Shown here in pieces: positions 1-64,000 of a stretch of 64,000 nucleotides of DNA (position 1 is the stretch's first letter; the number at the start of each line of letters is the position of its first letter). Below the pieces are notes generated by a model that did not search any database, had not been told where the DNA came from, and saw only the letters and a list, made by a program, of their open reading frames with translations. The translations under genes were made by a program, and so were the position numbers. This stretch comes from Nitrosopumilus sp. (lineage in GTDB: Archaea; Thermoproteota; Nitrososphaeria; Nitrososphaerales; Nitrosopumilaceae), in assembly GCA_965214775.1 (NCBI GenBank), contig OZ243974.1:96001-160000 (forward strand). Direction: 5' to 3'.

Positions 1-47
1 GTATTTGTTATATGGGCCATACATGGCAAAGAAGTTGTAAGTCAGCA

Positions 48-1637
48 ATGTCTGGACAAAAAATTATTGGCAGGGGAACTTGGATTGACAAACTAGCACA
101 CGAACTACTAGAACGAGAAAGATCCCTTGGCAGAAAGACAGATGTTTTGAGGGTTGAAAGCGGTCTTGGCGCATCAGGAATTCCACACATAGGAAGTTTG
201 GGTGATGCAGTAAGAGCATACGGGGTCAAACTGGCACTAGAAGATGCAGGATACAGATCCGAACTTGTCGCATACTCTGACGATCTTGACGGATTGAGAA
301 AAATTCCCAAAGGAATGAGGGATTTTGGATTAGAAGAACACATTGCAAAACCAGTCTCGCTAATTCCCGATCCATATGGGAAACATGACTCGTATGGCAT
401 GCATATGAGCAGTATTCTCTTAGAAGGACTAGACAAGGTCGGGATAAAATACGAATTCATACGAGCCAAGGATGCCTACGAGCAGGGATTGCTCAAGGAT
501 CAAATCCATACAATCTTGCAGAACAGCACAAGGATAGGAGACAAGATTGCAGAGCTGGTAGGACAGGGGAAATACCAAAAATATTTGCCATATTTTCCAG
601 TGTGTGCAGGCTGTAGCCGCCTCTATACGGCAAAGGCAACCAAGTACATTGCCGATGAAAAGAAGGCAGAGTACATATGTCACGATGTAGAAATCGACGG
701 AAAGACGATCAAGGGGTGCGGCCACAAAGGAGAGGCAGACATCACAAAAGATTTGGGAAAACTGGCCTGGAAAGTAGAGTTTGCTGCAAGATGGGCCGCA
801 TTTGACATCAGATTTGAAGCTTATGGAAAGGACATTATGGATTCAGTCAAAGTAAATGATTGGGTATCTGACGAAATTTTGCAGTTCCCACATCCCCATC
901 ACGTAAAATATGAGATGTTCCTAGACAAGGGCGGAAAAAAGATTTCAAAATCCTTGGGAAACGTCCTGACTGCCCAGAGATGGATGGAGTTTGGCAGTCC
1001 AGAATCGATTTTGTTACTGCTATACAAGAGAATTGCAGGCGCAAGGGAGCTTGGGTTAGAAGACATCCCATCACTGATGAGCGAATACAACGAACTAGAG
1101 GACATCTATTTTGGAAGAACCAAGGTGGACAATCCTGCAAGGCTGACAAAATCAAAAGGACTCTATGAATATGTCAATTTGCTGAATCCGCCAAAGCAGC
1201 CAAGCACACACGTCAACTATAGGTTGTTAGTGGAGTTATCAAAAATCTTCAAGGAGGACAGAAAAGACAGAGTCATGAAAAAACTGCTAGACTATGGAGT
1301 AATCAAAAATCCCGAACCAGAAATCGAGCAGTTAATAGAGATTGCCGGAAATTATGCCGATGAATTTGACGAACGAGAAAAAACACAGGTTGATTTGGAT
1401 GAGACTGCCAAAAAGGCGCTGAGAATCCTTGTTGAAAAGTTGGGCGGGGACGAGGAGCCTGAAGACATTCAGAATACAATCTATCAGATTGCAAAATCAA
1501 ACGACGTGCAGCCAAGAGACTTTTTCAGAATACTATATCAGATAGTTTTAGGAACGTCACGAGGGCCAAAGATCGGCCCGTTCATTGCAGATATCGGAAG
1601 AAAGCAAGTCGCAAGGACAATTTCAGAATACGTGTGA
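48..1637 (+). CDS. lysS: Lysyl-tRNA synthetase, class I
   Basis: GASGIPHIGS (HIGH-like) and KKISKS (KMSKS-like) motifs, WKVEFAARW; start placed at ATG 48. Confidence 0.96.
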   Translation: MSGQKIIGRGTWIDKLAHELLERERSLGRKTDVLRVESGLGASGIPHIGSLGDAVRAYGVKLALEDAGYRSELVAYSDDLDGLRKIPKGMRDFGLEEHIAKPVSLIPDPYGKHDSYGMHMSSILLEGLDKVGIKYEFIRAKDAYEQGLLKDQIHTILQNSTRIGDKIAELVGQGKYQKYLPYFPVCAGCSRLYTAKATKYIADEKKAEYICHDVEIDGKTIKGCGHKGEADITKDLGKLAWKVEFAARWAAFDIRFEAYGKDIMDSVKVNDWVSDEILQFPHPHHVKYEMFLDKGGKKISKSLGNVLTAQRWMEFGSPESILLLLYKRIAGARELGLEDIPSLMSEYNELEDIYFGRTKVDNPARLTKSKGLYEYVNLLNPPKQPSTHVNYRLLVELSKIFKEDRKDRVMKKLLDYGVIKNPEPEIEQLIEIAGNYADEFDEREKTQVDLDETAKKALRILVEKLGGDEEPEDIQNTIYQIAKSNDVQPRDFFRILYQIVLGTSRGPKIGPFIADIGRKQVARTISEYV

Positions 1638-1843
1638 TCACCATGGCCCACAGCGAACACAACAGATCAAAAAACAGCGGGGGTTTTGCACTGATAATTT
1701 TTGGTGCGTTGCTGCTGTTCTTGGCTCCAAATATTTATCCAGGCATGCCTGAACTAGGAATAGCTGCCCTCACCGGAGGAATAATAATCGGAACGATTGG
1801 ATTTTATCTGAAATTCATCAAAGGAAGACCAAGAAGGGTATGA
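1634..1843 (+). CDS. Small two-TM membrane protein
   Basis: 69-aa ORF with two hydrophobic segments, overlapping the lysS stop. Confidence 0.7.
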   Translation: MITMAHSEHNRSKNSGGFALIIFGALLLFLAPNIYPGMPELGIAALTGGIIIGTIGFYLKFIKGRPRRV

Positions 1844-1849
1844 GAGAAG

Positions 1850-2668
1850 ATGGGATTTTTTGGAAAAAGGAAAAAAGACACACATGCCAAGGAGAAGGGT
1901 GTAAAAAAAGGAGGAGGTGCAACAGAGGAAAAGGAGGGAGAGGAGCAACAGCAATATGCTCAAAAAGAAGAGATGCTAGCATCACTAGAAAAACTGGAAT
2001 TTGAAGTCAAAGAACAAAATGCAGAAAAAGACAGGCTTTTAGAAAGGGTCAGGATTGTAAAAGAAGAGTATGATGCTACCATCAGCAATTTGATGACTGT
2101 AAAAAAAGAGCTAAACCAGAAAAAACTGGAATTGGATGTTGCACAAAGAGAGCACAAATCAATTTTAGAGAAAATCAGGGGACTGGACAGAATCAAAGAT
2201 GAGGAAAAGGAGGCCGAGTTTGTTAAAACAGAAGGCGAACTAGAAAAAATCAAAAGCGAGTTAGAAGAGATGACAAAAGAGTATGACGGGGTAAAAGAAG
2301 AACTTGCCAAAGGCAAGTCAGACCTCCACATGACTAGAAAACAGCAGATTGATGTTGAAAAAGAGCTTGAAGAGGCAAATTCAAGACTGTATAACGCAAA
2401 AGAAGAACTAGACAAAAAAGACGAATTTCAAGATACAAGCGTTCTAACGCCAGGAGAAAAAGAGTTCATTCAAGGCAAAACCGGAAAAGACAGCAATTCT
2501 GCAAGAGTCATCGAGGCTGCAAGCGCAGTCGTAGGTTCGCTAAAATCAAAACTAGGCACAGCTCAAAAGGAGCTTGATACGGTCCAGAATCTTTTAGAAA
2601 AAGAGAGGCAGGCACATGCAGAGACTAGAAGAGAACTAGACAGTCTAAAATCATCATCTGAATCATAA
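1850..2668 (+). CDS. Coiled-coil hypothetical protein
   Basis: 272 aa, E/K-rich heptad pattern, operonic spacing. Confidence 0.8.
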   Translation: MGFFGKRKKDTHAKEKGVKKGGGATEEKEGEEQQQYAQKEEMLASLEKLEFEVKEQNAEKDRLLERVRIVKEEYDATISNLMTVKKELNQKKLELDVAQREHKSILEKIRGLDRIKDEEKEAEFVKTEGELEKIKSELEEMTKEYDGVKEELAKGKSDLHMTRKQQIDVEKELEEANSRLYNAKEELDKKDEFQDTSVLTPGEKEFIQGKTGKDSNSARVIEAASAVVGSLKSKLGTAQKELDTVQNLLEKERQAHAETRRELDSLKSSSES

Positions 2669-3115
2669 ACTCTCAAAATGCTTTTTCCATTTTGCTCTAA
2701 TCTCATCTTCAGACATCCCCAAATCATACAAGGGGGAAGTCACTTCAGATACCCTTGAGACGTCCACCAGAACAATAGAGCCGATTGGGCTCTTGATGCC
2801 TTTGTCTCTGTAAAACGACAAGATTTCGCCGTATTGCTCACCCCGGATAAGGATTCTAGCTTTGCCTGAAAAGAGATAGCCCCTTCTTGACAGAGGATCA
2901 ACAACGTTAATCTCCACGTTTGGATTTGATGCCAAGTTCTTCATGGTATCAGGAGAACGGATATCTGCAAATGCCAACGTCTTCTCATCCCATCCCACAA
3001 CAGTTCCTTTCGGGGACAAATTTGGAAGTCCATCCTCAGTTACCGTGGCAACATAGCCCAGCTTGTGCAAGTCCAGAAAGGACTTGATTTCAAAAGTGAT
3101 CATGGATAGGATCAT
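2663..3115 (-). CDS. Pyridoxamine 5'-phosphate oxidase-like FMN-binding protein
   Basis: YVATV..DG.PNLSPKG and T..NL..NPNVEI motifs. Confidence 0.85.
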   Translation of the reverse strand: MILSMITFEIKSFLDLHKLGYVATVTEDGLPNLSPKGTVVGWDEKTLAFADIRSPDTMKNLASNPNVEINVVDPLSRRGYLFSGKARILIRGEQYGEILSFYRDKGIKSPIGSIVLVDVSRVSEVTSPLYDLGMSEDEIRAKWKKHFESL

Positions 3116-3152
3116 ATCATTGGAGAGATATAATTAATTTTCAACTCTGTCA

Positions 3153-3251
3153 TCATCTCATGACTTCGGCCATAAACTGCGAGAAGAAAAAGAACCCTAT
3201 TCCGCCGCCAATAATTGCCACCCAGGCGGCAATCTGTTTGATTTTAGACAT
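3153..3251 (-). CDS. Small single-TM protein (32 aa)
   Basis: MSKIKQIAAWVAIIGGGIGFFFFSQFMAEVMR. Confidence 0.5.
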   Translation of the reverse strand: MSKIKQIAAWVAIIGGGIGFFFFSQFMAEVMR

Positions 3252-3471
3252 TAAAGGAATTTTTTCGAACCCACTATTGAATCTAATTGGGCGGCCAGTA
3301 TTCCCAAAAGTTCCATGAAAAACGGTTCCACATTTAACACAATTCAGATTATGATGCCTGCAGATCCGCATGTCACCTACTGCACTGCCATGAGTCAGTT
3401 ACATCTGTGAAGACTGGCGGCAGTCCATACAGACAGTTATAATTAAACCAGAGCCAGACAGACAGCAAGTA

Positions 3472-3618
3472 ATGGCAAGCATCAAGGACGTAGGCAAGTT
3501 TTTTGTGTTTATTGTAGGCGGACTAGTGGCAGTCATTGTGGGCTCATTTATGATTCGTGGGACTATGCACATGTGGGACAAGCCAGAAGACAGTAAGGAA
3601 GAAGAAGGCAAGGACTAA
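3472..3618 (+). CDS. Small single-TM protein (48 aa), not in ORF track
   Basis: Manual translation MASIKDVGKFFVFIVGGLVAVIVGSFMIRG...; AT-rich TATA-like box about 30 nt upstream. Confidence 0.6.
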   Translation: MASIKDVGKFFVFIVGGLVAVIVGSFMIRGTMHMWDKPEDSKEEEGKD

Positions 3619-3644
3619 AAACAAGGAGTTCAAATTGCTTGTAA

Positions 3645-3944
3645 GTGCTGCAAGACTCTACAATCAGAAAATCATTGGACCGATACATTTCACGAAGAAT
3701 TCAAGAGATTCCAACTGAGATCAGGCAAACTTTTCCAAACATCAAGCAAATTTGGAAATGTCAAAACGAGGTTGATTTTCTGTATGGATATTATGTTGGG
3801 AAGATAGAAGAAGGCGCACTGCATTACCTTCTCAAGGCAACAAGAGCATCGGCCGGAGGATATGTGGATACTTTTGAAATCAGGGGGATTATTGAAATGC
3901 ATAAATCCGAATTAGCCGATACGATTTCAGATTCGCTCAATTAG
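3645..3944 (+). CDS. Conserved hypothetical protein
   Basis: 99-aa ORF with a DFLYGYYVG motif typical of small thaumarchaeal proteins (from memory). Confidence 0.7.
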   Translation: MLQDSTIRKSLDRYISRRIQEIPTEIRQTFPNIKQIWKCQNEVDFLYGYYVGKIEEGALHYLLKATRASAGGYVDTFEIRGIIEMHKSELADTISDSLN

Positions 3945-3978
3945 TGAGGTAAAAATAGCCCGACAGCTTTGAAAACAC

Positions 3979-4152
3979 ATGGTTGGACCACAGGACGGAG
4001 GGTTTGGATTTGATCAATCTAAAAAATATACCAGTGTTGAAAATTTAGACGAGATCTGTGTCCAGTGTCAGGCAGGACAGCACAGGAGATGTTTGAAGAA
4101 ATCCAAAGTACAAGACAATTGCGAATGCGAGCATTGTATGATTTACGGCTAG
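3979..4152 (+). CDS. Small Cys-rich putative metal-binding protein (57 aa)
   Basis: Manual translation ...ICVQCQAGQHRRC...CECEHC. Confidence 0.6.
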   Translation: MVGPQDGGFGFDQSKKYTSVENLDEICVQCQAGQHRRCLKKSKVQDNCECEHCMIYG

Positions 4153-4200
4153 ATAAAATATTGATCAAGTTTATTTAATATCGCAAAAACAAAATAACAC

Positions 4201-4317
4201 ATGTCAAGGCAGTGCAACTTTGAGTGTACGTATTGTGGTATGGAATTTGGCTCAAAAGTCATGGAGCTTGCATTACACATTGCAAGAGTCCATGATCCTC
4301 CCAGAAACAGAAATTAG
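4201..4317 (+). CDS. Small C2H2 zinc-finger protein (38 aa)
   Basis: FECTYCG...LALHIARVH; TATA-like TTTATTTAATA about 25 nt upstream. Confidence 0.65.
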   Translation: MSRQCNFECTYCGMEFGSKVMELALHIARVHDPPRNRN

Positions 4318-4326
4318 GAGATGCAG

Positions 4327-4409
4327 TATAGCAACGGGCAGAAGTCTTTGAGTCAAAGTAGGTCATATCTACACGTAAAAAACCTCAATTATTTCTGCTC
4401 GTTGCTATA
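4327..4409. mobile_element. MITE family A (IS630/Tc1-mariner-like), copy 1
   Basis: TIR TATAGCAACG(G/A)GCAGAA with TA at both ends; 8 copies in the window. Confidence 0.9.
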
Positions 4410-4419
4410 GGATCAGGAA

Positions 4420-4900
4420 AAACCTGTACAGTCTTGAGGCCCCTGACACGGGGCTGTATCCGGGCGTGGACTGATCCGTGTCGTGCCTTCCCTTGAGGAT
4501 GATATGCCCTGTGTGCTTACCAAAAATGGCGCAAACGCTACCTGGTTTTTCGATCTGTGCTGGCTACGCGAGAGGCCTAGCACAATACGATCCTATTTGA
4601 TTCATGTCAAGGTCTTCGGCTGTGGTGCGGCTCCCTGATAGACTTGGTAGATGCATGGGGTCACGTCCACCCGCCATCCTAGGATTCTACTTGGACACAA
4701 AATTCCAATCCAAAGAAGATCTGGGTTTCATGTCCCGAAGATTGTACAGAACCCCTGGCGCAGCGTGCGGGTGTATTTCTCGCGCGTCTCCTCTGCCTTG
4801 ATCCCCTGGTTGAACAGGGCAAGCGGGGCCGTCTGGCCCACCCTCTCAAAGTCCTCCATCGCAAGCTTCATCTCTGTTTCCATATTCCTGGAACGCATAA
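4420..4900 (-). pseudogene. Degraded tyrosine integrase remnant downstream of tRNA-Val
   Basis: PLALFNQGIKAEETREKYTRTLRQ resembles the N-terminus of thaumarchaeal tRNA-linked integrases (from memory); followed by stops and frameshifts; boundaries approximate. Confidence 0.55.
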
Positions 4901-4917
4901 AAGGTACAATATTGTAA

Positions 4918-5013
4918 TGGACCGGACGGGATTCGAACCCATGACCTTTGCGGGGATTTTTTTCCCTTACGCAGTGTGAGTGCGTCATCCAAACCAAACT
5001 AGACGACCGGTCC
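4918..5013 (-). tRNA. tRNA-Val(CAC) with a 21-nt non-canonical intron at 44/45 (4947-4967)
   Basis: Acceptor GGACCGG/CCGGTCC, anticodon arm ACGCA-CTCACAC-TGCGT, T-loop TTCGAAT; bulge-helix-bulge TGCG-TAA-GGGA...TCCC-CGCA-AAG. Confidence 0.9.
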
Positions 5014-5098
5014 AATAAATTTACAAAAAGACACGCTTTTTTATCTTTAGATTCTGTTATTACCTTGGCTTTTAGTACTGTGATGAAACACTCTTTTC

Positions 5099-5353
5099 AT
5101 GTCTTCTCCTCTTCAAGAATTTGACGCGCTAATTGATAAAATGAAATTGGCCTTTGAATATGCCGATAACCTTGGCCAGTATGATGTTGCAGCCAAAGTA
5201 CTCTACCAGATGAACGCACAACTGCCTGATGACTTGCAACTGTCCCTAGACGAACTGGAAGATCCAGAATCTGCAAAATCCTTTGTTATGAGACATCAAT
5301 CTGAGATAAAATTGGCCATTTCAGAATACAGGCAAAGGATGATGAATCTTTAA
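5099..5353 (+). CDS. Hypothetical protein
   Basis: 84-aa ORF followed by a T-tract. Confidence 0.7.
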   Translation: MSSPLQEFDALIDKMKLAFEYADNLGQYDVAAKVLYQMNAQLPDDLQLSLDELEDPESAKSFVMRHQSEIKLAISEYRQRMMNL

Positions 5354-5355
5354 TT

Positions 5356-5523
5356 CTATTTTTTTATGCCGAGATTTCTGTTCTTTAATCTCAGGAATGG
5401 GTTTCTGCATTTTCTGCATCTTGTAGCCCCGACATCATTTCTGGCACCACAGTTAAAGCAAATTTTCATTACCAGTCGAGCTTGCTGTGCGATTCTTTTC
5501 TTTTCTGGGTCTGTTATGGGCAT
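5356..5523 (-). CDS. rpl40e: 50S ribosomal protein L40e (not in ORF track)
   Basis: MPITDPEKKRIAQQARLVMKICFNCGARNDVGATRCRKC..LRLK. Confidence 0.93.
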   Translation of the reverse strand: MPITDPEKKRIAQQARLVMKICFNCGARNDVGATRCRKCRNPFLRLKNRNLGIKK

Positions 5524-5555
5524 GACAACCTTCTCCTCGGCTTCCCTCTTTTATT

Positions 5556-6473
5556 CTAACCGGATTTTTCCATCTTTCCTGCAAGCAAAACCGGCACTTC
5601 GGCTGGTCTTTTAGCAACAGGAATGTTTGCCTTGTTAAACATCGAGACTTTGGATTCGGCCGAACCATACGTTCCCATCACTATTGCCCCTGCATGGCCC
5701 ATTCTCTTTTCTTTAGGTGCGGCCCGTCCTGCAATGTATGCGACAGTCGGTTTGTCAAACCTGCTATCGATGATTCTCTTAGCTAGCATCTCTTCTGAAT
5801 CCCCCCCGATCTCTCCTACCACCACCATTCCGTCCAGATCTGGAATGTCTTTTATCATGTCAAATGCGTCAACTAGCCTTGTGCCGTTTACAGGATCACC
5901 GCCGATTCCAACTGTGATTGCTTGGCCAAATCCTGCACTGGTCAGAGCATCTGAAATCTCATAAAGCAGGGTTCCGCTCTTTGAGAGCACTGCAATTCTT
6001 CCTGCCTTAAATGGCGTTGCCGGCATGATTCCTACTTTGATCAGTTCCGGAATCATTATTCCTGGCGTGTTTGGACCGATGATTGCCGCCCCTTTCTCAT
6101 CTGCCAATGCAAGTGCCTTCATTGTGTCTCTGATTGGGACATGTTCTGGGATTGCAACTAGCAGTTTGATTCCTGCATCAAGGGCGTCTTTTGCAGCTAA
6201 CAGGAAGAATTTTGCCGGAACAAAAACAATTGAGATTTTTGCGCCCGTTGCATCAACTGCTTCCTGCATCGAATCATATATCGGAACAGAGTCTTCGAAC
6301 CTCTGCCCCCCCTTTCCCGGGGTTACACCGGCTACCACGTTTGTTCCGTATGCAATCATGTTTCTTGCATGCAGTGAGCCATATGCCCCTGTAATCCCTT
6401 GAACGATTACCCCTTTCTTCTCATAATCCGGGTCTTCTGGCCTTCCTTTTAGTATGCCAAAAATGTCAGTCAA
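5556..6473 (-). CDS. sucD: Succinyl-CoA synthetase alpha subunit
   Basis: VQGITG, GVTPGKGG, GPNTPG and RMGHAGA (phospho-His) motifs. Confidence 0.96.
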   Translation of the reverse strand: MTDIFGILKGRPEDPDYEKKGVIVQGITGAYGSLHARNMIAYGTNVVAGVTPGKGGQRFEDSVPIYDSMQEAVDATGAKISIVFVPAKFFLLAAKDALDAGIKLLVAIPEHVPIRDTMKALALADEKGAAIIGPNTPGIMIPELIKVGIMPATPFKAGRIAVLSKSGTLLYEISDALTSAGFGQAITVGIGGDPVNGTRLVDAFDMIKDIPDLDGMVVVGEIGGDSEEMLAKRIIDSRFDKPTVAYIAGRAAPKEKRMGHAGAIVMGTYGSAESKVSMFNKANIPVAKRPAEVPVLLAGKMEKSG

Positions 6474-7576
6474 CTCTTTACTCCCATCACTGCGGCATTA
6501 ATCGCCTCTTCTACAGAGTCGAAGATTTTGATCCTAGAGCCTTGCAGCATCTCTTTTGCCTTGTCTGACTCTGTTCCCTTTAGTCTTGAAAACACAGGCA
6601 GATCAATAACATTGTCCTCGTATGCCTTTAGAAACGCTTGGGCCACTACCGTGGTCTTTACAATCCCCCCGTAGAGGTTTACCAAAATTCCCCTTACCCT
6701 GTCTAGTTTGCTGATTAGTATCAGTGCTTCATAGACTGACTCGGTTGTTGCACCGCCGCCGACATCAAGAAAGCATGCTGGCTTGCCGCCATTGTCTGAC
6801 AACATGTCAAGCGTCGACATTACCAGGCCCGCACCGTTTCCAACCACTGCAATGTCTCCGTCCAGCTCCACTAATGAGAAGCCGCTTTTCTCTGCTTGCT
6901 CTTCAATTGCAGTCTTCTCTTGGTACTTTTGTAATTCGTCATGTCTAAAGTTGCTGTTATCATCAGTTACGAGTTTTCCATCCAATGCCATGACGGTTCC
7001 ATCCTGCGTTATTGCCAGCGGGTTAACCTCGACCAGCTCGGCCTCCTTTTCAATCGTTAGTTTTGATAGTTTCTTTAGGGTGTCGACAAACTGGTCTGCA
7101 ATGTCTCCTTCAAGCTCAATCTCCCTTGCAATCTCCCTTGCAACCTCGTCTGAGACATCCCCCAGGCCTACCTCCCTGATGATTTGATTTTTAACTGATT
7201 CGATTTCAACTCCGCCCTCATTAGAGGCAATGACTGTATAACATCTCTTTGAACGGTTCAGAAAGACAGACAGATACAGTTCCTTTTTGATGTCTGCCAT
7301 CTTCTCCAAAAGTATGGCCCTGGCCTTTTCGCCCCTTACTGTCAAATCCATGACATGTGGATACTTTATCTCAAATTCGTCCTCGTTTTGGCATTTTTGA
7401 ATGCCCCCTGCTTTTCCTCGGCCGCCTACCGGGACTTGGATTTTGATGACAAGTGGAAACCCCAGTTCTTTGGCGTGCTTTCTGCCGTCCTCGATATTAG
7501 TTGACGGCATGCCGTCAAGCAGGTTGATGCCATACTCTCTGAACAGTTCTTTGGCCTGAAACTCTAGTAACTGCAT
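6470..7576 (-). CDS. sucC: Succinyl-CoA synthetase beta subunit
   Basis: LLEFQAKELF, GGRGKAGG, GNGAGLVM and FLDVGGGA motifs. Confidence 0.96.
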   Translation of the reverse strand: MQLLEFQAKELFREYGINLLDGMPSTNIEDGRKHAKELGFPLVIKIQVPVGGRGKAGGIQKCQNEDEFEIKYPHVMDLTVRGEKARAILLEKMADIKKELYLSVFLNRSKRCYTVIASNEGGVEIESVKNQIIREVGLGDVSDEVAREIAREIELEGDIADQFVDTLKKLSKLTIEKEAELVEVNPLAITQDGTVMALDGKLVTDDNSNFRHDELQKYQEKTAIEEQAEKSGFSLVELDGDIAVVGNGAGLVMSTLDMLSDNGGKPACFLDVGGGATTESVYEALILISKLDRVRGILVNLYGGIVKTTVVAQAFLKAYEDNVIDLPVFSRLKGTESDKAKEMLQGSRIKIFDSVEEAINAAVMGVKS

Positions 7577-7610
7577 GTGCAAAAATCATGAATTTTACGG
7601 TCTTTATTAA

Positions 7611-7949
7611 CTATGACGTTGCCCCGAGCTGCTCTTCGAGAAAATCAATCATTTCCAAAAATCGATCCTTGCTTTTTTTCAACAACTCCTGTGGGTACTC
7701 TTCGATTGTAAAGACAGACTGCTGGTTAAAACTTGGAACCAGAACTCCTCCAGATGTTACTACCTGCTCAACGACATATCCCTTGGTCAAAGTGCAGACA
7801 ATCTCTTCGTAGGATTCGTCCTCTTCTTCAAGGGTTTGCCTGAATAAGACAATGGGCTTATTTGTCTTTGCTGCAACATTTGAGCCCTCCTCTAGCAGGT
7901 CTGTCAGACGTTGAACCTGCCATGCATCCAGACTGATCTGCTTTGCCAT
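7611..7949 (-). CDS. Conserved hypothetical protein
   Basis: 112-aa ORF upstream of sucC. Confidence 0.75.
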   Translation of the reverse strand: MAKQISLDAWQVQRLTDLLEEGSNVAAKTNKPIVLFRQTLEEEDESYEEIVCTLTKGYVVEQVVTSGGVLVPSFNQQSVFTIEEYPQELLKKSKDRFLEMIDFLEEQLGATS

Positions 7950-8139
7950 ACTACTATGAATACGAGATTTTTCTATTTAACCTCGACGCCAAGTGCGGTT
8001 TTATGTCTGGGTTAGAAACTTTCTTTATCCCCAAATGGATTTCTGTGTGATGTTGAAGAAATTCTGCTGGCTTGCTGAAAGATTTTTGTTTTTGCCCAAC
8101 AATGAATGACGGTTTTGTTATGTTTGTGTTGTCAGGTGC

Positions 8140-8235
8140 CATAGTGCGCACAGTTGAAATCCGGACATTTTTTATCAAAATAGGCACGATATGTCAAAAT
8201 TACGGTCCGTTTTTTTTTTTGATGTGCGCACTATG
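8140..8235. mobile_element. MITE family B (other diverged copies at about 8408-8494 and 10264-10349)
   Basis: 13-bp perfect TIR CATAGTGCGCACA; internal sequence shared with the two other copies. Confidence 0.7.
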
Positions 8236-9044
8236 CCTGGTAGTCACATGCCAGGTCTTGAATTTACATGCATGGCATCATAAAAGATCTTGCCAATCAA
8301 AACCCGTTCTGATGCAGTCGTCACGTGTATGGCAGTGGCAGTGGCAGTGATGATGGTGGTGATGGTGATGGCAGACGGATCGACTGGGCTCTAGTCGGAG
8401 CTATACAAGTGTACACACCAAAAAAACGGTTCATAATTGAGACATTGTGCCTGTTTTACTGGAAAGATAATCGATTTTCAACTGCACGCACTGTATACTG
8501 TTGTGCCGGATCCCCGTCCTGTCATGATCTGTATGCGATATTTCCATAGCTGCTTGCAGGAGGTGGCCGGCACGCGGTGTTTATCCCGTGTTTGTTCCTG
8601 CGTTGATCACGCTGTCGCCTCCTTTTTGATCAAAAAGCCGATCCGGGAGGAATCTCCAATTGCCGTCTGCGTGGCATGTTGCTTTTGGCCTTCATGCCTT
8701 TCCACCTACCTTCATGCATTTCCACCTGACTGCCCTCCTGCATTTTGGCATGCCTAGCTGTTGCGACAAGTCTGTTTGACTCCCTCCTTGTACATGGCAA
8801 GGCAATATCGACTCTCAGGAACGGCAATACATGGTTGTGTTCCGTGTCGTCTGCATGATACAAAATACGTACCGCCGGGCATATCCAATCGCCCACCAAG
8901 TGTCAGATCACATGATGCTGGCAAGACTTCACATGGCGTCTGTTTGCATCTTGTCCGATTTTGGCCTAATCATTTATAGTATATTTCCTAGCTTGGCTGG
9001 TAATTTCAGCAAGTCTTTTTAATTAAAAAAATCAAAACTATGCA

Positions 9045-9557
9045 ATGAGAATTTCACCAAAAATGAAAAAAGCTCTAAATGATCAAATCGCAATGGAGTA
9101 TGCCGCATCAAGTACCTATCTGTCAATGGCTGGTTGGTGTGAGGTAACAGGCTATCATGGCGGTGCAAGCTACTTCTATGCTCAATCCGCTGAAGAACGC
9201 AATCATATGCTAAAGTTTGTAAAATACCTGAGTGATGTTGGGGAAGCAGCTATAATTCCTGCTGTAAAAGCACCTGCAAGTACTTACAAGTCTCTTGAAG
9301 AGTTGCTCAAAACTGCACTAAAAAACGAACAATCAGTGACAAAAGCAATCCACAAAATTGTAGACCTGGCACATACAGAAAAAGATCATTGCAGTTATGC
9401 ATTCTTGGAGTGGTTTGTAAATGAACAAATCCAAGAAGAAGCAAAGTTTGAGGATCTTTTGCAAAAATTTGATCTTATCGGAAGAGACAAGCTGGCAATT
9501 AATGAAATTGACAAAATTTTAGCTGCCCAGACTGCTGCTCCAGATCCTGCAGCATAG
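9045..9557 (+). CDS. ftnA: Non-heme ferritin
   Basis: ALNDQIAME, QSAEERNHM, FLEWFVNEQIQEE ferroxidase residues. Confidence 0.93.
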   Translation: MRISPKMKKALNDQIAMEYAASSTYLSMAGWCEVTGYHGGASYFYAQSAEERNHMLKFVKYLSDVGEAAIIPAVKAPASTYKSLEELLKTALKNEQSVTKAIHKIVDLAHTEKDHCSYAFLEWFVNEQIQEEAKFEDLLQKFDLIGRDKLAINEIDKILAAQTAAPDPAA

Positions 9558-9598
9558 GTTTCTAAAATAATTAATACCTCGTTATTTTCAACCCCCTT

Positions 9599-9931
9599 GT
9601 GACTGTTACAGTAACCCGAAAACCCGGTGGAATTACTCAATTGTTCAACACAGACACGGGCCGCGTAACCTACAAATGCAAAGCAGACTCTGCATTTATG
9701 CTGATTGAGGCATTTGGAGGCATTGTAAAATTCAATCAAAAAGGCGCAATTGCAACTGTTACAGGCCACATCACTACGCTGCAATTCTGTGATGTTATAA
9801 AGAAGGGTCATCCGGACTACAAGGGTGCATTAATCGCAATTGTCGCTGCTCACAAGGAATTTGCACAACAAGTTTCAGATTTCCAGCAAAATGAAATCAG
9901 AGAGTTGGAAAACAAGCTATCTGGCATCTGA
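9599..9931 (+). CDS. Hypothetical protein
   Basis: 110-aa ORF after ferritin, TATA-like sequence upstream. Confidence 0.55.
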   Translation: MTVTVTRKPGGITQLFNTDTGRVTYKCKADSAFMLIEAFGGIVKFNQKGAIATVTGHITTLQFCDVIKKGHPDYKGALIAIVAAHKEFAQQVSDFQQNEIRELENKLSGI

Positions 9932-10349
9932 TCTTCGAACTCTGCATTCACGCCATCTGAGAACACATGCGTCTCCAATTCCCGTCAGTATAAACAGAAT
10001 TGCAATGATGGTGGTGACTGCCAGCTTTTTTGTTATTGCACTTGATTGACATGTGTAGTATTCTTGGCTACCAATTGATCACAAAAAGAACAATTTTTTT
10101 CAACCAAAGGATCCAAGATCTGTCAATCCTGTGCAAACACATGAAAGACAAGAAGGAACTGCCGACGGGAAATGTGTTCCTATACTGAATAGCAAGCAAG
10201 GACGTTGTGCAGAATCGTGATTTCAGGGTGTGATTTCCTGGGTGATTTGTACAAAATCATGGCATAGTACACATCAAAAAATGGAATGTGATTGACACGT
10301 CGTGTCTATTTTGCCAAAAAAATATTCGATTTTCAACTGCACGCACTAC

Positions 10350-10830
10350 GCGATACCCATCGCACCTGCGCTCAAGAGATGCCTTGATGACGACCAATCG
10401 CTTCAGCTGCGGCAGTCAAAACCGAAATCCAACTTGCTGCTGGCCGGAAGCATCCTGTCGTCTGCCGTCTTTGTCGGTTCTGCGCTGCTTTACTCCTCCA
10501 ACAAGGGTTGTCGCCTAATTCATCAGAATTCCTAAAAAACATTGAGATGCCACGCGGATCAGGCGTGCAAAAGGGCGGAAATTCAGAAAAATGTGCAGGT
10601 TGAGTCAAGTAGACGGAATTAGGCAACAACCCCCCTCCTCCTCCTCCTCCTCCTCCTCCCTCCAACGAGCAGGCGGGAATTGCAGGAATGACGGGTCTTT
10701 TACCGTTCCTGGTATTTTTTTCGGATCAAACCCTCCAACGAGCAGGCGGGAATTGCAGGAATGACGGGCTCAATCGCAGTCATGGCAGTCTCTGTAGCAC
10801 TGAGGGGAGGTAGTCATCATGCCCAGTGCA
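10350..10830 (+). pseudogene. Disrupted membrane-protein fragment (possibly the C-terminus of a UbiB/ABC1 kinase)
   Basis: ...KSNLLLAGSILSSAVFVGSALLYSSN / SNEQAGIAGMTGSIAVMAV... split by a MITE, a (CCT)n run and a 38-bp duplication; family assignment from memory. Confidence 0.4.
10504..10633. mobile_element. MITE sharing TIRs with the IS5-family element at 13566-16190
   Basis: GGGTTGTCGCCTAATTC ... GAATTAGGCAACAACCCC. Confidence 0.8.
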
Positions 10831-10968
10831 TGGCAACCGGGATCAAAACACTCCGATTGCACGTGGGTCAAAGCCGGCGGCATAACATGACGTGCATGCA
10901 ACATGGTTCACGTACGGCATGGGCGCACATGCGCCGGGCTGCAAAAAACCGCGCCGCGTCTCGCTATG

Positions 10969-11324
10969 TCAGAACCCGTGCCTGAGCTGCTTCGCGTCCT
11001 CGTCGCACAGCAGCCTAAAGTTGACAAGCCCGGCCACCACCTGAAGCTCCCGGTTGAACTCTTCGGTCGTTTTGTCGTGCGGGTTGGTTACCGCCTTGTA
11101 CTCCCATATCATGTCCATCGTACGCTTGACTGCGGCCTCATCGCCGCCGTCGCCGGATGCGGGCAACATTTGGAACTCGATCTCTAGATCCCGCCTTGCC
11201 TTCACCCTGCCTTGGTCCTGTCCGGGTCTTTTCCTGTGCCTCTCCCTCTTCACCCTGGACTGTACGCTCTTCCTTCTTATCCGCCGTATCAGCGCGACCC
11301 TAGACTCTGCCATACCGTTATCAC
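10969..11324 (-). pseudogene. Transposase C-terminal remnant (paralog of 16861-18096)
   Basis: EEFNRELQVVAGLVNFRLL..LRHGF versus EEFDREFQVTAGLANFRTL..LRLGF; 5' part cut off at a MITE A copy. Confidence 0.8.
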
Positions 11325-11407
11325 TATAGCAACGGGCAGAAGTCTTTGAGTCAAAGCAGGTCATAACTACACGTAAAAAACCTCAATTATTTCTGCTCGT
11401 TGCTATA
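11325..11407. mobile_element. MITE family A, copy 2
   Basis: Near-identical to 4327-4409. Confidence 0.9.
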
Positions 11408-11654
11408 GTATGGCAAGCACGTCGGCCTCGCCCATCGGAAAGAACCTCCATGCCAGGAGAGCCATGGCCCCGCCTGTCCCCATCGAGAACAGCACGAAAT
11501 AGTCCACCGCACTCCAGTCAAAAATATACAGTGCGGCGCCTGCGACCCCTCCCACTATCCAGATGTAATCGGGGATCTCCCGCGTCCGGACATCGTGATA
11601 CGAGGCGGCCCCCAGCATCGCAAGCAGTATGACAAAGCGCAGCAGCTCCAGCAT
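11403..11654 (-). pseudogene. Prepilin/preflagellin peptidase (A24) N-terminal fragment
   Basis: ASYHDVRTREIPD and MGEAD aspartate motifs; stop codon supplied by MITE A. Confidence 0.75.
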
Positions 11655-11841
11655 ACACGCAAACCACATGCGGCATAAAAGCGGCCTGTATCCGGACGGA
11701 TGATCCGGCCTGCGCGGCAGGCACCTACGCAATCCGCCCGGCGGCTTTTTGGCAAACTCCGGATTTCAGGCGGGGTTGTGCAGCAGCATGCGACAGCAGC
11801 CGGTTTTTTATGTCCCTTGTTTTGTTAGATGTTGTTTAACA

Positions 11842-12528
11842 ATGCCACATGTTTCGGTCTATGTTGATGAGTCAGGAGATGCTAGATTTGCTAACAAGGC
11901 CTCGCAATTTTTTACCATTGGTTATGCATTTACGGTGGATGGATCACCGGCAAAAGAGAACGAGACAGTAAAGCGTGCTTTGAAAAACATCAACGCTGGG
12001 AGCAAAGTGAAAATTTCCGAGTTTAAATTTTCAGCAAATACTGATAGGATCAGAAAGAAGTTCCTAAAGACCATCAACAGGCTGGATGTCGAGCTGGGGG
12101 TTTTATGCGCCAGCAAGGACTCGGTGAAGCCAGACATCAGGGAAGATCCCTATGGATTTTACATACATGCTACAGTAGACACAATAGCTACCCATTTGGT
12201 TGAGGATTGTATCCAAGCACATGAACATGACAATTCGATTAGATTTACCATAGACAAAAGTCTGGCAAAGAATGCGAGAGACTCATTCAACGAATACTGC
12301 AAGAATAAAATTCATGATAAAATGAGGCAAAAAAATTTGAAGGCAGATCTTATTCCGAATATTTACCATGAGGATTCAAGAAGCGTGCCCATGCTTCAGG
12401 TTGCAGATTACATTGCAAGCGCAACCCAGAGATTCGTCGTTCATGGCGATGCGACGTTTTACAACGCGTACAGTAGCAAATTGAAATATCGTGAAAAATG
12501 GGACTGCAACAATAGAATAAAATGGTGA
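11842..12528 (+). CDS. DUF3800 family protein (predicted RNase H-like nuclease fold)
   Basis: N-terminal VYVDESGD, SEFKFS and C-terminal LQVADYIA motifs. Confidence 0.85.
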   Translation: MPHVSVYVDESGDARFANKASQFFTIGYAFTVDGSPAKENETVKRALKNINAGSKVKISEFKFSANTDRIRKKFLKTINRLDVELGVLCASKDSVKPDIREDPYGFYIHATVDTIATHLVEDCIQAHEHDNSIRFTIDKSLAKNARDSFNEYCKNKIHDKMRQKNLKADLIPNIYHEDSRSVPMLQVADYIASATQRFVVHGDATFYNAYSSKLKYREKWDCNNRIKW

Positions 12529-12529
12529 C

Positions 12530-12604
12530 TCTTGACCTACTTCTCTCCTATCTGTCCGAACAGACGTCATTGTTTCGGTCAAGATCCTATTGATTGCTCA
12601 ATAG
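12530..12604 (+). ncRNA. Candidate DUF3800-associated structured RNA
   Basis: Outer stem TCTTGACC/GGTCAAGA, inner hairpin TCTGT-CCGA-ACAGA, alternative CCGAA/TTCGG pairing, then hairpin CTATTGA-TTGC-TCAATAG; begins right after the stop codon. Confidence 0.45.
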
Positions 12605-12659
12605 ACTTTACCCACCTGATTATTATTGTCACATATCATATTAAAAGTATAGTATGAGG

Positions 12660-12767
12660 GGGCGTTGTCCAGAATCATGATTTTAGGGTGTGATTTCCGG
12701 GGAGATTTGTGCAAAATTATGGCGCCATGACTACAAACACAGAGACGAATCTGCACTCCGGCCCGCA
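12660..12767. mobile_element. Terminal fragment of the IS5-family element seen complete at 14310-15652 (shorter copy at about 10200-10263)
   Basis: About 108 bp highly similar to 14310-14417, starting GGCGTTGTCC. Confidence 0.8.
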
Positions 12768-13109
12768 TGGAGTAGGCCCCATAAAATAGGAACGCTTTTG
12801 GCGATCTTTTACGCACACTTTGATCGCTCATTTTTGCGGTACCTCCGTCGTTTTCCGGGTTTTTCGGACAAACTCGTCCGGCGTCAGGTATCCCAGCGCC
12901 GAGTGGATCCTGTCCTGATTGTAGTCTGCAAACGCCTCTGCTAGGACGGCCTCTGCATCCTGGAACCTGGCAAAGTCGTGCGGCCAGACGTACTCCTTTT
13001 TGAGGGTTCTGTGGAAGGACTCGACATGTCCGTTCTGCTCGGGCGTGTTGTGCCAGATGTACTCACACCTTGCCCCGAGCGCCTTCATGCTCTCCTTGAA
13101 ATGGTGGTT

Positions 13110-13200
13110 GTAAGAGTTTACCCCTCCCCTGAGATACGACATGGCAGGCGTGATCATGAAGACCCCCACCAACAGTGCCATCTGAGGGGTAAACTCCTAC
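13110..13200. mobile_element. MITE family F, copy 1
   Basis: TIR GTA(A/G)GAGTTTACCCCTC; 8-bp TSD TGGTGG(T/C)T; removal restores the IS3 frame. Confidence 0.88.
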
Positions 13201-13378
13201 TGGTGGCTCGTATACTGGACGCCGTTGTCACTTCTGATCAACAGCCTGCTTGCCTCATCTGTAGAAATCGTGGAGACTGCCTTTGTCAGAGATTCGACTG
13301 CTACCTGTGCGGTGGCCTGCGTGTCAAAGACGTATGTTATCCACTTCCTGGTGAACGTATCAATTACGTTAAAGCAGT

Positions 13379-13458
13379 AGACTTTATGCGTAATCGATTT
13401 AGATACAGGATTATTACGAACAAATTCGCCTCATTCAGGTTGATTACGCATAAGGTCT
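13379..13458. mobile_element. MITE family E (non-autonomous partner of IS 16666-18254)
   Basis: TIR AGAC(T/C)TTATGCGTAATC; 3-bp TSD AGT. Confidence 0.9.
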
Positions 13459-13901
13459 AGTAGCACCACCCGTCAACACCGCACCAGACGTACGTGATGT
13501 CAGTCTCCCACAACTGGTTTGGTCCTGTGGGCTTGAATCTGTCCCTTTTACCGGCTCGTATTATGGGGGTTGTCGCATAATTAGATAATTTGGCCTAATT
13601 TTCTCAATCCCCGCACATATTGATCAGTCGGATGTGGGTTTTCTAATGAAGAAACACAAAAGACACGAGGAGTACTTCAAGTACTACCATGCTGCCCACA
13701 CCCAAGAAGATGGGTTTCTCCTATCCAATATAGTTTCTTTGATCAAGGAGAACCCATGCCCTGTCCAGCAGACCAATTCGGGGCCAGGACGGCCCACGAT
13801 CCACAGCAGGGACAAACTTGCCTGCCTGTGCATCTTGATGGTATGCTGGAACAAGCCGTACCGCGACATGCAGAACCTTGCGGGGAGCCTGAAGCTGCCC
13901 T

Positions 13902-14040
13902 GAGAGTTGATTCGAAATTAGCAGACTCTGATTATTTGTGAACGAATTTGCATAAAACAATTCAAAATATCAACAAAATACAAATTATCTGTGAAATTAC
14001 ATGAAAAATTCACACGGCTTCTAATTTCGGATCACCTCTC
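13902..14040. mobile_element. MITE family D (other copies 36743-36979, 42925-43082, 48951-49107)
   Basis: Imperfect TIR GAGAGTTGATTCGAAATTAG / CTAATTTCGGATCACCTCTC; removal restores LKLP-WDEPIPDHSTL. Confidence 0.85.
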
Positions 14041-14500
14041 TGGGACGAGCCCATACCGGATCACAGCACCCTTGGCAGGTTCATGCAAAAGATTCCCCAC
14101 AAGTGGCTGGAGGAGATTGTGGCAGAGACCGCGCGAAGGTGCCTTGCCGGATATGACCCCTCGACGCTCATGCTTGCAGCCGACAGCACCGGCGTCGTTA
14201 CAGACAGAAACGACAAGACGAAAAAGAGGAGGGACATAGTGGTCAAGACCGGCAGAAAGGCCGAAATTACGCACGAATCGGGCGCAAAAAAGGCCGAAAG
14301 GATCAGAAAGGCGTTGTCCGGAATCGTGATTTTAGGACGTGATTTCCGGGGAGATTTGTACAAAATCATGGCGCAATGACTGCAAACATAGAGACGAATC
14401 CGCACTCCGGCCCGCATTGTGCAGTTATGGCCCGTGTTTTGACGTCATACTGCATAGCATCCGCTAGCCGGACGATTCCACCGTACCGGCATTATGGATC

Positions 14501-15580
14501 CTAGCTGACCAGATTGTAGCAGAATACCTTGAGGGTAAGCCTGAGCGACTGCATCGGAAGCGACATGGCGCGCACCGTGGAGTCAAACCTTGCCTTTATC
14601 GACGAGAAGGCCGACTCAACGAGGCTGCGCTGGTGGTACGTCTTCTCGAATCCCTCGGGGTCCTTTTTGTGCCATCTTAGCATCTTGGAGCGGGCGTTGA
14701 ACCCGTGAACCGTATATCCTGTACGCGGACATATCACTGGGGTTCTGCCTCCGTCGGCTATGACCCTGCAGTTCTCATACGAGTCGTATGCGGCATCTAG
14801 GATCACGTGTCCTGTGCCGTTGGGAACCTGCGGCAGCAGCTCGTCACGGAACACCGGGGAATCATGGAATTCGCCCGGCGTCACCTCGCAGGCGGCAATC
14901 TTGCCGTGCGGGGCCAACAGTATGTGCAGCTTGGCAAACATCTGCCTGGATATGACGCCCTTCTTTGCGTCCTCCCATGTGTGGTATCTCATTATGGAGA
15001 AACCGCTAGAGTCGCCAAGCAGCGTTCCCTTGGCGTCTGCGCCTGCCTGTTCTGAGAGTACCGATCTTAGCACCGACTTGTCCCAGGCAGCTATCCTTAC
15101 GGCTGCATCATGCAGTGTCGACTTGGCCGGAACCTTTTTGAGCCCGTACATGTTAGTTGAACCAGGATTCGACTCCATGTATTCGACGTGCCTGCGATAC
15201 GAGTTTCCGCGGTACTCCATGTCGAGTACGCACAGAAGATAGGGAATTTCATCCTCTTGCTCTGTGTTATGGAGGAGGGACAGGAGGATCTTGCGGATCT
15301 TTTTGATTCCGATGCCGCACCTCTTGCTGTCCTCTCTCCTTTTTTTCTCGTACTCGGCATAGTATTCCGGAGGTCTCGTGTACTCTGACTTTTTTTTCTT
15401 GCTGGTCTTGCTGGATTCCTTCTTGGATTCCTTCTTGGATTCCTTCTTGGATTCCTTCTTGGATTCCTTCTTGGATTCCTTCTTGGATTCCTTCTTGGAT
15501 TCCTTCTTGGATTCCTTCTTGGATTCCTTCTTGTTGGTCTTTGATTTCATTGATACGGGGACGTCGATCCTATGATCCAT
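14501..15580 (-). CDS. DDE transposase (DDE_Tnp_1-like) with an N-terminal (KKES)10 repeat
   Basis: GDSSGF, LDAAYDS and YHQRSLVESAFSSIK motifs. Confidence 0.9.
   Translation of the reverse strand: MDHRIDVPVSMKSKTNKKESKKESKKESKKESKKESKKESKKESKKESKKESKKESSKTSKKKKSEYTRPPEYYAEYEKKRREDSKRCGIGIKKIRKILLSLLHNTEQEDEIPYLLCVLDMEYRGNSYRRHVEYMESNPGSTNMYGLKKVPAKSTLHDAAVRIAAWDKSVLRSVLSEQAGADAKGTLLGDSSGFSIMRYHTWEDAKKGVISRQMFAKLHILLAPHGKIAACEVTPGEFHDSPVFRDELLPQVPNGTGHVILDAAYDSYENCRVIADGGRTPVICPRTGYTVHGFNARSKMLRWHKKDPEGFEKTYHQRSLVESAFSSIKARFDSTVRAMSLPMQSLRLTLKVFCYNLVS
15413..15532. repeat. Perfect 12-bp tandem repeat x10 (GGATTCCTTCTT)
   Basis: Read directly; encodes KKES on the minus strand. Confidence 0.95.
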
Positions 15581-16351
15581 AAGGTTGTCGCATCCTGCGC
15601 TTATGATCTATAAGCTTATCGGTAGATTTCTGGAAAAATTCCGGACAACGCCGATCAGAAAGGCCAAGCCCTACAAGAAATACCTCAAATGGCACGTGGC
15701 CGCCGTCCTAGGCCTGCAGGTCATCGTGGCCTGCCGCATCACGTCAGACAAGATGGCAGACACCACCATCCTAGAAGATCTCCTCAAGAGGATCAAAAGG
15801 ATCGGCATCGGGTTCTCTGGCAGCATCTTTAATGCAGACAAGGGATATGACTCAGAGAAGAACATAAGGCTCGTCATGGAGGCCGGGATGATGCCCAACA
15901 TCAAGCAGAGGTCAAACGCGGTCAACGCCAAGACAAAGTACAGGAAAAAGGCAGCCGAGATGTTTGACGCCGAGGTCTACAAGAAGCGCGCGCTGATCGA
16001 GGGCATCTTTGGCGCAGAGGAGACAGAAGGCCACAAGCTGATGTGCAGGTTCAGAAAGGCGGCCACCCGCAGAAGGTTCGGTCTGTGCAAGGCCATAGGA
16101 TGGAACCTTGAGGTGCTAAACAGGATGGAGTGTGCTACAAGGATTGGCGTGCCGGTGGAGGCAGCCTGAGGTGAATTAGGCGACAACCCCGGTTGTAGGT
16201 GTGCAAACCATGATCTGTTGTGTTGTATTTTTAGATCAGATTTTCCAATTACGCATAAAGTCTAGTATTTAGTAGGTTCATCTTTCCAAGCCTCAAGGAA
16301 TTCCGCAGATCAAACAAATCTGAATTGGCTTGCCATTCAAATCACTCCAAA

Positions 16352-16642
16352 TTATTCTTCAAAATTCAGTGCGAATTTATCTTTTGGCAATACAGGGGGC
16401 TTCTCACCAGATTGTTTTAACTTCTTTATCTTGTCGTGTACCTGTTGATAATTCAACCCAACTGTTTTTTCTATTCTTTCTTGATAATCCTTAAACATAT
16501 TGAGTATGGAATCTATATGTTTTTTTACTGATTCCTCTCTGTCAGTTTGTGGAGGCGTAAGGGTTTTTTGTAAATATTTCAGATTTTTGCTAATCTCATG
16601 CATGTGCAGTACAAATGATTCTTTTTGTGTTAAATCGTTCAT
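16352..16642 (-). CDS. Hypothetical protein (low GC)
   Basis: 96-aa ORF between IS elements. Confidence 0.55.
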   Translation of the reverse strand: MNDLTQKESFVLHMHEISKNLKYLQKTLTPPQTDREESVKKHIDSILNMFKDYQERIEKTVGLNYQQVHDKIKKLKQSGEKPPVLPKDKFALNFEE

Positions 16643-16665
16643 AATAAATCATTCATCATAACAAT

Positions 16666-18254
16666 AGACCTTATGCGTAATCGACTGGATCGAAATATTA
16701 CGTTTGCAAGCTGACCATGCATGCAGAACCGGCAGCGTCATACGGCATGTGCAAAGGCGGCAGAGGACACCGCACCGCATGTCATGAGCCCGTCTAGCTG
16801 ACAAAAACTGTAGTATCGTGCGGCATCGTGTGGCGCCGCAATGCGCTCCGCGTCGTAATATCAGAACCCAAGCCTGAGCTTCTTGTCCCGCTTGTCCCAC
16901 AGCGTCCTAAAGTTGGCAAGCCCGGCTGTCACCTGGAACTCCCGGTCAAACTCCTCGGCCGTCCCGTCGTACGGGTCGCGCATCCGCTTGTACTGTTTTA
17001 CCAGCCATATGGCATGCTCGACTGTCACCCTCTCGCTACTTGTCCTCCTGTTCTGTGCGCGCTGTTTCTTTGTAAGCTTGTCCCCCTTTGGTTTCTTGTG
17101 GGGCTGCATGGATATGACCCCTGGGTACATTTTTTTGATTCCAAGGTACCCAAGATCCGATAACAGTTTTACCTTCTCGTCATCGGGATGCTTCCTGTTG
17201 CTGCGCATCCTGGCAGTCAGGATTCCCAGCTCCGGGGGGTTGTCCCTTATCATGGTGAGGTCGTGCGCGCTTCCCGGAGCCGACTTGCTTGCGTATATTA
17301 TCAGCCTGTCCTTGTTGGTCATTACCTGGACGTTGCGCGTAAAGCTCTTCTTCTTGCCAGAGTACGCCTCCTTTCTTGGCTCCCTGTCTGTGGGGCGCTG
17401 TATGTCTATGTGCGTGCCGTCGACGGCTACGGTCAGGTCGGGGACGATCTTCATCAGATCCTCTATGGTGCATGTGTTTCGTATCTTCTGTGATATTTTA
17501 TACGGCGTGGGCAGTATCTCAAGGAATATGATGTCAGAAAACTTGATGTACCTGCATACGGTGCTCTGGTCTATGCCAAAGAATGCCGCCAGCTGCTCCT
17601 GGATGAGGTTTCCGCGCTTGCGCATCAGGGCCAGCAGGAAGGCGTGTCTGTAGGACAGCTTGCACCGGTTTCCGGGCCCGTCGTCCTCGTCCTCAGAAAA
17701 CAGGGGGCATTCTGTATGCTTTTTGGCCTTCTCCATATACAGGTTTAATATATATTCAAACTGACGCAGGTTCAGGGACGTGGTGGCCTGCAGGGATCGG
17801 CCGCCGATTATGTCCTCGAGCACCTCGAGCCTGTGCATGAACGCGACGTTCTCTGCGGTACGCCTTTTGTCATTCCATGTTACAGGCCAGAACCCGCGCT
17901 CAAAGTCCAGCCTCTGGTTTAACTGCCCTATCTTGTCCTGGGCCTGCTCGTACATTTGCCTGTACTGTGCATTCTCCCTCCCTTGCTGCCTGGCCTCCCT
18001 CTTGTACTGCATCTTCTCCTGCTCGTACATTTGCCTGTACTGCTCATTCTCTTTGCTCAGTTGCCGTATAAGCACGGTCTCGGATTTTGCCATCACTCCT
18101 GTTCGAGGATGGATCCCGGATCTAAATCAACCGACTGAAAATAGTCGCAGTTTTGATCAAATATTTTGGACAATGCGAGGCGCTGCCTGCCAGCCTGATG
18201 CATGATCAGCTTGCAAACAGGATATTTCGATCCGGGCGATTACGCATAAAGTCT
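16666..18254 (-). mobile_element. Complete IS5-superfamily (ISL2/IS1381-like) element
   Basis: About 57-bp imperfect TIRs beginning AGAC(C/T)TTATGCGTAATCG; 3-bp TSD AAT. Confidence 0.92.
16861..18096 (-). CDS. Transposase (HTH_Tnp_4 + DDE_Tnp_4)
   Basis: LAAFFGIDQSTVCR HTH, VDGTHIDIQRP, YSGKKK, GSAHD, SDLGYLG and RVTVEHAI motifs. Confidence 0.93.
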   Translation of the reverse strand: MMAKSETVLIRQLSKENEQYRQMYEQEKMQYKREARQQGRENAQYRQMYEQAQDKIGQLNQRLDFERGFWPVTWNDKRRTAENVAFMHRLEVLEDIIGGRSLQATTSLNLRQFEYILNLYMEKAKKHTECPLFSEDEDDGPGNRCKLSYRHAFLLALMRKRGNLIQEQLAAFFGIDQSTVCRYIKFSDIIFLEILPTPYKISQKIRNTCTIEDLMKIVPDLTVAVDGTHIDIQRPTDREPRKEAYSGKKKSFTRNVQVMTNKDRLIIYASKSAPGSAHDLTMIRDNPPELGILTARMRSNRKHPDDEKVKLLSDLGYLGIKKMYPGVISMQPHKKPKGDKLTKKQRAQNRRTSSERVTVEHAIWLVKQYKRMRDPYDGTAEEFDREFQVTAGLANFRTLWDKRDKKLRLGF

Positions 18255-18367
18255 AATATATAAATAAAAAAAGATGGGAATTATGCCCGATCAAGTCCTC
18301 TCCAATCTCTATTGCCTGACGTATCAGACCCTGTTAATGGTTCGTATGTGGTTTGAACTGACCAGCT

Positions 18368-18449
18368 TATAGCAACGAGCAGAAATAATTGAGGTTTTTT
18401 ACGTGTAGTTATGCCTACTTTGACTCAAAGACTTCTGCCCGTTGCTATA
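18368..18449. mobile_element. MITE family A, copy 3 (inverted)
   Basis: Reverse complement of the family A consensus. Confidence 0.9.
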
Positions 18450-18740
18450 GAAAATCTCCGTCATCAACTCCGCAATTGCAAGTCTGGATAATGTTTCCAG
18501 CTTCTTGATTATCGGTCTTCATTGTATATGATAATCCTTTTGTAATGTTTCTAGTGATGAAGTCGATTTCTTCAAAATAGACATTGTTGCAAAATGGCAA
18601 AAACCAGCCCACACTTTTAGTATCAGGTACAGCCCAATCCCAACTTATGGTGTCTGTACCGGTGTTGATTGTTCCAGTAATTGTTTTTGATGTAGAGGGA
18701 ATTGTGTTGTTATCACATGCGTTGTGATAATCATTTACTG

Positions 18741-18825
18741 GTATTTGTGAACCTGTTGTATTTGTGAACCTGTTGTATTTGTGAACCTGTTGTATTTGTG
18801 AACCTGTTGTATTTGTGAACCTGTT
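18741..18825. repeat. Perfect 17-bp tandem repeat x5 (GTATTTGTGAACCTGTT)
   Basis: Read directly. Confidence 0.93.
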
Positions 18826-18990
18826 GTAACTGCAGAATGGTTCTGACAAATGGATGAAGAATGGTGCTGAGGGAGATCCTCGTATAGATAAATGTCCGAC
18901 CTTCATTTTGGGATTGTCAGGAAGAGACCCCCAGCCAATGCTATGCCTCACAACACCGTTGCGCGTGGAGTTCTTATAAACACGACACAT

Positions 18991-19113
18991 CAGTACTTCC
19001 TAGGTGTACTTTTACAGGCACGGTAATTACGTAATTTGGAGAAGACCTTATGCGTAAACGAAATTAGCGGCTATGCAGTGCCGGGTCTGCAAAAATACAC
19101 CTAGGAAGTACTG
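18991..19113. mobile_element. MITE family G (IS701/ISH3-like ends)
   Basis: 18-bp perfect TIR CAGTACTTCCTAGGTGTA; 4-bp TSD ACAT. Confidence 0.85.
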
Positions 19114-19120
19114 ACATAGA

Positions 19121-19229
19121 TAACAGCTCGGGCTCTGGGAGTGGCTTACGATTTTAGGCACAAATTACATCCACGAATGCATCTCTGCTGGCAAAATTTA
19201 CGCCTGAGATTCCAGAGCCCGAGCTGTTA
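19121..19229. mobile_element. MITE family H (diverged copies at about 22104-22212 and 61796-61903)
   Basis: 18-bp perfect TIR TAACAGCTCGGGCTCTGG; shared interior among copies. Confidence 0.82.
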
Positions 19230-19311
19230 CGTAGTTAATCATACGTAGTTAATCATAGCTGCCTTTTCAAACCCTGTCTCTGTTTTTAAGAAAACAGTCC
19301 TTTGCAGAGGG

Positions 19312-19638
19312 ATGGAAGGCAAGACGGCCATGCTCAGGGAATTGCTCAGAGAGGAGCTGGACAGGCTCAAGAAGGAAAGCGGCACAAACGCAGACCTTGA
19401 GGTCCGGAGCGGGTTCCACCGGAGCATCGAGGAGGAGATATGGAACCACGAGAGCCTGTCTGCATACATCGGCTACTATAACGAGGACAGGCTGTACTGG
19501 TCGCTTGACATCGACAACTACGAGACGCCGTTGCGGGCATTCTGTGACAGGAAGGCCACATATGCGATCAGGAAAAGCAACCCAAAATGGATGGAGGAGA
19601 ACATTGGTGATGGTGCGACATAATTTTCATATAATACA
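19312..19638 (+). pseudogene. IS481-family transposase remnant (internally deleted)
   Basis: FHRSIEEEIW...YIGYYNEDRLYWSLDIDNYETP integrase-core tail; possible terminus ...ATAATACA. Confidence 0.7.
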
Positions 19639-19747
19639 ATGTTTTGACAATCTGCTCAACATACCACCACCACAATCATCCTGATCTAAACGCAGTCCCT
19701 GCTCTGTCATCGTCCCGTCCCAAAGTCCGGCCTAATACACTTAACAG

Positions 19748-21013
19748 TCATGAAAAGAATTTTGTGGCCAAAAAGAAGATTGCAAATCCGATCAAAAACG
19801 CAATTCCGGCATAGCTGAGAGCCTTCAATACAGTGGAGGGATGATGCTCTTTTGGAAGGTACCTTCCAGTCACCAATCTGAAATTAAAGATGGCAATTAT
19901 CGGGGCAATCACAAATGACAGAACGGTTGCAAAGTCAACTAGTTCCTTTAGGTTTCCGGCAAACTGGAAGACTACCACCAAAGAACCAACTGACAGAACT
20001 GTAAGAAAAACAGCATAGAACGTTCTGAATTTTGTGCGTATCTTTTCCTCCTTTTTAGAAAAGATCAATTCAACTGTTCTCTCCATGGAACGGGAGTATC
20101 CATCAAACAGCGCAATGATAGTTCCAAACATTACAGAAAATGCAGAAGCTGCAATCACAACATAGCTCCATTCGCCTATGGTCTGAGTGTACAGGGTAAC
20201 TACCTTGTGTGCAAAACTAGAATTGCTGTTTGGTAACTCTTCACCTGAGCCATAAAAGATGAAAGTGCCAAGTACTACAAACATCACAGCCAGAACGCCA
20301 GTAATCAGATAAGCAAGACGGAATTCAAACAGTGTCTCCTTTAGTTTTGGTTTGTAACTAGTTTGTTTTGAGCGCTCAAGCGTCCACAGACTGCTCCAGC
20401 TGGAGAGATCAAGCGGAGCAGGCATCCAACCCATCAAGGCCAACAGGAAAAAGACACCAGCCAAATTCCAAAGTTCTTTTGGGGCAAATCCAGGAACTTC
20501 CTCGATTGGGCCGTTGTACAGTGCAAGCAAGAACGCAGATACCGTAGATACAAGCAAAACAACTGCGATTATCTTGATGAGGCTGTCCAGAACGTTGTAT
20601 TTTCCGACAGATAAAATTCCAGCACAGATTGCAAACAGGATCACCACCGTAAATTCTTCTAGAAAGTCGATTCCAAACAGATTCTCAAAAAATCCCGCAG
20701 TCACAAACCCCACTGCGCCAGTTACAAAGAACATGGAGCAAACCGTAATTAGAAAATACAACCACAATGCAGGCTTTCCGAGTTTTTTGTAGCCGTCTAT
20801 GATGCTTGTTTGAGTGGAGTTTGCATATCGAGAGCCATATTCAAAGAAGGGATATTTGAGTACGGTTGCAAGTACGACAAAACCCAGAATCATCAAGCCA
20901 AAGTCAGCACCGGCGCGAGTCGATTGAATCAGATGTGATACGCCAATTGCAGTGCATGCAAAAAGTATTCCGGGTCCTGCGGTTTTTGAAAAATCAGAAA
21001 GTTTGGGATTCAT
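19748..21013 (-). CDS. NRAMP/MntH-like divalent metal transporter
   Basis: AGPGILFACTAIGVSHL..STRAGA, LMGWMPAP, about 11 TM segments; start probably MNPKL. Confidence 0.88.
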   Translation of the reverse strand: MNPKLSDFSKTAGPGILFACTAIGVSHLIQSTRAGADFGLMILGFVVLATVLKYPFFEYGSRYANSTQTSIIDGYKKLGKPALWLYFLITVCSMFFVTGAVGFVTAGFFENLFGIDFLEEFTVVILFAICAGILSVGKYNVLDSLIKIIAVVLLVSTVSAFLLALYNGPIEEVPGFAPKELWNLAGVFFLLALMGWMPAPLDLSSWSSLWTLERSKQTSYKPKLKETLFEFRLAYLITGVLAVMFVVLGTFIFYGSGEELPNSNSSFAHKVVTLYTQTIGEWSYVVIAASAFSVMFGTIIALFDGYSRSMERTVELIFSKKEEKIRTKFRTFYAVFLTVLSVGSLVVVFQFAGNLKELVDFATVLSFVIAPIIAIFNFRLVTGRYLPKEHHPSTVLKALSYAGIAFLIGFAIFFLATKFFS

Positions 21014-21392
21014 CATTCCATACAGCATTGACGCTCCAAGGGCCACCAATCCAAACGCCAACTGCTTTGGCATCCAGCTCCCGTGAAGAGATTGCTTCAA
21101 CTCCTTTTTTGATGTGTGTAATGTGTTCTCTGTCATATACTGGGTTTCTGGCACGGTCATAATGGCCCGATACGACGGCAATCAACGAAGATCCGTGTGC
21201 ATTAATTGAGAGTCCAGCTTTTGTCCTGATAGATTCCAAGTCGTCATTGTCTGCAATTTTTTTGTCAACGCCGGATTCTGTGATTGTGTCAACATGGTCA
21301 ACAGAGTGATTTTCTTTAGTCCATTTTGCCGAAGGGATTTGAATCCTGCTGTCCATGCAAGCAACAGACGTCGTAAATTCTCCTTCTGCCAT
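20994..21392 (-). CDS. Putative beta-class-like carbonic anhydrase, apparently degenerate
   Basis: CMDSRIQ, DTITESG and SGHYDRARNP versus the expected CMDGR, TEPG and GHYDCAGNP. Confidence 0.7.
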   Translation of the reverse strand: MAEGEFTTSVACMDSRIQIPSAKWTKENHSVDHVDTITESGVDKKIADNDDLESIRTKAGLSINAHGSSLIAVVSGHYDRARNPVYDREHITHIKKGVEAISSRELDAKAVGVWIGGPWSVNAVWNDESQTF

Positions 21393-21421
21393 GATATCAA
21401 GAAAAATGGCTGCCTTAATAA

Positions 21422-21976
21422 CTATTTTTGGAAACGAAAACATTCAGCAGTGTGATCATTGACCATTCCAGTTGCCTGCATCAGGGCATAACAGATTGTA
21501 GGACCGACAAAACTGAATCCGCGTTTTTTGAGATCCCTGCTTAGTTTTTCAGAGACCTCAGATGATGCTGGCAAGTCTGAAGGTTTTTTGAAGTTGTTTC
21601 TGATAGGCCTGCCATTGACAAAACCCCACAAATACCTGTCAAAGGAGCCAAACTCTCTCTGAACTTTGAGAAATTGCCTGGCATTATTTACCGCTGAATT
21701 GATTTTGAGTCTGTTTCTGATGATTGACTTGTCTTGGAGCAGTTTTTCTATGCGTCTTTCAGAGTATCTTGCCACCTTTTTGGCATCAAAATCAGAAAAT
21801 GCCTTCCTGTAACCCTCCCTTCTGTTCAGAATAGTCGTCCAGGACAGTCCTGCCTGGGCTCCTTCCAGAATCAGAAATTCAAACAGCTTTTGATCATCGT
21901 GTTGCGGACATCCCCATTCATTGTCATGGTAGGACAGGTTTGGCTCATAGTTTGCCCATTGGCATCTCTTTTTCAA
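21422..21976 (-). CDS. tag: DNA-3-methyladenine glycosylase I
   Basis: YHDNEWG, LEGAQAGLSW, IIRNRLKI and GMVNDH..C motifs. Confidence 0.95.
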   Translation of the reverse strand: MKKRCQWANYEPNLSYHDNEWGCPQHDDQKLFEFLILEGAQAGLSWTTILNRREGYRKAFSDFDAKKVARYSERRIEKLLQDKSIIRNRLKINSAVNNARQFLKVQREFGSFDRYLWGFVNGRPIRNNFKKPSDLPASSEVSEKLSRDLKKRGFSFVGPTICYALMQATGMVNDHTAECFRFQK

Positions 21977-22224
21977 CGTCGTTTCAGAGATGATACAGGA
22001 CGTTAGTTAAATGAAACGGGCTTGCATGAATCTAAATCGGCAACTTTTGCAGGCAGATCATATCTTTTTGATCTGCCTTGGAATCCCTGCATCGTTTTTG
22101 GCGCAACATCTAGTGTTCTGGGAGCCGTTTCGATTTTATGCACAGGTTCTATTTTGATCGGCATTCATCAGTAATGAAATTCACGTCTGAACTTCCAGAG
22201 CCTGATCTGCCACCTTTTGGCAGT

Positions 22225-22302
22225 AGACCTTGTGCATATTTGCCAAAAATAATGTAAAGGCTGGCTGATTTTCTTGATCCACACCGATTACGCATAAAGT
22301 CT
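22225..22302. mobile_element. MITE family E variant (related copies at 36866-36943 and about 62675-62735)
   Basis: AGACCTTGTGC ... GATTACGCATAAAGTCT; TSD AGT. Confidence 0.75.
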
Positions 22303-22745
22303 AGTAATTACACAACTGTCACAGGAATGCTTGCAGGTATCGAGGCCTTCTCTCACAGGCAGGCCTGCCGTGTTTTGATTCGGAGACTCTTGTGTGTTGT
22401 TATGAATAATCAAGAAAACTTTCCAGACACGGCGTTGCCGCAACTTTTGGATGCGTTATAGTGGGTTTCGGGATTTTTTTTCTGTGTTGTCTTGCTTTGA
22501 TGACAGAAAACACTGCAGAATATGAAATCAAGCTTGATCAAGAAAGAAATCATTGCGACAACGGTATGCCATCATCTAAAATCGGAGAAACGATTTGTCT
22601 TGCTTGCAATCAGGTGGCCGGCGCTGCATTGTCTTCCAAAAATTGGAGTTGAGTCATTCCCTTCCATCGTTGATTTCTAAAGTATTCCTACTGCGTTTTA
22701 ATGGCGCCAGTTACAATATTCCCGAGAGAGGCAAAAACTTTTGAA

Positions 22746-23165
22746 CTATCTTGCAAGTTGGTTTACTAGATCAGTCGAAGTGATAATTCCGACAATCTTG
22801 CCGCTGTCAGATACTGCCAGTTTTCTGATTTTTTTGCTGCTCATCATCTCTGCAGCATAAGAAATCGGAGCGTCGTTTGGAATTGTGATTAACGGGGAGG
22901 ACATTATTTTTTCAACCGGGGTATCAAAGGAAAGACTTTGTGCTGCAATTTTTGTCGCAAAATCTCTATCAGTGATGATTCCGACTGGAATATGATTGTC
23001 TTTGACAATGATTGCGCCTATGCCTCCCTGTTCCATCATCTTTGCAATCTGAAGTGCAGTCGTTGCAGGGTTTACTGAGATTAATGCTTTGGTCATAATG
23101 TCCTCTACTTTGATGGCAGAACAGTCAAAGTCTTCTTGGCTCACTACCAGTATACGAAATTGCAA
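22746..23165 (-). CDS. CBS domain pair protein
   Basis: VEDIMT, VGIITDRD, IMSSPLITI and VGIITSTD motifs; true start may lie downstream. Confidence 0.9.
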   Translation of the reverse strand: MQFRILVVSQEDFDCSAIKVEDIMTKALISVNPATTALQIAKMMEQGGIGAIIVKDNHIPVGIITDRDFATKIAAQSLSFDTPVEKIMSSPLITIPNDAPISYAAEMMSSKKIRKLAVSDSGKIVGIITSTDLVNQLAR

Positions 23166-23300
23166 TATTTAAGAAATTCATGTTGCAAGCCAGAGAGATG
23201 ATTTGTAATTATATAGTGACGAGCAAAAATTCTTCAACATATGTGGGCATAAACTATGCAGGGAGGTGCTTTCCGTTGTTGAAGAACTTGTGCTTTTCAC

Positions 23301-23383
23301 TATAGCAACGGGCAAAAGTCTTTGAGTCAAAGTAGGTCATAACTACACGTAAAAAACCTCAATTATTTCTGCTCGTTGCTATA
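23301..23383. mobile_element. MITE family A, copy 4
   Basis: Family A sequence. Confidence 0.9.
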
Positions 23384-23432
23384 GTCAGCTCTTGTTGCGA
23401 TTCGTAAAAATAAAAAGAGAGGGAAAGGGTTC

Positions 23433-24830
23433 TTATTCCACAGTGACGCTGCCGATCATCCACGGATGCAACAGGCAAAAGTAGTCATATTCTCCTGGCT
23501 CTTCGAACGTGTGTTCGAATGTTGCGCCACCAGGCATAAAGTCGCTGTCGAATCCATGTCCGCCTGGATAGTCAGTGCCGATTGAGTCCGAATCAGGCCA
23601 GCCTGCCGTTACAGTGTGAGGAATTGAGCCGTCAGAGTTAATCCAAGTTACAGTGTCCCCTACATGAACAGTAAGGTGTGTCGGAGTATAGCACATGTCA
23701 TTCTCTTCACATCCTGGAATGCCAGAGCCTACTGGCATGTCAACAGTATTTGGAGGCAATTCTTTGGCAGGCATTTTGCCATCTACGGCGTGCATTGCAG
23801 CTATTTCAGCCTCTACTTCTTCAATTATTTCATGAACCTCGTGCAGTACATGCTCTACAGAATCATTTCCAGAATTGTAGATGCTGATCTGTGTGCCAAC
23901 ATCATCAATAAGATCTGATGTGATGTAGAGGGAAGTAAAGCCTTCATGTACTTCAATGACGCCTGCCATGGCATCTTCAGATGGCATTTTATCTAATTCA
24001 AACTTGTGCAGGTGCTCATCTATTGCTCCAATAAACTCTGGATCAACGTTCTGCGGCTCGGCTGACAGGTGAACTGCCTCGACTGCATCTCCTCCTGATA
24101 GTCTGCCAGAGTCGATGTGGCCGATGATTACGTCGACTGCCTCAATCAGATCGGACGTAATGTACAGCCCGACAAAGCCTTCATGCACCTCCCTGATACC
24201 GTCAATGGCCTCATCAGCGGAGATCTTGTCCAGTTCGAACTTGTGTATTACCTCGTCTAATGCGCCCTGGTACTCGGGGTTTACGTTCTGTGGCTCGGCT
24301 GACAGGTGAACTGCCTCGATTGTATCCTCTACGCTGAGAGTTCCTCTGTTGTGGAGATTTAATTTATCACCTACGTCATCGATGATGTCATTTGAGATTC
24401 TTGCATCAACATATGCAGCATGCACCTCTTTGATTCCATTTAGAGCTTCTTCAGCAGAGATCTTGTCCAGTTCGAACTTGTGGATAAAAACATCCAGTTG
24501 TGCCGGATACTCAGAGTCTGCAGTACGTGCAGTTGGCATGATTTTTCCTGTTTTATAATCAGAGTGATCATCGGAGTGCATCGGAGTAGAACCAACCAAG
24601 ACGCTCGGGGCTTTCAAATATGCTTTAAACCAGTTTGCCTGATATGCTTCTTTTCCGCCCGGATATTCAGAACACATAGCAAGTCCACAGATTTGAGAGG
24701 CAGGGTCAGTACCAGATAACGGTACGCCTTTGCCTTTAACGGCTTCAGCTTCTGGAATTATATTTCCAGACAGTCCTACAATCCCAACCATCAAGACTGC
24801 CGTCATGAATACGGTTAGATTTCGAGTCAT
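23433..24830 (-). CDS. Secreted blue (type 1) copper protein with three His/Glu-rich repeats
   Basis: Signal peptide; C-terminal plastocyanin domain PHTVT...YFCLLHPWM; repeats with 237-bp period. Confidence 0.88.
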   Translation of the reverse strand: MTRNLTVFMTAVLMVGIVGLSGNIIPEAEAVKGKGVPLSGTDPASQICGLAMCSEYPGGKEAYQANWFKAYLKAPSVLVGSTPMHSDDHSDYKTGKIMPTARTADSEYPAQLDVFIHKFELDKISAEEALNGIKEVHAAYVDARISNDIIDDVGDKLNLHNRGTLSVEDTIEAVHLSAEPQNVNPEYQGALDEVIHKFELDKISADEAIDGIREVHEGFVGLYITSDLIEAVDVIIGHIDSGRLSGGDAVEAVHLSAEPQNVDPEFIGAIDEHLHKFELDKMPSEDAMAGVIEVHEGFTSLYITSDLIDDVGTQISIYNSGNDSVEHVLHEVHEIIEEVEAEIAAMHAVDGKMPAKELPPNTVDMPVGSGIPGCEENDMCYTPTHLTVHVGDTVTWINSDGSIPHTVTAGWPDSDSIGTDYPGGHGFDSDFMPGGATFEHTFEEPGEYDYFCLLHPWMIGSVTVE

Positions 24831-24906
24831 CAGTAAAAGCAGTCAGACTAGCATACTTAATCCTGTGTCTTTTTCTCATGTTATAAAACAAGAATTGAAA
24901 ATGTCC

Positions 24907-25107
24907 CTACTTCCATTTGTTCAAATTTTTCTCAAAAATTGTCGAAACAGTTACTGGGCGCATCTGTAATCTCTCTTTGTTTTGTTCAATGCAGTTTGAA
25001 CACAGATAATGGGATTTGTCACAATAGTGACAGTAGATTTTCTCAGTAATTGGGTTGATTTTACACAATTCGCACATGGTTTGTCCGTTAAGATTTTTTG
25101 AAATCAT
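24907..25107 (-). CDS. Small Cys-rich zinc-binding protein
   Basis: CELC, CHYC, H..CSNC. Confidence 0.6.
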   Translation of the reverse strand: MISKNLNGQTMCELCKINPITEKIYCHYCDKSHYLCSNCIEQNKERLQMRPVTVSTIFEKNLNKWK

Positions 25108-25113
25108 ACTTCT

Positions 25114-25341
25114 TCATCCGTTGACTGATTTTTCCACAATGTGGGCTCTCTTCCGCTTGCTCCCTCTAGGCGAGGTTCTCAGTCTGTATTTGCAGCATGG
25201 ACAACGAGATCCATCCCAGTTGATAAAAACTTCACAGAATTGACACCGTTTCTGACCACCGATGTACCGCTTTCCGTTGGAGGGACGTTTAGATTTGTAT
25301 TTTAAGCAAACAAGTTTGCAGGACATAAACAAAGTATGCAA
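25114..25341 (-). CDS. Small Cys-rich basic protein of a thaumarchaeal family
   Basis: GQKRCQFCEVFINWDG.RCPCC.YRLRT.PR. Confidence 0.75.
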   Translation of the reverse strand: MHTLFMSCKLVCLKYKSKRPSNGKRYIGGQKRCQFCEVFINWDGSRCPCCKYRLRTSPRGSKRKRAHIVEKSVNG

Positions 25342-25640
25342 AAGCAGATAATAATAATTTCAATGATTTTAAGACTCTAGTTTACCAAAGCAGAATGAGA
25401 TCGTCGTTTTTCATTAAACATAACCATAGAATAAAGGCTTGCAATCTCATAAATCTATAATAATTTTCAGAATATACCCACAGTGTCATGCAGTGCACCG
25501 ACATTAGCCCTAGAAATGTACTGCAAGACTGGAGAAATTGAAAACCAAATAAAAATAGGCGTTCATCCTAGTTAACGAGGGAGTAGTTCTATTGGCATGA
25601 GTCAACTTGGTTTTCAATTCTCTTATTTTCTAAAATTTTG

Positions 25641-25787
25641 TCAAGCAGCTGAAGGATGTACATGGGTTTGAATCTCTTCAATTGCATTGCAGCATTTGCA
25701 GATAGTAGAAACGACCATTTTGCATTGGCTGCACTTTGAGTATTCTTTAATTTCGCATCCACATATCCTGCATAGTTCGCTTTTCAA
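25641..25787 (-). CDS. Small zinc-ribbon protein (48 aa, TTG start; not in ORF track)
   Basis: CRICG..CSQC..CKCC...QTH. Confidence 0.6.
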   Translation of the reverse strand: MKSELCRICGCEIKEYSKCSQCKMVVSTICKCCNAIEEIQTHVHPSAA

Positions 25788-25819
25788 TTCGATCTCAAAA
25801 ATGATAGGGGATTAGCCAG

Positions 25820-26128
25820 TCATTTGGATAAGACTGACAGAATCGGCATTGCGTCCCATTGGTACAGTTCATAGGTCAAGATTCCAGAGCAAATATCCTC
25901 ATATTTTTTGTAAAACGCCCTAGCTTCTTCCTCTGTGGCCTCAAAAACGGCCATAGAAGACAATGCATTGTCAAAAGGTCCAGAAAGCATGATTTTTCCA
26001 TCTGCATGCCACTCATCCACCAGCGCAGAAACTCGTGGAGATATCCTTTGCAAGTCCCGAGGATCGGTATCCTGCTTTATGCTGCTTACAATCACCCAGG
26101 GTTTAACATCAGACTGACTCATGTCCAC
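25820..26128 (-). CDS. YciI-like/dimeric alpha-beta barrel protein
   Basis: GKIMLSGPF...MAVFEA.EEEA pattern. Confidence 0.6.
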   Translation of the reverse strand: MDMSQSDVKPWVIVSSIKQDTDPRDLQRISPRVSALVDEWHADGKIMLSGPFDNALSSMAVFEATEEEARAFYKKYEDICSGILTYELYQWDAMPILSVLSK

Positions 26129-26449
26129 CAGTAATCAATTAAAAAATTAATTAAAGATAACGTTCGGTTTACTCTCTTATTTCATCGCCATAAAACATGA
26201 CATGATTTCAGATCACAAAAGTACACAGGCATAGAACAACAAAAAGTAACCACAGTCACCTATAATTAATTTAAGAATCAAAAGTGAATTGGCCGTGCTG
26301 TGATCTGACATCTTTACAAGCCAGCTTGGTCAAAGGTCATTGGAAAAATTGGAAGTTGCAATAGTTCTCCGTTCATTGCCGACCAGGCAGTATTGCTATT
26401 GGCGTTTTGTCACCATCCAATTTTCCAATGATCAAACAAAATTATTCTA

Positions 26450-26800
26450 GGAATTTGCTTTTTCTTTTAGTTCTTAATAGGGTGTCACAACTAGAACACG
26501 TTGTTCCATACTCAACATCTTTGCAAATCTCTTTGATGAGGGCTGCAATGATGTTTTAGACAAGTCTGGAGTCCTGTTTTGCGAGTCTAACAAAAAAATT
26601 CTGCAAGTGTGTCCATGTTATTATTTGAAGGAGATTCTCCCAGACGTTTCCGATAAAGGGGGTTTGAGACAAGATTTAGAAAACTGGATAGTCTATTAGA
26701 ATACTTTTGAAGAGTCTCTTTATTTCTTATCGAATCAGCATATGCGCTATGAATCATCCACAGATCTTACAGCATCCATCGTAATTTCCATCGCATCATC
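26450..26800 (-). pseudogene. Integrase N-terminal remnant downstream of tRNA-Arg
   Basis: DSIRNKETLQKYSNRLSSFLNLV...LGESP... with frameshift and stops; resembles thaumarchaeal integrases (from memory); boundaries approximate. Confidence 0.5.
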
Positions 26801-26842
26801 CCGTAATAGTGGGGGGCTATTTTAGGGCCATAACTGTGAATA

Positions 26843-26917
26843 CGGACCCGGCCGGATTCGAACCGGCGACCTAACGCTCCGCAAGCGTTCGCACTATCCA
26901 AGCTATGCAACGAGTCC
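26843..26917 (-). tRNA. tRNA-Arg(GCG)
   Basis: Acceptor GGACTCG/CGGGTCC, anticodon arm AACGC-TTGCGGA-GCGTT, T-loop TTCGAAT. Confidence 0.95.
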
Positions 26918-26939
26918 GAAAAGATTGGCAAGGTTAGGC

Positions 26940-27773
26940 TTAATTTGGATTGCTATTAGCAGAGTTTGCAAAAATGTATGGCGTCTCGTCAGATTCATGA
27001 AATGTCCAAACAGTCGGAAGGATAACGGCCTGGATCTTTTTCAGACTGTTATTCTCAATGAATGTTCCCCATCCAGCCTCACCTTTAGGATCTGGAGCAT
27101 ATTTTGGAGACAGTGTACCTGCAAAAGCCCAGCCAGACTTTTGCCTTAATTCTGAGTCAATCTTCTCCAAGACGCCAGATGCCAGGCCAGTTCCACCCAT
27201 TTGGGCAATACCGCCAACAAAGAATATGGGACGAATCAGGTTCAACGAAAGATAGTCAAAGGCTGTCGCATCAGAACAACAAGGATGAAAATCAAGAGGT
27301 GATGCCAGTAATTTTTGAAGATCAACTAACGTGTCATCAAGTTCAATACTGTATGACTCCATATCAAGCACTTTGCCACAAAATGCGATTCGTCCATCGC
27401 CTGAGCCAACATCAACAATTTCAGAATATCCAAGTTCTTCGGCAAGCAATGTGCCAACATATGCAGACATTATCCATGTCGGGGAAAATGGGGCATTGCT
27501 AGAGCAGCCGTGTTGAATGCTGTCTAGCCAGTATCTGTTAATGTCGCCTTCATAAACAATGCAATCCACATTGTTGACTCTCAATTCATATGAATCGTAA
27601 TAGATGGGATTCTTTGCTGCAAACTGATGCAGCAATTCCAGGTCCTGTTGTGGGACAAAAAATGTTTCAGACGTAGATTTTGGGATTACCTCTTGGACTT
27701 GGGTTTTGCCATGACAGATTTTTGCAAACTCCTTTTTTAGGTCTACGAGGTTTTTTGCAAGTTGTTCAATCAT
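26940..27773 (-). CDS. Putative class I SAM-dependent methyltransferase
   Basis: IVDVGSGDGR motif I followed by SIELD. Confidence 0.7.
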   Translation of the reverse strand: MIEQLAKNLVDLKKEFAKICHGKTQVQEVIPKSTSETFFVPQQDLELLHQFAAKNPIYYDSYELRVNNVDCIVYEGDINRYWLDSIQHGCSSNAPFSPTWIMSAYVGTLLAEELGYSEIVDVGSGDGRIAFCGKVLDMESYSIELDDTLVDLQKLLASPLDFHPCCSDATAFDYLSLNLIRPIFFVGGIAQMGGTGLASGVLEKIDSELRQKSGWAFAGTLSPKYAPDPKGEAGWGTFIENNSLKKIQAVILPTVWTFHESDETPYIFANSANSNPN

Positions 27774-28201
27774 GACAATCCTTTCTGATACTGCATGACA
27801 AATTCTTTGGTGCTCATCTTTTTACGAAGATCCTCAAACATGCAGGATTCTTTTTCAATTTCTTCCCTGGATTTTTCGCCAGGGTTTGATTGTAGAATTT
27901 TGGTTGTTTCCCGAATGGAGTCGGTTAATGATTCAAGGATTTTCGGGTGAATTTTAGCATCAAAGTTTGAAGATATGTAATTTTTTGCATCAGAGATCTT
28001 GGAGATCAGAGGCTTGCACTCATCGCCTCCTGATAGCTGCTGCCGGGAGAGCATCTCACACATTGAGGATACGTTGATGACCTGATAGTAGGTTTCTACG
28101 ATTTCAGGCACTTCCATATCAAACTCGTAGGCTCTTGATACAAAATTTCGGAGTTTTGCAAGCTCAGCATCAAGCATTGCGGAAATATCATCGGCACTCA
28201 C
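27770..28201 (-). CDS. Conserved hypothetical protein
   Basis: 143-aa ORF with a 4-bp overlap to the next gene. Confidence 0.75.
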   Translation of the reverse strand: MSADDISAMLDAELAKLRNFVSRAYEFDMEVPEIVETYYQVINVSSMCEMLSRQQLSGGDECKPLISKISDAKNYISSNFDAKIHPKILESLTDSIRETTKILQSNPGEKSREEIEKESCMFEDLRKKMSTKEFVMQYQKGLS

Positions 28202-28246
28202 AGTGAAGGAATGATCGTCGAATTCTTAAAAATGTTAGTGTCTATG

Positions 28247-28954
28247 CTAGGCTTCTTGCTCTGCTTTTTTGACAAACAGATAGTTCATAATCAGTCCTGC
28301 TATGATGCCCCCAACAATCGGGGCTGCCCAATACAGCCAGTGAAATTCCCAAGAGCCGGACATTAATGCCGGACCAAAGGTTCTTGCCGGATTCATCGAT
28401 GCGCCGGTAAGCGGAACGCCCACTACGTGTAACAGGAAAACCATTCCGCCGATTGTAAATCCATGCCATCCAGGAGATGCTTTCTTGTGAACTGCCGTCA
28501 TAAAGATTACGGTGACCAGGAAGAATGTGAAAATCACCTCAAGTGCAAATGCTGAACCAATGCTGCCGTTAATCAAATCGCTTGGGCCGCCCTGAGTACC
28601 AAAGTTCACTTTGGCGCCAAGTTCGGGTAAAATTGCCTTAAGAGTCGCAGCTGCTGCCACTGCTCCGACAATTTGTGAAGCAATATAGCCGATACCATCT
28701 GTGATTCCGATTTTTCTTGTGATCATCATGGGAATGGTAACTGCTGGATTGATATGCGCGCCAGAGATGTGTCCAAAAGCATAGACCATAAATGCGATTG
28801 CTGCACCGTGAGCAATTGAGATAAACAGCACTGACTGCGTGCTCAGCTCTTCGCCAAATGACGCAATTGCCAAGATTACTGAAAGCGGGCCGAAAAACAC
28901 CAATCCATATGTAGAAATTGCTTCGGCAAGGTACGCTCTTGGATTAACCATCAA
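28247..28954 (-). CDS. Aquaporin (MIP family)
   Basis: SGAHINPAVT and SMNPART (two NPA motifs), six TM segments. Confidence 0.96.
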   Translation of the reverse strand: MMVNPRAYLAEAISTYGLVFFGPLSVILAIASFGEELSTQSVLFISIAHGAAIAFMVYAFGHISGAHINPAVTIPMMITRKIGITDGIGYIASQIVGAVAAAATLKAILPELGAKVNFGTQGGPSDLINGSIGSAFALEVIFTFFLVTVIFMTAVHKKASPGWHGFTIGGMVFLLHVVGVPLTGASMNPARTFGPALMSGSWEFHWLYWAAPIVGGIIAGLIMNYLFVKKAEQEA

Positions 28955-29056
28955 GCAAACCCCCCGTCAGTTTCCATATAAAAGATTCGGACTAGGTTTT
29001 TGATCCAAGCTAGGAGGCCAAAAAGTAATTAATTACAGAATATCTGATCATAGAAC

Positions 29057-29521
29057 ATGCTAAAAGAGGGAGATTCAGTTCCGAAATTCCAAGCAATGGA
29101 CTCAAACGGCAACAAGGTAAAATCTACAGGCTTTAAGGGCAAAAAACACGTAATCTATTTTTACCCAAAGGACTTTACTCCAGGATGCACAACTGAGGCC
29201 GATGAATTTGCAAAAGAGTACAAAAAATTCCAAAAACAGGGAATCGAGATTATCGGGGTCAGTCCAGACGGTGTAGACTCGCACAGAAAATTCTGTGACA
29301 AGATGGGCATCAAATTTCCACTATTATCTGACGTTGACAAGGAGATCTCAAAATCATTCGGGGTTTGGGGACTGAAAAAATTCATGGGCAGGGAATACAT
29401 GGGAGTCATGAGAAGCACGTTTTTGGCAGATGAGAAAGGAAAAATTTTCAAGGCATATACGAAGGTAAAGCCTGCCGGACATGCCCAACAAGTGCTAGAT
29501 GATTTTAAGAATCTAAATTAA
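29057..29521 (+). CDS. bcp: Peroxiredoxin, BCP/PrxQ type
   Basis: YFYPKDFTPGCTTEA motif. Confidence 0.93.
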   Translation: MLKEGDSVPKFQAMDSNGNKVKSTGFKGKKHVIYFYPKDFTPGCTTEADEFAKEYKKFQKQGIEIIGVSPDGVDSHRKFCDKMGIKFPLLSDVDKEISKSFGVWGLKKFMGREYMGVMRSTFLADEKGKIFKAYTKVKPAGHAQQVLDDFKNLN

Positions 29522-29553
29522 AAATAAATTAAAAGAGAAGATTTTAAAAAAGA

Positions 29554-30555
29554 TCAGAATCCTTTTGGAAGAGTTCCTCTAGATTGTTTTGGTGCCTCAG
29601 GTTCGGGTTCGGGTTGTGGTTCGAAGCCTTTTGGCAAACTGCCTCTTGTAGCCGAAGCTCTCTTCTTTGCTTCTTCTTCAAGTAATCTATCAAACTCTTT
29701 TTCTTGCTCGATTCTTTGTTTTTCAATTCTTTCCAGGTAATCTTTTTCATATTCCTCGAGTTGTTCTTTTCTTGATTTGCCTTCACTTGAACCATAGCTG
29801 GTTTGTTCTGGCGGAGGAGGTGTTTGCTGTTGCTGTGCTTGTGCTTGTGCTTGTGCTTGTGCTTGTTCCATACCTTTTGGAAGGGTGCCACGTTTTGGTT
29901 TTGGCGGTTCTGGAGGAGGCGCCTGTTGCTGTTGCTGTGCTTGTGCTTGTGCTTGTGCACCAACACCCTCAACGCTCAAGTTAGCGCCGCTGAAACTGCC
30001 AAACGTTTTGTCCGGTGGGTGGTATGCAAGTCTTGCCCTTGTTGCAAAGTACTGGTTTGATGGTTGCGTGTAACCAGTAACCTTTGCCTTTTGCTCATTC
30101 CAGTTTGTTGTTGGAACTTTTCCGACTGGAGCGGTTCTTCTAACAAAGTATCTGTTGGGAGCCGGCGAATAACCTGTAACTTTAGCCCTGTACTCGTGAA
30201 AGCTTGTTTCTGGAGCGTCATAGTACGCGTTCTCCAGGGCCTCCTGTACGGTTGCCGGAGGTTGTGAAACTGTCTCAGCCGGCTTTGGTGCTGCTTCCTG
30301 TGGCTTGGGGGATTCTGCCGGCTTTTCCATTCCTTTAGGAAGGGTTCCTTTTGGTTTGGTTGCTGCAGCAGGCTTTTCGGCCGGCTTTGTCTCAGCGGGC
30401 TTTGTCTCAGCGGGCTTTGTCTCAGCGGGCTTTGTCTCAGCGGGCTTTGGGGCAGGCTTTTCAAGTTGTGCAGATAATTTTGATAGTTTTTCTTCTAATT
30501 CGGTGATTTTTGCTTCAAGATCTTTTTTTGTTGTTGTTTTGCGTTTTGTTGCCAT
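29554..30555 (-). CDS. Low-complexity PAETK/AQ-repeat protein with RGTLPKG motifs (paralog 1)
   Basis: N-terminal coiled coil, (PAETK)4, (AQ)n, several G(T/S)LPKG motifs. Confidence 0.85.
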   Translation of the reverse strand: MATKRKTTTKKDLEAKITELEEKLSKLSAQLEKPAPKPAETKPAETKPAETKPAETKPAEKPAAATKPKGTLPKGMEKPAESPKPQEAAPKPAETVSQPPATVQEALENAYYDAPETSFHEYRAKVTGYSPAPNRYFVRRTAPVGKVPTTNWNEQKAKVTGYTQPSNQYFATRARLAYHPPDKTFGSFSGANLSVEGVGAQAQAQAQQQQQAPPPEPPKPKRGTLPKGMEQAQAQAQAQAQQQQTPPPPEQTSYGSSEGKSRKEQLEEYEKDYLERIEKQRIEQEKEFDRLLEEEAKKRASATRGSLPKGFEPQPEPEPEAPKQSRGTLPKGF

Positions 30556-30740
30556 TTCTTAAAGTAAATAATGCATTGTTTATTTACATTTTGCTTGAAA
30601 TCATCTAACTTTCTTACATTGTAATCAGATCGCAGTAAATATAATTAAAAACACAGCCCGTTTTGCCCCTTATTCTCAACTTTGGTGTTATTTTATCAGC
30701 CCAGAAATTAAAGCAACATCCAACAATTAAGAAAAATTAC

Positions 30741-31318
30741 CTAAATTGAAAAATATGGCAAATTTGCGTGGTTTGGGAATTTATTAATCTGATGGCGCGG
30801 TATTTCTTCAAGGATGCCACAATTGCAGTATTTTGTCACGTGGGGTACAGTTGGAGTATAACCAGATATGACCACATCAGCAGCACCTAAAGCCGTATTA
30901 TTTGAAAAGATCACAGTTCCGTTAGAAAATGTCAGGGTTCCTGACTCTACAGGGTATGCAGGTTTGTCAGGAAACACATATCTGCAGTTTTGTGGTTTTG
31001 AGCTAGGGCATCATCACATTTTAGGCAATCATCCTCAAGTTCCAATAAATGCTGCGTCAAGAGATCAGCTGGTGGTGTTGGCTTTCCAGCATTTACCTCC
31101 CCAATAACCTACGCCATCGCCAATATCTGTGAGTAACGTCCTGCAAAGGGGTTTGTAATCACTGAATGGCCAAAAAAATTAATGCCAACAATGCTGCAAA
31201 AATTCTGATCCTGTATCAAGCCACTAAAACACAAACTGCCTGATATTGCAGGCAACAAAATCCAAAAGGCAAATGCACATGCAGGCATAAGAATTGCAAA
31301 CTTGTAGTGCTTTTTCAT
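30741..31318 (-). pseudogene. Probably fragmented membrane/secreted protein gene
   Basis: Two short co-oriented ORFs (31109-31318 with a TM segment; 30741-30977) separated by stops and frameshifts. Confidence 0.35.
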
Positions 31319-31657
31319 GTTTGGTCAAATACATCACAAAACCAGTAAATTTTAATTTGCTTATTCTGTCTGTCTTTCTGTCTTTGGGAATTTTCAACCA
31401 GTCCATCAATGTGCCGTGCAACAAGAATCCAAAGGGCCAAACTTGAGAAAACAGCAGCAGCTGGCCACAATTCCGTCATTCTTGCACCTTCAAGAAGAGG
31501 ATAATAAAAGATACCTTGGCAGTTTGTGCCGGTGAGTCACTACAGGTTGCAAGTGAACTGCCAAGTTCCCGGCAGATCGCGCATTTGCATCTACTGCCAA
31601 CACAGTAGTTTTCTGAAAGATGAAAAATAATATTTAGGGAAAAAATCTAGAGAAACC

Positions 31658-32011
31658 ATGACAGATATGTTACAAACTTGGGTTGAAAGAATTCGAACTA
31701 ATGATCCTGGCCGAGTAGCAGAATTGTACCATGATGATGGGCTATTGCTTGGAACCTTCTCGGACATAGAGCGCCCCGGACGTGGTCTTATTTTGGAATA
31801 CTTTGAAAACTTGCTAAAGTCTCAAGTTGATGTCGAGATTGTCACACAACACAAGCATGAAATTGATTCGCTAGTGGTAAACTCTGGCCTGTACAATTTC
31901 ATAGTAGATGGCAAAACCGTAAATGCAAGATTCTCATTTGTTTTCAAAAGAACTGGCGATGTCTGGAAAATACTGTCACATCATTCTTCGGTCCTTCCTA
32001 AAAGTCACTAA
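31658..32011 (+). CDS. NTF2/SnoaL-like (DUF4440-type) protein
   Basis: VAELYHDDG.LLGT...SGLYNF...ARFSFVF...WKILSHHSS.LP. Confidence 0.85.
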   Translation: MTDMLQTWVERIRTNDPGRVAELYHDDGLLLGTFSDIERPGRGLILEYFENLLKSQVDVEIVTQHKHEIDSLVVNSGLYNFIVDGKTVNARFSFVFKRTGDVWKILSHHSSVLPKSH

Positions 32012-32092
32012 AACTTGAATTTTTTTAAAAAAATTACATGATAAATTGTAAAAATTTACAGGATTCAAAAGGCACCGGCATATCCCATTTTG

Positions 32093-32284
32093 TCAATCAG
32101 GTTCCCAGAATTGCATCACATACATGCAGTTATTGCATCTCCACAATCTAATGTGGATTCCATTGTCAGTGTCTGCAACATATCTTCCGTCATCCATCTG
32201 CATGACTCTTGGCAGATAGTTTATCTCAGGACTCTCAAGCCATTCGTTTTGTTGGCAATTGGGGCACTTGATTCTCGGAGGCAC
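32093..32284 (-). CDS. Small zinc-ribbon protein
   Basis: KCPNC...WRCNNC; GTG start at 32284. Confidence 0.75.
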   Translation of the reverse strand: MPPRIKCPNCQQNEWLESPEINYLPRVMQMDDGRYVADTDNGIHIRLWRCNNCMYVMQFWEPD

Positions 32285-32351
32285 AAATAGGATACAACAG
32301 CATGGCAAAAGAACATTACGACAAAAAGAGAAAATAAAAGATATTTCTGAA

Positions 32352-33017
32352 TCAGAATCCTTTTGGAAGGGTGCCACGTTTTGGTTTTGGCGGTTCTGGA
32401 GGAGGTGCCTGTTGTTGTTGTTGCTGTGCTTGTGCTTGTGCTTGTGCTTGTGCACCAACACCCTCAACGCTCAAGTTAGCGCCGCTGAAACTGCCAAACG
32501 TTTTGTCCGGTGAGTGGTATGCAAGTCTTGCCCTTGTTGCAAAGTACTGGTTTGATGGTTGCGTGTAACCAGTAACCTTTGCCTTTTGCTCATTCCAGTT
32601 TGTTGTTGGAACTTTTCCGACTGGAGCGGTTCTTCTAACAAAGTATCTGTTGGGAGCCGGCGAATAACCTGTAACTTTAGCCCTGTACTCGTGAAAGCTT
32701 GTTTCTGGAGCGTCATAGTACGCGTTCTCCAGGGCCTCCTGTACGGTTGCCGGAGGTTGTGAAACTGTCTCAGCCGGCTTTGGTGCTGCTTCCTGTGGCT
32801 TGGGGGATTCTGCCGGCTTTTCCATTCCTTTAGGAAGGGTTCCTTTTGGTTTGGTTGCTGCAGCAGGCTTTTCGGCCGGCTTTGTCTCAGCGGGCTTTGG
32901 TATTTTCTGTGGTTTAGCTGCTTCAGCTAGTTTTGAAAGTTTTGACAACTTTGCTTCCAATTCGGCAATCTTGGCTTCAAGATCCTTTTTCGTTTGCTTT
33001 TTAGCAGAGGCCATCAT
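32352..33017 (-). CDS. Low-complexity PAETK/AQ-repeat protein (paralog 2)
   Basis: About 530 bp nearly identical to 29873-30404. Confidence 0.85.
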   Translation of the reverse strand: MMASAKKQTKKDLEAKIAELEAKLSKLSKLAEAAKPQKIPKPAETKPAEKPAAATKPKGTLPKGMEKPAESPKPQEAAPKPAETVSQPPATVQEALENAYYDAPETSFHEYRAKVTGYSPAPNRYFVRRTAPVGKVPTTNWNEQKAKVTGYTQPSNQYFATRARLAYHSPDKTFGSFSGANLSVEGVGAQAQAQAQAQQQQQQAPPPEPPKPKRGTLPKGF

Positions 33018-33104
33018 TCTGCTTGGACTGTGTGGGGTTTATGTACATTTGGGTCGATCACCGCTAATAAAACTTGATCAAGTTTTATATGCACAGATAA
33101 ATCA

Positions 33105-33488
33105 ATGAATGCGATGGACGACTTTGAGAAGGAATTCCCGGATTTTGATTGGAGAAATACTCCGGCATACAAGCATCCGGGAGGCAAGGATTGCCCATGT
33201 CCCAAGCATGAGTACATCAGAGAACAGATCAATTTTGCAAAGCAGGTAAGCGAAAAAGGAAAAGAGGCATCCAAAGTCACGCTCAAGTTTTGTCCCGATC
33301 ATTACAGGGTGTACATGGAAGAAGTGATTCCTGCAATGCCACTAAAGTACAAACTGCTGACAAAGATTGCGCTAAAACTTGGAGCGATTCAGGTGGAGCA
33401 GCTAAAATACATGGAATCAGAATTGTGCTTTTACTGCAAGTTCGGCTCTGGCGGTTATGACAAAAAAACAGAATTGCCTCCAATGTGA
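33105..33488 (+). CDS. Conserved hypothetical Cys/His-containing protein
   Basis: CPCPKH, FCPDH and CFYC motifs. Confidence 0.75.
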   Translation: MNAMDDFEKEFPDFDWRNTPAYKHPGGKDCPCPKHEYIREQINFAKQVSEKGKEASKVTLKFCPDHYRVYMEEVIPAMPLKYKLLTKIALKLGAIQVEQLKYMESELCFYCKFGSGGYDKKTELPPM

Positions 33489-33535
33489 GAAGGCAGTCAG
33501 TAACATTTTAACTTGAACCAACTTTCAGATCTGTA

Positions 33536-34978
33536 TTGCCAATTGAGGACATTCAGGAGTTTATCACAGAGTTAGAAAAGCAGGGAGAGCTAAAACGGGT
33601 AAAAACCGAGGTTGACACCAATCTAGAGATTGCAGAAATCATGAGAAGAGGGATGTATTCAGATGGCCCTGCAATTCTCTTTGAGAACGTCAAGGGATAT
33701 GACATGCCAGTTTTAGGAAATGCGTTTGGTTCTATGAGAAGGCTGGAGATTGGTTTGGAGATGACAGATTTTACGGAAATCGGCCAGAGAATTGTCGACA
33801 TGACAAAGATGGATATGCCATCAGGGTTACTAGGAAAAATAAAAAAACTTCCAGAATTATCAAAGATGACTGCATCATTTCCCAAAGCAGAAACATCAGG
33901 ACCTGTAACAGAAATTACATCAACTGATGCGTCATTTCACGAGTTGCCAGTTCTAAAATCATGGCCCAATGATGCAGGACGGTTTATCACACTAGGGCTA
34001 GTTGCTACAAAACATCCCGAGACGGGGGTTAGAAACTTGGGGGTTTACAGGATGCAAATTGTAGACAAGACTCATGCCATTATGCACTGGCAAAAACACA
34101 AGCGGGGCGCACAACACGGGGACATTTCAAAGGACATGGGGGAAAAGATCCCGACTGCAATAGTTGTTGGTTCAGAACCGTCAACAGTATTCTCATCAAT
34201 TGCCCCGGTTCCCGAGGGATTGGACAAGTATTTGTTTTCAGGAATTGCAAGGAAAGAAGGAATCAAGACTGTAAAATGCAAAACAATTGATTTGGATGTC
34301 CCGGCAAACGCAGAGATTGTTTTGGAGGGATACGTGGATCCTGCCGACATTAGAGACGAAGGGCCATTTGGAGATCATACAGGATACTATACTCCTGTTG
34401 AGCCATATCCGACTTTTACACTAACAGGAATTATGAGAAGAAGGAATCCAGTTTACGTTACAACAGTTGTTGGCAAGCCAGTTCTCGAGGATGCGTACAT
34501 TGGCAAAGTAATCGAGCGCTCATTTTTGCCATTGATCAGAATGTTCCATCCAGAGGTAGTTGACTTTGGTATGCCGGCCGCCGGTTGGTTCCAAGGTTTT
34601 GCAATTATTTCAATCAAGAAAAGGTATCCGGGACAGGCAAAGAAAGTCATGATGGGGCTTTGGGGAATGGGACAGCTGTCCCTAACCAAGATGTTTGTCG
34701 TAGTAGATCAAGACATTAATGTTCATGACATAAATGACGTCTTGTGGGCAATTACAACCCGAGCTGATGCTGCAAGGGACACCATAATCATCAACAATGC
34801 CCCAACTGATACGCTAGACCCGGCATCACCACTTGTCAACATGGGATCCAAAATGGGAATTGACGCAACACAGAAAACAAAAGAGGAAGGATATGAGCGT
34901 GAGATTCAACAGCAAGTCAGAGTGGATGATGAGACTAAAAGTACAGTGGATTCCAAATGGTCCGAATACGGATTATGA
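33536..34978 (+). CDS. UbiD-family decarboxylase (menaquinone futalosine pathway)
   Basis: RNLGVYRMQ, EGPFGDHTGYY, LDPASP and KMGIDAT motifs; adjacent to mqnC. Confidence 0.93.
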   Translation: MPIEDIQEFITELEKQGELKRVKTEVDTNLEIAEIMRRGMYSDGPAILFENVKGYDMPVLGNAFGSMRRLEIGLEMTDFTEIGQRIVDMTKMDMPSGLLGKIKKLPELSKMTASFPKAETSGPVTEITSTDASFHELPVLKSWPNDAGRFITLGLVATKHPETGVRNLGVYRMQIVDKTHAIMHWQKHKRGAQHGDISKDMGEKIPTAIVVGSEPSTVFSSIAPVPEGLDKYLFSGIARKEGIKTVKCKTIDLDVPANAEIVLEGYVDPADIRDEGPFGDHTGYYTPVEPYPTFTLTGIMRRRNPVYVTTVVGKPVLEDAYIGKVIERSFLPLIRMFHPEVVDFGMPAAGWFQGFAIISIKKRYPGQAKKVMMGLWGMGQLSLTKMFVVVDQDINVHDINDVLWAITTRADAARDTIIINNAPTDTLDPASPLVNMGSKMGIDATQKTKEEGYEREIQQQVRVDDETKSTVDSKWSEYGL

Positions 34979-36091
34979 TGCCGAAACAGGATTATAGAAA
35001 TTGTCCCTCTCTTCTGCCTGATAGCCAATCTGATGAATTGCATCCATGATTATTTTGCCAGTCAGCTCAGTTGAGCGGGCGCCAGTACAAGAAACCACTT
35101 CTTCCCCAATCAGTGTGCCGCCAAAGTCATCGGCGCCATATTGCAAGGCCAGCTGTGCCATCCCAATGCCGTTTGTAAGCCATGAAGATTGAATGTGGGC
35201 AATTAATCCGTCAAACACCAGTCTGGAAATCGCAATCATCTTCAAGAGCTGTGTTCCACCTGTGCCATATTCCACAATGCCTTCCTCATTCAACAGGGTG
35301 TTGTTTGGCTCAAAGTTCCACGGAATAAAGGCCATGAACCCCTCTGTCTTTTCCTGCAGTCTTGCAATTTTGTAAAAGTGATCAACAATGTCTTGTCTGT
35401 TTTCAACGTGCCCGTACATCATTGTTGCAGATGCTGGAAGGCCAAGTGAATGCGCCTCGTCCATGATTCGTATCCAGTCATCGCTAGAAATTTTTTTCGG
35501 ACTGATTACATCCTTGACAGAATCAACCAAGATTTCGGCTCCTGCCCCCGGAATTGATTGCAGGCCAGATTCTTTTAATCTGGAAAGAACTTCCCTTGTG
35601 GATGATTTTTCAACTTTTGCAATCATGTCGATTTCAGAGGCGGACAGTCCATGAACTCCAACATTTGGGAATTTCTTGCGAATCATTCCAAAGACATTCT
35701 CGTAATATTCAATATTCAAATTTGGGTTATGTCCGCCTTGGATCAAGACTTGACGAATCCTGAACATGTCCCACGAGGTCTTTATTCTGGATTCGATTTG
35801 ATCAAGTGTCAAGGTGTAAGAGTCATCAGCACCAGGCGATCTGTAAAATGCGCAAAACTTGCAATCAGTAATGCAGACATTAGTATAGTTCAAAATTATG
35901 TTGTTTACAAAGGAGGCCTTTTTACCAAATTGATTTCGAGTCAGATGTCCGGAGACCAGCCCCATCAGATGTACGTCGTCAGATTCCAACAGTCTCATGC
36001 AGTCTTCAGGATCCGGTCTTTGTCCATTCAGGGAGTTTTCCAAAATATCTTTGATGTCGCTTTTTTGAATTTGTTCAGTTGTCTGACTCAA
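34973..36091 (-). CDS. mqnC: Cyclic dehypoxanthinyl futalosine synthase (radical SAM)
   Basis: NYTNVCITDCKFCAFY, IQGGHNP, PGAGAEIL, ATMMYGH and FIPWNF motifs. Confidence 0.85.
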   Translation of the reverse strand: MSQTTEQIQKSDIKDILENSLNGQRPDPEDCMRLLESDDVHLMGLVSGHLTRNQFGKKASFVNNIILNYTNVCITDCKFCAFYRSPGADDSYTLTLDQIESRIKTSWDMFRIRQVLIQGGHNPNLNIEYYENVFGMIRKKFPNVGVHGLSASEIDMIAKVEKSSTREVLSRLKESGLQSIPGAGAEILVDSVKDVISPKKISSDDWIRIMDEAHSLGLPASATMMYGHVENRQDIVDHFYKIARLQEKTEGFMAFIPWNFEPNNTLLNEEGIVEYGTGGTQLLKMIAISRLVFDGLIAHIQSSWLTNGIGMAQLALQYGADDFGGTLIGEEVVSCTGARSTELTGKIIMDAIHQIGYQAEERDNFYNPVSAS

Positions 36092-36202
36092 TTGATTTTC
36101 ATCCTTTGGAATTTCTATTTAATCCTTGATAGAAATGACGAACGTTGTATTATATGGAAAAGTGTCTTCACTGTTAATTGATCTCCATCCTACAGTATTC
36201 CC

Positions 36203-36293
36203 GTAAGAGTTTACCCCTCAGGCGACATTGCTGGCCGGAGCCTTCATGATCACACCTGCTGTGCCGTATCTCGGGGGAGGGGTAAACTCTTAC
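36203..36293. mobile_element. MITE family F, copy 2
   Basis: 17-bp perfect TIR GTAAGAGTTTACCCCTC; 9-bp TSD AGTATTCCC. Confidence 0.88.
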
Positions 36294-36632
36294 AGTATTC
36301 CCAAAAGTAACCTAAAAATGGCTCCAAATTCAAAACAGAACAAATCCGGTCATCAGCAGATTGACACGCCATCGCCTGTACCGTCACGAGTCTGGTTACA
36401 TCGGGGGAGGCTGATCCCAAGTAGCAGCTAAAGCTCTGGAATCCATTCCTGATTTTAGACAGGAATTCTGTGTGAACTGTCATTTTTGGTGGCAAAATCC
36501 GTGTGCAAGCTTTCAGAGATGTTGTCAAAAATTCCCTGATGGGCAGTCTATTGATGGTCGTGTTCAGCACAAAGGGTAGCCTGCGGCAGACTCCTTTGAC
36601 AATATGGGATACCGCATACCGCAGCTGTCAAT

Positions 36633-36712
36633 AGACTTTATGCGTAATTGGTTCAGATCTAGGATTATTACGAACAAATTCGTCTCATTCAGATCGATTA
36701 CGCATAAAGTCT
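36633..36712. mobile_element. MITE family E copy
   Basis: AGACTTTATGCGTAAT TIR; TSD AAT. Confidence 0.88.
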
Positions 36713-36742
36713 AATGAGTGCGTTCAGCACAAAGGGTAGCCT

Positions 36743-36979
36743 GAGAGATGATCCGAGATCAGAAACTGCAAATGCCGTGATTTTTCAGCACATCTTTCAA
36801 GTAATTTCATGAATCATGTACATTTTGCCGGCACTTGGATCGGTTTGGCATACATTGTGCCCATCAGACTTTGTGCGTAATCGGCACAAATCAGAAAAAT
36901 CAGGCAGTTTTTACGCCATTTTTGGCAAATACACATATGATCTATTTGATCATAGTTTGCTAATTTCGAATCAACTCTC
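36743..36979. mobile_element. MITE family D copy with a nested family E variant (36866-36943)
   Basis: GAGAGATGATCCGAGAT ... ATTTCGAATCAACTCTC ends. Confidence 0.75.
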
Positions 36980-37271
36980 AGTAAAACTAGTAGAAAAGAG
37001 TGAAGCTTAATCCATGAACAACAATGTGTCTCAATGTAATTGACAGGCAAATCTTGGAAAAAATGTCCAACAGGTTAGGTTTGCCAACAAGATTGGAATC
37101 ATACCAGCTCCAAAGAAAGCTCAGGATACTGGGAATTGACATGTCTGCTTAAGATATTAGCGAAATTATCAACACCATAAAACCTGTAATTAAAGATACA
37201 GTTCTGTGGTTCTGTGTAAGATTGGTGACCTAGAATGCGGATATTCTCTGAATTGAGATTTTATTTTATGC

Positions 37272-38393
37272 CTAGACAGAATACTTGCTTAGCGAGGCAT
37301 TCTGGATGATGGTCTTCCACTTGTTGATGCCGTCCACGACAATCAAGGATGCCTCCGCAGGCGTCTTTCCCTCCAGGCTTCCGTGCTTTTTGGTGTAATT
37401 GTAGTAGACCCTCATTCCGTCAAGTATGGCCGTATCCATCTTCTTGAGGCCCCTGAACACCTTCTCGCGGTCTCTGATCTCGCCGTTGAGCCTCTCCATC
37501 CTGTTGTTGTTGTCCCGGTCTCTTTTTCCTGCCAGGTGGATATGTCTTACGTGATTCGTACCCTTTCCGAATACCCTCCTTGAGGACTTGGCATATGCCG
37601 GCAGGCCGTCCGTGATGAAGTTTCTGGGGCTTTTTCCGGTATGTGATTTTGTCAGTTGTAATAGACTGTCCGCATTGTGCTGGAACTTGTTGTCTGCCAG
37701 GTCGGAGGCCAGCCAGTAGCGCGTATCGTCATCCATCGAGGCGAATAGATAGCACTGCCTGCCGCTGATTTTCACCCATACCTCGTCGGCCCGGAACCAG
37801 CTGCCGACCCGTGGAACGATTCCGTTGAGGTATGTCGATGTCATCCTGGAATAGTCTCTAACCCAGTTGTATACCGTCTTGTGGCTTACACTGATTCCAA
37901 GCATCTCGTAATGGTTGGAGATGTCACGGACGCTCATCCCCGTATAATACATCTGCAACGCGCCCGTTATGATGGATTCGTCAAACCTCCTGTTTTCGAA
38001 TCCAAAGTTTGCAGTAAACCTTCTCTTACAGTCTTTACACTTGAACATCTGCATTGTAGAGCTTTTGTTCTTCTTTAATCCCTTCCTGACGATGTTGCCA
38101 GAATCGCAGAACTTGCACAGGTTAAGCCTTGACCTTTCAATGATTCTAAACCCGTCGTGTCCGAACACGTTTCTTCTGACATACTCCAGTATTACCTTGA
38201 TGTGCTTGCAGTCCGATTTTCTGCTCCGGTGGTCCGGACACTCACAGACAAGCCCGCTGCCCGTCCTAGATACGGTATAGAACTTGGATGGATCTGACTG
38301 GGATCTGACCCTGAAATCATTCGTACCAATGATCTGGGTGGCGTGACCCGGAGTCTCCATGATCTGTTTTGCACGTCGGTCTCTTGCGTTCAT
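37272..38393 (-). CDS. IS6-family DDE transposase with N-terminal SWIM and zinc-ribbon domains
   Basis: CECPD...CKH (SWIM), CKFC..CKDC, HTH VSHKTVYNWV, RADEVWV, ITDGLPAY and NNNRMERLN; Shine-Dalgarno GAGGAGG. Confidence 0.93.
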   Translation of the reverse strand: MNARDRRAKQIMETPGHATQIIGTNDFRVRSQSDPSKFYTVSRTGSGLVCECPDHRSRKSDCKHIKVILEYVRRNVFGHDGFRIIERSRLNLCKFCDSGNIVRKGLKKNKSSTMQMFKCKDCKRRFTANFGFENRRFDESIITGALQMYYTGMSVRDISNHYEMLGISVSHKTVYNWVRDYSRMTSTYLNGIVPRVGSWFRADEVWVKISGRQCYLFASMDDDTRYWLASDLADNKFQHNADSLLQLTKSHTGKSPRNFITDGLPAYAKSSRRVFGKGTNHVRHIHLAGKRDRDNNNRMERLNGEIRDREKVFRGLKKMDTAILDGMRVYYNYTKKHGSLEGKTPAEASLIVVDGINKWKTIIQNASLSKYSV

Positions 38394-38434
38394 TCACATC
38401 CCTCCTCGAAAACTAATATAGAACAAAAAAGATG

Positions 38435-38519
38435 CGGTGGGTGTGGGATTCGAACCCACGAAGGCTTTCCACCTTGCAGGTCATAAGCCTGCCACTCTAA
38501 CCGACTAAGTGAACCCACC
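38435..38519 (-). tRNA. Atypical class II tRNA with a UAU anticodon and G73
   Basis: GGTGGGT/ACCCACC acceptor, D-arm ACTT/GAGT, GCAGG-CTTATGA-CCTGC, variable arm AAGGT-GGAAA-GCCTT, GTGGG-TTCGAAT-CCCAC. Confidence 0.9.
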
Positions 38520-38530
38520 ATGCATTATAT

Positions 38531-38572
38531 TATACGTACGTTTATTTATACCTAGCTCTTATACGTACGTAT
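38531..38572. promoter_or_regulatory. Divergent promoter region with two palindromic TACGTACG operators
   Basis: TATACGTACGTT (38531-38542) and the perfect palindrome ATACGTACGTAT (38561-38572) flank minus-strand TATAAATA (38543-38550). Confidence 0.65.
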
Positions 38573-38589
38573 GGTTTTTATACATCTTC

Positions 38590-38766
38590 ATGGTATACGA
38601 CATATTGACGCGATGGAAAAAGAACGAAACCGAGTTTTCCGTAAAACTCTCGTTTGATGGAAGAAACAGCATGTCATGCAGGATACCGAAACCCATTCTG
38701 GAAATGCTCGGTGAACCAGAGTCCATCACGTTCCGAATCAAAAACAACAGGATTGTGGTGGATTGA
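38590..38766 (+). CDS. AbrB/MazE/SpoVT-like small DNA-binding protein
   Basis: 58 aa; VKL......CRIPKPILEMLG....ITFRIKNNRIVV swapped-hairpin pattern. Confidence 0.7.
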   Translation: MVYDILTRWKKNETEFSVKLSFDGRNSMSCRIPKPILEMLGEPESITFRIKNNRIVVD

Positions 38767-38816
38767 TATGAGCGCCGAAACCACTAACCCACCCCCCGGA
38801 TGGAAAAACCGAATCA

Positions 38817-39398
38817 TCATGCCCTGGTCCATTCTATATGTCCGTTTACACCATGTTTGTCATAGGTTTTCAAAATATCGTCACAGAACTTGGCCAATGC
38901 GTAATCGTTGACCTTTTTTGATCTGGCCAGTAGGTTAACAAACAATTTTTTTGCGGTTTCCGTCTGGTTGTAGTTTTTCTTTTTGAAGTTGTGTGCCGCG
39001 CACAATACCTGCCCGTTTTCCACCGTTGACTCCCCACCCTTGTCTCTGGGTTTTATGTGATCGATATGCAGCTTTACACCGTCTCTTTCGCCCTTGCCAC
39101 AAACAACGCATTTGTGTTGGTCTCGTTCCAAGATTTCTGCCTTCTGTTTTGACGTGAAATTTTGCAATTTTATTGCGTCCTGTGGGTTGTAGCGGTAAAC
39201 TCCGGTGTTTACCTTGGTCAGAACACCTTCCTGGTGCAGGCTTCTTATCTGTCTATCCGGATCACGGAATACCCTGCCTGTACGCTCGTTATATTCTGAG
39301 ACTGCCCAGTCCACAATCTCCGGATGTTTTATGCTGCGATTCGGGTTGTTCCTGTAATACTCCAGGATTACGTCACGCTGGGTAACCGTGTCTGACAC
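38817..39398 (-). CDS. HNH endonuclease (putative type II restriction enzyme)
   Basis: ILERDQHKCVVCG...HIDHIKP..KGG....NGQVLC..HN; overlaps the MTase 3' end. Confidence 0.9.
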   Translation of the reverse strand: MSDTVTQRDVILEYYRNNPNRSIKHPEIVDWAVSEYNERTGRVFRDPDRQIRSLHQEGVLTKVNTGVYRYNPQDAIKLQNFTSKQKAEILERDQHKCVVCGKGERDGVKLHIDHIKPRDKGGESTVENGQVLCAAHNFKKKNYNQTETAKKLFVNLLARSKKVNDYALAKFCDDILKTYDKHGVNGHIEWTRA

Positions 39399-40184
39399 AC
39401 CTCCTTTTCTATTCGCTTTTCTGCAAGGCTGTAATACTCGTCAACTAGTTCTATCCCCACCGACCTGCGGCCGTTTTTCATGGAGGCAACTATTGTCGTG
39501 CCGGAACCGGCAAACGGGTCAAGTATGACGTCATCAACATATGAAAACAGCTTGATGCATCTTTCTGGCAGTTCCTCCGGAAACGGCGCCGGATGCCCGT
39601 TCTTTTTTGCACCTGGAAACGTCCACATGCCGTTTGTCCATTCGATGAACTCGTTCCTTTCGATTGTACTTATTCCTCTGCGGTCACGTTTCCACTCGTC
39701 CTTGTAAAGTACGATTATGGCCTCAACAGGTGCTATCACATGCGGTGCAGAAGCCGACAGCCACGATCCCCATGCCGTCCTCCTTGATATGTTGCCCTCG
39801 TTCCAGACTATTGTTGCATGGTATTTCCATCCTGCATCAAGAGCTATCTTTGTCAGGTCGGCACATGTGGGCCTCTTTCCCTGCTTGTTCTTGTCCAGAC
39901 CAATGTTAAGACAGAATCTGCCCGTTGAACGTGTCCAATGAAGTACATTACTAATCCATTTTTCTGAGAATTTCAGGTATCTCTCATAGGATATGCTGTC
40001 ATTGCACCCCCCCCCCACCTTCATAATCAAGGCCTACGTTGTAGGGAGGTGATGTCACGGTAAGATCTACTGAATTGTTTCGAATTGTCGATTTTTTGGT
40101 CGTATCCCCTCTGACTAGCCTGTATTCAGGTTTCTCCACAAAACCCTTTTTGGTTTGTGTTTTTTTAATCCTTGGCTTTGTCAA
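39368..40184 (-). pseudogene. Beta-class amino (m6A/m4C) DNA methyltransferase frameshifted in a G10 tract
   Basis: TSPPYN in ORF 39999-40184; HPAPFP and DPFAGSGTT in ORF 39368-40030; removing one G at 40007-40016 fuses the frames. Confidence 0.9.
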
Positions 40185-40237
40185 TTTGATCTCACCCTTT
40201 CCTTCTGACTGTAGTTATCCAATCACTGCCTACCTTA

Positions 40238-40320
40238 TATAGCAACGGGCATAAGTCTTTGAGTCAAAGTAGGTCATAACTACGCGTAAAAAACCTCAAT
40301 TATTTCTGCTCGTTGCTATA
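40238..40320. mobile_element. MITE family A, copy 5 (inside the IS6 element)
   Basis: Family A sequence. Confidence 0.9.
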
Positions 40321-40610
40321 CAACTCCCATTCCACATAGTTGCTTTTCCTGATCGCATCCGTGACCCTCCTTGCAGAGAACGCCTCACTAAGTAAAAATT
40401 TCGTCTAGTCGTAAAAATCGAATCTGAAGAAGATCCACATTTCAGGTCTCGAAGATTACATAGAATCTAGAATACTCCTGCCTTATCAAGCCGATCTCGG
40501 AAGCGTTCACATTCTAGGTCACCAATCTTACACAGAACCAGTTCTGTTTATCAGAGGGAGATACAATTTGAGAAGACATATCAAAACATTAAGAGTACAT
40601 GAGTGTCATG

Positions 40611-40693
40611 TATAGCAACGTTCACAAATAATTGAGGTCTTTTACGGGCAATCTGACCATGTTTTGACTCAAAGACTTCTGCTCGTTGCTATA
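40611..40693. mobile_element. MITE family A, copy 6 (inverted, diverged)
   Basis: TATAGCAACG ends with the interior partly diverged. Confidence 0.82.
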
Positions 40694-40947
40694 TGAAATC
40701 AGGCCACAGAGTGGAAGTGCCGATCCATCGTTTTATCATTCAATATGAATTGGGAGGTGGCTGGTTCAAATTTAGTGAACAGTTATTGCGAGAGATTTTC
40801 CATGAATTTTTGCCAGATACAAAAGTGAAGTGTAAGACAACGAAAACTACAGTTATTGCGTCAATTTCACCAGGAGAAAGATCTAGCGAGCATAACGGTT
40901 ACCGGAAGAATAAAGCTTTTAAAATATCCGTCAATACGATAATCAAC

Positions 40948-41370
40948 ATGAAACAAAAGACTGCATCAAGAAGCATCAAGATTCTAGTAGCAAAACTAGG
41001 ACTGGACGGACATGACAGGGGCGCCCTTGTCCTATGCAGGGCATTCAGAGATGCCGGAATGGAGGTAATCTATTCGGGATTGTTTGCCACTCCGGAAAGA
41101 GTTGCGCAGATTGCAGAAGACGAAGATGTGGATGCAATTGCAATGAGCTTGCTTAATGGCGCGCATGGAACGCTATTTCCAAGAGTCGTAAAGGCACTAA
41201 AAAAGAAAGGAATCAGGGACGTTCTCGTAGTTGGGGGAGGAGTGATTCCAGAGGCAGATCACAAGGCACTAATCAAGTCAGGAGTAGGCCACGTGTTTGG
41301 TCCAGGCACGCCACTGCCAACAATCATTGATCACATCAACACGGGCGTTGTAAAATTAAGAAAAATATAA
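40948..41370 (+). CDS. Methylmalonyl-CoA mutase small (cobalamin-binding) subunit
   Basis: KLGLDGHDRGA, RDAGMEVIY and VVGGGVIP motifs. Confidence 0.93.
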   Translation: MKQKTASRSIKILVAKLGLDGHDRGALVLCRAFRDAGMEVIYSGLFATPERVAQIAEDEDVDAIAMSLLNGAHGTLFPRVVKALKKKGIRDVLVVGGGVIPEADHKALIKSGVGHVFGPGTPLPTIIDHINTGVVKLRKI

Positions 41371-41380
41371 GAAAAAAAGA

Positions 41381-42379
41381 TTATTCTGTGGAATCAGGCC
41401 ACATCATTTTACGCATTTTCTTGCCGACTTTTTCAATCTGGTGCGCGTCATATTCCTTCATGTATTTGTCAAATGCGTCCTTGCCGCTCTTTTGATATTC
41501 AGAAATCCATTCGCTGTTGAATGTGCCGTCTTGAATCATTGCAAGGACTTTTTTCATGCTTTCCTTGTTTGCAGCATCCATAACCATTGGTCCACGGGTC
41601 AATCCACCATATCTGGCAGTTTCACTAACGCGCCTCCACATTCCGTTAATCCCATATCTTTGAATCATGTCTACAATGAGTTTGAGTTCATGCAGAACTT
41701 CAAAGTAGGCAATTTCTGGTTGATATCCTGCCTCAACTAAAGTTTCAAACGCATTTGTCACCATGGAAGCTGCGCCTCCGCAGAGGTCTGCCTGCTCACC
41801 GAACCAGTCAGTCTCTACTTCTTCTTTGAAGGTAGTCTTGATTAATCCAGCTCTGGCACTTCCAATCCCTTTTGCGATTCCCAATGCCCTATCCCAGGCC
41901 TTTCCCGTAAAGTCTTGCTCCACTGCAACAATTGACGGAGTTCCAAAGTTATCAAGATAGGTTTCTCTGACTTTTGAACCTGGTCCTTTTGGTGCAACCA
42001 TGATAAGATCAGCGTTGGATGGTACCTCAATCCATTTCCAGTAGACTGCAGCTGCATGAGAAAACGACAGTGCCTTTCCTTCAGAAAGATTTGGCCCGAT
42101 TTCATCTCTGTACACTTGACTTTGAATCATGTCAGGAATCAGGATGTGAATAATGTCACCTTGCTTGGTCGCTTCGGCAACAGACATTACTTTATGGCCA
42201 TCATCTTTGGCTTTTTTCCAGCTGTTTCCGCCTTCCTTAAGACCCACAATTACATTCAGGCCAGAGTCTTTCATGTTGTTTGCTTGTGCGTCACCTTGGA
42301 TTCCATAACCAATTACAGCAATCGTTTGATCCTTTATCGGGTCAAGGCTGATATCGTTATCTTTCCATGTTTGTGCCAT
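41381..42379 (-). CDS. ilvC: Ketol-acid reductoisomerase
   Basis: VIGYGIQG, MVAPKGPG, ETDWFGEQ..LCGG and AYFEVLHELKLIVD motifs. Confidence 0.96.
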   Translation of the reverse strand: MAQTWKDNDISLDPIKDQTIAVIGYGIQGDAQANNMKDSGLNVIVGLKEGGNSWKKAKDDGHKVMSVAEATKQGDIIHILIPDMIQSQVYRDEIGPNLSEGKALSFSHAAAVYWKWIEVPSNADLIMVAPKGPGSKVRETYLDNFGTPSIVAVEQDFTGKAWDRALGIAKGIGSARAGLIKTTFKEEVETDWFGEQADLCGGAASMVTNAFETLVEAGYQPEIAYFEVLHELKLIVDMIQRYGINGMWRRVSETARYGGLTRGPMVMDAANKESMKKVLAMIQDGTFNSEWISEYQKSGKDAFDKYMKEYDAHQIEKVGKKMRKMMWPDSTE

Positions 42380-42421
42380 GCTAACTACTAACACAAATAT
42401 TGCAAATATTAACTATGGAAT

Positions 42422-42541
42422 CTAAATCTCGATGATTTTCTCGCATGACCTGCACTTTACAGCGACTTTTTTGCCAGGCAAGCGAATGAACCTTTTTGAG
42501 CCACAGTCAGGACATATTGGGCAAGCACGTACAGGTTCCAT
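42422..42541 (-). CDS. Small CPxCG zinc-finger protein (39 aa; not in ORF track)
   Basis: MEPVRACPICPDCGSKRF...KCRSCEKIIEI. Confidence 0.55.
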   Translation of the reverse strand: MEPVRACPICPDCGSKRFIRLPGKKVAVKCRSCEKIIEI

Positions 42542-42924
42542 CAGTGTCTAATAGTTCGGCATCAGATTTAGAAATTACGGATGGCCGGTTTTTCGCATCA
42601 ATTCTGCCTAGAAACTCAAACACAGCATTTGGGCACACTGCCTTTTTCAACCTTCATTACCAATTATCATTGAGCGGGTCTTTGCAGCGTTAAATTCACC
42701 CCTGTTCGAAAACCAGAATCAGATACAGGTTTCCGAATCAGATAAAAACAGAGACGTGATCATTTCCACAGCAGAGCTTGTCAAATTGTGATAGAAGAGA
42801 TGCGTTAATGCATGATATCGATGTTGAAATGTTTGATTGATTTTGCAAGCAAGCAAAATAAAATTTGCGCAAATCAACAAAAGATTTTTTTAGAGAATTG
42901 TAAATCATCTCGATTCTCTTTGCA

Positions 42925-43082
42925 GAAAAGTGAATTAAAATTAGCGGACTAATCATGTACAAACGAATTTGCATCATCAAACAGGCCAAAATGCTTGCAA
43001 ACGGCAGGTTGTCTGCAAAATTACTTGACAGATGTACTGAAAAATACGGGCATCTGCAGTTTCTGATCTCGGATCATCCCTC
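42925..43082. mobile_element. MITE family D copy (diverged)
   Basis: Shared interior AACGAATTTGCAT... and end TCGGATCATCCCTC. Confidence 0.7.
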
Positions 43083-43156
43083 AGGCAGCAGCCGCAATAG
43101 CAGCAGCAGCAACAACAACGGCAAGCATGCAAAAACTAAAATCTAATTTCATCCGT

Positions 43157-44080
43157 CTACTGGATTGAACCGCTGCCAAGAATTCTTATGGTCGGGGATT
43201 CAGGTTTTAGAACAACCGCAGTCTGGCCTTTTTTACAAATGATCGGTTTCTCAAAAACAAGTTTTAGAGGAGCAACTGATGAAAATTTGGCTGCCTTGAT
43301 TTGCAGCCCAACATTGACAAGGCATCCTTGGTTTTCGGAAATCTCACCTTTGTAAAATGGAATTTTTACAAAATCCAGTTCTATCTCAGAGACCACATCG
43401 CCAACATTTGACTCAGAAATCACATCTCCACGTCCAATCTCGTCAGGTTTGGCCCCCTTGACTGCCAAGCCTACCCTGGCAGGACATGCAGATTCCCCAA
43501 CCGGATCATCATGCATCTGAATGGACTTTATCAAAACCTCAACGTCTGCAGGATACAGTTTCAAACTGTCATATTGTTTGATTTTGCCATTTGTCACTTT
43601 GCCCAAAATAACAGTTCCGACCCCCTTGACATCAAAACAATGATCAATGACCATTTCAGAATGACCGTCAGTAGAAATTGGCTCCAACTTGTCCATCTCT
43701 TCTTTGATTTTGTCTTGATCTGCTTTGATGTAATTTTCAACTATTGTTCCTTTGATCATTGCGTCTAGTTTTGTCTCGTCAACCTCAAAGGTATGAGACA
43801 GGATTCCCTTGTCTTTTTTTAGTGCATCAAGCGCAATTATCTGCTCTCCGGTAAATTTGTCAAGTTTGTCAACATGAAATATCACGTATTCTGCCAGATT
43901 AATTGCCTGAAACAGCGGTTGAATCTTATCAGGAAACCCGCTTGGAGTGACCCAGGTTTTGATAATGTTTGATTCCTTCCTGTCAAACAGGGAGAGATCA
44001 GTCACGGTTCCCTTTTTTCCAAACTCAGATGCGATTTCTTGCTTTCCCAAGACAACAAAATTGATAGATTTGACCATCAT
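43157..44080 (-). CDS. Archaeal SelB-like / EF-Tu domain II protein
   Basis: GKKGTVTD, IDHCFDVKGVGTVILG and IKSIQMHD motifs. Confidence 0.85.
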   Translation of the reverse strand: MMVKSINFVVLGKQEIASEFGKKGTVTDLSLFDRKESNIIKTWVTPSGFPDKIQPLFQAINLAEYVIFHVDKLDKFTGEQIIALDALKKDKGILSHTFEVDETKLDAMIKGTIVENYIKADQDKIKEEMDKLEPISTDGHSEMVIDHCFDVKGVGTVILGKVTNGKIKQYDSLKLYPADVEVLIKSIQMHDDPVGESACPARVGLAVKGAKPDEIGRGDVISESNVGDVVSEIELDFVKIPFYKGEISENQGCLVNVGLQIKAAKFSSVAPLKLVFEKPIICKKGQTAVVLKPESPTIRILGSGSIQ

Positions 44081-44364
44081 GATGACTGCTTTTGGATAGA
44101 CTTTATGAAGTTTTGACTAATCAAAGGCGACGCCGCAAAAAGCATAAAGTGATACCATTTAGAATTTTTCAAGAAATCAAAATCAAATCAAATCAAACAG
44201 CAACTAACAGGGATATTCTGACAAATCATTGGCAGAATCCGTCTTCTCGTCTAGGATATGCAGATGATACAAGATCAGATGATTATTATTTTTGGTCAAA
44301 CTTACGCCTAATTTCATGAATATGATGGGCATTTTTTCTATAAAAGACTAGTGAACAATTGGTA

Positions 44365-45117
44365 CTAGGGAAACGATTTTAGTGCTGATGCATAGTTTGC
44401 AAAACGATGGTTTTTTGGTTTAACCAGCCTTTGAGAGTATTTTTTGATGGGCTTTCCAATTGCGCCATCTAATCCCAGAGGCCCCAAGACATATTCCTCC
44501 CTGTCTGCCCATTTCAAGACCTCATCAGAAGGGGCAAAATAGTTCAGGATTTTTTTGTTTACGGTATATTGCAAGATTTTCCCGTATTTTTTTGAGGATG
44601 GAACGTCCCTTGCAATGGAGGCCCCAAAGAGATAGACGCCTTCAACAATCCCTCTGTTGGAGGGTTTTCTAGACAGATATTCCAGAGTGCTCAAAATAAC
44701 CTGTGAGCCAAGAGAATGGCCCATTAGTCGAATCTTGGTTTTAGGGCTGGACTTTTTGAAATCCTCGATGAACAGTCCCAGGTTCTTTCCATTCTTTCTT
44801 GCAATGCCTTGGCCAACAGCAAGAGCGTGTTTTGCATGTTTGATCAGATGGGCGCCCGTGGTGTTGGAGTCATAACTAAAGCCAACTACGGGGTGAGAGT
44901 ATCCCAGTCTGCGTAATCGGTTTCTGGCCAATCGGACTTTTGCAACTGCCCCGGCATTGTCATTTCTTAATCCGTGAATCATAATGGTCAATTCTTTGGA
45001 GCCGGCAAATCTTTCAAAGTCCTTTTTCGGGTAAATATGATACCTGTTATTTTTTAGAGTTTTGGCTGAGCCAAGATCATAGTATCCCCTGGTGGAAATT
45101 CGCGGAATAGGCCTCAT
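44365..45117 (-). CDS. Alpha/beta hydrolase (DUF726/DUF900-like)
   Basis: IMIHG, GHSLG nucleophile elbow, D.VL. Confidence 0.85.
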   Translation of the reverse strand: MRPIPRISTRGYYDLGSAKTLKNNRYHIYPKKDFERFAGSKELTIMIHGLRNDNAGAVAKVRLARNRLRRLGYSHPVVGFSYDSNTTGAHLIKHAKHALAVGQGIARKNGKNLGLFIEDFKKSSPKTKIRLMGHSLGSQVILSTLEYLSRKPSNRGIVEGVYLFGASIARDVPSSKKYGKILQYTVNKKILNYFAPSDEVLKWADREEYVLGPLGLDGAIGKPIKKYSQRLVKPKNHRFANYASALKSFP

Positions 45118-45118
45118 T

Positions 45119-46777
45119 TTATTTGGATGGCGGCGGTCCCAGCTGTCTTTTATGGTCTTCAATGTCTTTGCCCTCTACTTTGGAAAACAGAGGAGATGCC
45201 TCTCCAAGCAAATGTCCTCCGGATATCCCAAGCTCAGACATGTCATCCCATTTTCCAGAAACGGTGTCTCCGAGTCCTAGCTGGGCCCAGATTTTATTTG
45301 CAGAAGCAGGCATGAACGGCATGATTGCTATTGCCAGACTACGTACTGCATTCACAGACAGATATACGCAGCTGGCAGTTCCCGGGCCTTTTTCCCATGG
45401 TGCCTTATGCTGAAAGTACTGGTTAAAGAAAGAAGAGAATTCCATGATTTTTTTGAGGGCCCTGTCAAGATGATTTTGCCCCATCAGAGTTCCAACATCA
45501 GAGGGGAGTGTTCTGATCTTTTGTTCTGCCCCGGCATCCTTTTGATCAAAGGGTTCGGGTTCTGGAACTCTTCCCTCAAAGGCTTTTTTGGTAAATCCCA
45601 ATGCCCTGTTGACAAAATTTCCAAGATTTCCAATCAATTCAGAGTTTATCCTGGTTGCAAAATCATCCCAGTCAAAATTCAAATCGTCTTGTGAGTAGGG
45701 GTTGATGGATACAAGATAGTATCGCAGATAGTCTGCCGGATAATACTGTAAGAATTCCTTTAATCCGATGTACCAGTTTCTGCTCTTGGATATTTTCTTT
45801 GCCTGCAGAGTCAGATGTCCGCGTGTGGGTATGTGGTCTGGAAGCTTGTACTCACTTCCCATCCCCAGCCGCATTGCAGGCAAAAACAAGTAGTGGTGAT
45901 AAACGATGTCTTTTCCAATAAAGTGATAGATGTCAGCGGAATTCCAAAATTCCTTTCCATCAATTCCCTTATCGTTTAGAAATTTCAAGGCAGTGGAAAT
46001 GTATGCCAGATGGTTGTCAAACCAGCCGTAAAAGACCTTGCCTTTGGCACCATCCAGCGGAATGGGAACGCCCCATGCAATGTCACGGGTGATGTCCCAA
46101 TCAATCAGTCCGGATCTTATCCAGTTTTGGACATACTTTTTTACATCTTTTTGAAGATGGTCGTTTTCCTCAAGCCACCGATATAGCGAATCACCGAAAT
46201 TTTTCAGTCTGAAGAAATAGTGGTTTGTTTTCTCTTTTACGGGAGGCTGGCCGCATATTGCACATTTTGGATTCAAGATTTCCTCTGGAATTCGGCCACA
46301 AACCTCGCACAGATCAGAGTACTGATCCTCGGCGTCGCAGTGGGGACATGAGCCTTTCACATATCGGTCAGGCAGAAATTTTTTGTCGTTGTTGCAATAA
46401 AACTGGATGATTTCCTGCTCATATATATGGCCGGCGTCGTTCAGCTTTTTGAAGACCTGCTGGACAAATGCAATGTTTTCCTCAGAGCTGGTTTTGTAAA
46501 AATAGTCAAAATCTATGTTAAATGAATTAAAATCATCATAGTCACGCTTGTTCCAATGGGCAACGTACTCTTGAGGAGTCTTGCCCTCTCTTTCGGACTG
46601 AAGCAGGATAGGAGTGCCGAAATCATCAGAGGCACACACATAGTAAGCTTCCACACCGGTCAGTTTCAGGTATCTGGTCGTCACATCGGCGGGAAGGTAC
46701 GTGGATGCCACGTGCCCCAGATGGATTTCCCCGTTGGCATACGGCAGTGCACTGGTGATGATTGCTCTTTTGGCCAC
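45119..46777 (-). CDS. metG: Methionyl-tRNA synthetase
   Basis: ALPYANGEIHLGH, zinc knuckles, FIGKDI and KISKSR motifs. Confidence 0.96.
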   Translation of the reverse strand: MAKRAIITSALPYANGEIHLGHVASTYLPADVTTRYLKLTGVEAYYVCASDDFGTPILLQSEREGKTPQEYVAHWNKRDYDDFNSFNIDFDYFYKTSSEENIAFVQQVFKKLNDAGHIYEQEIIQFYCNNDKKFLPDRYVKGSCPHCDAEDQYSDLCEVCGRIPEEILNPKCAICGQPPVKEKTNHYFFRLKNFGDSLYRWLEENDHLQKDVKKYVQNWIRSGLIDWDITRDIAWGVPIPLDGAKGKVFYGWFDNHLAYISTALKFLNDKGIDGKEFWNSADIYHFIGKDIVYHHYLFLPAMRLGMGSEYKLPDHIPTRGHLTLQAKKISKSRNWYIGLKEFLQYYPADYLRYYLVSINPYSQDDLNFDWDDFATRINSELIGNLGNFVNRALGFTKKAFEGRVPEPEPFDQKDAGAEQKIRTLPSDVGTLMGQNHLDRALKKIMEFSSFFNQYFQHKAPWEKGPGTASCVYLSVNAVRSLAIAIMPFMPASANKIWAQLGLGDTVSGKWDDMSELGISGGHLLGEASPLFSKVEGKDIEDHKRQLGPPPSK

Positions 46778-47220
46778 ACAGGAATCACGCTAACTTGATC
46801 TTAATAGTTTACTCATTGATAAAAGGATGCCCAGCGGATGACATGAGCAGGTCGGTTTGTGATTTTTCAGGCTCCTGGCAAGACATCTGTAAATGCCGTA
46901 GGACTGTTTTTGCTGAAATTGTTCCTCCGTGTTGCTTGCAGTGTTTTTACAGCCAGCCAATCACAACCCCTTTACTATTTTTTGTTGCGTATAATGACAT
47001 GGCTCAAAGGTTTTTTGTAACATGCAGGACTCTGGAAGTTTGGGCATGAATTTTCTTACTAGCAAATGCCGATTGTGTTATATGGAAATAATGTCCGCTA
47101 TTCATTGATGTCCCTCTCCATCCATTTTGGGTCGGATTTCCTGATCGCTTCTGTGGCAGTTTTGTCCTAGAACGCCATGATGGGCGTCTGGCAGTCGGTT
47201 ATGCCCAGATCAAAGTGCAT

Positions 47221-48462
47221 CTACCAGCTATTGGCATATTTGATTTGTTCAGGGGTTAATTTGTCGATTTTGAGATTCATTGCTTTGAGAGCATCACGTG
47301 CCACTTGGGTGTCAATTTCTTCAGGCACCACAACCACCTTGTTGCCCATTCTCTTGTGGTTTTTGAGGATGTACAGGATGGACATAATTTGATTTGAAAA
47401 TGATTGCGCCATTACCTCCGGAGGGTGGCCTTCGGCAGCCACGAGGTTTGCCAGTCTGCCTTTTCCGACAAGATACACTCGCTTGTCGTTTCGCAGATGG
47501 CATTCATCCAAGTTTGGCCTTACCTCCCTTACTGATTTTGACTTTGTCAGCAAGAATTTGGTGTCAATCTCAACGTCAAAGTGGCCCACGTTTCCCATAA
47601 TTGCTCCCTCCTTCATTTTCAGTATGTGCTCTTTTCGGATTACGTCAGTCATTCCAGTACACGTGACAAATATGTCACCGGCCTTTGATGCCTCAGACAT
47701 TGGCATTACTTCGTATCCATCCATGTGTGCTTCCAATGCCTTGACAGGATCAACCTCAGTTACAATGACTTTGCCCCCCATTGCTGCACAGCGAGACGCT
47801 ACGCCTTTTCCGACCCAGCCATAACCGACGACGACTATCTTTTTTGTTGCAATAAGGAGGTTCATTGCACGGAGATACCCATCAATGGTGCTTTGACCAG
47901 TGCCATAACGATTGTCAAACATGTGTTTGGTGTACGCCTCGTTGACTACAATTACCGGATATCGAAGCTTTCCCTGTTTTTCCACAGCCTTGATTCTAGT
48001 GACTCCGGCAGTTGTCTCTTCAGTTGCGCCCAAAATGTTGAGTTTTTGGTGCTTTTTGTCAAAATGAGCTTTGACATTCATGTCTGCGCCATCGTCGGTC
48101 AAAACAGTCGGTCTGTGGTTTAGGACTTGGTCGATGCACCAATCATATTCCTTGTTTGTTTGATCATTCCAAGCATAAACATGAATTCCTTGTGATGCTA
48201 AAAATGCGGCAATGTCATCTTGTGTGGTCAGGGGGTTTCCTCCACATGCTGCAACGTTGGCGCCCAGTTCTTTTGCACCCATAAGAAGTACCGAAGTTTC
48301 TTTTGTAATATGCAGACAAAATCCCAGAGTGACACCTTTTAGAGGTTTTGATTTTCTTAATCGGTTAATCGTGTTGTCTAAAATTTGCATGTGAGAGCGG
48401 GCCCATTCGTAGGAGAGCCTTCCCTTTTTTGCAAGCATTGGATCCTTTACTTTGCTCAACAA
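47221..48462 (-). CDS. ahcY: S-adenosylhomocysteine hydrolase
   Basis: NPLTTQD, EETTAG, FDNRYGTGQS, GYGWVGKG and GHFDVEI motifs. Confidence 0.97.
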   Translation of the reverse strand: MLSKVKDPMLAKKGRLSYEWARSHMQILDNTINRLRKSKPLKGVTLGFCLHITKETSVLLMGAKELGANVAACGGNPLTTQDDIAAFLASQGIHVYAWNDQTNKEYDWCIDQVLNHRPTVLTDDGADMNVKAHFDKKHQKLNILGATEETTAGVTRIKAVEKQGKLRYPVIVVNEAYTKHMFDNRYGTGQSTIDGYLRAMNLLIATKKIVVVGYGWVGKGVASRCAAMGGKVIVTEVDPVKALEAHMDGYEVMPMSEASKAGDIFVTCTGMTDVIRKEHILKMKEGAIMGNVGHFDVEIDTKFLLTKSKSVREVRPNLDECHLRNDKRVYLVGKGRLANLVAAEGHPPEVMAQSFSNQIMSILYILKNHKRMGNKVVVVPEEIDTQVARDALKAMNLKIDKLTPEQIKYANSW

Positions 48463-48533
48463 TTGTGGCTTTGGATCATCATATAAAATTCTATCATGCG
48501 AATCTAAATAAATGACAGATTTTAGAAAAAATC

Positions 48534-48836
48534 ATGGTCTGGAAGAAGATTGCAGAGAAAGGAGGCATTGTCTCAGGAAAAGGCAAAGCCTTTGAAATTG
48601 AAGGAAAACAAATTGCAATTTTCAATCAAGACGGATATCATGCAATAGATGATCTGTGTGTTCACCAGGACGGATCAATTGCGCCAGGAAAACTAGAGGG
48701 AGACATTGTCGAGTGCCCGCTTCATTTTTGGCATTACAACATCAAGACAGGAGAGCTGACAGATTATCTAAAGGACGTCAAGCTTGAGACATATCCGGTT
48801 GAAGCAAGAGATGACGGCATCTACGTAGACATTTGA
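48534..48836 (+). CDS. Rieske-type [2Fe-2S] ferredoxin
   Basis: CVHQ...ECPLH ligands. Confidence 0.92.
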   Translation: MVWKKIAEKGGIVSGKGKAFEIEGKQIAIFNQDGYHAIDDLCVHQDGSIAPGKLEGDIVECPLHFWHYNIKTGELTDYLKDVKLETYPVEARDDGIYVDI

Positions 48837-48950
48837 GATCATTTTAAGATTTAGGCAAAAAGGGAAGGAAGAGTGCAAAGTTCGTCTTATTCTTCTCGTC
48901 TTATTCCTCCCATTTCTTCTTCTTCTCCTCAACTGCCTTTGTGCCGTGCA

Positions 48951-49107
48951 TAGAGTTGATTTGAAATTGGCAGATTCGGATCATGCATGAACGAATTTAC
49001 ATCAAATCGATTAAAATGCTTGCAAATTACAAACTATCTGTGCCATTGCTTTACAAATGTACAGAAAAATCCTGGCATTTGCAGTTTCTAATTTCGGATC
49101 ATCTCTC
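48951..49107. mobile_element. MITE family D copy
   Basis: AGAGTTGATTTGAAATT ... AATTTCGGATCATCTCTC. Confidence 0.8.
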
Positions 49108-49247
49108 AGGGACATCTGTGTCAAGCACATATCACGCATGCATATATCACTGCAATGATGCCGCCACGCAAAATCAGTGTTTGAAGTAGTGCGTGTTCAA
49201 AATAAGCTAGTTTTTGACAGGATTTTTATTCTGAAATCTGTCAAATC

Positions 49248-50045
49248 ATGCTGTTGAATCAAGAGATTGTTGAGGAAATCCAAAACCAGGACTATCCTGC
49301 CATTGCAGAGATGATAGAAAATTTTCTGGTTAATGAGATGGAGAAAAACAATGCAGAGGGTCTGATTTTAGGACTGAGCGGAGGAATTGATTCGGCAGTT
49401 CTTGCCTATATCTGCAAGGGAAGACTCAAAGAAAAGACCACTGCCATCATCATGCCAGACACCTCAATCACGCCAAGTTCAGAGACCGAAGATGCAATGA
49501 GGATGATATCACTCACAGGAATCAGATACAAGTTAATTGACATCAAGCCAATCGTGACTGAGTATGGAATGTATCTTGAACCAAACGAAAAAGGAAAAGG
49601 AAATCTCAGGGCCAGAATCAGAACAAATATTTTGTATTACTATGCAAATGCCAAAAACTATCTGGTATTAGGTTCCAGCGATAAAAGCGAATACAACACA
49701 GGATATTTTACCAAATACGGAGACGGGGCATCAGATATAACTCCGATTATTTCACTTTACAAGCTGCAGGTCAGAGAGCTTGCAAAATTCTTGGGAGTTC
49801 CCCAAAACATCATCGCCAAGAAGAGCAGCCCCTACTTGTGGAAAGACCATGAGGCCGAATCCGAGTTGGGCACGACATACGAGGAGATTGATTCGATTCT
49901 GTTTTGCCTTATTGATAAGAAAATGACAGTAAAAGAGGTTGCAGGCAAAACAGAAATTGACCAAACCACAGTAAGCAAGATCTACCAATTATATCAAAAC
50001 AGCGAACACAAAAGATCACTGCCACAAAAACCCAGCATGAAATAA
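49248..50045 (+). CDS. nadE: NH3-dependent NAD+ synthetase
   Basis: LGLSGGIDSA, GNLRARIR and GYFTKYGDG motifs. Confidence 0.95.
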   Translation: MLLNQEIVEEIQNQDYPAIAEMIENFLVNEMEKNNAEGLILGLSGGIDSAVLAYICKGRLKEKTTAIIMPDTSITPSSETEDAMRMISLTGIRYKLIDIKPIVTEYGMYLEPNEKGKGNLRARIRTNILYYYANAKNYLVLGSSDKSEYNTGYFTKYGDGASDITPIISLYKLQVRELAKFLGVPQNIIAKKSSPYLWKDHEAESELGTTYEEIDSILFCLIDKKMTVKEVAGKTEIDQTTVSKIYQLYQNSEHKRSLPQKPSMK

Positions 50046-50046
50046 A

Positions 50047-51468
50047 ATGATCATACAAGACACACTATCAAACACAAAGCAAGAGATAGACATCTCAAAA
50101 AAGATACTACGAATTTACCTTTGTGGAGTTACTGTATATGACGAGTCTCATATCGGGCATGCCAGAACAATCATTGTTTTTGACGTATTAAGAAGATATT
50201 TGGAGCAAAAAGGCTTGCAGGTTGAGTTTGTTCAGAACTTTACAGACGTGGATGACAAAATCATCAACAAGGCAAAAAGCGAGAACACTTCAACTGAAGA
50301 AATCAGTGCAAGATACATCAAGAGTTACTTTAGTGATTTTGATCGATTAAATGTAAAAAGAGCCACAAACTATCCTAAAGCCGCAGAACACATCAAAGAC
50401 ATCATCAGATTCATTGAGAAATTGGTTGAAAAGGGAGTTGCTTATGAATCAAAAAACGGGGTATATTTTTCGGTTTCAAAATTTCCAGAATACGGAAAGT
50501 TGTCCAAAAAGAAGATTGGCGAATTGCAGACAGGTGCAAGAATTGAAATCGACGATGCAAAAAAAGATCCGTTGGACTTTGCAGTATGGAAGTTTTCAGA
50601 CATAAAACCGGCATGGGACAGTCCATGGGGGAGGGGGAGGCCAGGTTGGCACATCGAGTGCTCTGCGATGAGTATAAAATACCTTGGAGAGAACTTTGGC
50701 ATTCACGGGGGGGGAAGAGACCTCATATTTCCCCATCATGAAAACGAGATTGCGCAATCCGAGTCATGTACGGGCCAACCATTTACCAAAACTTGGATGC
50801 ACGTGGGAATGGTAACCATGAAAGGCGAAAAAATGTCAAAATCCCTAGGCAACATAAAATCAGTAAAACACGTGCTAGAAAATTGGGGGCCCAACGTCAT
50901 CAGACTGTTCTGTCTGTCAGGACACTATTCAAAGCCGATAGATTATTCTGAAGAGCTCTTAAAAGAGAATCTCACAAAATGGAGGCAGGCAGAAACTTGT
51001 TACTTTGAACTAATACATGCAGACAGCGCGGAAGGAGGAGGAGATGCAGCAAACATCACAAGTCAATGCAAGGAGAACTTTGACAGGGCACTAGATGATG
51101 ATCTGAACACACACTTGGCATTGTCCTCATTTTTCCAGCTAGTCAGAGAAACAAACAAAATGGCATCAAGAGGAGTGCTAAGCAAGCCAAATTCAGAGAA
51201 GATCATGGAGGAGTTTCAGAGAATGTCAAAAATTCTGGGCCTACGCATCCAGGAAATGTCCCCATCAGAAAAACAAGAAATTGATTCCATGATTACCAGA
51301 CGGGAGGAACTAAGAAGAGAAGATCGGTTTGAGGAAGCAGATGAAATTCGAGACAAAGTCAGTCAAATGAACATAGAGTTAATTGATCACAAAGGAAAGA
51401 CCGTTTGGGTCAGAAGAGAAGGGATCAAAGCTGACATCCATACTATAGCAACGGGCAGAAGTCTTTGA
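50047..51468 (+). CDS. cysS: Cysteinyl-tRNA synthetase (last codons supplied by a MITE)
   Basis: CGVTVY..SHIGH, GRPGWHIECS, FPHHENE and KMSKS motifs. Confidence 0.96.
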   Translation: MIIQDTLSNTKQEIDISKKILRIYLCGVTVYDESHIGHARTIIVFDVLRRYLEQKGLQVEFVQNFTDVDDKIINKAKSENTSTEEISARYIKSYFSDFDRLNVKRATNYPKAAEHIKDIIRFIEKLVEKGVAYESKNGVYFSVSKFPEYGKLSKKKIGELQTGARIEIDDAKKDPLDFAVWKFSDIKPAWDSPWGRGRPGWHIECSAMSIKYLGENFGIHGGGRDLIFPHHENEIAQSESCTGQPFTKTWMHVGMVTMKGEKMSKSLGNIKSVKHVLENWGPNVIRLFCLSGHYSKPIDYSEELLKENLTKWRQAETCYFELIHADSAEGGGDAANITSQCKENFDRALDDDLNTHLALSSFFQLVRETNKMASRGVLSKPNSEKIMEEFQRMSKILGLRIQEMSPSEKQEIDSMITRREELRREDRFEEADEIRDKVSQMNIELIDHKGKTVWVRREGIKADIHTIATGRSL

Positions 51469-51525
51469 GTCAAAGTAGGCATAACTACGCGTAAAAAACC
51501 TCAATTATTTCTGCTCGTTGCTATA
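51444..51525. mobile_element. MITE family A, copy 7 (in the cysS 3' end)
   Basis: Family A sequence in a CTAG target. Confidence 0.9.
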
Positions 51526-51537
51526 GGATCTGATGAT

Positions 51538-51617
51538 AGACTTTATGCGTAATCGATCTGAATGAGATGAATTTGTTCGTAATAATCCTAGATCTGAACC
51601 GATTACGCATAAAGTCT
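51538..51617. mobile_element. MITE family E copy
   Basis: AGACTTTATGCGTAATCG TIR; TSD GAT. Confidence 0.88.
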
Positions 51618-51827
51618 GATGTACAAAAAAATGGCCTGATAATCTTTGAAACGTTTTTTTGAATCGGTCATCTATGGTGTCGAACGAAAATTCTTCAACG
51701 CATATGGGTACGAAATACACATGAAAACGCTTCCTGTTTTTGAAGAACTTTTAATCGCCACTGTAGATACATTACATACAACGGCCAAAAGAGTCTCAGA
51801 TCTGCTCAGATGAATTTTCTCATAGTT

Positions 51828-52514
51828 TCAAAATCCATTTGAAAAGTCCTCAAGCATGTTTTGATTTTTAGTGAGTCGGTTCATTGCAAAGAATGCGCCA
51901 CCGACAATTCCTGCCTGGTAAAAGGTATACAAAAATACTCCTGACGAGGTGGGATCCGATTTTGTGAAACTCAAAACAAGCATTGTAAAGAAGACGAAGG
52001 TTCCAACAAACGTGACTGTCCTGTTTAGTAATCCGGAATTCATTCCAACAATTCTTTTGGTAGCAGATGCCATCAATGTAATACTAGTAATAATCAAAAA
52101 CGTTGCTCCGCCATTTGCAGTTACAAATGCAGTCAGCCATGCAATCAGACCATCGTCAAGAATTGAGAGTTCTGGCATGATACTGCCGCCATTTATTGCA
52201 AAGTTTACTGCGCTAAACATTCCCCCAATTACAAAAAAGAACAGGAAAATTTTCACAATCGACCTTTTGAAAGGACTCCGGGTTTCTGATGGATTTACAG
52301 CCCGCTCTGCAATTCTAACTCCGTATAGAAATCCTACGGCCATGGCAGGCAGGAACATGATGTTAATCAAGATGGGAGATTCTTCGTTGATCTCCTCAAT
52401 CTGGGGATGGAAAATCAGGAATAAAACTACTGCAAGGGCTGCTGCGGCCCCAAATAGCATCAAGCCCAGATATCGGTGATCCTGCGACCCAGATATCTGA
52501 TCCCAGTTATACAT
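51828..52514 (-). CDS. Multi-pass membrane protein
   Basis: About six hydrophobic segments. Confidence 0.8.
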   Translation of the reverse strand: MYNWDQISGSQDHRYLGLMLFGAAAALAVVLFLIFHPQIEEINEESPILINIMFLPAMAVGFLYGVRIAERAVNPSETRSPFKRSIVKIFLFFFVIGGMFSAVNFAINGGSIMPELSILDDGLIAWLTAFVTANGGATFLIITSITLMASATKRIVGMNSGLLNRTVTFVGTFVFFTMLVLSFTKSDPTSSGVFLYTFYQAGIVGGAFFAMNRLTKNQNMLEDFSNGF

Positions 52515-52620
52515 TTTATAGGCTCATAAGAAGATAATTAAAGAACAAATCGAAAAATCATTTGTTCAAATAATCAATTCTATTTACCCTTTTTAGTAGT
52601 AGAAACAGCCAGTCTGATAC

Positions 52621-52860
52621 ATGAGACAAAGAAAAGGAGGAATGAGGGCAGGAAGGGTAGCAAAACTGACAATTATTGTCGGGATCATTGTGATGATTTT
52701 GGGAAATGTCTTTAGTTTTCAGGGCCAGTCAGTTATCGGACCTGAGACATCATTCATGTATTCAAATCCAGATTGGATAACACACGGAATCCAGATTGTG
52801 ATTGTCGGTGGAATAATTTTTGGGGCAGGAGTTGCCATGGCAATGGCAAGGCGAAATTAG
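52621..52860 (+). CDS. Small two-TM membrane protein
   Basis: QGQSVIGP..SFMYSNPDW loop between two TM segments. Confidence 0.75.
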   Translation: MRQRKGGMRAGRVAKLTIIVGIIVMILGNVFSFQGQSVIGPETSFMYSNPDWITHGIQIVIVGGIIFGAGVAMAMARRN

Positions 52861-53156
52861 TTGATTGCTCTAAGAGTTATCGTACTTTGAATGTTTCCAA
52901 GTTTTCTAATCTTTGATGTTATTACCTGATTCATCTCTACATGATTTTCAGTTTCAAATTCGGCTACAACGTCATAGCTTCCATAGGTAATCAGGCAGTT
53001 TTTTATTTCAGGAATTTCTTCTAGTCGGAAGCAAAGGGCCTGCTCTTCTCCCATCTTGCAACCGATTAGCATGATGCCTTTTGCATTAAATTCAGCTTTT
53101 TTAGAAGAGTCCAACTTAAAGGCACCTGATCGGTTGATTCTGGAACCAAGTTTCAA
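52857..53156 (-). CDS. Lrp/AsnC ligand-binding domain protein
   Basis: TYGSYDVVAE...KIRKL.NI.STITL. Confidence 0.8.
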   Translation of the reverse strand: MKLGSRINRSGAFKLDSSKKAEFNAKGIMLIGCKMGEEQALCFRLEEIPEIKNCLITYGSYDVVAEFETENHVEMNQVITSKIRKLGNIQSTITLRAIN

Positions 53157-54349
53157 AATCCGGCATGTATCGGATCAGAAGGTTTCATGATCTCCCTTAA
53201 CAGAATGGTTGCAAATGAACCGCGAGACAAAGTGAACTGTACAGAATTGTTTTGAGACGAGTAATCGGTGCATTGGGCCGATGCCTGCCTAAATCCCCCT
53301 TCGCTGCTAACCTCCTGCATTTCTCTTATGAAAAAGTCCTTTGGGGAGATTTCTTCCCGCCTTAATATTTTTGAAATGTAATGATCAAACCTGGTTTTTT
53401 TGTAGTAAGAGTATCCGACAAACGGCAATGCAAGATTTTGATCCAAACCCATTACAAACCTGCCAATTTTTCCATGAAAATCAAAACACACGTCTCCTGA
53501 TTCGGCCTCAAAAAGACTCTCGCCCCCAGCAAAGGCATCACTCAGAGAGCAGTTGAACAGATATGACTGGCATGCCTGGACATAGAACCTTCGTAACGAT
53601 ATCGGAATGGACCTTACGGCTTTAAAGTAATCATCATGTTCGATCATTTCTTTTAGAACAATCCTTTCAATATCCATCTGATACGGCACTTGCCTAAGAT
53701 ACCTTGAATAGTTTGCCTTGTCAGCCAGTTTTTCTCTAATCTCAGTATTTTCCTTGGAATCATATGTCGAAGTAAATGAAAGAATCAGTTCAACTGCTTT
53801 CTGGAAATTTTTCTGAACAATTGCCTTGCCAATCAAGTGTGTGACAGGTCTCTTTGAGCCAAATCTCTGATACCCGTAAAAATTCAAAATTTTGTCATGC
53901 TCGGCAAATGACGACAGTCCATCTTTGCTATTTTGAATGGCTATTTTGAAATGATTTCCCACCATGTCTTTTTTTAAAAGAGGCTTTTTGACAAACCCCA
54001 AATGAGATAGCGAGTATTTTTCAGAAGAAAAATCTTCAATCTGCCTTCCTTTGTTTTTGGCACAAACATACTGCTCAGTAACTGCCGATGCGTCTTTGAG
54101 TCCCAATGATTTTACACGCAGGCCTTTTTTTCTAAAAATATCAGACAGTGCGTGATTTGTGTCAATTCTTCTCTTTTGTAATTTGTAAACAGCATAGTCG
54201 CCTTCAGGCTTGATTGAACTTTTTATTTTTTCAGAAATTACTTCGTACACTTTAAAGTCTTCAGGAGAGTTTCGGATTGTTCCTCCTATTCCATCAGAAC
54301 TTGTACTGTAAACGGTGATTCCAATTTGGGAATCTAGGTTGGGTATCAC
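53153..54349 (-). CDS. truD: tRNA pseudouridine(13) synthase
   Basis: PEDFKVYE, GLKDASAVTEQ, GNHF, NFYGYQRFG and GSFATILLRE motifs. Confidence 0.94.
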   Translation of the reverse strand: MIPNLDSQIGITVYSTSSDGIGGTIRNSPEDFKVYEVISEKIKSSIKPEGDYAVYKLQKRRIDTNHALSDIFRKKGLRVKSLGLKDASAVTEQYVCAKNKGRQIEDFSSEKYSLSHLGFVKKPLLKKDMVGNHFKIAIQNSKDGLSSFAEHDKILNFYGYQRFGSKRPVTHLIGKAIVQKNFQKAVELILSFTSTYDSKENTEIREKLADKANYSRYLRQVPYQMDIERIVLKEMIEHDDYFKAVRSIPISLRRFYVQACQSYLFNCSLSDAFAGGESLFEAESGDVCFDFHGKIGRFVMGLDQNLALPFVGYSYYKKTRFDHYISKILRREEISPKDFFIREMQEVSSEGGFRQASAQCTDYSSQNNSVQFTLSRGSFATILLREIMKPSDPIHAGF

Positions 54350-56004
54350 TCTATTGTCACTGTGACGAATTTGCCAATTGCCACATCAGTTGTTTGAAGC
54401 CCAATCAGAACCTTGTATGTTCCGGGAGGCGCATCCTCAGAAGCAGAGATGTCAGTGGTGATTGTCCGCGTGGTATTATCATCATAGATATCATCGGTAT
54501 AATTATCATCGCCATTATCCGTGTTGCCCAGCTGGAAAACAGACGGGGAGTCATGTGTCAATTCAACATCAATAAAATCATGGGTCGGGGAAAGAACGAG
54601 GCTTACTCCCATCGGGTCTTTTTGAGACTTTGTGGACACTGTGAAATCAAAGTGTGCCAAGCCTCCAGGCTCCAAAGTAAGAGAGTCTGATTCCAATTGA
54701 ATTTCGGCAGGAAGCGGAACGGAGGTATCAACTACGCCAATGTTGTTTTCAACCCATTCAGTAAACCAAACCTTTGGACCGTCAACAGTAAAACCAAATA
54801 CTTGCGCCATACCGCAGTCAGACAGCATCAAGCCGGTTCCGGGATCACAGTCAGCCCAGTAGGGGTTCTTGGAAGGAACGTGATACTCCACCAGGGATTC
54901 TGTCTGAGGATTCATCACAGAGATGTTGTTGGATGTATGCGCATTAAAGACAATTCTTCCGTCATCATCGGCTTGCATCCAATATGGCCTGGAGACAGGG
55001 TTTTTTATTATGCCGGTTTGGTTGCCGTATGTACTGAACATGGGCTCTGCAGTTACATACTGGGTGTAGATTTCAGTGGATGGATCAAAACTGAAGAACG
55101 AGGAGGAACTGGTGTCGGCCAGCCAAATTCTTCCATCGTTGCCTACCTCAATACCATTTGGCGTCAGCAACTGAGGTGGAAGTTCAAAAATATCCGCATG
55201 ATCTATTGTAGGCAAGAATGCCTCGCCGGTCTGAAAAACTGCAGTCCTGTATGCAGTATAATCAAACTTTAGCAGGACACCGCCTTGTTGGGACAGCCAG
55301 TTCGTATACCAGACATTGTCGTCTTTGTCAATTGCAAAGTCTGCCGTAAATGAATTTTCAAAAGGCGAGGGAACGCTCAGATATTCGATTTCGTCGGCGG
55401 ATTGTGCAAGCTCAAGGAAGCTGATCTTGTTGCCAGTAAAATCGTTAATTATCATTTGAGAGCCGTCAATTTGCAGTCTTTGGGGCAGAGAATCGCCACC
55501 TTCTGAAGGATATGAGATTCTGCGGTATTCCTCATCAATGGTTGAAAATTCCCAGACTGAATCGTGTGCTTCGTCTGTAAACCACAGGGAACCATCAGGG
55601 GCATAATCAATTCCCCACATCATGGAACGGGCTCCCGGCGGCCAAGAAGGATTCGCATATTCTGTAAAAGTTTCAGTCGCAGGATCAAACTTTCCCAAAC
55701 TGCCGGTATTGGTCTCAGTAAACCAGACGTTTCCATCGTAATCAGTGACGATTGCCAGAGGATTTGTACACTCAGTTGGGATGGAGTACTCTTGAATGTA
55801 TCTCGTTGATTTTGGCTCTCCGGTTCCGCAAAATTGTGCGCGGCTTGCATCAGGAAAATTATCTGCAGGGGTTCCAGTACGCGTAAATTCAGGATTGTCT
55901 ATTTCTTCCTGCATTATGTTAGGCATACTTGCAGCAGTTGCCCAAAACAGCAACGAGCCGCCAAACAGTACCGTGAAGATAATGCCCTTGGTTTGTTTTT
56001 TCAC
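54346..56004 (-). CDS. Secreted Vgb (virginiamycin B lyase)-like beta-propeller protein
   Basis: N-terminal TM/signal; repeated DG.(V/L)WFT(E/D) blades. Confidence 0.85.
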   Translation of the reverse strand: MKKQTKGIIFTVLFGGSLLFWATAASMPNIMQEEIDNPEFTRTGTPADNFPDASRAQFCGTGEPKSTRYIQEYSIPTECTNPLAIVTDYDGNVWFTETNTGSLGKFDPATETFTEYANPSWPPGARSMMWGIDYAPDGSLWFTDEAHDSVWEFSTIDEEYRRISYPSEGGDSLPQRLQIDGSQMIINDFTGNKISFLELAQSADEIEYLSVPSPFENSFTADFAIDKDDNVWYTNWLSQQGGVLLKFDYTAYRTAVFQTGEAFLPTIDHADIFELPPQLLTPNGIEVGNDGRIWLADTSSSSFFSFDPSTEIYTQYVTAEPMFSTYGNQTGIIKNPVSRPYWMQADDDGRIVFNAHTSNNISVMNPQTESLVEYHVPSKNPYWADCDPGTGLMLSDCGMAQVFGFTVDGPKVWFTEWVENNIGVVDTSVPLPAEIQLESDSLTLEPGGLAHFDFTVSTKSQKDPMGVSLVLSPTHDFIDVELTHDSPSVFQLGNTDNGDDNYTDDIYDDNTTRTITTDISASEDAPPGTYKVLIGLQTTDVAIGKFVTVTIE

Positions 56005-56163
56005 AATAAAATTGACAAAGTGCCTTTGTTATATCTTTTCTAATGGGGGATTACAGTAGACGTAAATGCAAACCCTCAAAACCACCACGGCCTACGACAG
56101 GCCGGCAAATCCGTACCCTGCAAGATTCCTTCTTCTGGAAGTCACGATGCGCTCATGTACGGC

Positions 56164-56246
56164 TATAGCAACGGGCAGAAGTCCTTGAGTCAAAGTAGGT
56201 CACAACTATACGTAAAAAACCTCAATTATTTCTGCTCGTTGCCATA
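56164..56246. mobile_element. MITE family A, copy 8
   Basis: Family A sequence with a few substitutions. Confidence 0.88.
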
Positions 56247-56292
56247 TGTCAGGTAGATTGTCAAAACATGTGTATCACATATTCTGCTGCAA

Positions 56293-56958
56293 CTATATCT
56301 CTAGTTTTCTCTTTATTTTGGATATTTCAGACTCTAGTTTTTGAAATCTCGAGTCCAGCATGTCACTTACGTTTGATGACAGATTGCGTATCTCAGAGAT
56401 TGTCTGGTCCTGCTTGTCAAGCATCTGGTCCTGCTTGTCAAGCATCTGGTCCTGCTTGTCAAGCATCTGGTCCTGCTTGTCAAGCATCTGGTCCTGCTTG
56501 TCAAGCATCTGGTCCTGCTTTGAATCGAGCTTTCTCAGATACATGGCACCGGTGCCGAACCCCTCTACCATCTCTGCTAGCATTGTCTGCGAAAGTCTGA
56601 AGTTCTTTTGCTCAAATGACATGTTTTGTGTTGATTGGGCATCCATGCCCTCGTGCCTGATCTCAAATGTCTTAAACTCGTCCTTTTTTTCAGAATAGTT
56701 CTTCTGGATGTTTTCTATGAGAATTGGATTCTTGTAGTTCTCCAATGCTGTGACAAATCTGTCGATGCCGTCCTCTCTGCCTTCGCATACGATTCTTACC
56801 GTGCCGTCGCTTAGGTTCATGACATAGCCCTTGAGGCCACACGTGCTTGCATCATGCCGAACCACGTAGCGAAGCCCCACGCCTTGGACAATGCCCTCTA
56901 GCACGATTTCTGCCCTTTTCATCTGCTCCATGATGGATTCATCTGTCCAGAATTGCAT
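56293..56958 (-). CDS. Acylphosphatase with a C-terminal heptad-repeat coiled coil
   Basis: GIVQGVGLR and GYVMNLSDGTV motifs; (DKQDQML)n tail. Confidence 0.88.
   Translation of the reverse strand: MQFWTDESIMEQMKRAEIVLEGIVQGVGLRYVVRHDASTCGLKGYVMNLSDGTVRIVCEGREDGIDRFVTALENYKNPILIENIQKNYSEKKDEFKTFEIRHEGMDAQSTQNMSFEQKNFRLSQTMLAEMVEGFGTGAMYLRKLDSKQDQMLDKQDQMLDKQDQMLDKQDQMLDKQDQMLDKQDQTISEIRNLSSNVSDMLDSRFQKLESEISKIKRKLEI
56403..56520. repeat. Perfect 21-bp tandem repeat, about 5.6 copies
   Basis: Unit TCTGGTCCTGCTTGTCAAGCA. Confidence 0.95.
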
Positions 56959-57152
56959 ATAAGGATTTCATTTTTGTCAGTCTGTTGCATAGTTCAATTT
57001 TTTACTTGAATTTGCTTTAAATGATAAATCCAGATAAAGCAACAATTGATTTTTGATCTACTGTGATCAAAATCAGTAGTTTTTTGACGAAAAAGGAAGT
57101 TATGCAATAGGCTAATTTTCGTACAACAGAGTTTACATTTCCGTCCACTAGA

Positions 57153-57521
57153 TTAAAGCAGTTTTAGTTCCCCCGTAATCCTATCAATCAGATTCTCCGG
57201 GGCAGGCCCTATCGAGATACAAGTAACAGTGCCGGGGGCAAGTTGTGTGTGACCGGCATCTGAGACCTCAGACCATGGCAAATTCAGATCAATTGCACGT
57301 ATTTTTATTTCTTGCAAATCCTTGATTGAGGGGACTTTGAGGACGACTTTTTCTTGACTGCCCCACCATTGTTCATACCATTCAGGATTGGATTTTCTGA
57401 CATGTTCTGCGCCAAGAACACAGGCATGTCCAACCTGGGCGGCAATCTTGCCTTTACCCATTTGAAGATCGGTTCTCACTACAATTACCTGCTTTATGTC
57501 ATCCATGGAGATACCAGACAA
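57153..57521 (-). CDS. pth2: Peptidyl-tRNA hydrolase 2
   Basis: KQVIVVRTDL.MGKGKIAAQVGHA and DAGHTQ motifs. Confidence 0.96.
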   Translation of the reverse strand: MSGISMDDIKQVIVVRTDLQMGKGKIAAQVGHACVLGAEHVRKSNPEWYEQWWGSQEKVVLKVPSIKDLQEIKIRAIDLNLPWSEVSDAGHTQLAPGTVTCISIGPAPENLIDRITGELKLL

Positions 57522-57572
57522 CGGCTCAATGAAAAACTTTTGAATTAAATAATTGACAAAGAAACAAAATCT

Positions 57573-58712
57573 GTGTACTACTCAGATGTCGTTGTGGCCG
57601 GGGGAAGCGTGGCAGGACTGTTATGTGCAAGGGAAATTGCCGCCAGAGGGCATTCAGTCACAGTCATTGAGGAGGATTACGAAATCGGAACGCCTGAGCA
57701 TTGTGGGGGACTGGTCAGCCTGTCAGGCCTGCAAGAACTTGGAATAATTCCTTTCAGAAGCACGTTTGATCACTTTATTGAATCAGCTAGGATCAAATCC
57801 CCCAACGGAAGCCACTTTACAATTGATTCAAAGAAACAGAAAGTGATTGAAATCAGCAGGAGGGAGCTTGACAAACAGATTGCGTTTCAGGCCCAAAAGA
57901 GCGGTGCGGCCATCAAAGTAAAGACCAGTTTTCAGGGGATGACTGAGAATGGAATCAGGACAAATGACGGACAGATTGACTGCAAAATTTTCGTGGATGC
58001 AAGAGGAGTTTCATCATTGGTTCATAAAGACAGAACGGGGATTCTGCCATCAGCCCAATATGAAATCTATGCAGACTGGATAAAGAAAGGAAGAGTAGAC
58101 GTAATTTTTGATCAGGAAAAGTATCCCGGATTTTTTGCATGGGTGATTCCGTCAGGAGAAAGCAGGGGAAAAGTCGGAATGGCAGGCAGGGGCATTAACA
58201 CGGCTCAAGCCATGGAAGAACTGCTAAAGGACAAGGGTGATTTTTCAGTAATAAGAAAGATTTTTGCCCCAATTTGGATCAAGGGTCCGATTGAAAACTT
58301 TGTAGAAGGAAAAACAGTGATTGTCGGAGATGCCGCAGGACAGGCCAAGCCGACTACTGCAGGGGGAATCTACACGAGCGGAATGGGCGGAGTTTTTGCA
58401 GGACAGGCAATTGCAAAATTTCTGGAGACAGGAAACCAAGAGGATTTGGAACAGTACCAGAAAAGATGGAACAAGAGGTTTGCAAAAGAATTTGAAAGGC
58501 AGTTGCTTGTAAGAAAAATTCTCGAAAGACTGGACAACAACACAATTGACAGGTTATTCGAGTCTGCAACACCAGAAATCATAGCAGAAATTTCTAAAAA
58601 GGATGACTTTGACTTTCATGCCGGCTCCATTATCAGACTGCTAGGAGTCAAAGGATCCATCAAAACTGTTCAAACCCTGATAGGCGGAGAACTCAAAAAG
58701 ATTCTAAGATAA
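57573..58712 (+). CDS. Geranylgeranyl reductase-family FAD oxidoreductase
   Basis: VAGGSVAG, PEHCGG, FAWVIP and VGDAAGQ.KPTTAGGI motifs. Confidence 0.88.
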   Translation: MYYSDVVVAGGSVAGLLCAREIAARGHSVTVIEEDYEIGTPEHCGGLVSLSGLQELGIIPFRSTFDHFIESARIKSPNGSHFTIDSKKQKVIEISRRELDKQIAFQAQKSGAAIKVKTSFQGMTENGIRTNDGQIDCKIFVDARGVSSLVHKDRTGILPSAQYEIYADWIKKGRVDVIFDQEKYPGFFAWVIPSGESRGKVGMAGRGINTAQAMEELLKDKGDFSVIRKIFAPIWIKGPIENFVEGKTVIVGDAAGQAKPTTAGGIYTSGMGGVFAGQAIAKFLETGNQEDLEQYQKRWNKRFAKEFERQLLVRKILERLDNNTIDRLFESATPEIIAEISKKDDFDFHAGSIIRLLGVKGSIKTVQTLIGGELKKILR

Positions 58713-58764
58713 ACGTGCCGGACTTTCAGGGAAGGTATAAATGATGTTTGGCAAGATTTCAGGT

Positions 58765-58944
58765 ATGTCCTCTACAATTGTATTGCCAAAATGTAACGGC
58801 TGCAACAGATACATTATGCCCAATGATAAATGTGTGAAATTCAACTGTCCGGAATGCGGCAACGAGCTGATATGGAGATGCCAGAGCTGCAGGGAAGCGG
58901 CAAGAAGATATACCTGCTCCTCATGTGGATTCACGGGACCTTGA
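58765..58944 (+). CDS. Zinc-ribbon protein (DUF1610/HVO_2753 family)
   Basis: Four CxxC pairs ending CGFTGP; upstream of EF-1beta. Confidence 0.9.
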
Positions 58945-58949
58945 AGAAA

Positions 58950-59231
58950 ATGGCACAATTACTCTTCATTACAAAAATCCTGCCTGAAGGAACCAAAGTC
59001 GATTTAGACAAGCTTGCAGAAGCAATCCAGTCATCACTGCCAGAGGGCATCAACATGAAAAGACATGCCAAGGAACCATTGGCATTCGGGTTGGAATTTT
59101 TGAAGGCAGAGTTCATTCTAGAAGACAAGGAAGGCCAGAGTGATGCACTTGAAGATGCCGTAAGAGGCATAAAAGGCGTCAGCGAATTCGAAGTGCTCAA
59201 CATGAGCAGAATGTCAGTTGACATGAAATAG
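58950..59231 (+). CDS. ef1b: Elongation factor 1-beta
   Basis: KILPE...DL..L and EPLAFGL motifs. Confidence 0.9.
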
Positions 59232-59239
59232 GTGGTTTT

Positions 59240-61411
59240 TTGGCTCGCAAAGAAGAACCTTTGCAAATGAGAATCGGGGAGGCAAAGCAGCGCGACGTAG
59301 GCAAAAAGCGTGCCAGGATTGGTCCTGAGGCAATGGACTTTCTCAAAGTCACTCCAGGAGACGCCATTGAGGTAACGGGTTCAAGATCAAGCTGTGCAGT
59401 CGTATGGCCAGTAGACGAAGACGAGAAATTTCCAGACATCATCAGGGTTGACGGCCAAACAAGAAAAAATGTCGGTGCGTCGTTAAATGACATTGTAAAG
59501 ATTAGAAAGATAGCTTCAAAAATTGCAAAGACAGTCGCGTTAACTCCCGTAAATGATTCGGTTACTGTGGATAAGGAATTTACGGATTTTGTGAAAAACA
59601 GACTGAAAGGGCTGCCAATTACTCACGGCGATGAGATTTCTGTAATGATTTTAGGCAATTCAATGGACTTTAAAATTACAAAAACGACCCCCAAAGGAGT
59701 GGTAAAGATTGACCGCTCCACAAATTTGAATATATCAACTGAGAGTGCAGTTGATAGAAAAGTCAGAGTGACCTACGAAGAAGTCGGGGGCCTTGGACAC
59801 GAAGTCAAGGCAATGAGGGAAATCGTAGAACTTCCGCTAAAACACCCGGAATTGTTTGCAAGGCTGGGAATTGAACCGCATAGTGGAATTTTGCTTTACG
59901 GCCCCCCGGGATGCGGAAAGACGCTGCTTGCAAAAGTCATGGCAAGCGAATCAGAGGCCAACATGTTTTCAATTAACGGCCCGGAAATCATGAACAAGTA
60001 TTATGGCGAGACAGAAGCCAAGCTCAGAGACATCTTCAAAGAGGCCAAGGACAACTCCCCAAGCATAATTTTCATAGACGAGATTGACGCGATTGCCCCA
60101 AAAAGAGAGGAGGCATACGGGGATGTGGAAAAAAGGGTTGTCGCACAACTGCTTGCTTTGATGGACGGATTGACCGACAGAGGAAACGTCATCGTCCTTG
60201 GGGCAACAAACAGGCCAGACAGCGTAGATCCTGCATTAAGGAGGCCAGGCAGATTCGACAGGGAATTTGAGATCTCAGTGCCAAATGAAGACGGAAGGCT
60301 GGAAATCCTACTGATCCACACAAGAGGGATGCCAGTCAGCGACGAGATTGACCTGAAAGATTTAGCTTCGGAGCTGCACGGATATACGGGTGCAGACATC
60401 AAGTCGCTGTGCAGGGAAGCTGCAATGAAATCAATCCGCAGGTATCTGCCAGAAATTGATCTTGAAACCGAAAAGATTCCCTCCGAGGTACTGCAGTCAA
60501 TGCAGATCAAGCTGATTGACTTTTATGATGCGATGCACGAGGTCGTTCCGACTGCCATGAGGGAGTTTTACGTCGAAAGGCCAAAAGTCTGGTGGCAGGA
60601 TGTCGGAGGTCTTGAGGAGATCAAAGATGCGCTTGCCGATAATCTGATCATGGCCATGAGGGAGCCAAGCAAGTTCACCAAGATGGGAATCAAACCCCCC
60701 AGAGGCGCATTGATTTACGGCCCCCCGGGATGCGGAAAGACGCTGCTTGGAAGAGCCTTGGCCACAGAGACGGGCGCAAACATGATTCTTGTAAGGGGCC
60801 CGGAGATTCTTTCCAAATGGATAGGAGAATCCGAAAAAGCAATCAGGGAAATCTTTAGAAAAGCAAAGGCCTCATCGCCATGCGTTGTAATCTTTGACGA
60901 GTTAGACTCACTTGCACGAAGCAAGTCCGGAGAGGGCGGAGTTGGGGAAACAATACTTAGCCAGCTGCTAACTGAGATCGAGGAAGGGATTACAACATCT
61001 CGGGTGGCAGTCATCGGAATCACAAACAGGCCAGACATATTGGATAATTCGTTACTTAGAACCGGCCGTTTGGATTTGGTCCTGTATGTATCCCCGCCAG
61101 ACGAGAAGGGAAGGCTGGAGATCATTGAGATTCTAACAAGAAAGATGCCGCTAAGCAAGGATGTAAAATTGCAAGAGATTGCAGTTGCAACGCAAAACTA
61201 TACTGGTGCAGACCTGGCAGCACTGTGCAGGGAAGCTGCAGTTCATGCCATGAGGGATAAATCTGCAAGGATTACCAGTCAGGACTTTGCAAACAGCTTA
61301 AAGCAGGTAAGACCGTCAATTACCAAGGAAGTTGACCAATGGTACAACTCAGTTAAGGAAAGTATATCTAATGTAGTACCGCAATCAGGAGATAAGACGT
61401 TTTACGGATGA
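59240..61411 (+). CDS. cdc48: Cdc48/p97-family AAA+ ATPase
   Basis: Two GPPGCGKT Walker A motifs, two Walker B motifs, ALRRPGRFDRE. Confidence 0.96.
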   Translation: MARKEEPLQMRIGEAKQRDVGKKRARIGPEAMDFLKVTPGDAIEVTGSRSSCAVVWPVDEDEKFPDIIRVDGQTRKNVGASLNDIVKIRKIASKIAKTVALTPVNDSVTVDKEFTDFVKNRLKGLPITHGDEISVMILGNSMDFKITKTTPKGVVKIDRSTNLNISTESAVDRKVRVTYEEVGGLGHEVKAMREIVELPLKHPELFARLGIEPHSGILLYGPPGCGKTLLAKVMASESEANMFSINGPEIMNKYYGETEAKLRDIFKEAKDNSPSIIFIDEIDAIAPKREEAYGDVEKRVVAQLLALMDGLTDRGNVIVLGATNRPDSVDPALRRPGRFDREFEISVPNEDGRLEILLIHTRGMPVSDEIDLKDLASELHGYTGADIKSLCREAAMKSIRRYLPEIDLETEKIPSEVLQSMQIKLIDFYDAMHEVVPTAMREFYVERPKVWWQDVGGLEEIKDALADNLIMAMREPSKFTKMGIKPPRGALIYGPPGCGKTLLGRALATETGANMILVRGPEILSKWIGESEKAIREIFRKAKASSPCVVIFDELDSLARSKSGEGGVGETILSQLLTEIEEGITTSRVAVIGITNRPDILDNSLLRTGRLDLVLYVSPPDEKGRLEIIEILTRKMPLSKDVKLQEIAVATQNYTGADLAALCREAAVHAMRDKSARITSQDFANSLKQVRPSITKEVDQWYNSVKESISNVVPQSGDKTFYG

Positions 61412-61417
61412 TATGTC

Positions 61418-61714
61418 ATGGCAGTTCCAATCAGAAACAGAGTATTTGACAAGATAAAAGAGGCAGGGTCGCTGACGGATGCCGAGCTTTACAAGAGCCT
61501 CACAAAAGACGGCATGGTGCTGGCCGAAGACAAATTCAACAAAATCCTGCTTGATCTGGAGATTCTCGGTCTGATCAAGGTATCCTGGATTACAAAAGAC
61601 GAAAAAAGAATAGAGGTATTTGTTGTCAAGGAAGAGAAAGACGCCGTAGATGAAGAGAACAAGAAGATGGCAGAAAAGGATTACGAGGCAAGTTTTCCCG
61701 GGTTTGACAAGTAG
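61418..61714 (+). CDS. Conserved winged-helix-like hypothetical protein
   Basis: 98 aa with LLDLEILGLIKV; operonic with cdc48. Confidence 0.75.
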   Translation: MAVPIRNRVFDKIKEAGSLTDAELYKSLTKDGMVLAEDKFNKILLDLEILGLIKVSWITKDEKRIEVFVVKEEKDAVDEENKKMAEKDYEASFPGFDK

Positions 61715-61950
61715 TCCTTGGAATTAGCCAAAAATTTTCACCGGTTGTATGAGGTTGCCTGCCATCCCTCTCCCCATCCAATCAGGCACGAATTGTAACA
61801 GATCGGGCTCTGGAAGTTCAGGCGTGAATTTTGCCATCAAAAAAGACCATTCAAACATAATTTGTGCCTAAAATCATAAATCACTTCTAGAACCTATCTG
61901 TTACCCTGTTAGGCCCAATACAACAATTTTTAGTATGTAACCAGTAGCAA

Positions 61951-62625
61951 TCACCAAAACTGCCGTATATGATCATCACGATATATTCTCATTCTTTCAT
62001 AGAGTTTAGAATTCCTAAATACGATTACATTAAACTGAATAGAATTTTCTTTCTTAGTGGCAACCTCCATCGAGTCCTTGTATTCACTTATAATTCCCCC
62101 TATTCCTAATGCGTCTGCTATACTCTTTAAAATAGAATTAAGAAATTGATAAAATCTTTCCTTGGAAATTTTGAAATTACGTAATTTTGTTTGTACATAG
62201 CGATAAAATTTTTTTATGGGTTCAGGGAGAAAATTTACGCTTTTTATGTCATTTTTTTCTTCATGATCCGTATTTGAATGAAAGATCATTTCATTAAGTT
62301 TGATAAATGACTTTACGAATGCAATTTTTTTGGAGTGATAATCCTCTCGAATGATAGTATAGATTTTATATTTTCTTGCCAATTCAGAGTCGGAGAGGCC
62401 GTGACTTTTTAGATTGTGAGATTTCATGTGATCGAGTACAGATTTTTTCATTTTCTCAAATTCGAGGTTTATAATCTCCAAATTTTTTTGGAAACTAGGA
62501 ATTGTACTCTTTAGCTCAGAGGAAATAAAAAAATCCATAAAGTTATTTACAAAATCATGAAAATCATCGTTTGTGTTTGATAATATCTTGTTAAGCATTT
62601 GAGTATCATTATCTTTTAAACTCAT
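61951..62625 (-). CDS. Hypothetical protein (markedly AT-rich)
   Basis: 224-aa ORF downstream of the DUF1156 gene. Confidence 0.6.
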   Translation of the reverse strand: MSLKDNDTQMLNKILSNTNDDFHDFVNNFMDFFISSELKSTIPSFQKNLEIINLEFEKMKKSVLDHMKSHNLKSHGLSDSELARKYKIYTIIREDYHSKKIAFVKSFIKLNEMIFHSNTDHEEKNDIKSVNFLPEPIKKFYRYVQTKLRNFKISKERFYQFLNSILKSIADALGIGGIISEYKDSMEVATKKENSIQFNVIVFRNSKLYERMRIYRDDHIRQFW

Positions 62626-62818
62626 ATTTTTTCATAATTCCAACCAGATAATTAAAGGTAGATTTTATACAGTCTATGCAGATCAAAAAATCCGGCAGTT
62701 TTTACGTCATTTTTAGCAAGTGCACATAAAATCTGATGTAGTTTTTTGGAAAAAACACTAGTCTGAGAATTAGATCATTCCCAATATCTGCAACCCAGCA
62801 AAAATTCCCAAATTATGA

Positions 62819-64000
62819 TTAAAGCAGTCTGGTTTGACCTTGGTTTAAGCCGTGATTCATCTCGTCCATGATCTTGGCTTTGCCAGACAAAAAGCCATCC
62901 AGTAGTTTTGATTCGTCGCTGCCAGGGTTTGATTCGGAAATTGCCTGTGCCACCTTGTAGAACACCTCGGATCCACCAAGATCGTTTTTGTCAAGCTCCT
63001 CTAGCATCTCATCACGTTTGTTGTCCTTCCATAGCAACACAACTCTATGCAGCACGTCGATCCATTCGTGTGAGCTTATCTCATCCATATTACGCTCTGT
63101 TGGGCCCAAAACCTTGATGAATTCCTTGTCTTTTTTTATAAAGCCCTTGTTGTATTGCCGCTCTATGTCCACGCCCACGCTCTGGGCCATCTTCAAGGCA
63201 TCATCAAAGGGAACCTTTGCAATCCCATGAGCCCACCTCCACAACACATAGAATCTGGTCATCTGTGAGATCTTGTCACCAAAATCGCTGTGTAATACTT
63301 GGCTGATTGCAAAATCTGTTACCGTCTTGCGAACGTCGTCTAGGAGGCGTATTGTGGTAATTTGTACGCCGCTGTCATCCACAACCTTATCATATCTTCC
63401 AAAGATCTCAATTGATGCGCCTATTGCAGATATAAAAAAATCTGCACCGGATATTCCCTGCTCCCACAAATGATGCAGCTTCGCCTCTATATGCTTTAAC
63501 ATGTCCTTTTTCACGTCACGATAAAACCCAGTCTCTTCCTTTGGAATCTTTCTTGCCACCATGTATATCGAGGAGCTAAGTGCCGCGGTCTCTTTTGCAA
63601 CCATTCTTGCCTTCATCTCAGTATTGATTGGCCATGCGCCTGTTATGACCAATCCAGAGTCCAAGATTGAATTAATCAGTGTCTCCCACCCTTCCGTGGA
63701 TTTGTGGGCATAAACGATCACTGCAATGCCGTCTTTTTTCAACACGCGGTATATCTCTGCAAAGGATTTTGACAGTATTGACTCAAAGTCTTTTTTTGTC
63801 TTGATTGATTTTTTGGAATTTTCGACAAGTTTTTTGTCTATTCCACACACTAGTGGCAACGTCGCCACTGCCTCGTCTGATTTTGGCGTGAGCGGGGTTG
63901 AGAACAGTTCGGGATACAGATGCCCAACGCTTCGTTTCAGCCAGACATAGAAAAAATCAGATATGACAGAGTAGTGTATGTTATCATAGTATGGAGGATC
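62819..64000 (-). CDS. DUF1156-family adenine DNA methyltransferase (C-terminal part; gene runs off the window)
   Basis: Frame open from the edge: DPPYYDNI.YS..SDFFYVWLKR; RVLK.DG...VYAHK..EGWETL; WPI.TE. Confidence 0.88.
   Translation of the reverse strand, partial: DPPYYDNIHYSVISDFFYVWLKRSVGHLYPELFSTPLTPKSDEAVATLPLVCGIDKKLVENSKKSIKTKKDFESILSKSFAEIYRVLKKDGIAVIVYAHKSTEGWETLINSILDSGLVITGAWPINTEMKARMVAKETAALSSSIYMVARKIPKEETGFYRDVKKDMLKHIEAKLHHLWEQGISGADFFISAIGASIEIFGRYDKVVDDSGVQITTIRLLDDVRKTVTDFAISQVLHSDFGDKISQMTRFYVLWRWAHGIAKVPFDDALKMAQSVGVDIERQYNKGFIKKDKEFIKVLGPTERNMDEISSHEWIDVLHRVVLLWKDNKRDEMLEELDKNDLGGSEVFYKVAQAISESNPGSDESKLLDGFLSGKAKIMDEMNHGLNQGQTRLL

Follow-up and report, generated by a model that had tools for sequence, protein, structure and literature searches.

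Transposase genes of the IS6 type usually fill nearly the whole of their element, which raises the question of what moves at positions 37208-40539 of the window, a stretch of 64,000 nucleotides from Nitrosopumilus sp. (GCA_965214775.1 OZ243974.1:96001-160000). Here, an IS6-like transposase gene accounts for 1,122 bp of 3,332 bp that also hold a tRNA gene, a small gene and restriction-modification (R-M) genes. The interval, termed E1, is very probably an autonomous transporter IS (tIS) from an IS6-like clade with a wide distribution in this archaeal order.

Boundaries and contents of the element

The features of E1 are listed in Table 1. Its ends were read directly as one 30-mer and the reverse complement of it, and a repeat search returned inverted arms of 31 nt (37207-37237 and 40510-40540) with 100% complementarity. 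Perfect 30-bp terminal inverted repeats (TIRs) and an 8-bp target site duplication (TSD) around 3,332 bp, as proposed in the initial annotation, were thereby borne out. The 30-mer occurred seven times in the genome at up to three mismatches, with six exact copies and one carrying a single mismatch, while its reversed control did not occur. The duplicated octamer agrees with the IS tip GGTTCTGT at seven of eight positions.

Table 1. Features of E1 and its immediate borders, with window coordinates
Feature	Position	Strand	Basis
Left TSD copy AGTTCTGT	37200..37207		Direct reading, identical to 40540-40547
Proximal TIR GGTTCTGTGTAAGATTGGTGACCTAGAATG, transposase 3' side	37208..37237	+	100% complementary to 40510-40539
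Transposase, 373 aa	37272..38393	-	Pfam PF13610 (DDE_Tnp_IS240), NCBIfam NF033587
Spacer, tRNA to transposase	38394..38433	-	Sequence reading; conserved in E3 and L054
Class-II tRNA gene, UAU	38434..38519	-	ARAGORN, Rfam
Divergent promoter region with two palindromes	38520..38589		Sequence reading, candidate operators
Small protein ORF, 58 aa	38590..38766	+	Homologues adjoin transposase in other genomes
HNH endonuclease, 193 aa, candidate restriction enzyme	38817..39398	-	PF01844
Beta-class N4/N6 DNA methyltransferase, two frames (39368-40030 and 39999-40184)	39368..40184	-	PF01555, PADLOC MTase_II
C10 homopolymer, site of methyltransferase frame break	40007..40016		Frames read
Host MITE-like palindromic repeat	40237..40322		79 genome places
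Nested decayed proximal end of sibling IS (type at G000 1910629)	40377..40465	-	94% over 89 nt
Distal TIR	40510..40539	-	100% complementary to proximal TIR
Right TSD copy AGTTCTGT	40540..40547		Direct reading

The listed contents were recovered as far as the tRNA, the HNH nuclease and the methyltransferase (MTase) are concerned, the latter being frameshifted, while the AbrB label of the small gene was left unconfirmed. The MITE-like repeat in E1 measures about 83 bp and a second copy lies just outside the element at 40609-40694. The inner copy entered E1 after the arrival of the element, so that a "recent" insertion is recent only in relative terms. The nested remnant matches the last 91 nt of the sibling copy, carries a degenerate TIR and is partly common to the sister element E2 within 119 nt of distal homology.

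Transposase and IS6 affiliation

The Pfam domain DDE_Tnp_IS240 was matched at residues 200-335 of the transposase with an E value of 2.3e-14 and 54.2 bits (cut-off 27). The NCBIfam IS6 profile aligned over positions 1-201 of 202 at residues 132-334 and reached 123.2 bits, marginally below its cut-off of 125, with IS1 as the next-best family at 61.4 bits. Zinc-binding domain matches in the same search fell at residues 93-128, the place of a zinc ribbon of four cysteines (C93, C96, C119, and C122). A SWIM-like CxC..CxH zinc finger (C50, C52, C62, and H64) and an HTH are also present, and D203, D262, and E300 are the candidate DDE residues. All residues invariant over 15 homologues are kept in E1, and the transposase reads as intact. 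Of the 1,936 homologues retrieved from the database at E<=1e-10, some are named "IS6 family transposase" by NCBI, including one that is 67% identical.

Both TIRs begin with GGTTCTGTG, showing the GG start and cTGTt motif of IS6. The affiliation of transposase and termini made in the initial annotation is supported by these ends, the IS240 domain and the 8-bp TSD. However, the TIR of 30 bp exceeds the usual 15-20 bp of IS6, and the element is longer than compact IS6 members of about 0.7-0.9 kb, up to 1.8 kb.

Sister elements, relatives and spread

The genome contains four complete elements, all of which have perfect TIRs and an 8-bp TSD that differs from one element to the next. While E1 is flanked by the TSD given in Table 1, the sisters E2, E3, and E4 measure 6,348, 6,444, and 2,366 bp and are flanked by AAGAAAAA, TGGGTTGC, and CTCTCTGA, respectively. 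E3 has its own TIR variant and a transposase that is 83% identical. Homology between E1 and E2 is limited to 119 nt at the distal end and to the transposase, where it starts at the ATG. E1 and E3 have the transposase in common as well as the tRNA and the small gene. The locus L054 in another genome (G201) was 98-99.8% identical to E1 over transposase and tRNA, with its own TIR pair, the TSD GCCCGTCC and different cargo. Core genes flanking the element were only 72-79% identical between the two genomes, which indicates that the element spreads horizontally between species.

In total, 19 elements including E1 were delimited in 15 genomes, with lengths of 1,983-6,444 bp. Long elements were found in all 19, down to 41% transposase identity, and none was a compact IS. 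A perfect 8-bp TSD was present in 15 of the 19 (E1 and 14 of the 18 others), the four without one being L045, L046, L049, and L034. Flanks identical beyond 8 bp were seen only for two copies in G079. These outer-end TSDs in E1 and 14 relatives agree with the proposal of a single-transposase unit that moves as a whole. The arrangement named beforehand as speaking against it, a second TIR beside the transposase start with no cargo, was found at none of 29 homologous loci, nor was a TIR pair enclosing a compact IS. An empty site, which the initial annotation suggested looking for, was not found: G201 is not syntenic here and no contig joins 37207 to 40548. E1 shows what defines a tIS, namely passengers within one TIR pair, a single transposase and outer TSDs, with different cargo in four copies and in a fifth in another species.

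Restriction-modification cargo

The MTase of E1 was assigned to PF01555 (N6_N4_Mtase) with an E value of 4.3e-35 and to PADLOC MTase_II with 3e-74. It is of the m4C/m6A type, with the SPPY motif in the N-terminal piece and FAGSGTT in the C-terminal piece. The two pieces are separated by a frame break at the C10 run (G10 on the coding strand), where a run of 9 or 12 bases would preserve the frame. The run length of 10 is supported by contigs of runs X2 and X5 from two studies with 0 differences. Over 31 nt, the HNH ORF and the end of the MTase frame coincide. The HNH protein matched PF01844 with an E value of 3.2e-9, while its matches to PADLOC REase_II models were weak (2.6e-6 and 8.7e-6). Because of the frameshift the pair is not intact, and as encoded it cannot be functional.

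R-M genes or fragments occurred in 10 of the 11 closer elements. E2 carries REase_II (2.6e-126), an EcoRI-type MTase and GmrSD, E4 a BglII fragment, and E3 a weak Mrr_cat-like fragment below Pfam cut-offs. In other genomes, type I MTase/S was found in two copies in G079, type IIG (1.4e-164) with S in G184, REase_II with MTase_II in G187 as well as in G201, and MTase_I with S in G027. The idea of a variable defence cargo slot holds, as the cargo differs between elements and is mostly restriction-modification. Sister copies carry other defence genes, so that such genes are transported from one archaeon to another by this family of transposons.

Small gene and promoter region

Homologues of the 58-aa gene were found in 30 of 201 genomes and adjoin the transposase in loci of seven other genomes. 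Its initial designation as AbrB-like found no significant Pfam, PDB or Foldseek match. None of eight family members matched Pfam at E<=1, NCBIfam and PADLOC searches gave no match, and a PDB profile search returned nothing below E 0.4. In Foldseek, the best MazE row was truncated EcMazE at rank 8 with a non-significant E of 4.8.

The AF2 monomer (pLDDT 69.5) folds as strand, helix, strand, strand. The homodimer model (pLDDT 71) scored 0.60 against 0.02 for the best control. This score was attained by 20 of 30 proteins with solved structures of same-chain pairs and by 1 of the 23 whose solved structures are single chains. At least 96% of contacts agreed between homodimer runs, and in the predicted intertwined dimer strand 45-49 of one chain lies on strand 15-20 of the other. 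Judging from this model and the palindromes of the promoter region, the protein is likely a DNA-binding regulator. The promoter region holds TATA-like boxes and ACGTACGT palindromes at 38534-38541 and 38561-38572, the latter as ATACGTACGTAT, which may serve as operators. Both are conserved in E3, while the small-gene subfamilies of L054 and L104 have other inverted repeats at the corresponding place.

Class-II tRNA

The tRNA gene was called by ARAGORN with the anticodon UAU in the loop CUUAUGA, and scored 59 bits against Rfam RF00005 (gathering score 29), in an alignment where 14 nt are inserted in the variable region. It has a 16-nt variable arm, G1-C72, G2-C71, G30-C40, and G73, and CCA is not encoded. 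On the minus strand, the tRNA is directly followed by six consecutive T in the spacer, and TATATTAG lies about 30 nt ahead of the transposase ATG, which are probably terminator-like and promoter-like signals, respectively.

Seven such tRNAs adjoin small genes, with the anticodons UAU, CAG, GAG, and GAA. All seven have the long variable arm, G73, G1-C72, and G2-C71, and five of seven have G30-C40. Their alignment folds into a cloverleaf in which 15 of the 27 pairs show compensatory changes. The pair G5:C68 of E1 is replaced by A5:U68 in L054, and the substitution pattern indicates that the tRNA is under structural selection. To our knowledge, G73 together with a long variable arm is unlike any known tRNA-Ile. 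In Giege and Eriani 2023 (PMC9976931, Table 1), isoleucine identity includes A73 in bacteria, and no set is entered for archaea. According to the same source, identity for SerRS involves the long variable arm, G73, and G30-C40 in archaea and bacteria, and G1-C72 and G2-C71 in bacteria. By its nucleotides, the tRNA body carries serine-type identity marks.

Within the family, the tRNA is present in only three elements, E1, E3, and L054. The sisters E2 and E4 lack it, as do all 29 loci of relatives (all 28 if the unpublished G108 locus is left out), and it was found nowhere else among 401 genomes of the order searched. The suggested "transposase-tRNA-AbrB core" is thus borne out only in part: the small gene recurs in many genomes, but the tRNA does not belong to a core, and the AbrB fold is unconfirmed.

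Proposed mechanism and alternatives

In the mechanism proposed for E1, the single zinc-finger DDE transposase recognises both 30-bp GGTTCTGT... ends, and everything between them is inserted as one unit with an 8-bp target duplication, as the anatomy and the copies show. The chemistry may be a replicative cointegrate as in IS26 or a simple insertion. The former is an extrapolation, since Harmer and Hall 2019 (PMC6807381) argue that the place of archaeal "IS6" elements in the IS6 family is open to doubt and that experimental data on them do not exist. The space from the distal end to the transposase is the cargo slot, nearly always taken by R-M genes in closer relatives and in E1 apparently by a decaying type II-like pair of HNH nuclease and beta-class MTase. 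Adjoining the transposase, the divergent module would comprise the gene of the 58-aa protein, a predicted dimer that most likely works as a repressor through the palindromes of the shared promoter region, and a structurally intact class-II tRNA(UAU) gene with its own promoter-like and terminator-like signals. The tRNA is a lineage-specific addition that transposition does not require, since sister copies that lack it are flanked by TSDs. Cargo may be exchanged by recombination at the borders of the small gene-tRNA module, given the homology break points, and the element passes between species.

It is rather unlikely that E1 is a decayed composite, in which two inverted IS copies surrounded host or foreign DNA, one eroded to its TIR and the slot is a historical accident. 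The nested remnant of a sibling's transposase-proximal end fits such a history, as do solo ends elsewhere in the genome that might act as surrogate partners, e.g., at G000 1231471 with 23 codons of the transposase 3' end. However, the remnant is enclosed by the functional outer TIR and has another TIR variant, hence it is not the end now used. In the other 10 closer elements, distal and proximal ends are homologous over only 23-49 nt, i.e., the TIR, and the long form of all delimited relatives argues for a stable family layout. The composite addresses origin only and predicts the same present-day behaviour. Less likely still is that the tRNA is the point of the element, either as a tRNA-Ile supplementing AUA-rich foreign genes or as an integrase-type attachment site. 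AUA is commoner in the cargo MTase and HNH genes (50 and 26 per 1000 codons) than in the host (19.7), but it makes up 29% of host Ile codons and the transposase uses less (8 per 1000). The genome probably has a native AUA decoder, as its three CAU tRNAs are enough, and G73 and the long variable arm are not isoleucine features. In favour of an attachment site, tRNA genes are the target in 39 of the 68 integrated elements of thaumarchaea reported by Krupovic et al. 2019 (PMC6563490), and at L104 the sister tRNA(CAG) is followed downstream, after about 660 nt, by a tyrosine-recombinase-like ORF, but neither an integrase nor an att-like repeat was found in E1, E3, and L054.

An assembly artefact or chance pairing of repeats, with the interval stitched from repeated IS ends, is highly improbable. 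Short-read contigs do end at TIRs and MITEs, and the full interval is not covered by any single one of them. Left-junction contigs run from the left flank to the TIR end and only 29 nt into the element, short of the 31 nt asked for by the bridging rule, while the right junction is spanned by none among the contigs listed. Yet the genome is a single 2.83-Mb contig, and contigs from two studies' runs cover 38742-40263 and 38626-40263 with 0 differences, while one from a third study covers the cargo interior with 5. Equal 8-bp flanks at the outer ends are not expected from misassembly either, and the independent genome G201 holds the transposase-tRNA block in its own TIR/TSD pair.

Comparison with known systems

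That no archaeal element with the layout of E1 has been described, as first supposed, agrees with the literature searched, ISfinder and supplements aside. IS6 members such as IS26, IS257, and IS6100 share with E1 the IS240-type DDE transposase, GG ends with cTGTt and the 8-bp TSD (Varani et al. 2021, PMC7986276). They are mostly 700-890 bp long, nearly filled by the transposase gene, and carry cargo between two directly repeated copies, whereas the E1 clade has one copy, a 373-aa transposase and 2.0-5 kb of passenger DNA in one TIR pair. The archaeal clades of that survey are from Halobacteria, Thermococcales, Methanococcales, and Sulfolobales, and its available text makes no mention of a thaumarchaeal member. 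In the same survey, ISDsp3 of Dehalococcoides is the only IS6 member said to contain a passenger gene; as a tIS, it likewise holds its passenger inside a single IS with one transposase. ISDsp3 is reported as a single copy with one hypothetical gene, while all 19 delimited elements of the E1 clade have passengers. Their R-M cargo is exchangeable, and they are further set apart by a small regulator-like gene and, in three cases, a tRNA. Clostridial IS6 transposases of clades h/i and VII/VIII resemble that of E1 in an N-terminal zinc-binding extension before the HTH-DDE core (PMC7986276, PMC6807381). Their length of 340-350 aa is also close to the 373 aa of E1, but they belong to plain bacterial IS of 1.2-1.8 kb.

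R-M genes within one TIR pair were reported by Furuta, Abe and Kobayashi 2010 (PMC2853133). The N. gonorrhoeae unit has a 26-bp TIR and an 8-bp TSD and encodes a type IIG enzyme, an S subunit and a transposase-like protein, while the X. oryzae unit has a 65-bp TIR. They resemble E1 in the 8-bp TSD and, once, the internal transposase-like gene, but are isolated bacterial cases in which the transposase-like gene is apparently inactive, with no family context and, unlike E1, neither tRNA nor regulator module. As far as the available text states, no archaeal case passed the filters of that study. Tn7-like transposons resemble the E1 family in variable cargo enriched in defence systems, but are much larger elements with multi-protein machinery (Benler et al. 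2021, PMC8649781), whereas E1 has a single DDE transposase. Lastly, "mistranslating" anticodon variants of tRNA-Ser and tRNA-Leu, engineered or natural in yeast and human cells, likewise combine a class-II body with foreign anticodons, just as the seven mobile tRNAs combine mostly complete serine-type marks with anticodons of other amino acids. While the former are mutants of host tRNA genes, the seven found here lie on mobile DNA beside a small regulator-like gene.

Structure and insertion site of E1

The element under study (E1) and the elements delimited around related transposases are listed in the table. A repeat search of the window placed the inverted arms of E1 at 37207-37237 and 40510-40540, with 100% complementarity over 31 nt. 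At up to 3 mismatches, its 30-mer terminal inverted repeat (TIR) occurred in seven copies in the host genome (G000), six of them exact, and the reversed control in none. The GC content of E1 (about 0.44-0.53) was somewhat higher than that of its immediate surroundings (0.35-0.42). The insertion site is a non-coding stretch upstream of the gene of a B12-binding-domain protein (PF02310, E 2.7e-25), the right-hand neighbour at 40693-41370. The target-site duplication (TSD) AGTTCTGT shares 7 of its 8 positions with the IS tip GGTTCTGT, as none of the other 14 TSDs does; the resemblance is due either to chance or to insertion beside an end-like sequence.

The distal end of E1 is compound: inward of the outer 30-bp TIR and a further 42 nt comes the decayed proximal end of a sibling IS. 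A palindromic MITE-like repeat of about 83 bp (TATAGCAACG...CGTTGCTATA) lies within E1 (40237-40322), and another copy follows shortly beyond its right end (40609-40694). The repeat was found at 79 places in the genome and many times, at 94-99% identity, in G201, a Nitrosopumilaceae MAG. Because this repeat lies inside E1, the element has been resident long enough to be struck by a host repeat. Further copies occurred in the window near 4350, 11300, 18350, 23300, 51450, and 56150, and a second multi-copy repeat at 36629-36716. An empty site, with the flanks joined over a single AGTTCTGT, was sought among short-read contigs, which stop at repeats; no contig linked the flanks, and the listed joints were all MITE-to-MITE. 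In G201, the one other genome with the element, the region around the insertion was not syntenic and yielded no empty site. No RNA data set was among those listed for the element.

A run of ten C (40007-40016) disrupts the methyltransferase frame of E1, which 9 or 12 would preserve. Contigs of runs from two studies, spanning 38742-40263 and 38626-40263, agreed with 0 differences, so the run length is not an assembly-specific error. The genome has 42 homopolymer runs of G or C that are 9-12 nt long. Those of C fall before ~1.15 Mb and after ~2.63 Mb and those of G, with one exception, between 1.156 and 2.53 Mb, a distribution like a replication-strand asymmetry. A short element that starts with TTGTCGCCTAATTCCAC adjoins several of the G runs, and a copy of it is inserted in the 3' end of the transposase of E4, a further element of this genome.

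Features of E1 (window coordinates) and elements delimited in the same genome (G000) and in other genomes of the order
Feature	Location	Strand	Length	Sequence or TSD	Annotation or cargo
E1	37208-40539		3,332 bp		MTase_II (3e-74) and HNH
E1 proximal TIR	37208-37237			GGTTCTGTGTAAGATTGGTGACCTAGAATG	direct sequence reading
E1 distal TIR	40510-40539			reverse complement of GGTTCTGTGTAAGATTGGTGACCTAGAATG	direct sequence reading
E1 TSD	37200-37207 and 40540-40547			AGTTCTGT at both sides	direct reading
E1 transposase ORF	37272-38393	-	373 aa		Pfam DDE_Tnp_IS240
E1 tRNA	38434-38519	-			ARAGORN anticodon UAU; Rfam 59 bits, gathering score 29
E1 small gene	38590-38766	+	58 aa
E1 HNH ORF	38817-39398	-
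E1 methyltransferase (PF01555), two frames	39368-40030 and 39999-40184	-
E1 nested end	40377-40465		89 nt		decayed transposase-proximal end of sibling IS, 94% identical
E2	G000 1032248-1038595		6,348 bp	AAGAAAAA	GmrSD_N-HNH type II enzyme (2.6e-126), EcoRI-type MTase (9.8e-101), GmrSD-type enzyme
E3	G000 591908-598351		6,444 bp	TGGGTTGC	own perfect 30-bp TIR variant; transposase 83% identical; only a weak Mrr_cat-like fragment (below Pfam cut-offs) and a secreted beta-propeller/HYR protein
E4	G000 1293463-1295828		2,366 bp	CTCTCTGA	transposase frameshifted, with small insertion; BglII-family fragment (3.7e-24)
Solo end	G000 1231471
L054	G201		5,079 bp	GCCCGTCC	MTase_II and REase_II (7.2e-11)
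G079, two copies	G079		3,832 and 3,856 bp	none	same flanks; type I MTase/specificity in both
G184	G184		4,573 bp	CTAAAACA	type IIG (1.4e-164) and specificity subunit
G187	G187		3,173 bp	GAAGACCA	REase_II (2.3e-43) and MTase_II (2e-80)
G027, two elements	G027		4,801 and 2,997 bp	none; CAGGATTC	MTase_I and specificity in one of the two
L050					one secreted and one membrane protein, no R-M

Sister copies and relatives

The host genome is a single contig of 2,833,656 bp and carries three further complete elements. Only the distal 119 nt and the stretch from the transposase ATG through the proximal end (95.9%) are common to E1 and E2; the transposase region and TIRs are shared with E4, and the small gene, tRNA, and transposase with E3 (84.8% over 1.5 kb). 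Identical ends thus enclose different DNA, each copy with its own 8-bp TSD, which is the signature of a transporter IS carrying passenger genes inside one TIR pair. In E2 (2186-2470 of its locus), an array of tandem 21-bp units, one frame of which reads VSGVWCL, separates the MTase from the GmrSD-like gene.

Of the 201 genomes sampled from the order, 84, counting G000, contained a transposase match at E<=1e-30, and 1,936 database homologues were found at E<=1e-10; a 67% identical one is named 'IS6 family transposase [Nitrosopumilus ureiphilus]' by NCBI. These counts describe a sample of genomes and loci with limited flanks, the five closest loci being taken with 20 kb of sequence and the distant ones with 4 kb. 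In the five closest loci the distal TIR always lay 1.7-3.4 kb upstream of the transposase start. Eight distant elements (41-46% identity) had both ends inside their 4-kb loci, spanning 1,983-3,538 bp, with a perfect 8-bp TSD in seven and none in one. Together with E1-E4, L054, and the closest-loci elements, 19 elements were delimited, of which 15 showed a TSD.

A compact IS was found in 0 of 29 relatives' loci, one of which (L036) comes from the unpublished genome G108, on which alone no claim rests. The initial annotation had proposed a single-unit layout, to be given up if a second TIR always sat beside the transposase start; no such arrangement was encountered, and the layout is upheld. Candidate TIR pairs at L029 and L044 were rejected as chance (16/40 identities, no TSD), and no TIR delimitation was achieved for L065, an element with tRNA(GAA), or L104, a small-gene locus of G000 with tRNA(CAG). 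The two G079 elements (L045 and L046) are identical, inverted, and 13 kb apart on contig 1 (70138-71238 and 84287-85387), with flanks alike on both sides and no TSD, an arrangement that suggests either duplication of a large segment in inverted orientation or a composite made up of two transporter IS.

Cargo and horizontal transfer

Restriction-modification (R-M) genes or fragments were carried by 10 of the 11 closer elements. None of 10 passenger ORFs from the distant group matched R-M families when scanned against Pfam; one weak aspartyl protease and one weak zinc ribbon were found among them.

A scan of species-representative genomes with 22 nt of the E1 tRNA returned one record, the L054 element of G201, with transposase and tRNA 98-99.8% identical to those of E1. 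The genes flanking E1 were only 72-79% identical between G000 and G201 and not syntenic, and the element has therefore recently crossed a species border. The small gene of L054 belongs to a different subfamily, and its cargo consists of another type II R-M pair; judged from homology break points, cargo appears to have been swapped at the tRNA edge between E1 and L054. The L054 transposase gene is interrupted by another IS, a 1.7-kb insertion (2991-4710) that splits the E1-type transposase and encodes a 448-aa DDE_Tnp_4-like transposase. ORFs of 335-336 aa related to the latter adjoin two odd tRNAs in G000.

The small gene beside the transposase

At E<=1e-8, 30 of 201 genomes have homologues of the small gene; such homologues adjoin the transposase in loci of seven genomes besides G000, G108 among them. 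At L024 and L034 this position is occupied by another small ORF, which has an AbrB/SpoVT-looking motif. In three other loci (L047:1609-1818, L049:18108-18320, and L050:1582-1797) a conserved protein of ~70 aa, with GK.YLYY...YCGL followed by a coiled coil, replaces the small regulator-like gene.

The name 'AbrB-like' given to the E1 gene in the initial annotation found no significant backing in Pfam, NCBIfam, PADLOC, a PDB sequence search, or Foldseek. The AF2 model of the 58-aa protein is strand-helix-strand-strand (pLDDT 69.5), and Foldseek gave no significant match to it, with truncated EcMazE at rank 8 (E 4.8). A two-copy model scored 0.60 (pLDDT 71) against 0.02 for the best of three controls, and at least 96% of contacts agreed between runs. 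Among proteins of known structure, 20 of 30 solved as same-chain pairs attained this score, compared with 1 of 23 solved as single chains. The modelling thus supports an interleaved homodimer. Two ACGTACGT palindromes lie in the 70-nt divergent promoter region and are kept in E3, and loci with other small-protein subfamilies have different inverted repeats at the same promoter position. The most economical reading is that the protein would act as a dimeric repressor of both divergent promoters.

A family of unusual tRNAs

The tRNA had initially been placed in the core of the element family, which did not hold, as ARAGORN found none in the 29 relatives' loci and E2 and E4 are without one. Among 401 genomes of the order, the E1-type tRNA was found only in G000, the lone further match being unrelated (3 mismatches, anticodon GTT), and two metagenome-contig scans and one viral-contig scan gave 0 matches. 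The E1 tRNA is nonetheless not junk. Differences between the tRNAs of E1, E3, and L054 are compensatory (G5:C68 to A5:U68) or pair-restoring. A TATA-like box ~30 nt upstream and a six-T run behind it may serve as signals.

Each of the three small genes of G000 is accompanied, at a distance of 70-95 nt, by a class-II tRNA in divergent orientation (UAU, UAU, and CAG), as are three of four in G201 (UAU, GAA, and one with a 6-nt loop); in other genomes the pairing occurred at 1 of 28 small-gene loci (L091, GAG). The seven tRNAs fold into one common cloverleaf with a long variable arm, in which 15 of 27 pairs show compensatory changes. All seven have G1-C72, G2-C71, and G73, and five have G30-C40. 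In the sections of Giege and Eriani 2023 (PMC9976931) on these identities, SerRS of both archaea and bacteria relies on G73 and G30-C40 as strong determinants and the anticodon is ignored in Ser identity, A73 is required for archaeal Leu identity, and G73 is an antideterminant for H. volcanii LeuRS. By these SerRS/LeuRS rules, the seven mobile-element tRNAs of three genomes look serine-type in body, and their anticodons are those of Ile (UAU), Leu (CAG, GAG), and Phe (GAA).

A translationally active mis-decoder with a serine-type body, kept under repressor control, is an unlikely account of the tRNA. If SerRS charges these tRNAs, de-repression would lead to serine being inserted where abundant hydrophobic codons are read. 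That the tRNA is an ordinary supplementary one or serves as an integration target is rated slightly less likely still. Codon supplementation is a weak explanation because AUA is not rare in the host (19.7 per 1000) and is rarer in the transposase. The remainder of the probability includes a non-translational role. Mis-decoding, if true, could act as an abortive-infection or addiction device, or a switchable recoding tool, on an R-M transposon, which would be a defence or selfish module of a type without a described precedent. Mobile class-II tRNAs with serine marks and non-serine anticodons beside a candidate repressor open the question of natural regulated mistranslation in archaea to direct testing.

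Several further loci were noted. L104 (G000 2470001-2476000) holds a tRNA with anticodon CAG at 2569-2655(+) and a small gene at ~2299-2478(-) without an IS6-like transposase; a DDE_Tnp_4-like transposase precedes them and a tyrosine-recombinase-like ORF of 480 aa follows, and the locus may be an integrase element sitting in tRNA(CAG). Odd tRNA-like genes of G000 are a 99-nt 'Leu(CAG)' (1015320-1015418), which adjoins IS6-like transposase remnants, and a 96-nt 'Leu(UAG)' (1744619-1744714); a 27-nt copy of the E1 tRNA 3' end (96%) lies at 2239000-2239026. At L048, G000 864355, and G000 405174, the position of the E1 tRNA is taken by a short ORF starting MNQ, with an ATGA end over the transposase start. 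It was rejected as a family uORF, since ATGA follows from Met-Asn starts (21/32 loci) and long upstream ORFs are rare, and a C/D-box sRNA reading of its leader was discarded on unfit box spacings.

Proposed mechanism and significance

Established here are one intact IS6-like transposase gene, two perfect ends, 8-bp TSDs, multiple copies with different cargo, and interspecies transfer. In the proposed mechanism, the transposase would bind the GGTTCTGT ends and insert the whole interval, with the small protein repressing the divergent promoters. R-M cargo would be kept through host benefit or addiction and then decay (frameshift in E1, fragments in E3 and E4). Recombination at module borders might exchange cargo, as might capture of DNA lying between a solo end and a complete copy, and the nested end in E1 may be a fossil of such an event.

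The elements provide a concrete vehicle for interspecies R-M transfer within an archaeal order of ecological importance. The transposon, small and delimitable with 30-bp ends and one protein, is also a possible genetic tool for a group in which few are available. No account of IS6-like transporter elements in this archaeal group, or of tRNAs inside such elements, was found in the literature searched, and supplementary Tables S1/S2 of Krupovic et al. 2019, with the IS families of each thaumarchaeal genome, may list copies as IS. The tRNA family could be the part that is categorically new.

Comparison with known insertion sequences

By Pfam and NCBIfam the transposase is nearest to IS6. NF033587 covered its whole profile at 123.2 bits, slightly below the cut-off of 125, with IS1 as runner-up at 61 bits. 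Residues kept in 15 homologues are C50, C52, C62, and H64, which we take to be a SWIM-like CxC..CxH, then C93, C96, C119, and C122, matched by IS1/IS1595/IS256-type zinc-binding models, and D203, D262, and E300, the likely DDE catalytic residues.

As treated in parts of Varani et al. 2021 (PMC7986276), IS6 members are mostly 700-890 bp, long zinc-finger IS6 transposases are clostridial, archaeal clades comprise Euryarchaeota and Sulfolobales, and ISDsp3 is the sole member with a passenger gene. Passages of Harmer and Hall 2019 (PMC6807381) question the place of archaeal members in IS6 and state that experiments on them are lacking, and the label 'IS6-like' was therefore chosen. Thaumarchaeal IS are treated as 1-2-gene elements in the relevant part of Krupovic et al. 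2019 (PMC6563490), and bacterial precedents for R-M within a TIR/8-bp-TSD unit are described in part of Furuta et al. 2010 (PMC2853133). The textbook picture of IS6 as compact, cargo-free, and moving genes by two copies is revised by a whole archaeal clade of single-copy cargo carriers. E1 resembles IS6 in its GG..TGT ends and 8-bp TSD, but differs in that it is not compact and narrowly misses one curated cut-off.

Follow-up and report, generated by a model that had tools for sequence, protein, structure and literature searches.

A supernumerary class II tRNA gene with a UAU anticodon in insertion-sequence DNA of Nitrosopumilus sp.

The locus

The window (i.e. the whole stretch of 64,000 nucleotides of Nitrosopumilus sp. 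that was analysed, contig OZ243974.1, positions 96,001 to 160,000) contains, at what will be called locus A, a tRNA gene that lies between a small divergent protein gene and a co-oriented transposase gene (Table 1). Three other copies are referred to below, namely copy B, which lies in the same genome, and the transposase-only copies C and D.

Table 1. Features at locus A, with positions counted from the first letter of the window
Feature	Positions	Strand	Basis
Class II tRNA, 85 nt; anticodon UAU at 38483-38485; G37, G73; CCA not encoded	38435-38519	minus	ARAGORN, Rfam, fold z-score, family model R1
TATA box TATAAATA at -31 to -24 relative to the 5' end of the mature tRNA	38543-38550	minus	sequence; kept in copy B
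Two TTATACGTACGT copies, one on either side of the TATA box (38530-38541 and 38559-38570); candidate operator sites	38530-38570		repeat search; function putative
T6 tract, 5 nt past the tRNA 3' end; archaeal terminator-type signal	38425-38430	minus	sequence
GTTCTATATTAG, an inverted but imperfect match to the IS right end (by eye, 12 of the 15 leading positions); holds a TATA-like CTATATTA for the transposase	38413-38424	minus	alignment of IS copies A-D
IS6-like DDE transposase, 373 aa, N-terminal zinc-finger region; ATG 41 nt past the tRNA; GGAGG 8 nt before the ATG	37272-38393	minus	profile searches
IS right end, terminus ...CACAGAACC; outermost base 37208	37208-37271	minus	copies A, C and D agree to here; B shares the final 9-mer
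Gene for a small protein of 58 aa, pointing away from the tRNA; product predicted to be a dimeric DNA-binding protein of AbrB/MazE/SpoVT-like type	38590-38766	plus	structure prediction
End of the block common to locus B; homology ends at about 38801	38767-38801		sequence comparison

The tRNA gene and its promoter

The gene is a real class II tRNA gene whose structure is under constraint. ARAGORN places a tRNA(tat) at 38434-38519, and the Rfam model RF00005 matches 38435-38519 with 59 bits (E 3.3e-10), which is above its gathering score of 29. The fold has a z-score of -3.97, with an equally good fold in none of 200 shuffled sequences, and on our family model R1 the gene scores 95.2 bits. The acceptor stem comprises 7 bp (GGUGGGU), the D stem 4 bp (with a 9-nt loop) and the anticodon and T stems 5 bp each, while the variable arm consists of a 5-bp stem closed by the 5-nt loop GGAAA. 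The bases expected at conserved and tertiary positions are present as well (U8, A14, G18G19, G15/C48, U33 and the T loop UUCGAAU), the anticodon loop being CUUAUGA and the discriminator base G73. The cloverleaf that a preliminary description had read from the letters (85 nt, 7/5, loop CU-UAU-GA, 5-bp variable arm, G73) is thus real by ARAGORN, RF00005, the fold z-score and the sequence itself; the strand, which had not been given, is the minus strand.

That UAU might be a misread UAA or UAG can be ruled out, because UAU recurs in copy B and in a copy from another genus. Contigs from three other data sets span 38483-38485, and the tRNA is without differences among the matches listed, although one of these data sets may be the source of the assembly itself.

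The TATA box upstream and the T6 tract downstream, both claimed before, can indeed be read in the sequence. Other family members have a TATA-like element at the equivalent place, and the T tract has its counterparts in relatives (T5 in copy B, T6 in the G452 copy). At four further loci (L120, L088, L092 and #53) the TATA box is likewise bracketed by analogous, lineage-specific repeats, which brings the total to five. Judging from this layout, the small protein, predicted to be AbrB/MazE-like, probably binds these repeats as operators.

Isotype of the tRNA body

The tRNA scores 66.3 bits on the Ser model and 46.7 bits on the Leu model, and the Ser model is the better one for 17 of the 19 family members. 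It follows from these scores, and from G73 and the long variable arm (both as in canonical tRNA-Ser), that the Ser-like body proposed earlier stands in part. What does not stand is a truly Ser-like covariance score, since 66.3 bits is far below true Ser tRNAs (95-107 bits) and equals the range of canonical Leu tRNAs on the same model (62-66 bits), with the family members spread over 57-74 bits. Conversely, when the host tRNAs are scored on model R1, the Ser tRNAs reach 68, 64, 60 and 55 bits and the Leu tRNAs 59, 55, 50 and 45 bits.

A canonical tRNA-Leu it is not either, having G73, a 4-bp D stem, a 9-nt D loop and GGAAA instead of A73, a D stem of 3 bp, an 11-nt D loop and a variable-loop tip ending in AG. 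All host Leu tRNAs have both A73 and the AG-ending tip, which are the two features that archaeal LeuRS requires according to work on Haloferax and Pyrococcus, and true Leu tRNAs score 110-112 bits on the Leu model. Some Leu-like traits are nevertheless present: a 20-nt stretch comprising the T arm and the three bases preceding it is the same as in tRNA-Leu, and G37 and the loop CUUAxGA are also those of the host Leu tRNAs. From sequence comparison, the family body leans toward Ser, yet represents a third class II lineage.

A resemblance to tRNA-Ile, which is defined by a class I body, A73 and A37, was denied at the outset and is indeed lacking, given the class II fold, G73, G37 and an acceptor (GGUGGGU) unlike that of the host Ile2-like tRNA (GGGCCCG). 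Since G37 rather than A37 is unusual in a reader of codons starting with A, decoding of AUA may be poor.

The tRNA family

Nineteen intact relatives in 10 genomes make up the family, as counted in a census with model R1 of 151 + 151 genomes and 80 metagenome loci. The family is accessory and sporadic, and occurs in only one archaeal family among the genomes searched; its distribution over genomes is sporadic and multi-copy, and decayed copies also exist (G442/L093, a fragment at genome position 2239000 and G021). All 19 members have G73, a long variable arm and a 7/5 branch. By contrast, the anticodon varies (UAU, GAU, GAA, UAA, CAG, GAG and one CGG), although not at random: A35 is kept in 18 of the 19 members while positions 34 and 36 change freely, so that the codons read by these tRNAs would be NUN (for Ile, Leu and Phe). 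Each of the non-Leu anticodons is one step away from a Leu anticodon. Position 37 is a purine throughout, and position 33 is U in all except L092 and L122, C33 being present in two GAU members. The variable-loop tips are GGAAA, UGAC, UCGCC and GCCC.

The preliminary description took the intact stems as a sign of selection, which the covariation among six members confirms. In total, 98.7% of the cells are paired and 12 of the 26 pairs show double changes; none of 500 shuffles scored as high and slid controls were only 36-48% paired. The anticodon arm is kept as a 5-bp stem with two covarying pairs and a 7-nt loop, and members from different genera keep the tertiary-interaction bases and the promoters. 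In the G452 copy, for instance, G4:C69 of locus A is replaced by A4:U69, while the tRNAs of loci A and B differ by four sites and one indel with the structure preserved throughout (the adjacent small ORF having a dS of 0.20). Random anticodons and decayed stems, which had been named as grounds for abandoning the idea, were thus found only to the extent that anticodons vary.

When 40 relatives were searched at the DNA level for the tRNA plus the block upstream of it, the matches were generic T-arm ones only, save for the small-ORF region in G021. In the metagenome scan, the D/anticodon arm of the UAU subfamily with a free anticodon gave no matches. A looser pattern gave at least 119 stretches, of which 80 (L261-L340) were scored with R1; none exceeded 68.7 bits, on a model where true members score 64.8-104 bits and canonical Ser about 68, and no new member was found among these. 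The 3'-end pattern of the UAU subfamily is unspecific, being common to ordinary bacterial tRNAs (mostly of Actinomycetes, among the matches listed).

The insertion sequence

The family members live in insertion-sequence DNA, typically arranged as a divergent gene of 58-62 aa, the tRNA and a co-oriented transposase gene. At locus A the transposase matches Pfam DDE_Tnp_IS240 (54 bits, E 2.3e-14, cut-off 27) and comes just below the cut-off of NCBIfam transpos_IS6 (123.2 versus 125 bits); between A and B its omega is 0.14 and its dS 0.81. A co-oriented transposase follows the tRNA in 10 of the 19 members, belonging to three unrelated IS families. Seven of these transposases lie 39-51 nt away, for one the first aligned residue is at 94 nt, and the other two are at about 310-590 nt; no transposase lies downstream in the other nine members. 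The tRNA and the 5' half of the transposase are 98.1% identical between two genera as opposed to only 48% for the small ORF, and therefore tRNA and transposase travel together.

The claim that the tRNA is transposon-borne is largely borne out by this linkage and by the IS setting in relatives, although at locus A the left boundary of the mobile unit is tentative. In copies C and D homology begins at GTTCTATATTAG or closer to the ATG. At the other end, the X1 and X5 contigs diverge just before 37208. Neither A nor B showed a target-site duplication; clean inverted repeats with 9-bp duplications around both genes were observed only in the distant G002 element. Inverted repeats are also present in L026, which provided the only convincing pair (GGTTCTGT) in an inverted-repeat search of 13 relatives' loci, where the repeats were otherwise short and AT-rich. 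G017 has a single full copy, from which the IS ends are not defined.

The small protein, predicted to be AbrB/MazE-like

A gene of 58-62 aa divergently adjoins the tRNA in nine family members, and in relatives it lies inside the IS. At locus A it has an omega of 0.13 (A versus B). Profile searches of Pfam, NCBIfam and the PDB with the small ORF gave no sequence match, and the assignment comes from the structural model (pLDDT 81.9). The top three Foldseek rows are MazE (best probability 0.96 and TMq 0.62, with a weak E of 0.37), while VIA-align returned 11 chains with Z of at least 2, nearly all bearing AbrB/SpoVT/MazE/VapB-type names, with SpoVT as the best (a weak Z of 3.9; rmsd 1.5 over 40 residues). 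The homodimer score was 0.58 against 0.00 for the best control (contact agreement between runs at least 98%, pLDDT at least 71). Of solved homodimers, 20 of 30 attain the pass mark, as does 1 of 23 single chains, and the protein may pass because it is like AbrB/MazE dimers of solved structure. The protein is thus predicted to be an intertwined AbrB/MazE-like homodimer. As for a type II toxin-antitoxin pair, neither an adjacent protein toxin nor a PIN/MazF match was found at locus A, where the neighbours are an HNH gene besides tRNA and transposase.

Decoding in the host

The UAU tRNA comes on top of a decoding set that is complete without it. Leu and Ser are fully covered (by five and four canonical tRNA genes, respectively), and AUA is read by the usual archaeal route, as had been stated for most archaea, since both TiaS (an intact frame of 439 aa; TiaS_FLD 128 bits) and an Ile2-like CAU tRNA gene (genome 379103-379178) were found. 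AUA is common in the host, with 19.6 per 1000 codons. The genome encodes one SerRS and one LeuRS, no orphan synthetase, and two copies of IleRS, both intact, with 88% identity to each other.

Several simple roles were considered and set aside. The UAU tRNA is not a stand-in for an absent tRNA-Leu(UAA), as the canonical gene exists (with two introns). The two IleRS genes do not appear to be dedicated to it, as each of the five other holder genomes checked (G452, G440, G362, G183 and G493) has a single one. Codon supplementation for the IS's own genes is disfavoured, with AUA accounting for 3 of the 373 codons of the transposase.

Interpretation

The best explanation seems to be a regulated, IS-borne tRNA that is charged regardless of its anticodon, probably with serine, which would place it, as an archaeal tRNA with a 7/5 fold, beside the allo-tRNAs of bacteria and the nev-tRNAs of nematodes; reasoning from sequence and analogy, we give this a probability of roughly 50%. 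The tRNA would be transcribed from its own TATA promoter. The dimer encoded next to it probably binds the bracketing repeats, so that expression is probably repressed or tuned. Once made, the transcript would mature to a normal L-shaped tRNA and would be charged by an anticodon-blind synthetase recognising the long arm and G73 (most probably SerRS, less probably LeuRS), which upon expression would lead to low-level incorporation of serine at AUA codons. UAU itself is best read as one state of a drifting anticodon, and not as that of a purpose-built AUA reader. The benefit to the IS could be addiction, a stress-induced change of the proteome, or nothing beyond hitch-hiking.

There are counter-points to serine charging. 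With AUA being common in the host, efficient insertion of Ser would be harmful. The restriction to A35 is unexpected for a Ser-charged tRNA and is more easily reconciled with leucylation, or with a recent origin from tRNA-Leu. The decayed copies and the two C33 GAU members also have to be mentioned, as do the co-oriented transposases of three IS families, which suggest a role in cis.

Such a role is unlikely, although it is the alternative that we would least readily dismiss. The tRNA would then be a cis-acting expression module, whose strong, compact promoter drives low read-through of the T tract into the transposase gene and from whose transcript RNase P and tRNase Z release a defined mRNA, so that such IS copies are more active and spread. 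The ten members with a same-strand transposase of unrelated IS families are what one would expect, as are the 98.1% identity of tRNA and transposase 5' half across two genera (the small ORF being at 48%) and the GGAGG within the 41-nt spacer. However, tRNA processing enzymes need only the acceptor/T domain, whereas here the D and anticodon arms covary and a canonical 7-nt loop is kept. In addition, the spacer holds its own TATA-like box inside an inverted repeat, a T5-T6 terminator separates tRNA and transposase, nine of the 19 members are without a downstream transposase, and the copies that consist of a transposase only (C, D and most relatives) do without the tRNA. The suggestion that the tRNA serves as a processing signal for the transposase mRNA accordingly gains from the co-oriented transposases but leaves the conserved anticodon arm unexplained. 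Rather improbable is that nothing is selected at all, i.e. that the tRNA is an inert hitch-hiker (a captured tRNA gene or a preferred landing site of the IS) conserved through recent copying and gene conversion among IS copies. The sporadic multi-copy distribution, the decayed copies, the freely changing positions 34 and 36 and a mosaic recombination history (dS of 0.20 for the small ORF versus 0.81 for the transposase) would all fit, but compensatory changes at 12 of the 26 pairs extend over lineages whose small ORFs are about 50% identical, which excludes recent copying as the source of the covariation, and tertiary bases and promoters are kept across genera.

The remaining alternatives concern the amino acid. 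A tRNA descended from tRNA-Leu and still leucylated, through which Leu is placed at Ile, Phe and Leu codons (a conservative and tolerated change), would account for A35 in 18 of the 19 members, for the non-Leu anticodons being one step from Leu, and for the loop with G37 and the 20-nt T-arm region in common with tRNA-Leu; a precedent exists in nev-tRNA-Ile(UAU) (PMC3333845, sections available). Yet it is doubtful, given G73 in 19 of 19 members against A73 in all host Leu tRNAs, the 46.7 bits on a Leu model where true Leu tRNAs score 110-112, and variable-loop tips without the AG of host Leu tRNAs. Far less credible is a true isoleucine tRNA, i.e. a modification-independent AUA reader backing up the TiaS-dependent tRNA-Ile2: the anticodon and the two IleRS genes speak for it, but the tRNA is class II with G73, G37 and the wrong acceptor, same-body sisters carry Phe and Leu anticodons, the other holders tested have one IleRS, AUA is rare in the transposase, and the host already has the TiaS/tRNA-Ile2(CAU) route. 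The two AUA-specific roles proposed in the preliminary description (an Ile-to-Ser toxin at AUA and a modification-independent AUA rescuer) have lost force in general, because close relatives with the same body carry GAU, GAA, UAA, CAG and GAG.

Returning to the regulated, probably Ser-charged tRNA, a more speculative extension, itself improbable, is that the AbrB/MazE-like protein and the tRNA together form an IS-borne switch or toxin-antitoxin-like module. The promoter would be repressed via the repeats bracketing the TATA box, and when repression lapses (upon element loss, stress or infection) the Ser-charged tRNA would misread Ile, Leu and Phe codons, resulting in arrest, death or proteome diversification. 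If so, a mistranslating tRNA would act as the toxin, its specificity evolving through the variable anticodon.

Comparison with known systems

The small protein resembles the AbrB/MazE/VapB types, including C56 and C68 of Sulfolobus plasmid-viruses, in its small size and its location in mobile DNA beside a divergent promoter, and would also do so in the swapped-hairpin fold and intertwined dimer predicted for it. It differs from the antitoxins among them in having no C-terminal toxin-binding tail and, at locus A, no toxin gene beside it, its neighbour being a tRNA or transposase. Like the IS6 family, the element has a DDE_Tnp_IS240 catalytic domain and occurs as several full and partial copies in a genome, and its short terminal inverted repeats, imperfect at locus A, are a further possible likeness; what sets it apart is a long N-terminal zinc-finger extension on the transposase and, in relatives, a second divergent small gene, with the tRNA between both genes in some copies. 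No description of a tRNA passenger in an IS6-type element was found in a literature search.

Canonical archaeal tRNA-Ser, the best-scoring host isotype on the family model, has in common with the family G73, a D stem of 4 bp that closes a 9-10-nt loop, and a long arm whose 3' side has few unpaired bases, but its variable arm is of 4 bp with GCAA (5 bp with a 4-5-nt loop in the family) and its anticodons differ. The nev-tRNAs are, like the family, class II, 7/5 and supernumerary, with an anticodon (UAU included) that matches neither Leu nor Ser, and they are weakly expressed (PMC3333845, sections available). They are eukaryotic and derived from tRNA-Leu, and the nev-tRNA-Ile(UAU) of nematodes is charged with Leu (Hamashima et al. 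2012, PMC3333845); the available sections do not report nev-tRNAs as transposon-borne, and the present family differs from them in G73 and a low Leu-model score.

The closest likeness is to the bacterial allo-tRNAs, which have Ser identity and diverse anticodons (35, the UAU group being the most abundant) and for which a link to transposons or toxin-antitoxin systems has been suspected (PMC7609411, sections available). The long arm, the Ser-type features combined with varying non-Ser anticodons, the prominence of UAU and the sporadic spread are all shared (Mukai et al. 2017, PMC5389517; PMC7609411; sections available). By definition, however, allo-tRNAs have a 12-bp acceptor branch arranged as 8/4 or 9/3 (PMC7609411, same sections), whereas the present family is archaeal, 7/5 in 19 of 19 members and restricted to A35 in 18 of them. 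A literature search found no archaeal tRNA with mismatched body and anticodon, although the supplementary lists of allo-tRNAs may hold 7/5 or archaeal examples. The family, previously undescribed as it seems, would be an archaeal case of such a mismatch within a normal 7/5 fold, and its tRNAs may deliberately misread the genetic code. For annotation this is a warning, since calls of family members as tRNA-Ile, -Leu or -Phe from the anticodon only are probably wrong and could mislead inferences on AUA decoding in archaea. More generally, tRNAs with discordant body and anticodon are rare natural experiments in genetic-code rewriting. What the family has over the allo-tRNAs, as these are described in the sections available, is a defined AbrB-like gene partner and a defined place inside an IS, and this setting (IS, predicted regulator and operator-like promoter repeats) makes the role of such tRNAs testable.

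The tRNA gene and its fold

At locus A (the tRNA(UAU) with its neighbours), a tRNA(tat) is called by ARAGORN at window 38434-38519, and the Rfam tRNA model gives 59 bits against a gathering score of 29 (E 3.3e-10), while the 85-nt RNA folds with a z of -3.97 and none of 200 shuffles folds equally well. The feature is real, and the cloverleaf, promoter and T tract read in the preliminary description agree with these results, the minus strand being newly added (see table).

That description also took the intact stems as an argument for selection, which is borne out by covariation. In an alignment of six relatives (A1), standard pairs occupy 98.7% of cells, both sides have changed at 12 of the 26 pairs, spread over all five helices including the anticodon stem, and 0 of 500 column shuffles match the observed values (a count that is no probability, because the six sequences are kin). 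As a control, shifting the 3' partners along by 1-3 columns lowers pairing to 36-48% of cells. These shifted controls, together with double changes in every helix, are convincing evidence that the fold is under selection.

Coordinates and sequence elements of the features (window or genome positions of the host, unless stated otherwise)
Feature	Position	Strand	Remarks
tRNA(UAU), locus A	window 38435-38519	-	Rfam coordinates
Acceptor stem			GGUGGGU/ACCCACC, then U8
D stem			ACUU/GAGU, loop AGUCGGUUA
Anticodon stem			GCAGG/CCUGC, loop C-U-UAU-G-A
Variable stem			AAGGU/GCCUU, loop GGAAA, then single C
T stem			GUGGG/CCCAC, loop UUCGAAU; discriminator G
TATA box	24-31 nt upstream of the tRNA	-	TATAAATA
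T6 run	starts 5 nt downstream of the tRNA	-	
Small ORF (P0001)	window 38590-38766		58 aa, upstream of and divergent from the tRNA
IS right end, outermost base	window 37208		...CACAGAACC, at loci A and B
Short repeats, ~70-90 bp	window 36624-36982		just past the IS right end
HNH endonuclease and DNA methylase genes	window 38817-40030	-	directly upstream of the IS block
DUF3800-X RNA (RF02984)	window 12523-12617	-	49.4 bits, gathering score 38.2
tRNA(UAU), locus B	genome 597064-597149		second UAU copy
tRNA #53	genome 2472569-2472654		anticodon CAG
3' fragment of the UAU tRNA	genome 2239000-2239060	+	last 27 nt
Odd class II G73 tRNA-like gene	genome 1744619-1744714	-	anticodon UAG, 96 nt, Rfam 46.8 bits
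Odd class II G73 tRNA-like gene	genome 1015320-1015418	+	anticodon CAG, 35.7 bits
tRNA-Leu(UAA)	genome ~1565150-1565270	-	canonical
IleRS gene	genome 2233982-2237260		L018:983-4261 (+)
IleRS gene	genome 1984516-1987893		L135:517-3894 (-)
Initiator-type tRNA(CAU)	genome 1971579-1971654	+	adjoins the TiaS gene
Initiator-type tRNA(CAU)	genome 727225-727299	+	anticodon loop UUCAUUG, unusual
Decayed tRNA-like gene, G021	L002 1831-1907	-	77 nt, class I, anticodon CAG

A family with varying anticodons

A covariance model (R1) built from A1 was searched against 151 genomes from the host's own taxonomic family, the best loci being re-read with ARAGORN, and with one member (in G342) added via its neighbour gene this yields 19 intact members in 10 genomes. 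All 19 carry G73 and 18 carry A35, while the anticodon varies: UAU (loci A and B, G452), GAU (G362, G440, G183), GAA (G452, G183, two in G493), UAA (two each in G255 and G493), CAG (G342 and #53, the third class II/G73 tRNA of the host), GAG (G166, G238) and CGG (G493). Since the same body carries six anticodons other than UAU, the earlier AUA-specific ideas (a mistranslating toxin or a rescuing AUA decoder) are weakened.

Between the tRNAs of loci A and B there are 4 substitutions and 1 indel, none of which disturbs the structure (a D-stem U:G to C:G change, the rest in the variable arm), and the UAU copy of G452, which belongs to another genus, differs from locus A at two positions that form one compensatory change (G4:C69 to A4:U69). 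One decayed copy lies in G442, and the host holds a 3' fragment of the UAU tRNA; this remnant also comprises a degraded spacer and inverted repeat, without a transposase, and lies ~1.7 kb downstream of one IleRS gene. An order-wide sample of 151 genomes (127 outside the family) yielded no member beyond the taxonomic family, where absence means not found in those searched, the genome sets being samples drawn and not censuses; the one borderline match there is an ordinary tRNA-Ser(GCU).

R1 picks up neither of two further odd tRNA-like genes of the host at E 0.001. The one at 1015320 has acceptor-stem mismatches, a 10-bp variable stem and, ~90 nt off, an inverted fragment of the same IS6-like transposase that follows the tRNA at locus A. 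In genome G021, a decayed class I gene (G3:U70, A73, mismatches in D and anticodon stems) lies 82 nt past the small ORF of an IS copy whose two genes have no tRNA in the slot between them.

Isotype of the body and the host decoding set

On R1 the canonical Ser tRNAs of the host score 68.3, 64.1, 59.5 and 55.1 bits and so rank higher than its Leu tRNAs, which score 58.7, 54.6, 50.0 and 45. In models of six canonical Ser tRNAs (R2) and three canonical Leu tRNAs (R3), which are small, home-made and only a stand-in for the tRNAscan-SE isotype models, the Ser score exceeds the Leu score in 17 of 19 members (66.3/46.7 at locus A, 60.9/50.2 at locus B, 64.8/43.4 in G452). R2 gives true Ser tRNAs 95-107 and R3 gives true Leu tRNAs 110-112, but canonical Leu tRNAs also obtain 62-66 on R2, i.e. 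the same range as the odd family, so that the family is a third class II lineage that leans towards Ser. Of the "Ser-like body" proposed earlier it is this leaning that stands. It is visible in G73, the 4-bp D stem with its 9-10-nt loop and the few unpaired bases 3' of the variable arm, while the T arm and the three preceding bases are those of tRNA-Leu (identical over 20 nt).

The window belongs to a single contig of 2,833,656 bp (G+C 47.1%) of an archaeon, some tRNAs of which carry introns. The genome encodes TiaS in an intact frame of 439 aa and has a tRNA-Ile2-like CAU gene, all four Ser tRNAs were found and four Leu tRNAs were called directly; tRNA-Leu(UAA), the fifth, escaped ARAGORN on account of its two introns, which lie in the D arm and the anticodon arm. 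The decoding set is therefore complete and the UAU tRNA is supernumerary to it. In long ORFs 19.6 of every 1000 codons are AUA, and there is one SerRS and one LeuRS. In the relative G226 (L031) the same tRNA-Leu(UAA) gene occurs beside tRNA-Thr(GGU). The host also has two intact IleRS genes, the proteins being 88% identical (960/1091 residues) at ~665 bits each in the ileS equivalog model, and each of five other genomes tested has one; initiator-type tRNA(CAU) genes number two.

The insertion sequence

An IS6-like transposase of 373 aa starts (ATG) 41 nt downstream of the tRNA on the same strand; it matches Pfam DDE_Tnp_IS240, and its NCBIfam IS6 score of 123.2 bits falls short of the cut-off, 125. 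The block common to loci A and B has sharp boundaries (identity 91.8% in the small-ORF region, 95.3% in the tRNA, 90.2% in the spacer, 80.4% in the transposase), and omega values of 0.13 (small ORF) and 0.14 (transposase) indicate purifying selection on both genes. Between the two loci ~5% of tRNA sites have changed, as against a dS of 0.20 for the adjoining small ORF. For the transposase dS is 0.81, and this difference between the two protein genes shows a mosaic history.

The tRNA is an accessory, mobile component. Within the order, 139 of 301 genomes contain the transposase family, and 27 of 29 fetched loci have no tRNA near the transposase. The small ORF, found in 73 of 401 genomes and frequently multi-copy, divergently adjoins the transposase at 8 of 29 transposase loci and 18 of 29 small-ORF loci (each set including one locus of the unpublished genome G289). 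In G002 a 1,694-bp unit containing both genes is repeated at ~99.5% identity, bounded by inverted repeats of ~60 bp that begin with GGTTCT (GGTTCTCCTGC) and with target duplications of 9 bp on its flanks, and GGTTCTGT termini likewise surround both genes at locus L026. This makes the small ORF an IS gene and puts the slot occupied by the tRNA inside the complete element. G002 has the small ORF in at least six identical copies; of the five stretches fetched (L124-L128), one matches over the 424-bp left part only.

At loci A and B an imperfect partner of the right end, GTTCTATATTAG, lies between tRNA and transposase, and a GGTTCT terminus beyond the small ORF was not found. The left end has been rearranged, or else a shorter IS has recombined into this position. 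Host and G452 are 98.1% identical from the tRNA through the first ~530 nt of the transposase, versus 48% for the small ORFs, which means that tRNA and transposase move together. Among the 19 members, 9 have the small ORF divergently adjacent and 10 a co-oriented downstream transposase (five IS6-like, three IS1595-type, two DDE_Tnp_1).

In the surroundings, each type of short repeat past the right end has dozens of genomic sites (75-99% identity) and resembles miniature inverted-repeat elements. The HNH endonuclease gene (193 aa) and the end of the N6/N4 DNA methylase gene (220 aa, apparently short at its N-terminus) overlap, and the two genes are probably a restriction-modification pair.

The small protein and the promoter repeats

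The small ORF has no sequence match in Pfam, NCBIfam or PDB. Its AlphaFold model (36-row alignment, pLDDT 81.9) has MazE as the top three Foldseek rows (best probability 0.96, E 0.37, TMq 0.62), followed by rows that include VapB, AbrB and the Sulfolobus plasmid-virus proteins C56 and C68, with no row as good as E 0.001. With an independent all-against-all aligner, 11 chains reach Z >= 2, nearly all of AbrB/SpoVT/MazE/VapB-type names (best SpoVT, Z 3.9, rmsd 1.5 over 40 residues). The tentative AbrB/MazE-type assignment comes from this consistency at low absolute scores, as expected with only 45 residues. A homodimer is predicted as well (score 0.58 versus 0.00 for the best control, at least 98% contact agreement between runs, pLDDT at least 71). 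Of solved homodimers 20 in 30 attain this mark, and of single chains 1 in 23, but the pass may be due simply to resemblance to AbrB/MazE dimers of solved structure.

The divergent promoter region, 70 nt long, contains ACGTACGTATAA twice, once on each side of the tRNA TATA box, and the same layout recurs with other repeats (GCATACGGATA in L120, CTGTTAA in L088, CCGTGCTG in L092, GTTAATGA in #53). Such lineage-specific repeats are what one would expect of operators bound by a co-evolving DNA-binding protein, and are thus candidate operator sites.

Possible function

A regulated promoter of its own probably drives the UAU tRNA, which is probably charged regardless of its anticodon, most likely with serine since G73 and the long arm are SerRS determinants and G73 is an anti-determinant for LeuRS, which would result in low-level AUA decoding; a probability of about 0.5 is given to this reading as a whole. 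The main rival, a role in cis in which the tRNA serves expression of the transposase, is favoured by the co-oriented transposases of three IS families, but it is considerably less probable, and the conserved anticodon arm, the TATA-like box of the transposase itself and the T tract count against it.

Charging with leucine would neatly account for anticodons limited to those of Ile, Leu and Phe, but neither G73 nor the low scores on the Leu model fit this reading, and it is rather unlikely. An inert hitch-hiker would hardly show the observed covariation and is somewhat less likely again, whereas a true Ile tRNA is at odds with nearly every feature and very improbable.

Comparison with known odd tRNAs

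A full-text literature search returned no archaeal or IS-borne case, although the supplementary lists of Mukai et al. could hold examples, and the odd family is not described in the passages of the tRNAscan-SE 2.0 paper on Thaumarchaeota or variable arms (PMC8450103). Nematode nev-tRNAs (PMC3333845) are Leu-charged class II tRNAs of 7/5 type whose anticodon is UAU or CCC. Bacterial allo-tRNAs have Ser-type features, varied anticodons with UAU as the most abundant group, and a suspected link to transposons or toxin-antitoxin systems (PMC7609411). The archaeal family shares the Ser-type features, the varied anticodons and the mobile-element link, but its branch is 7/5, whereas 8/4 or 9/3 branches define allo-tRNAs.
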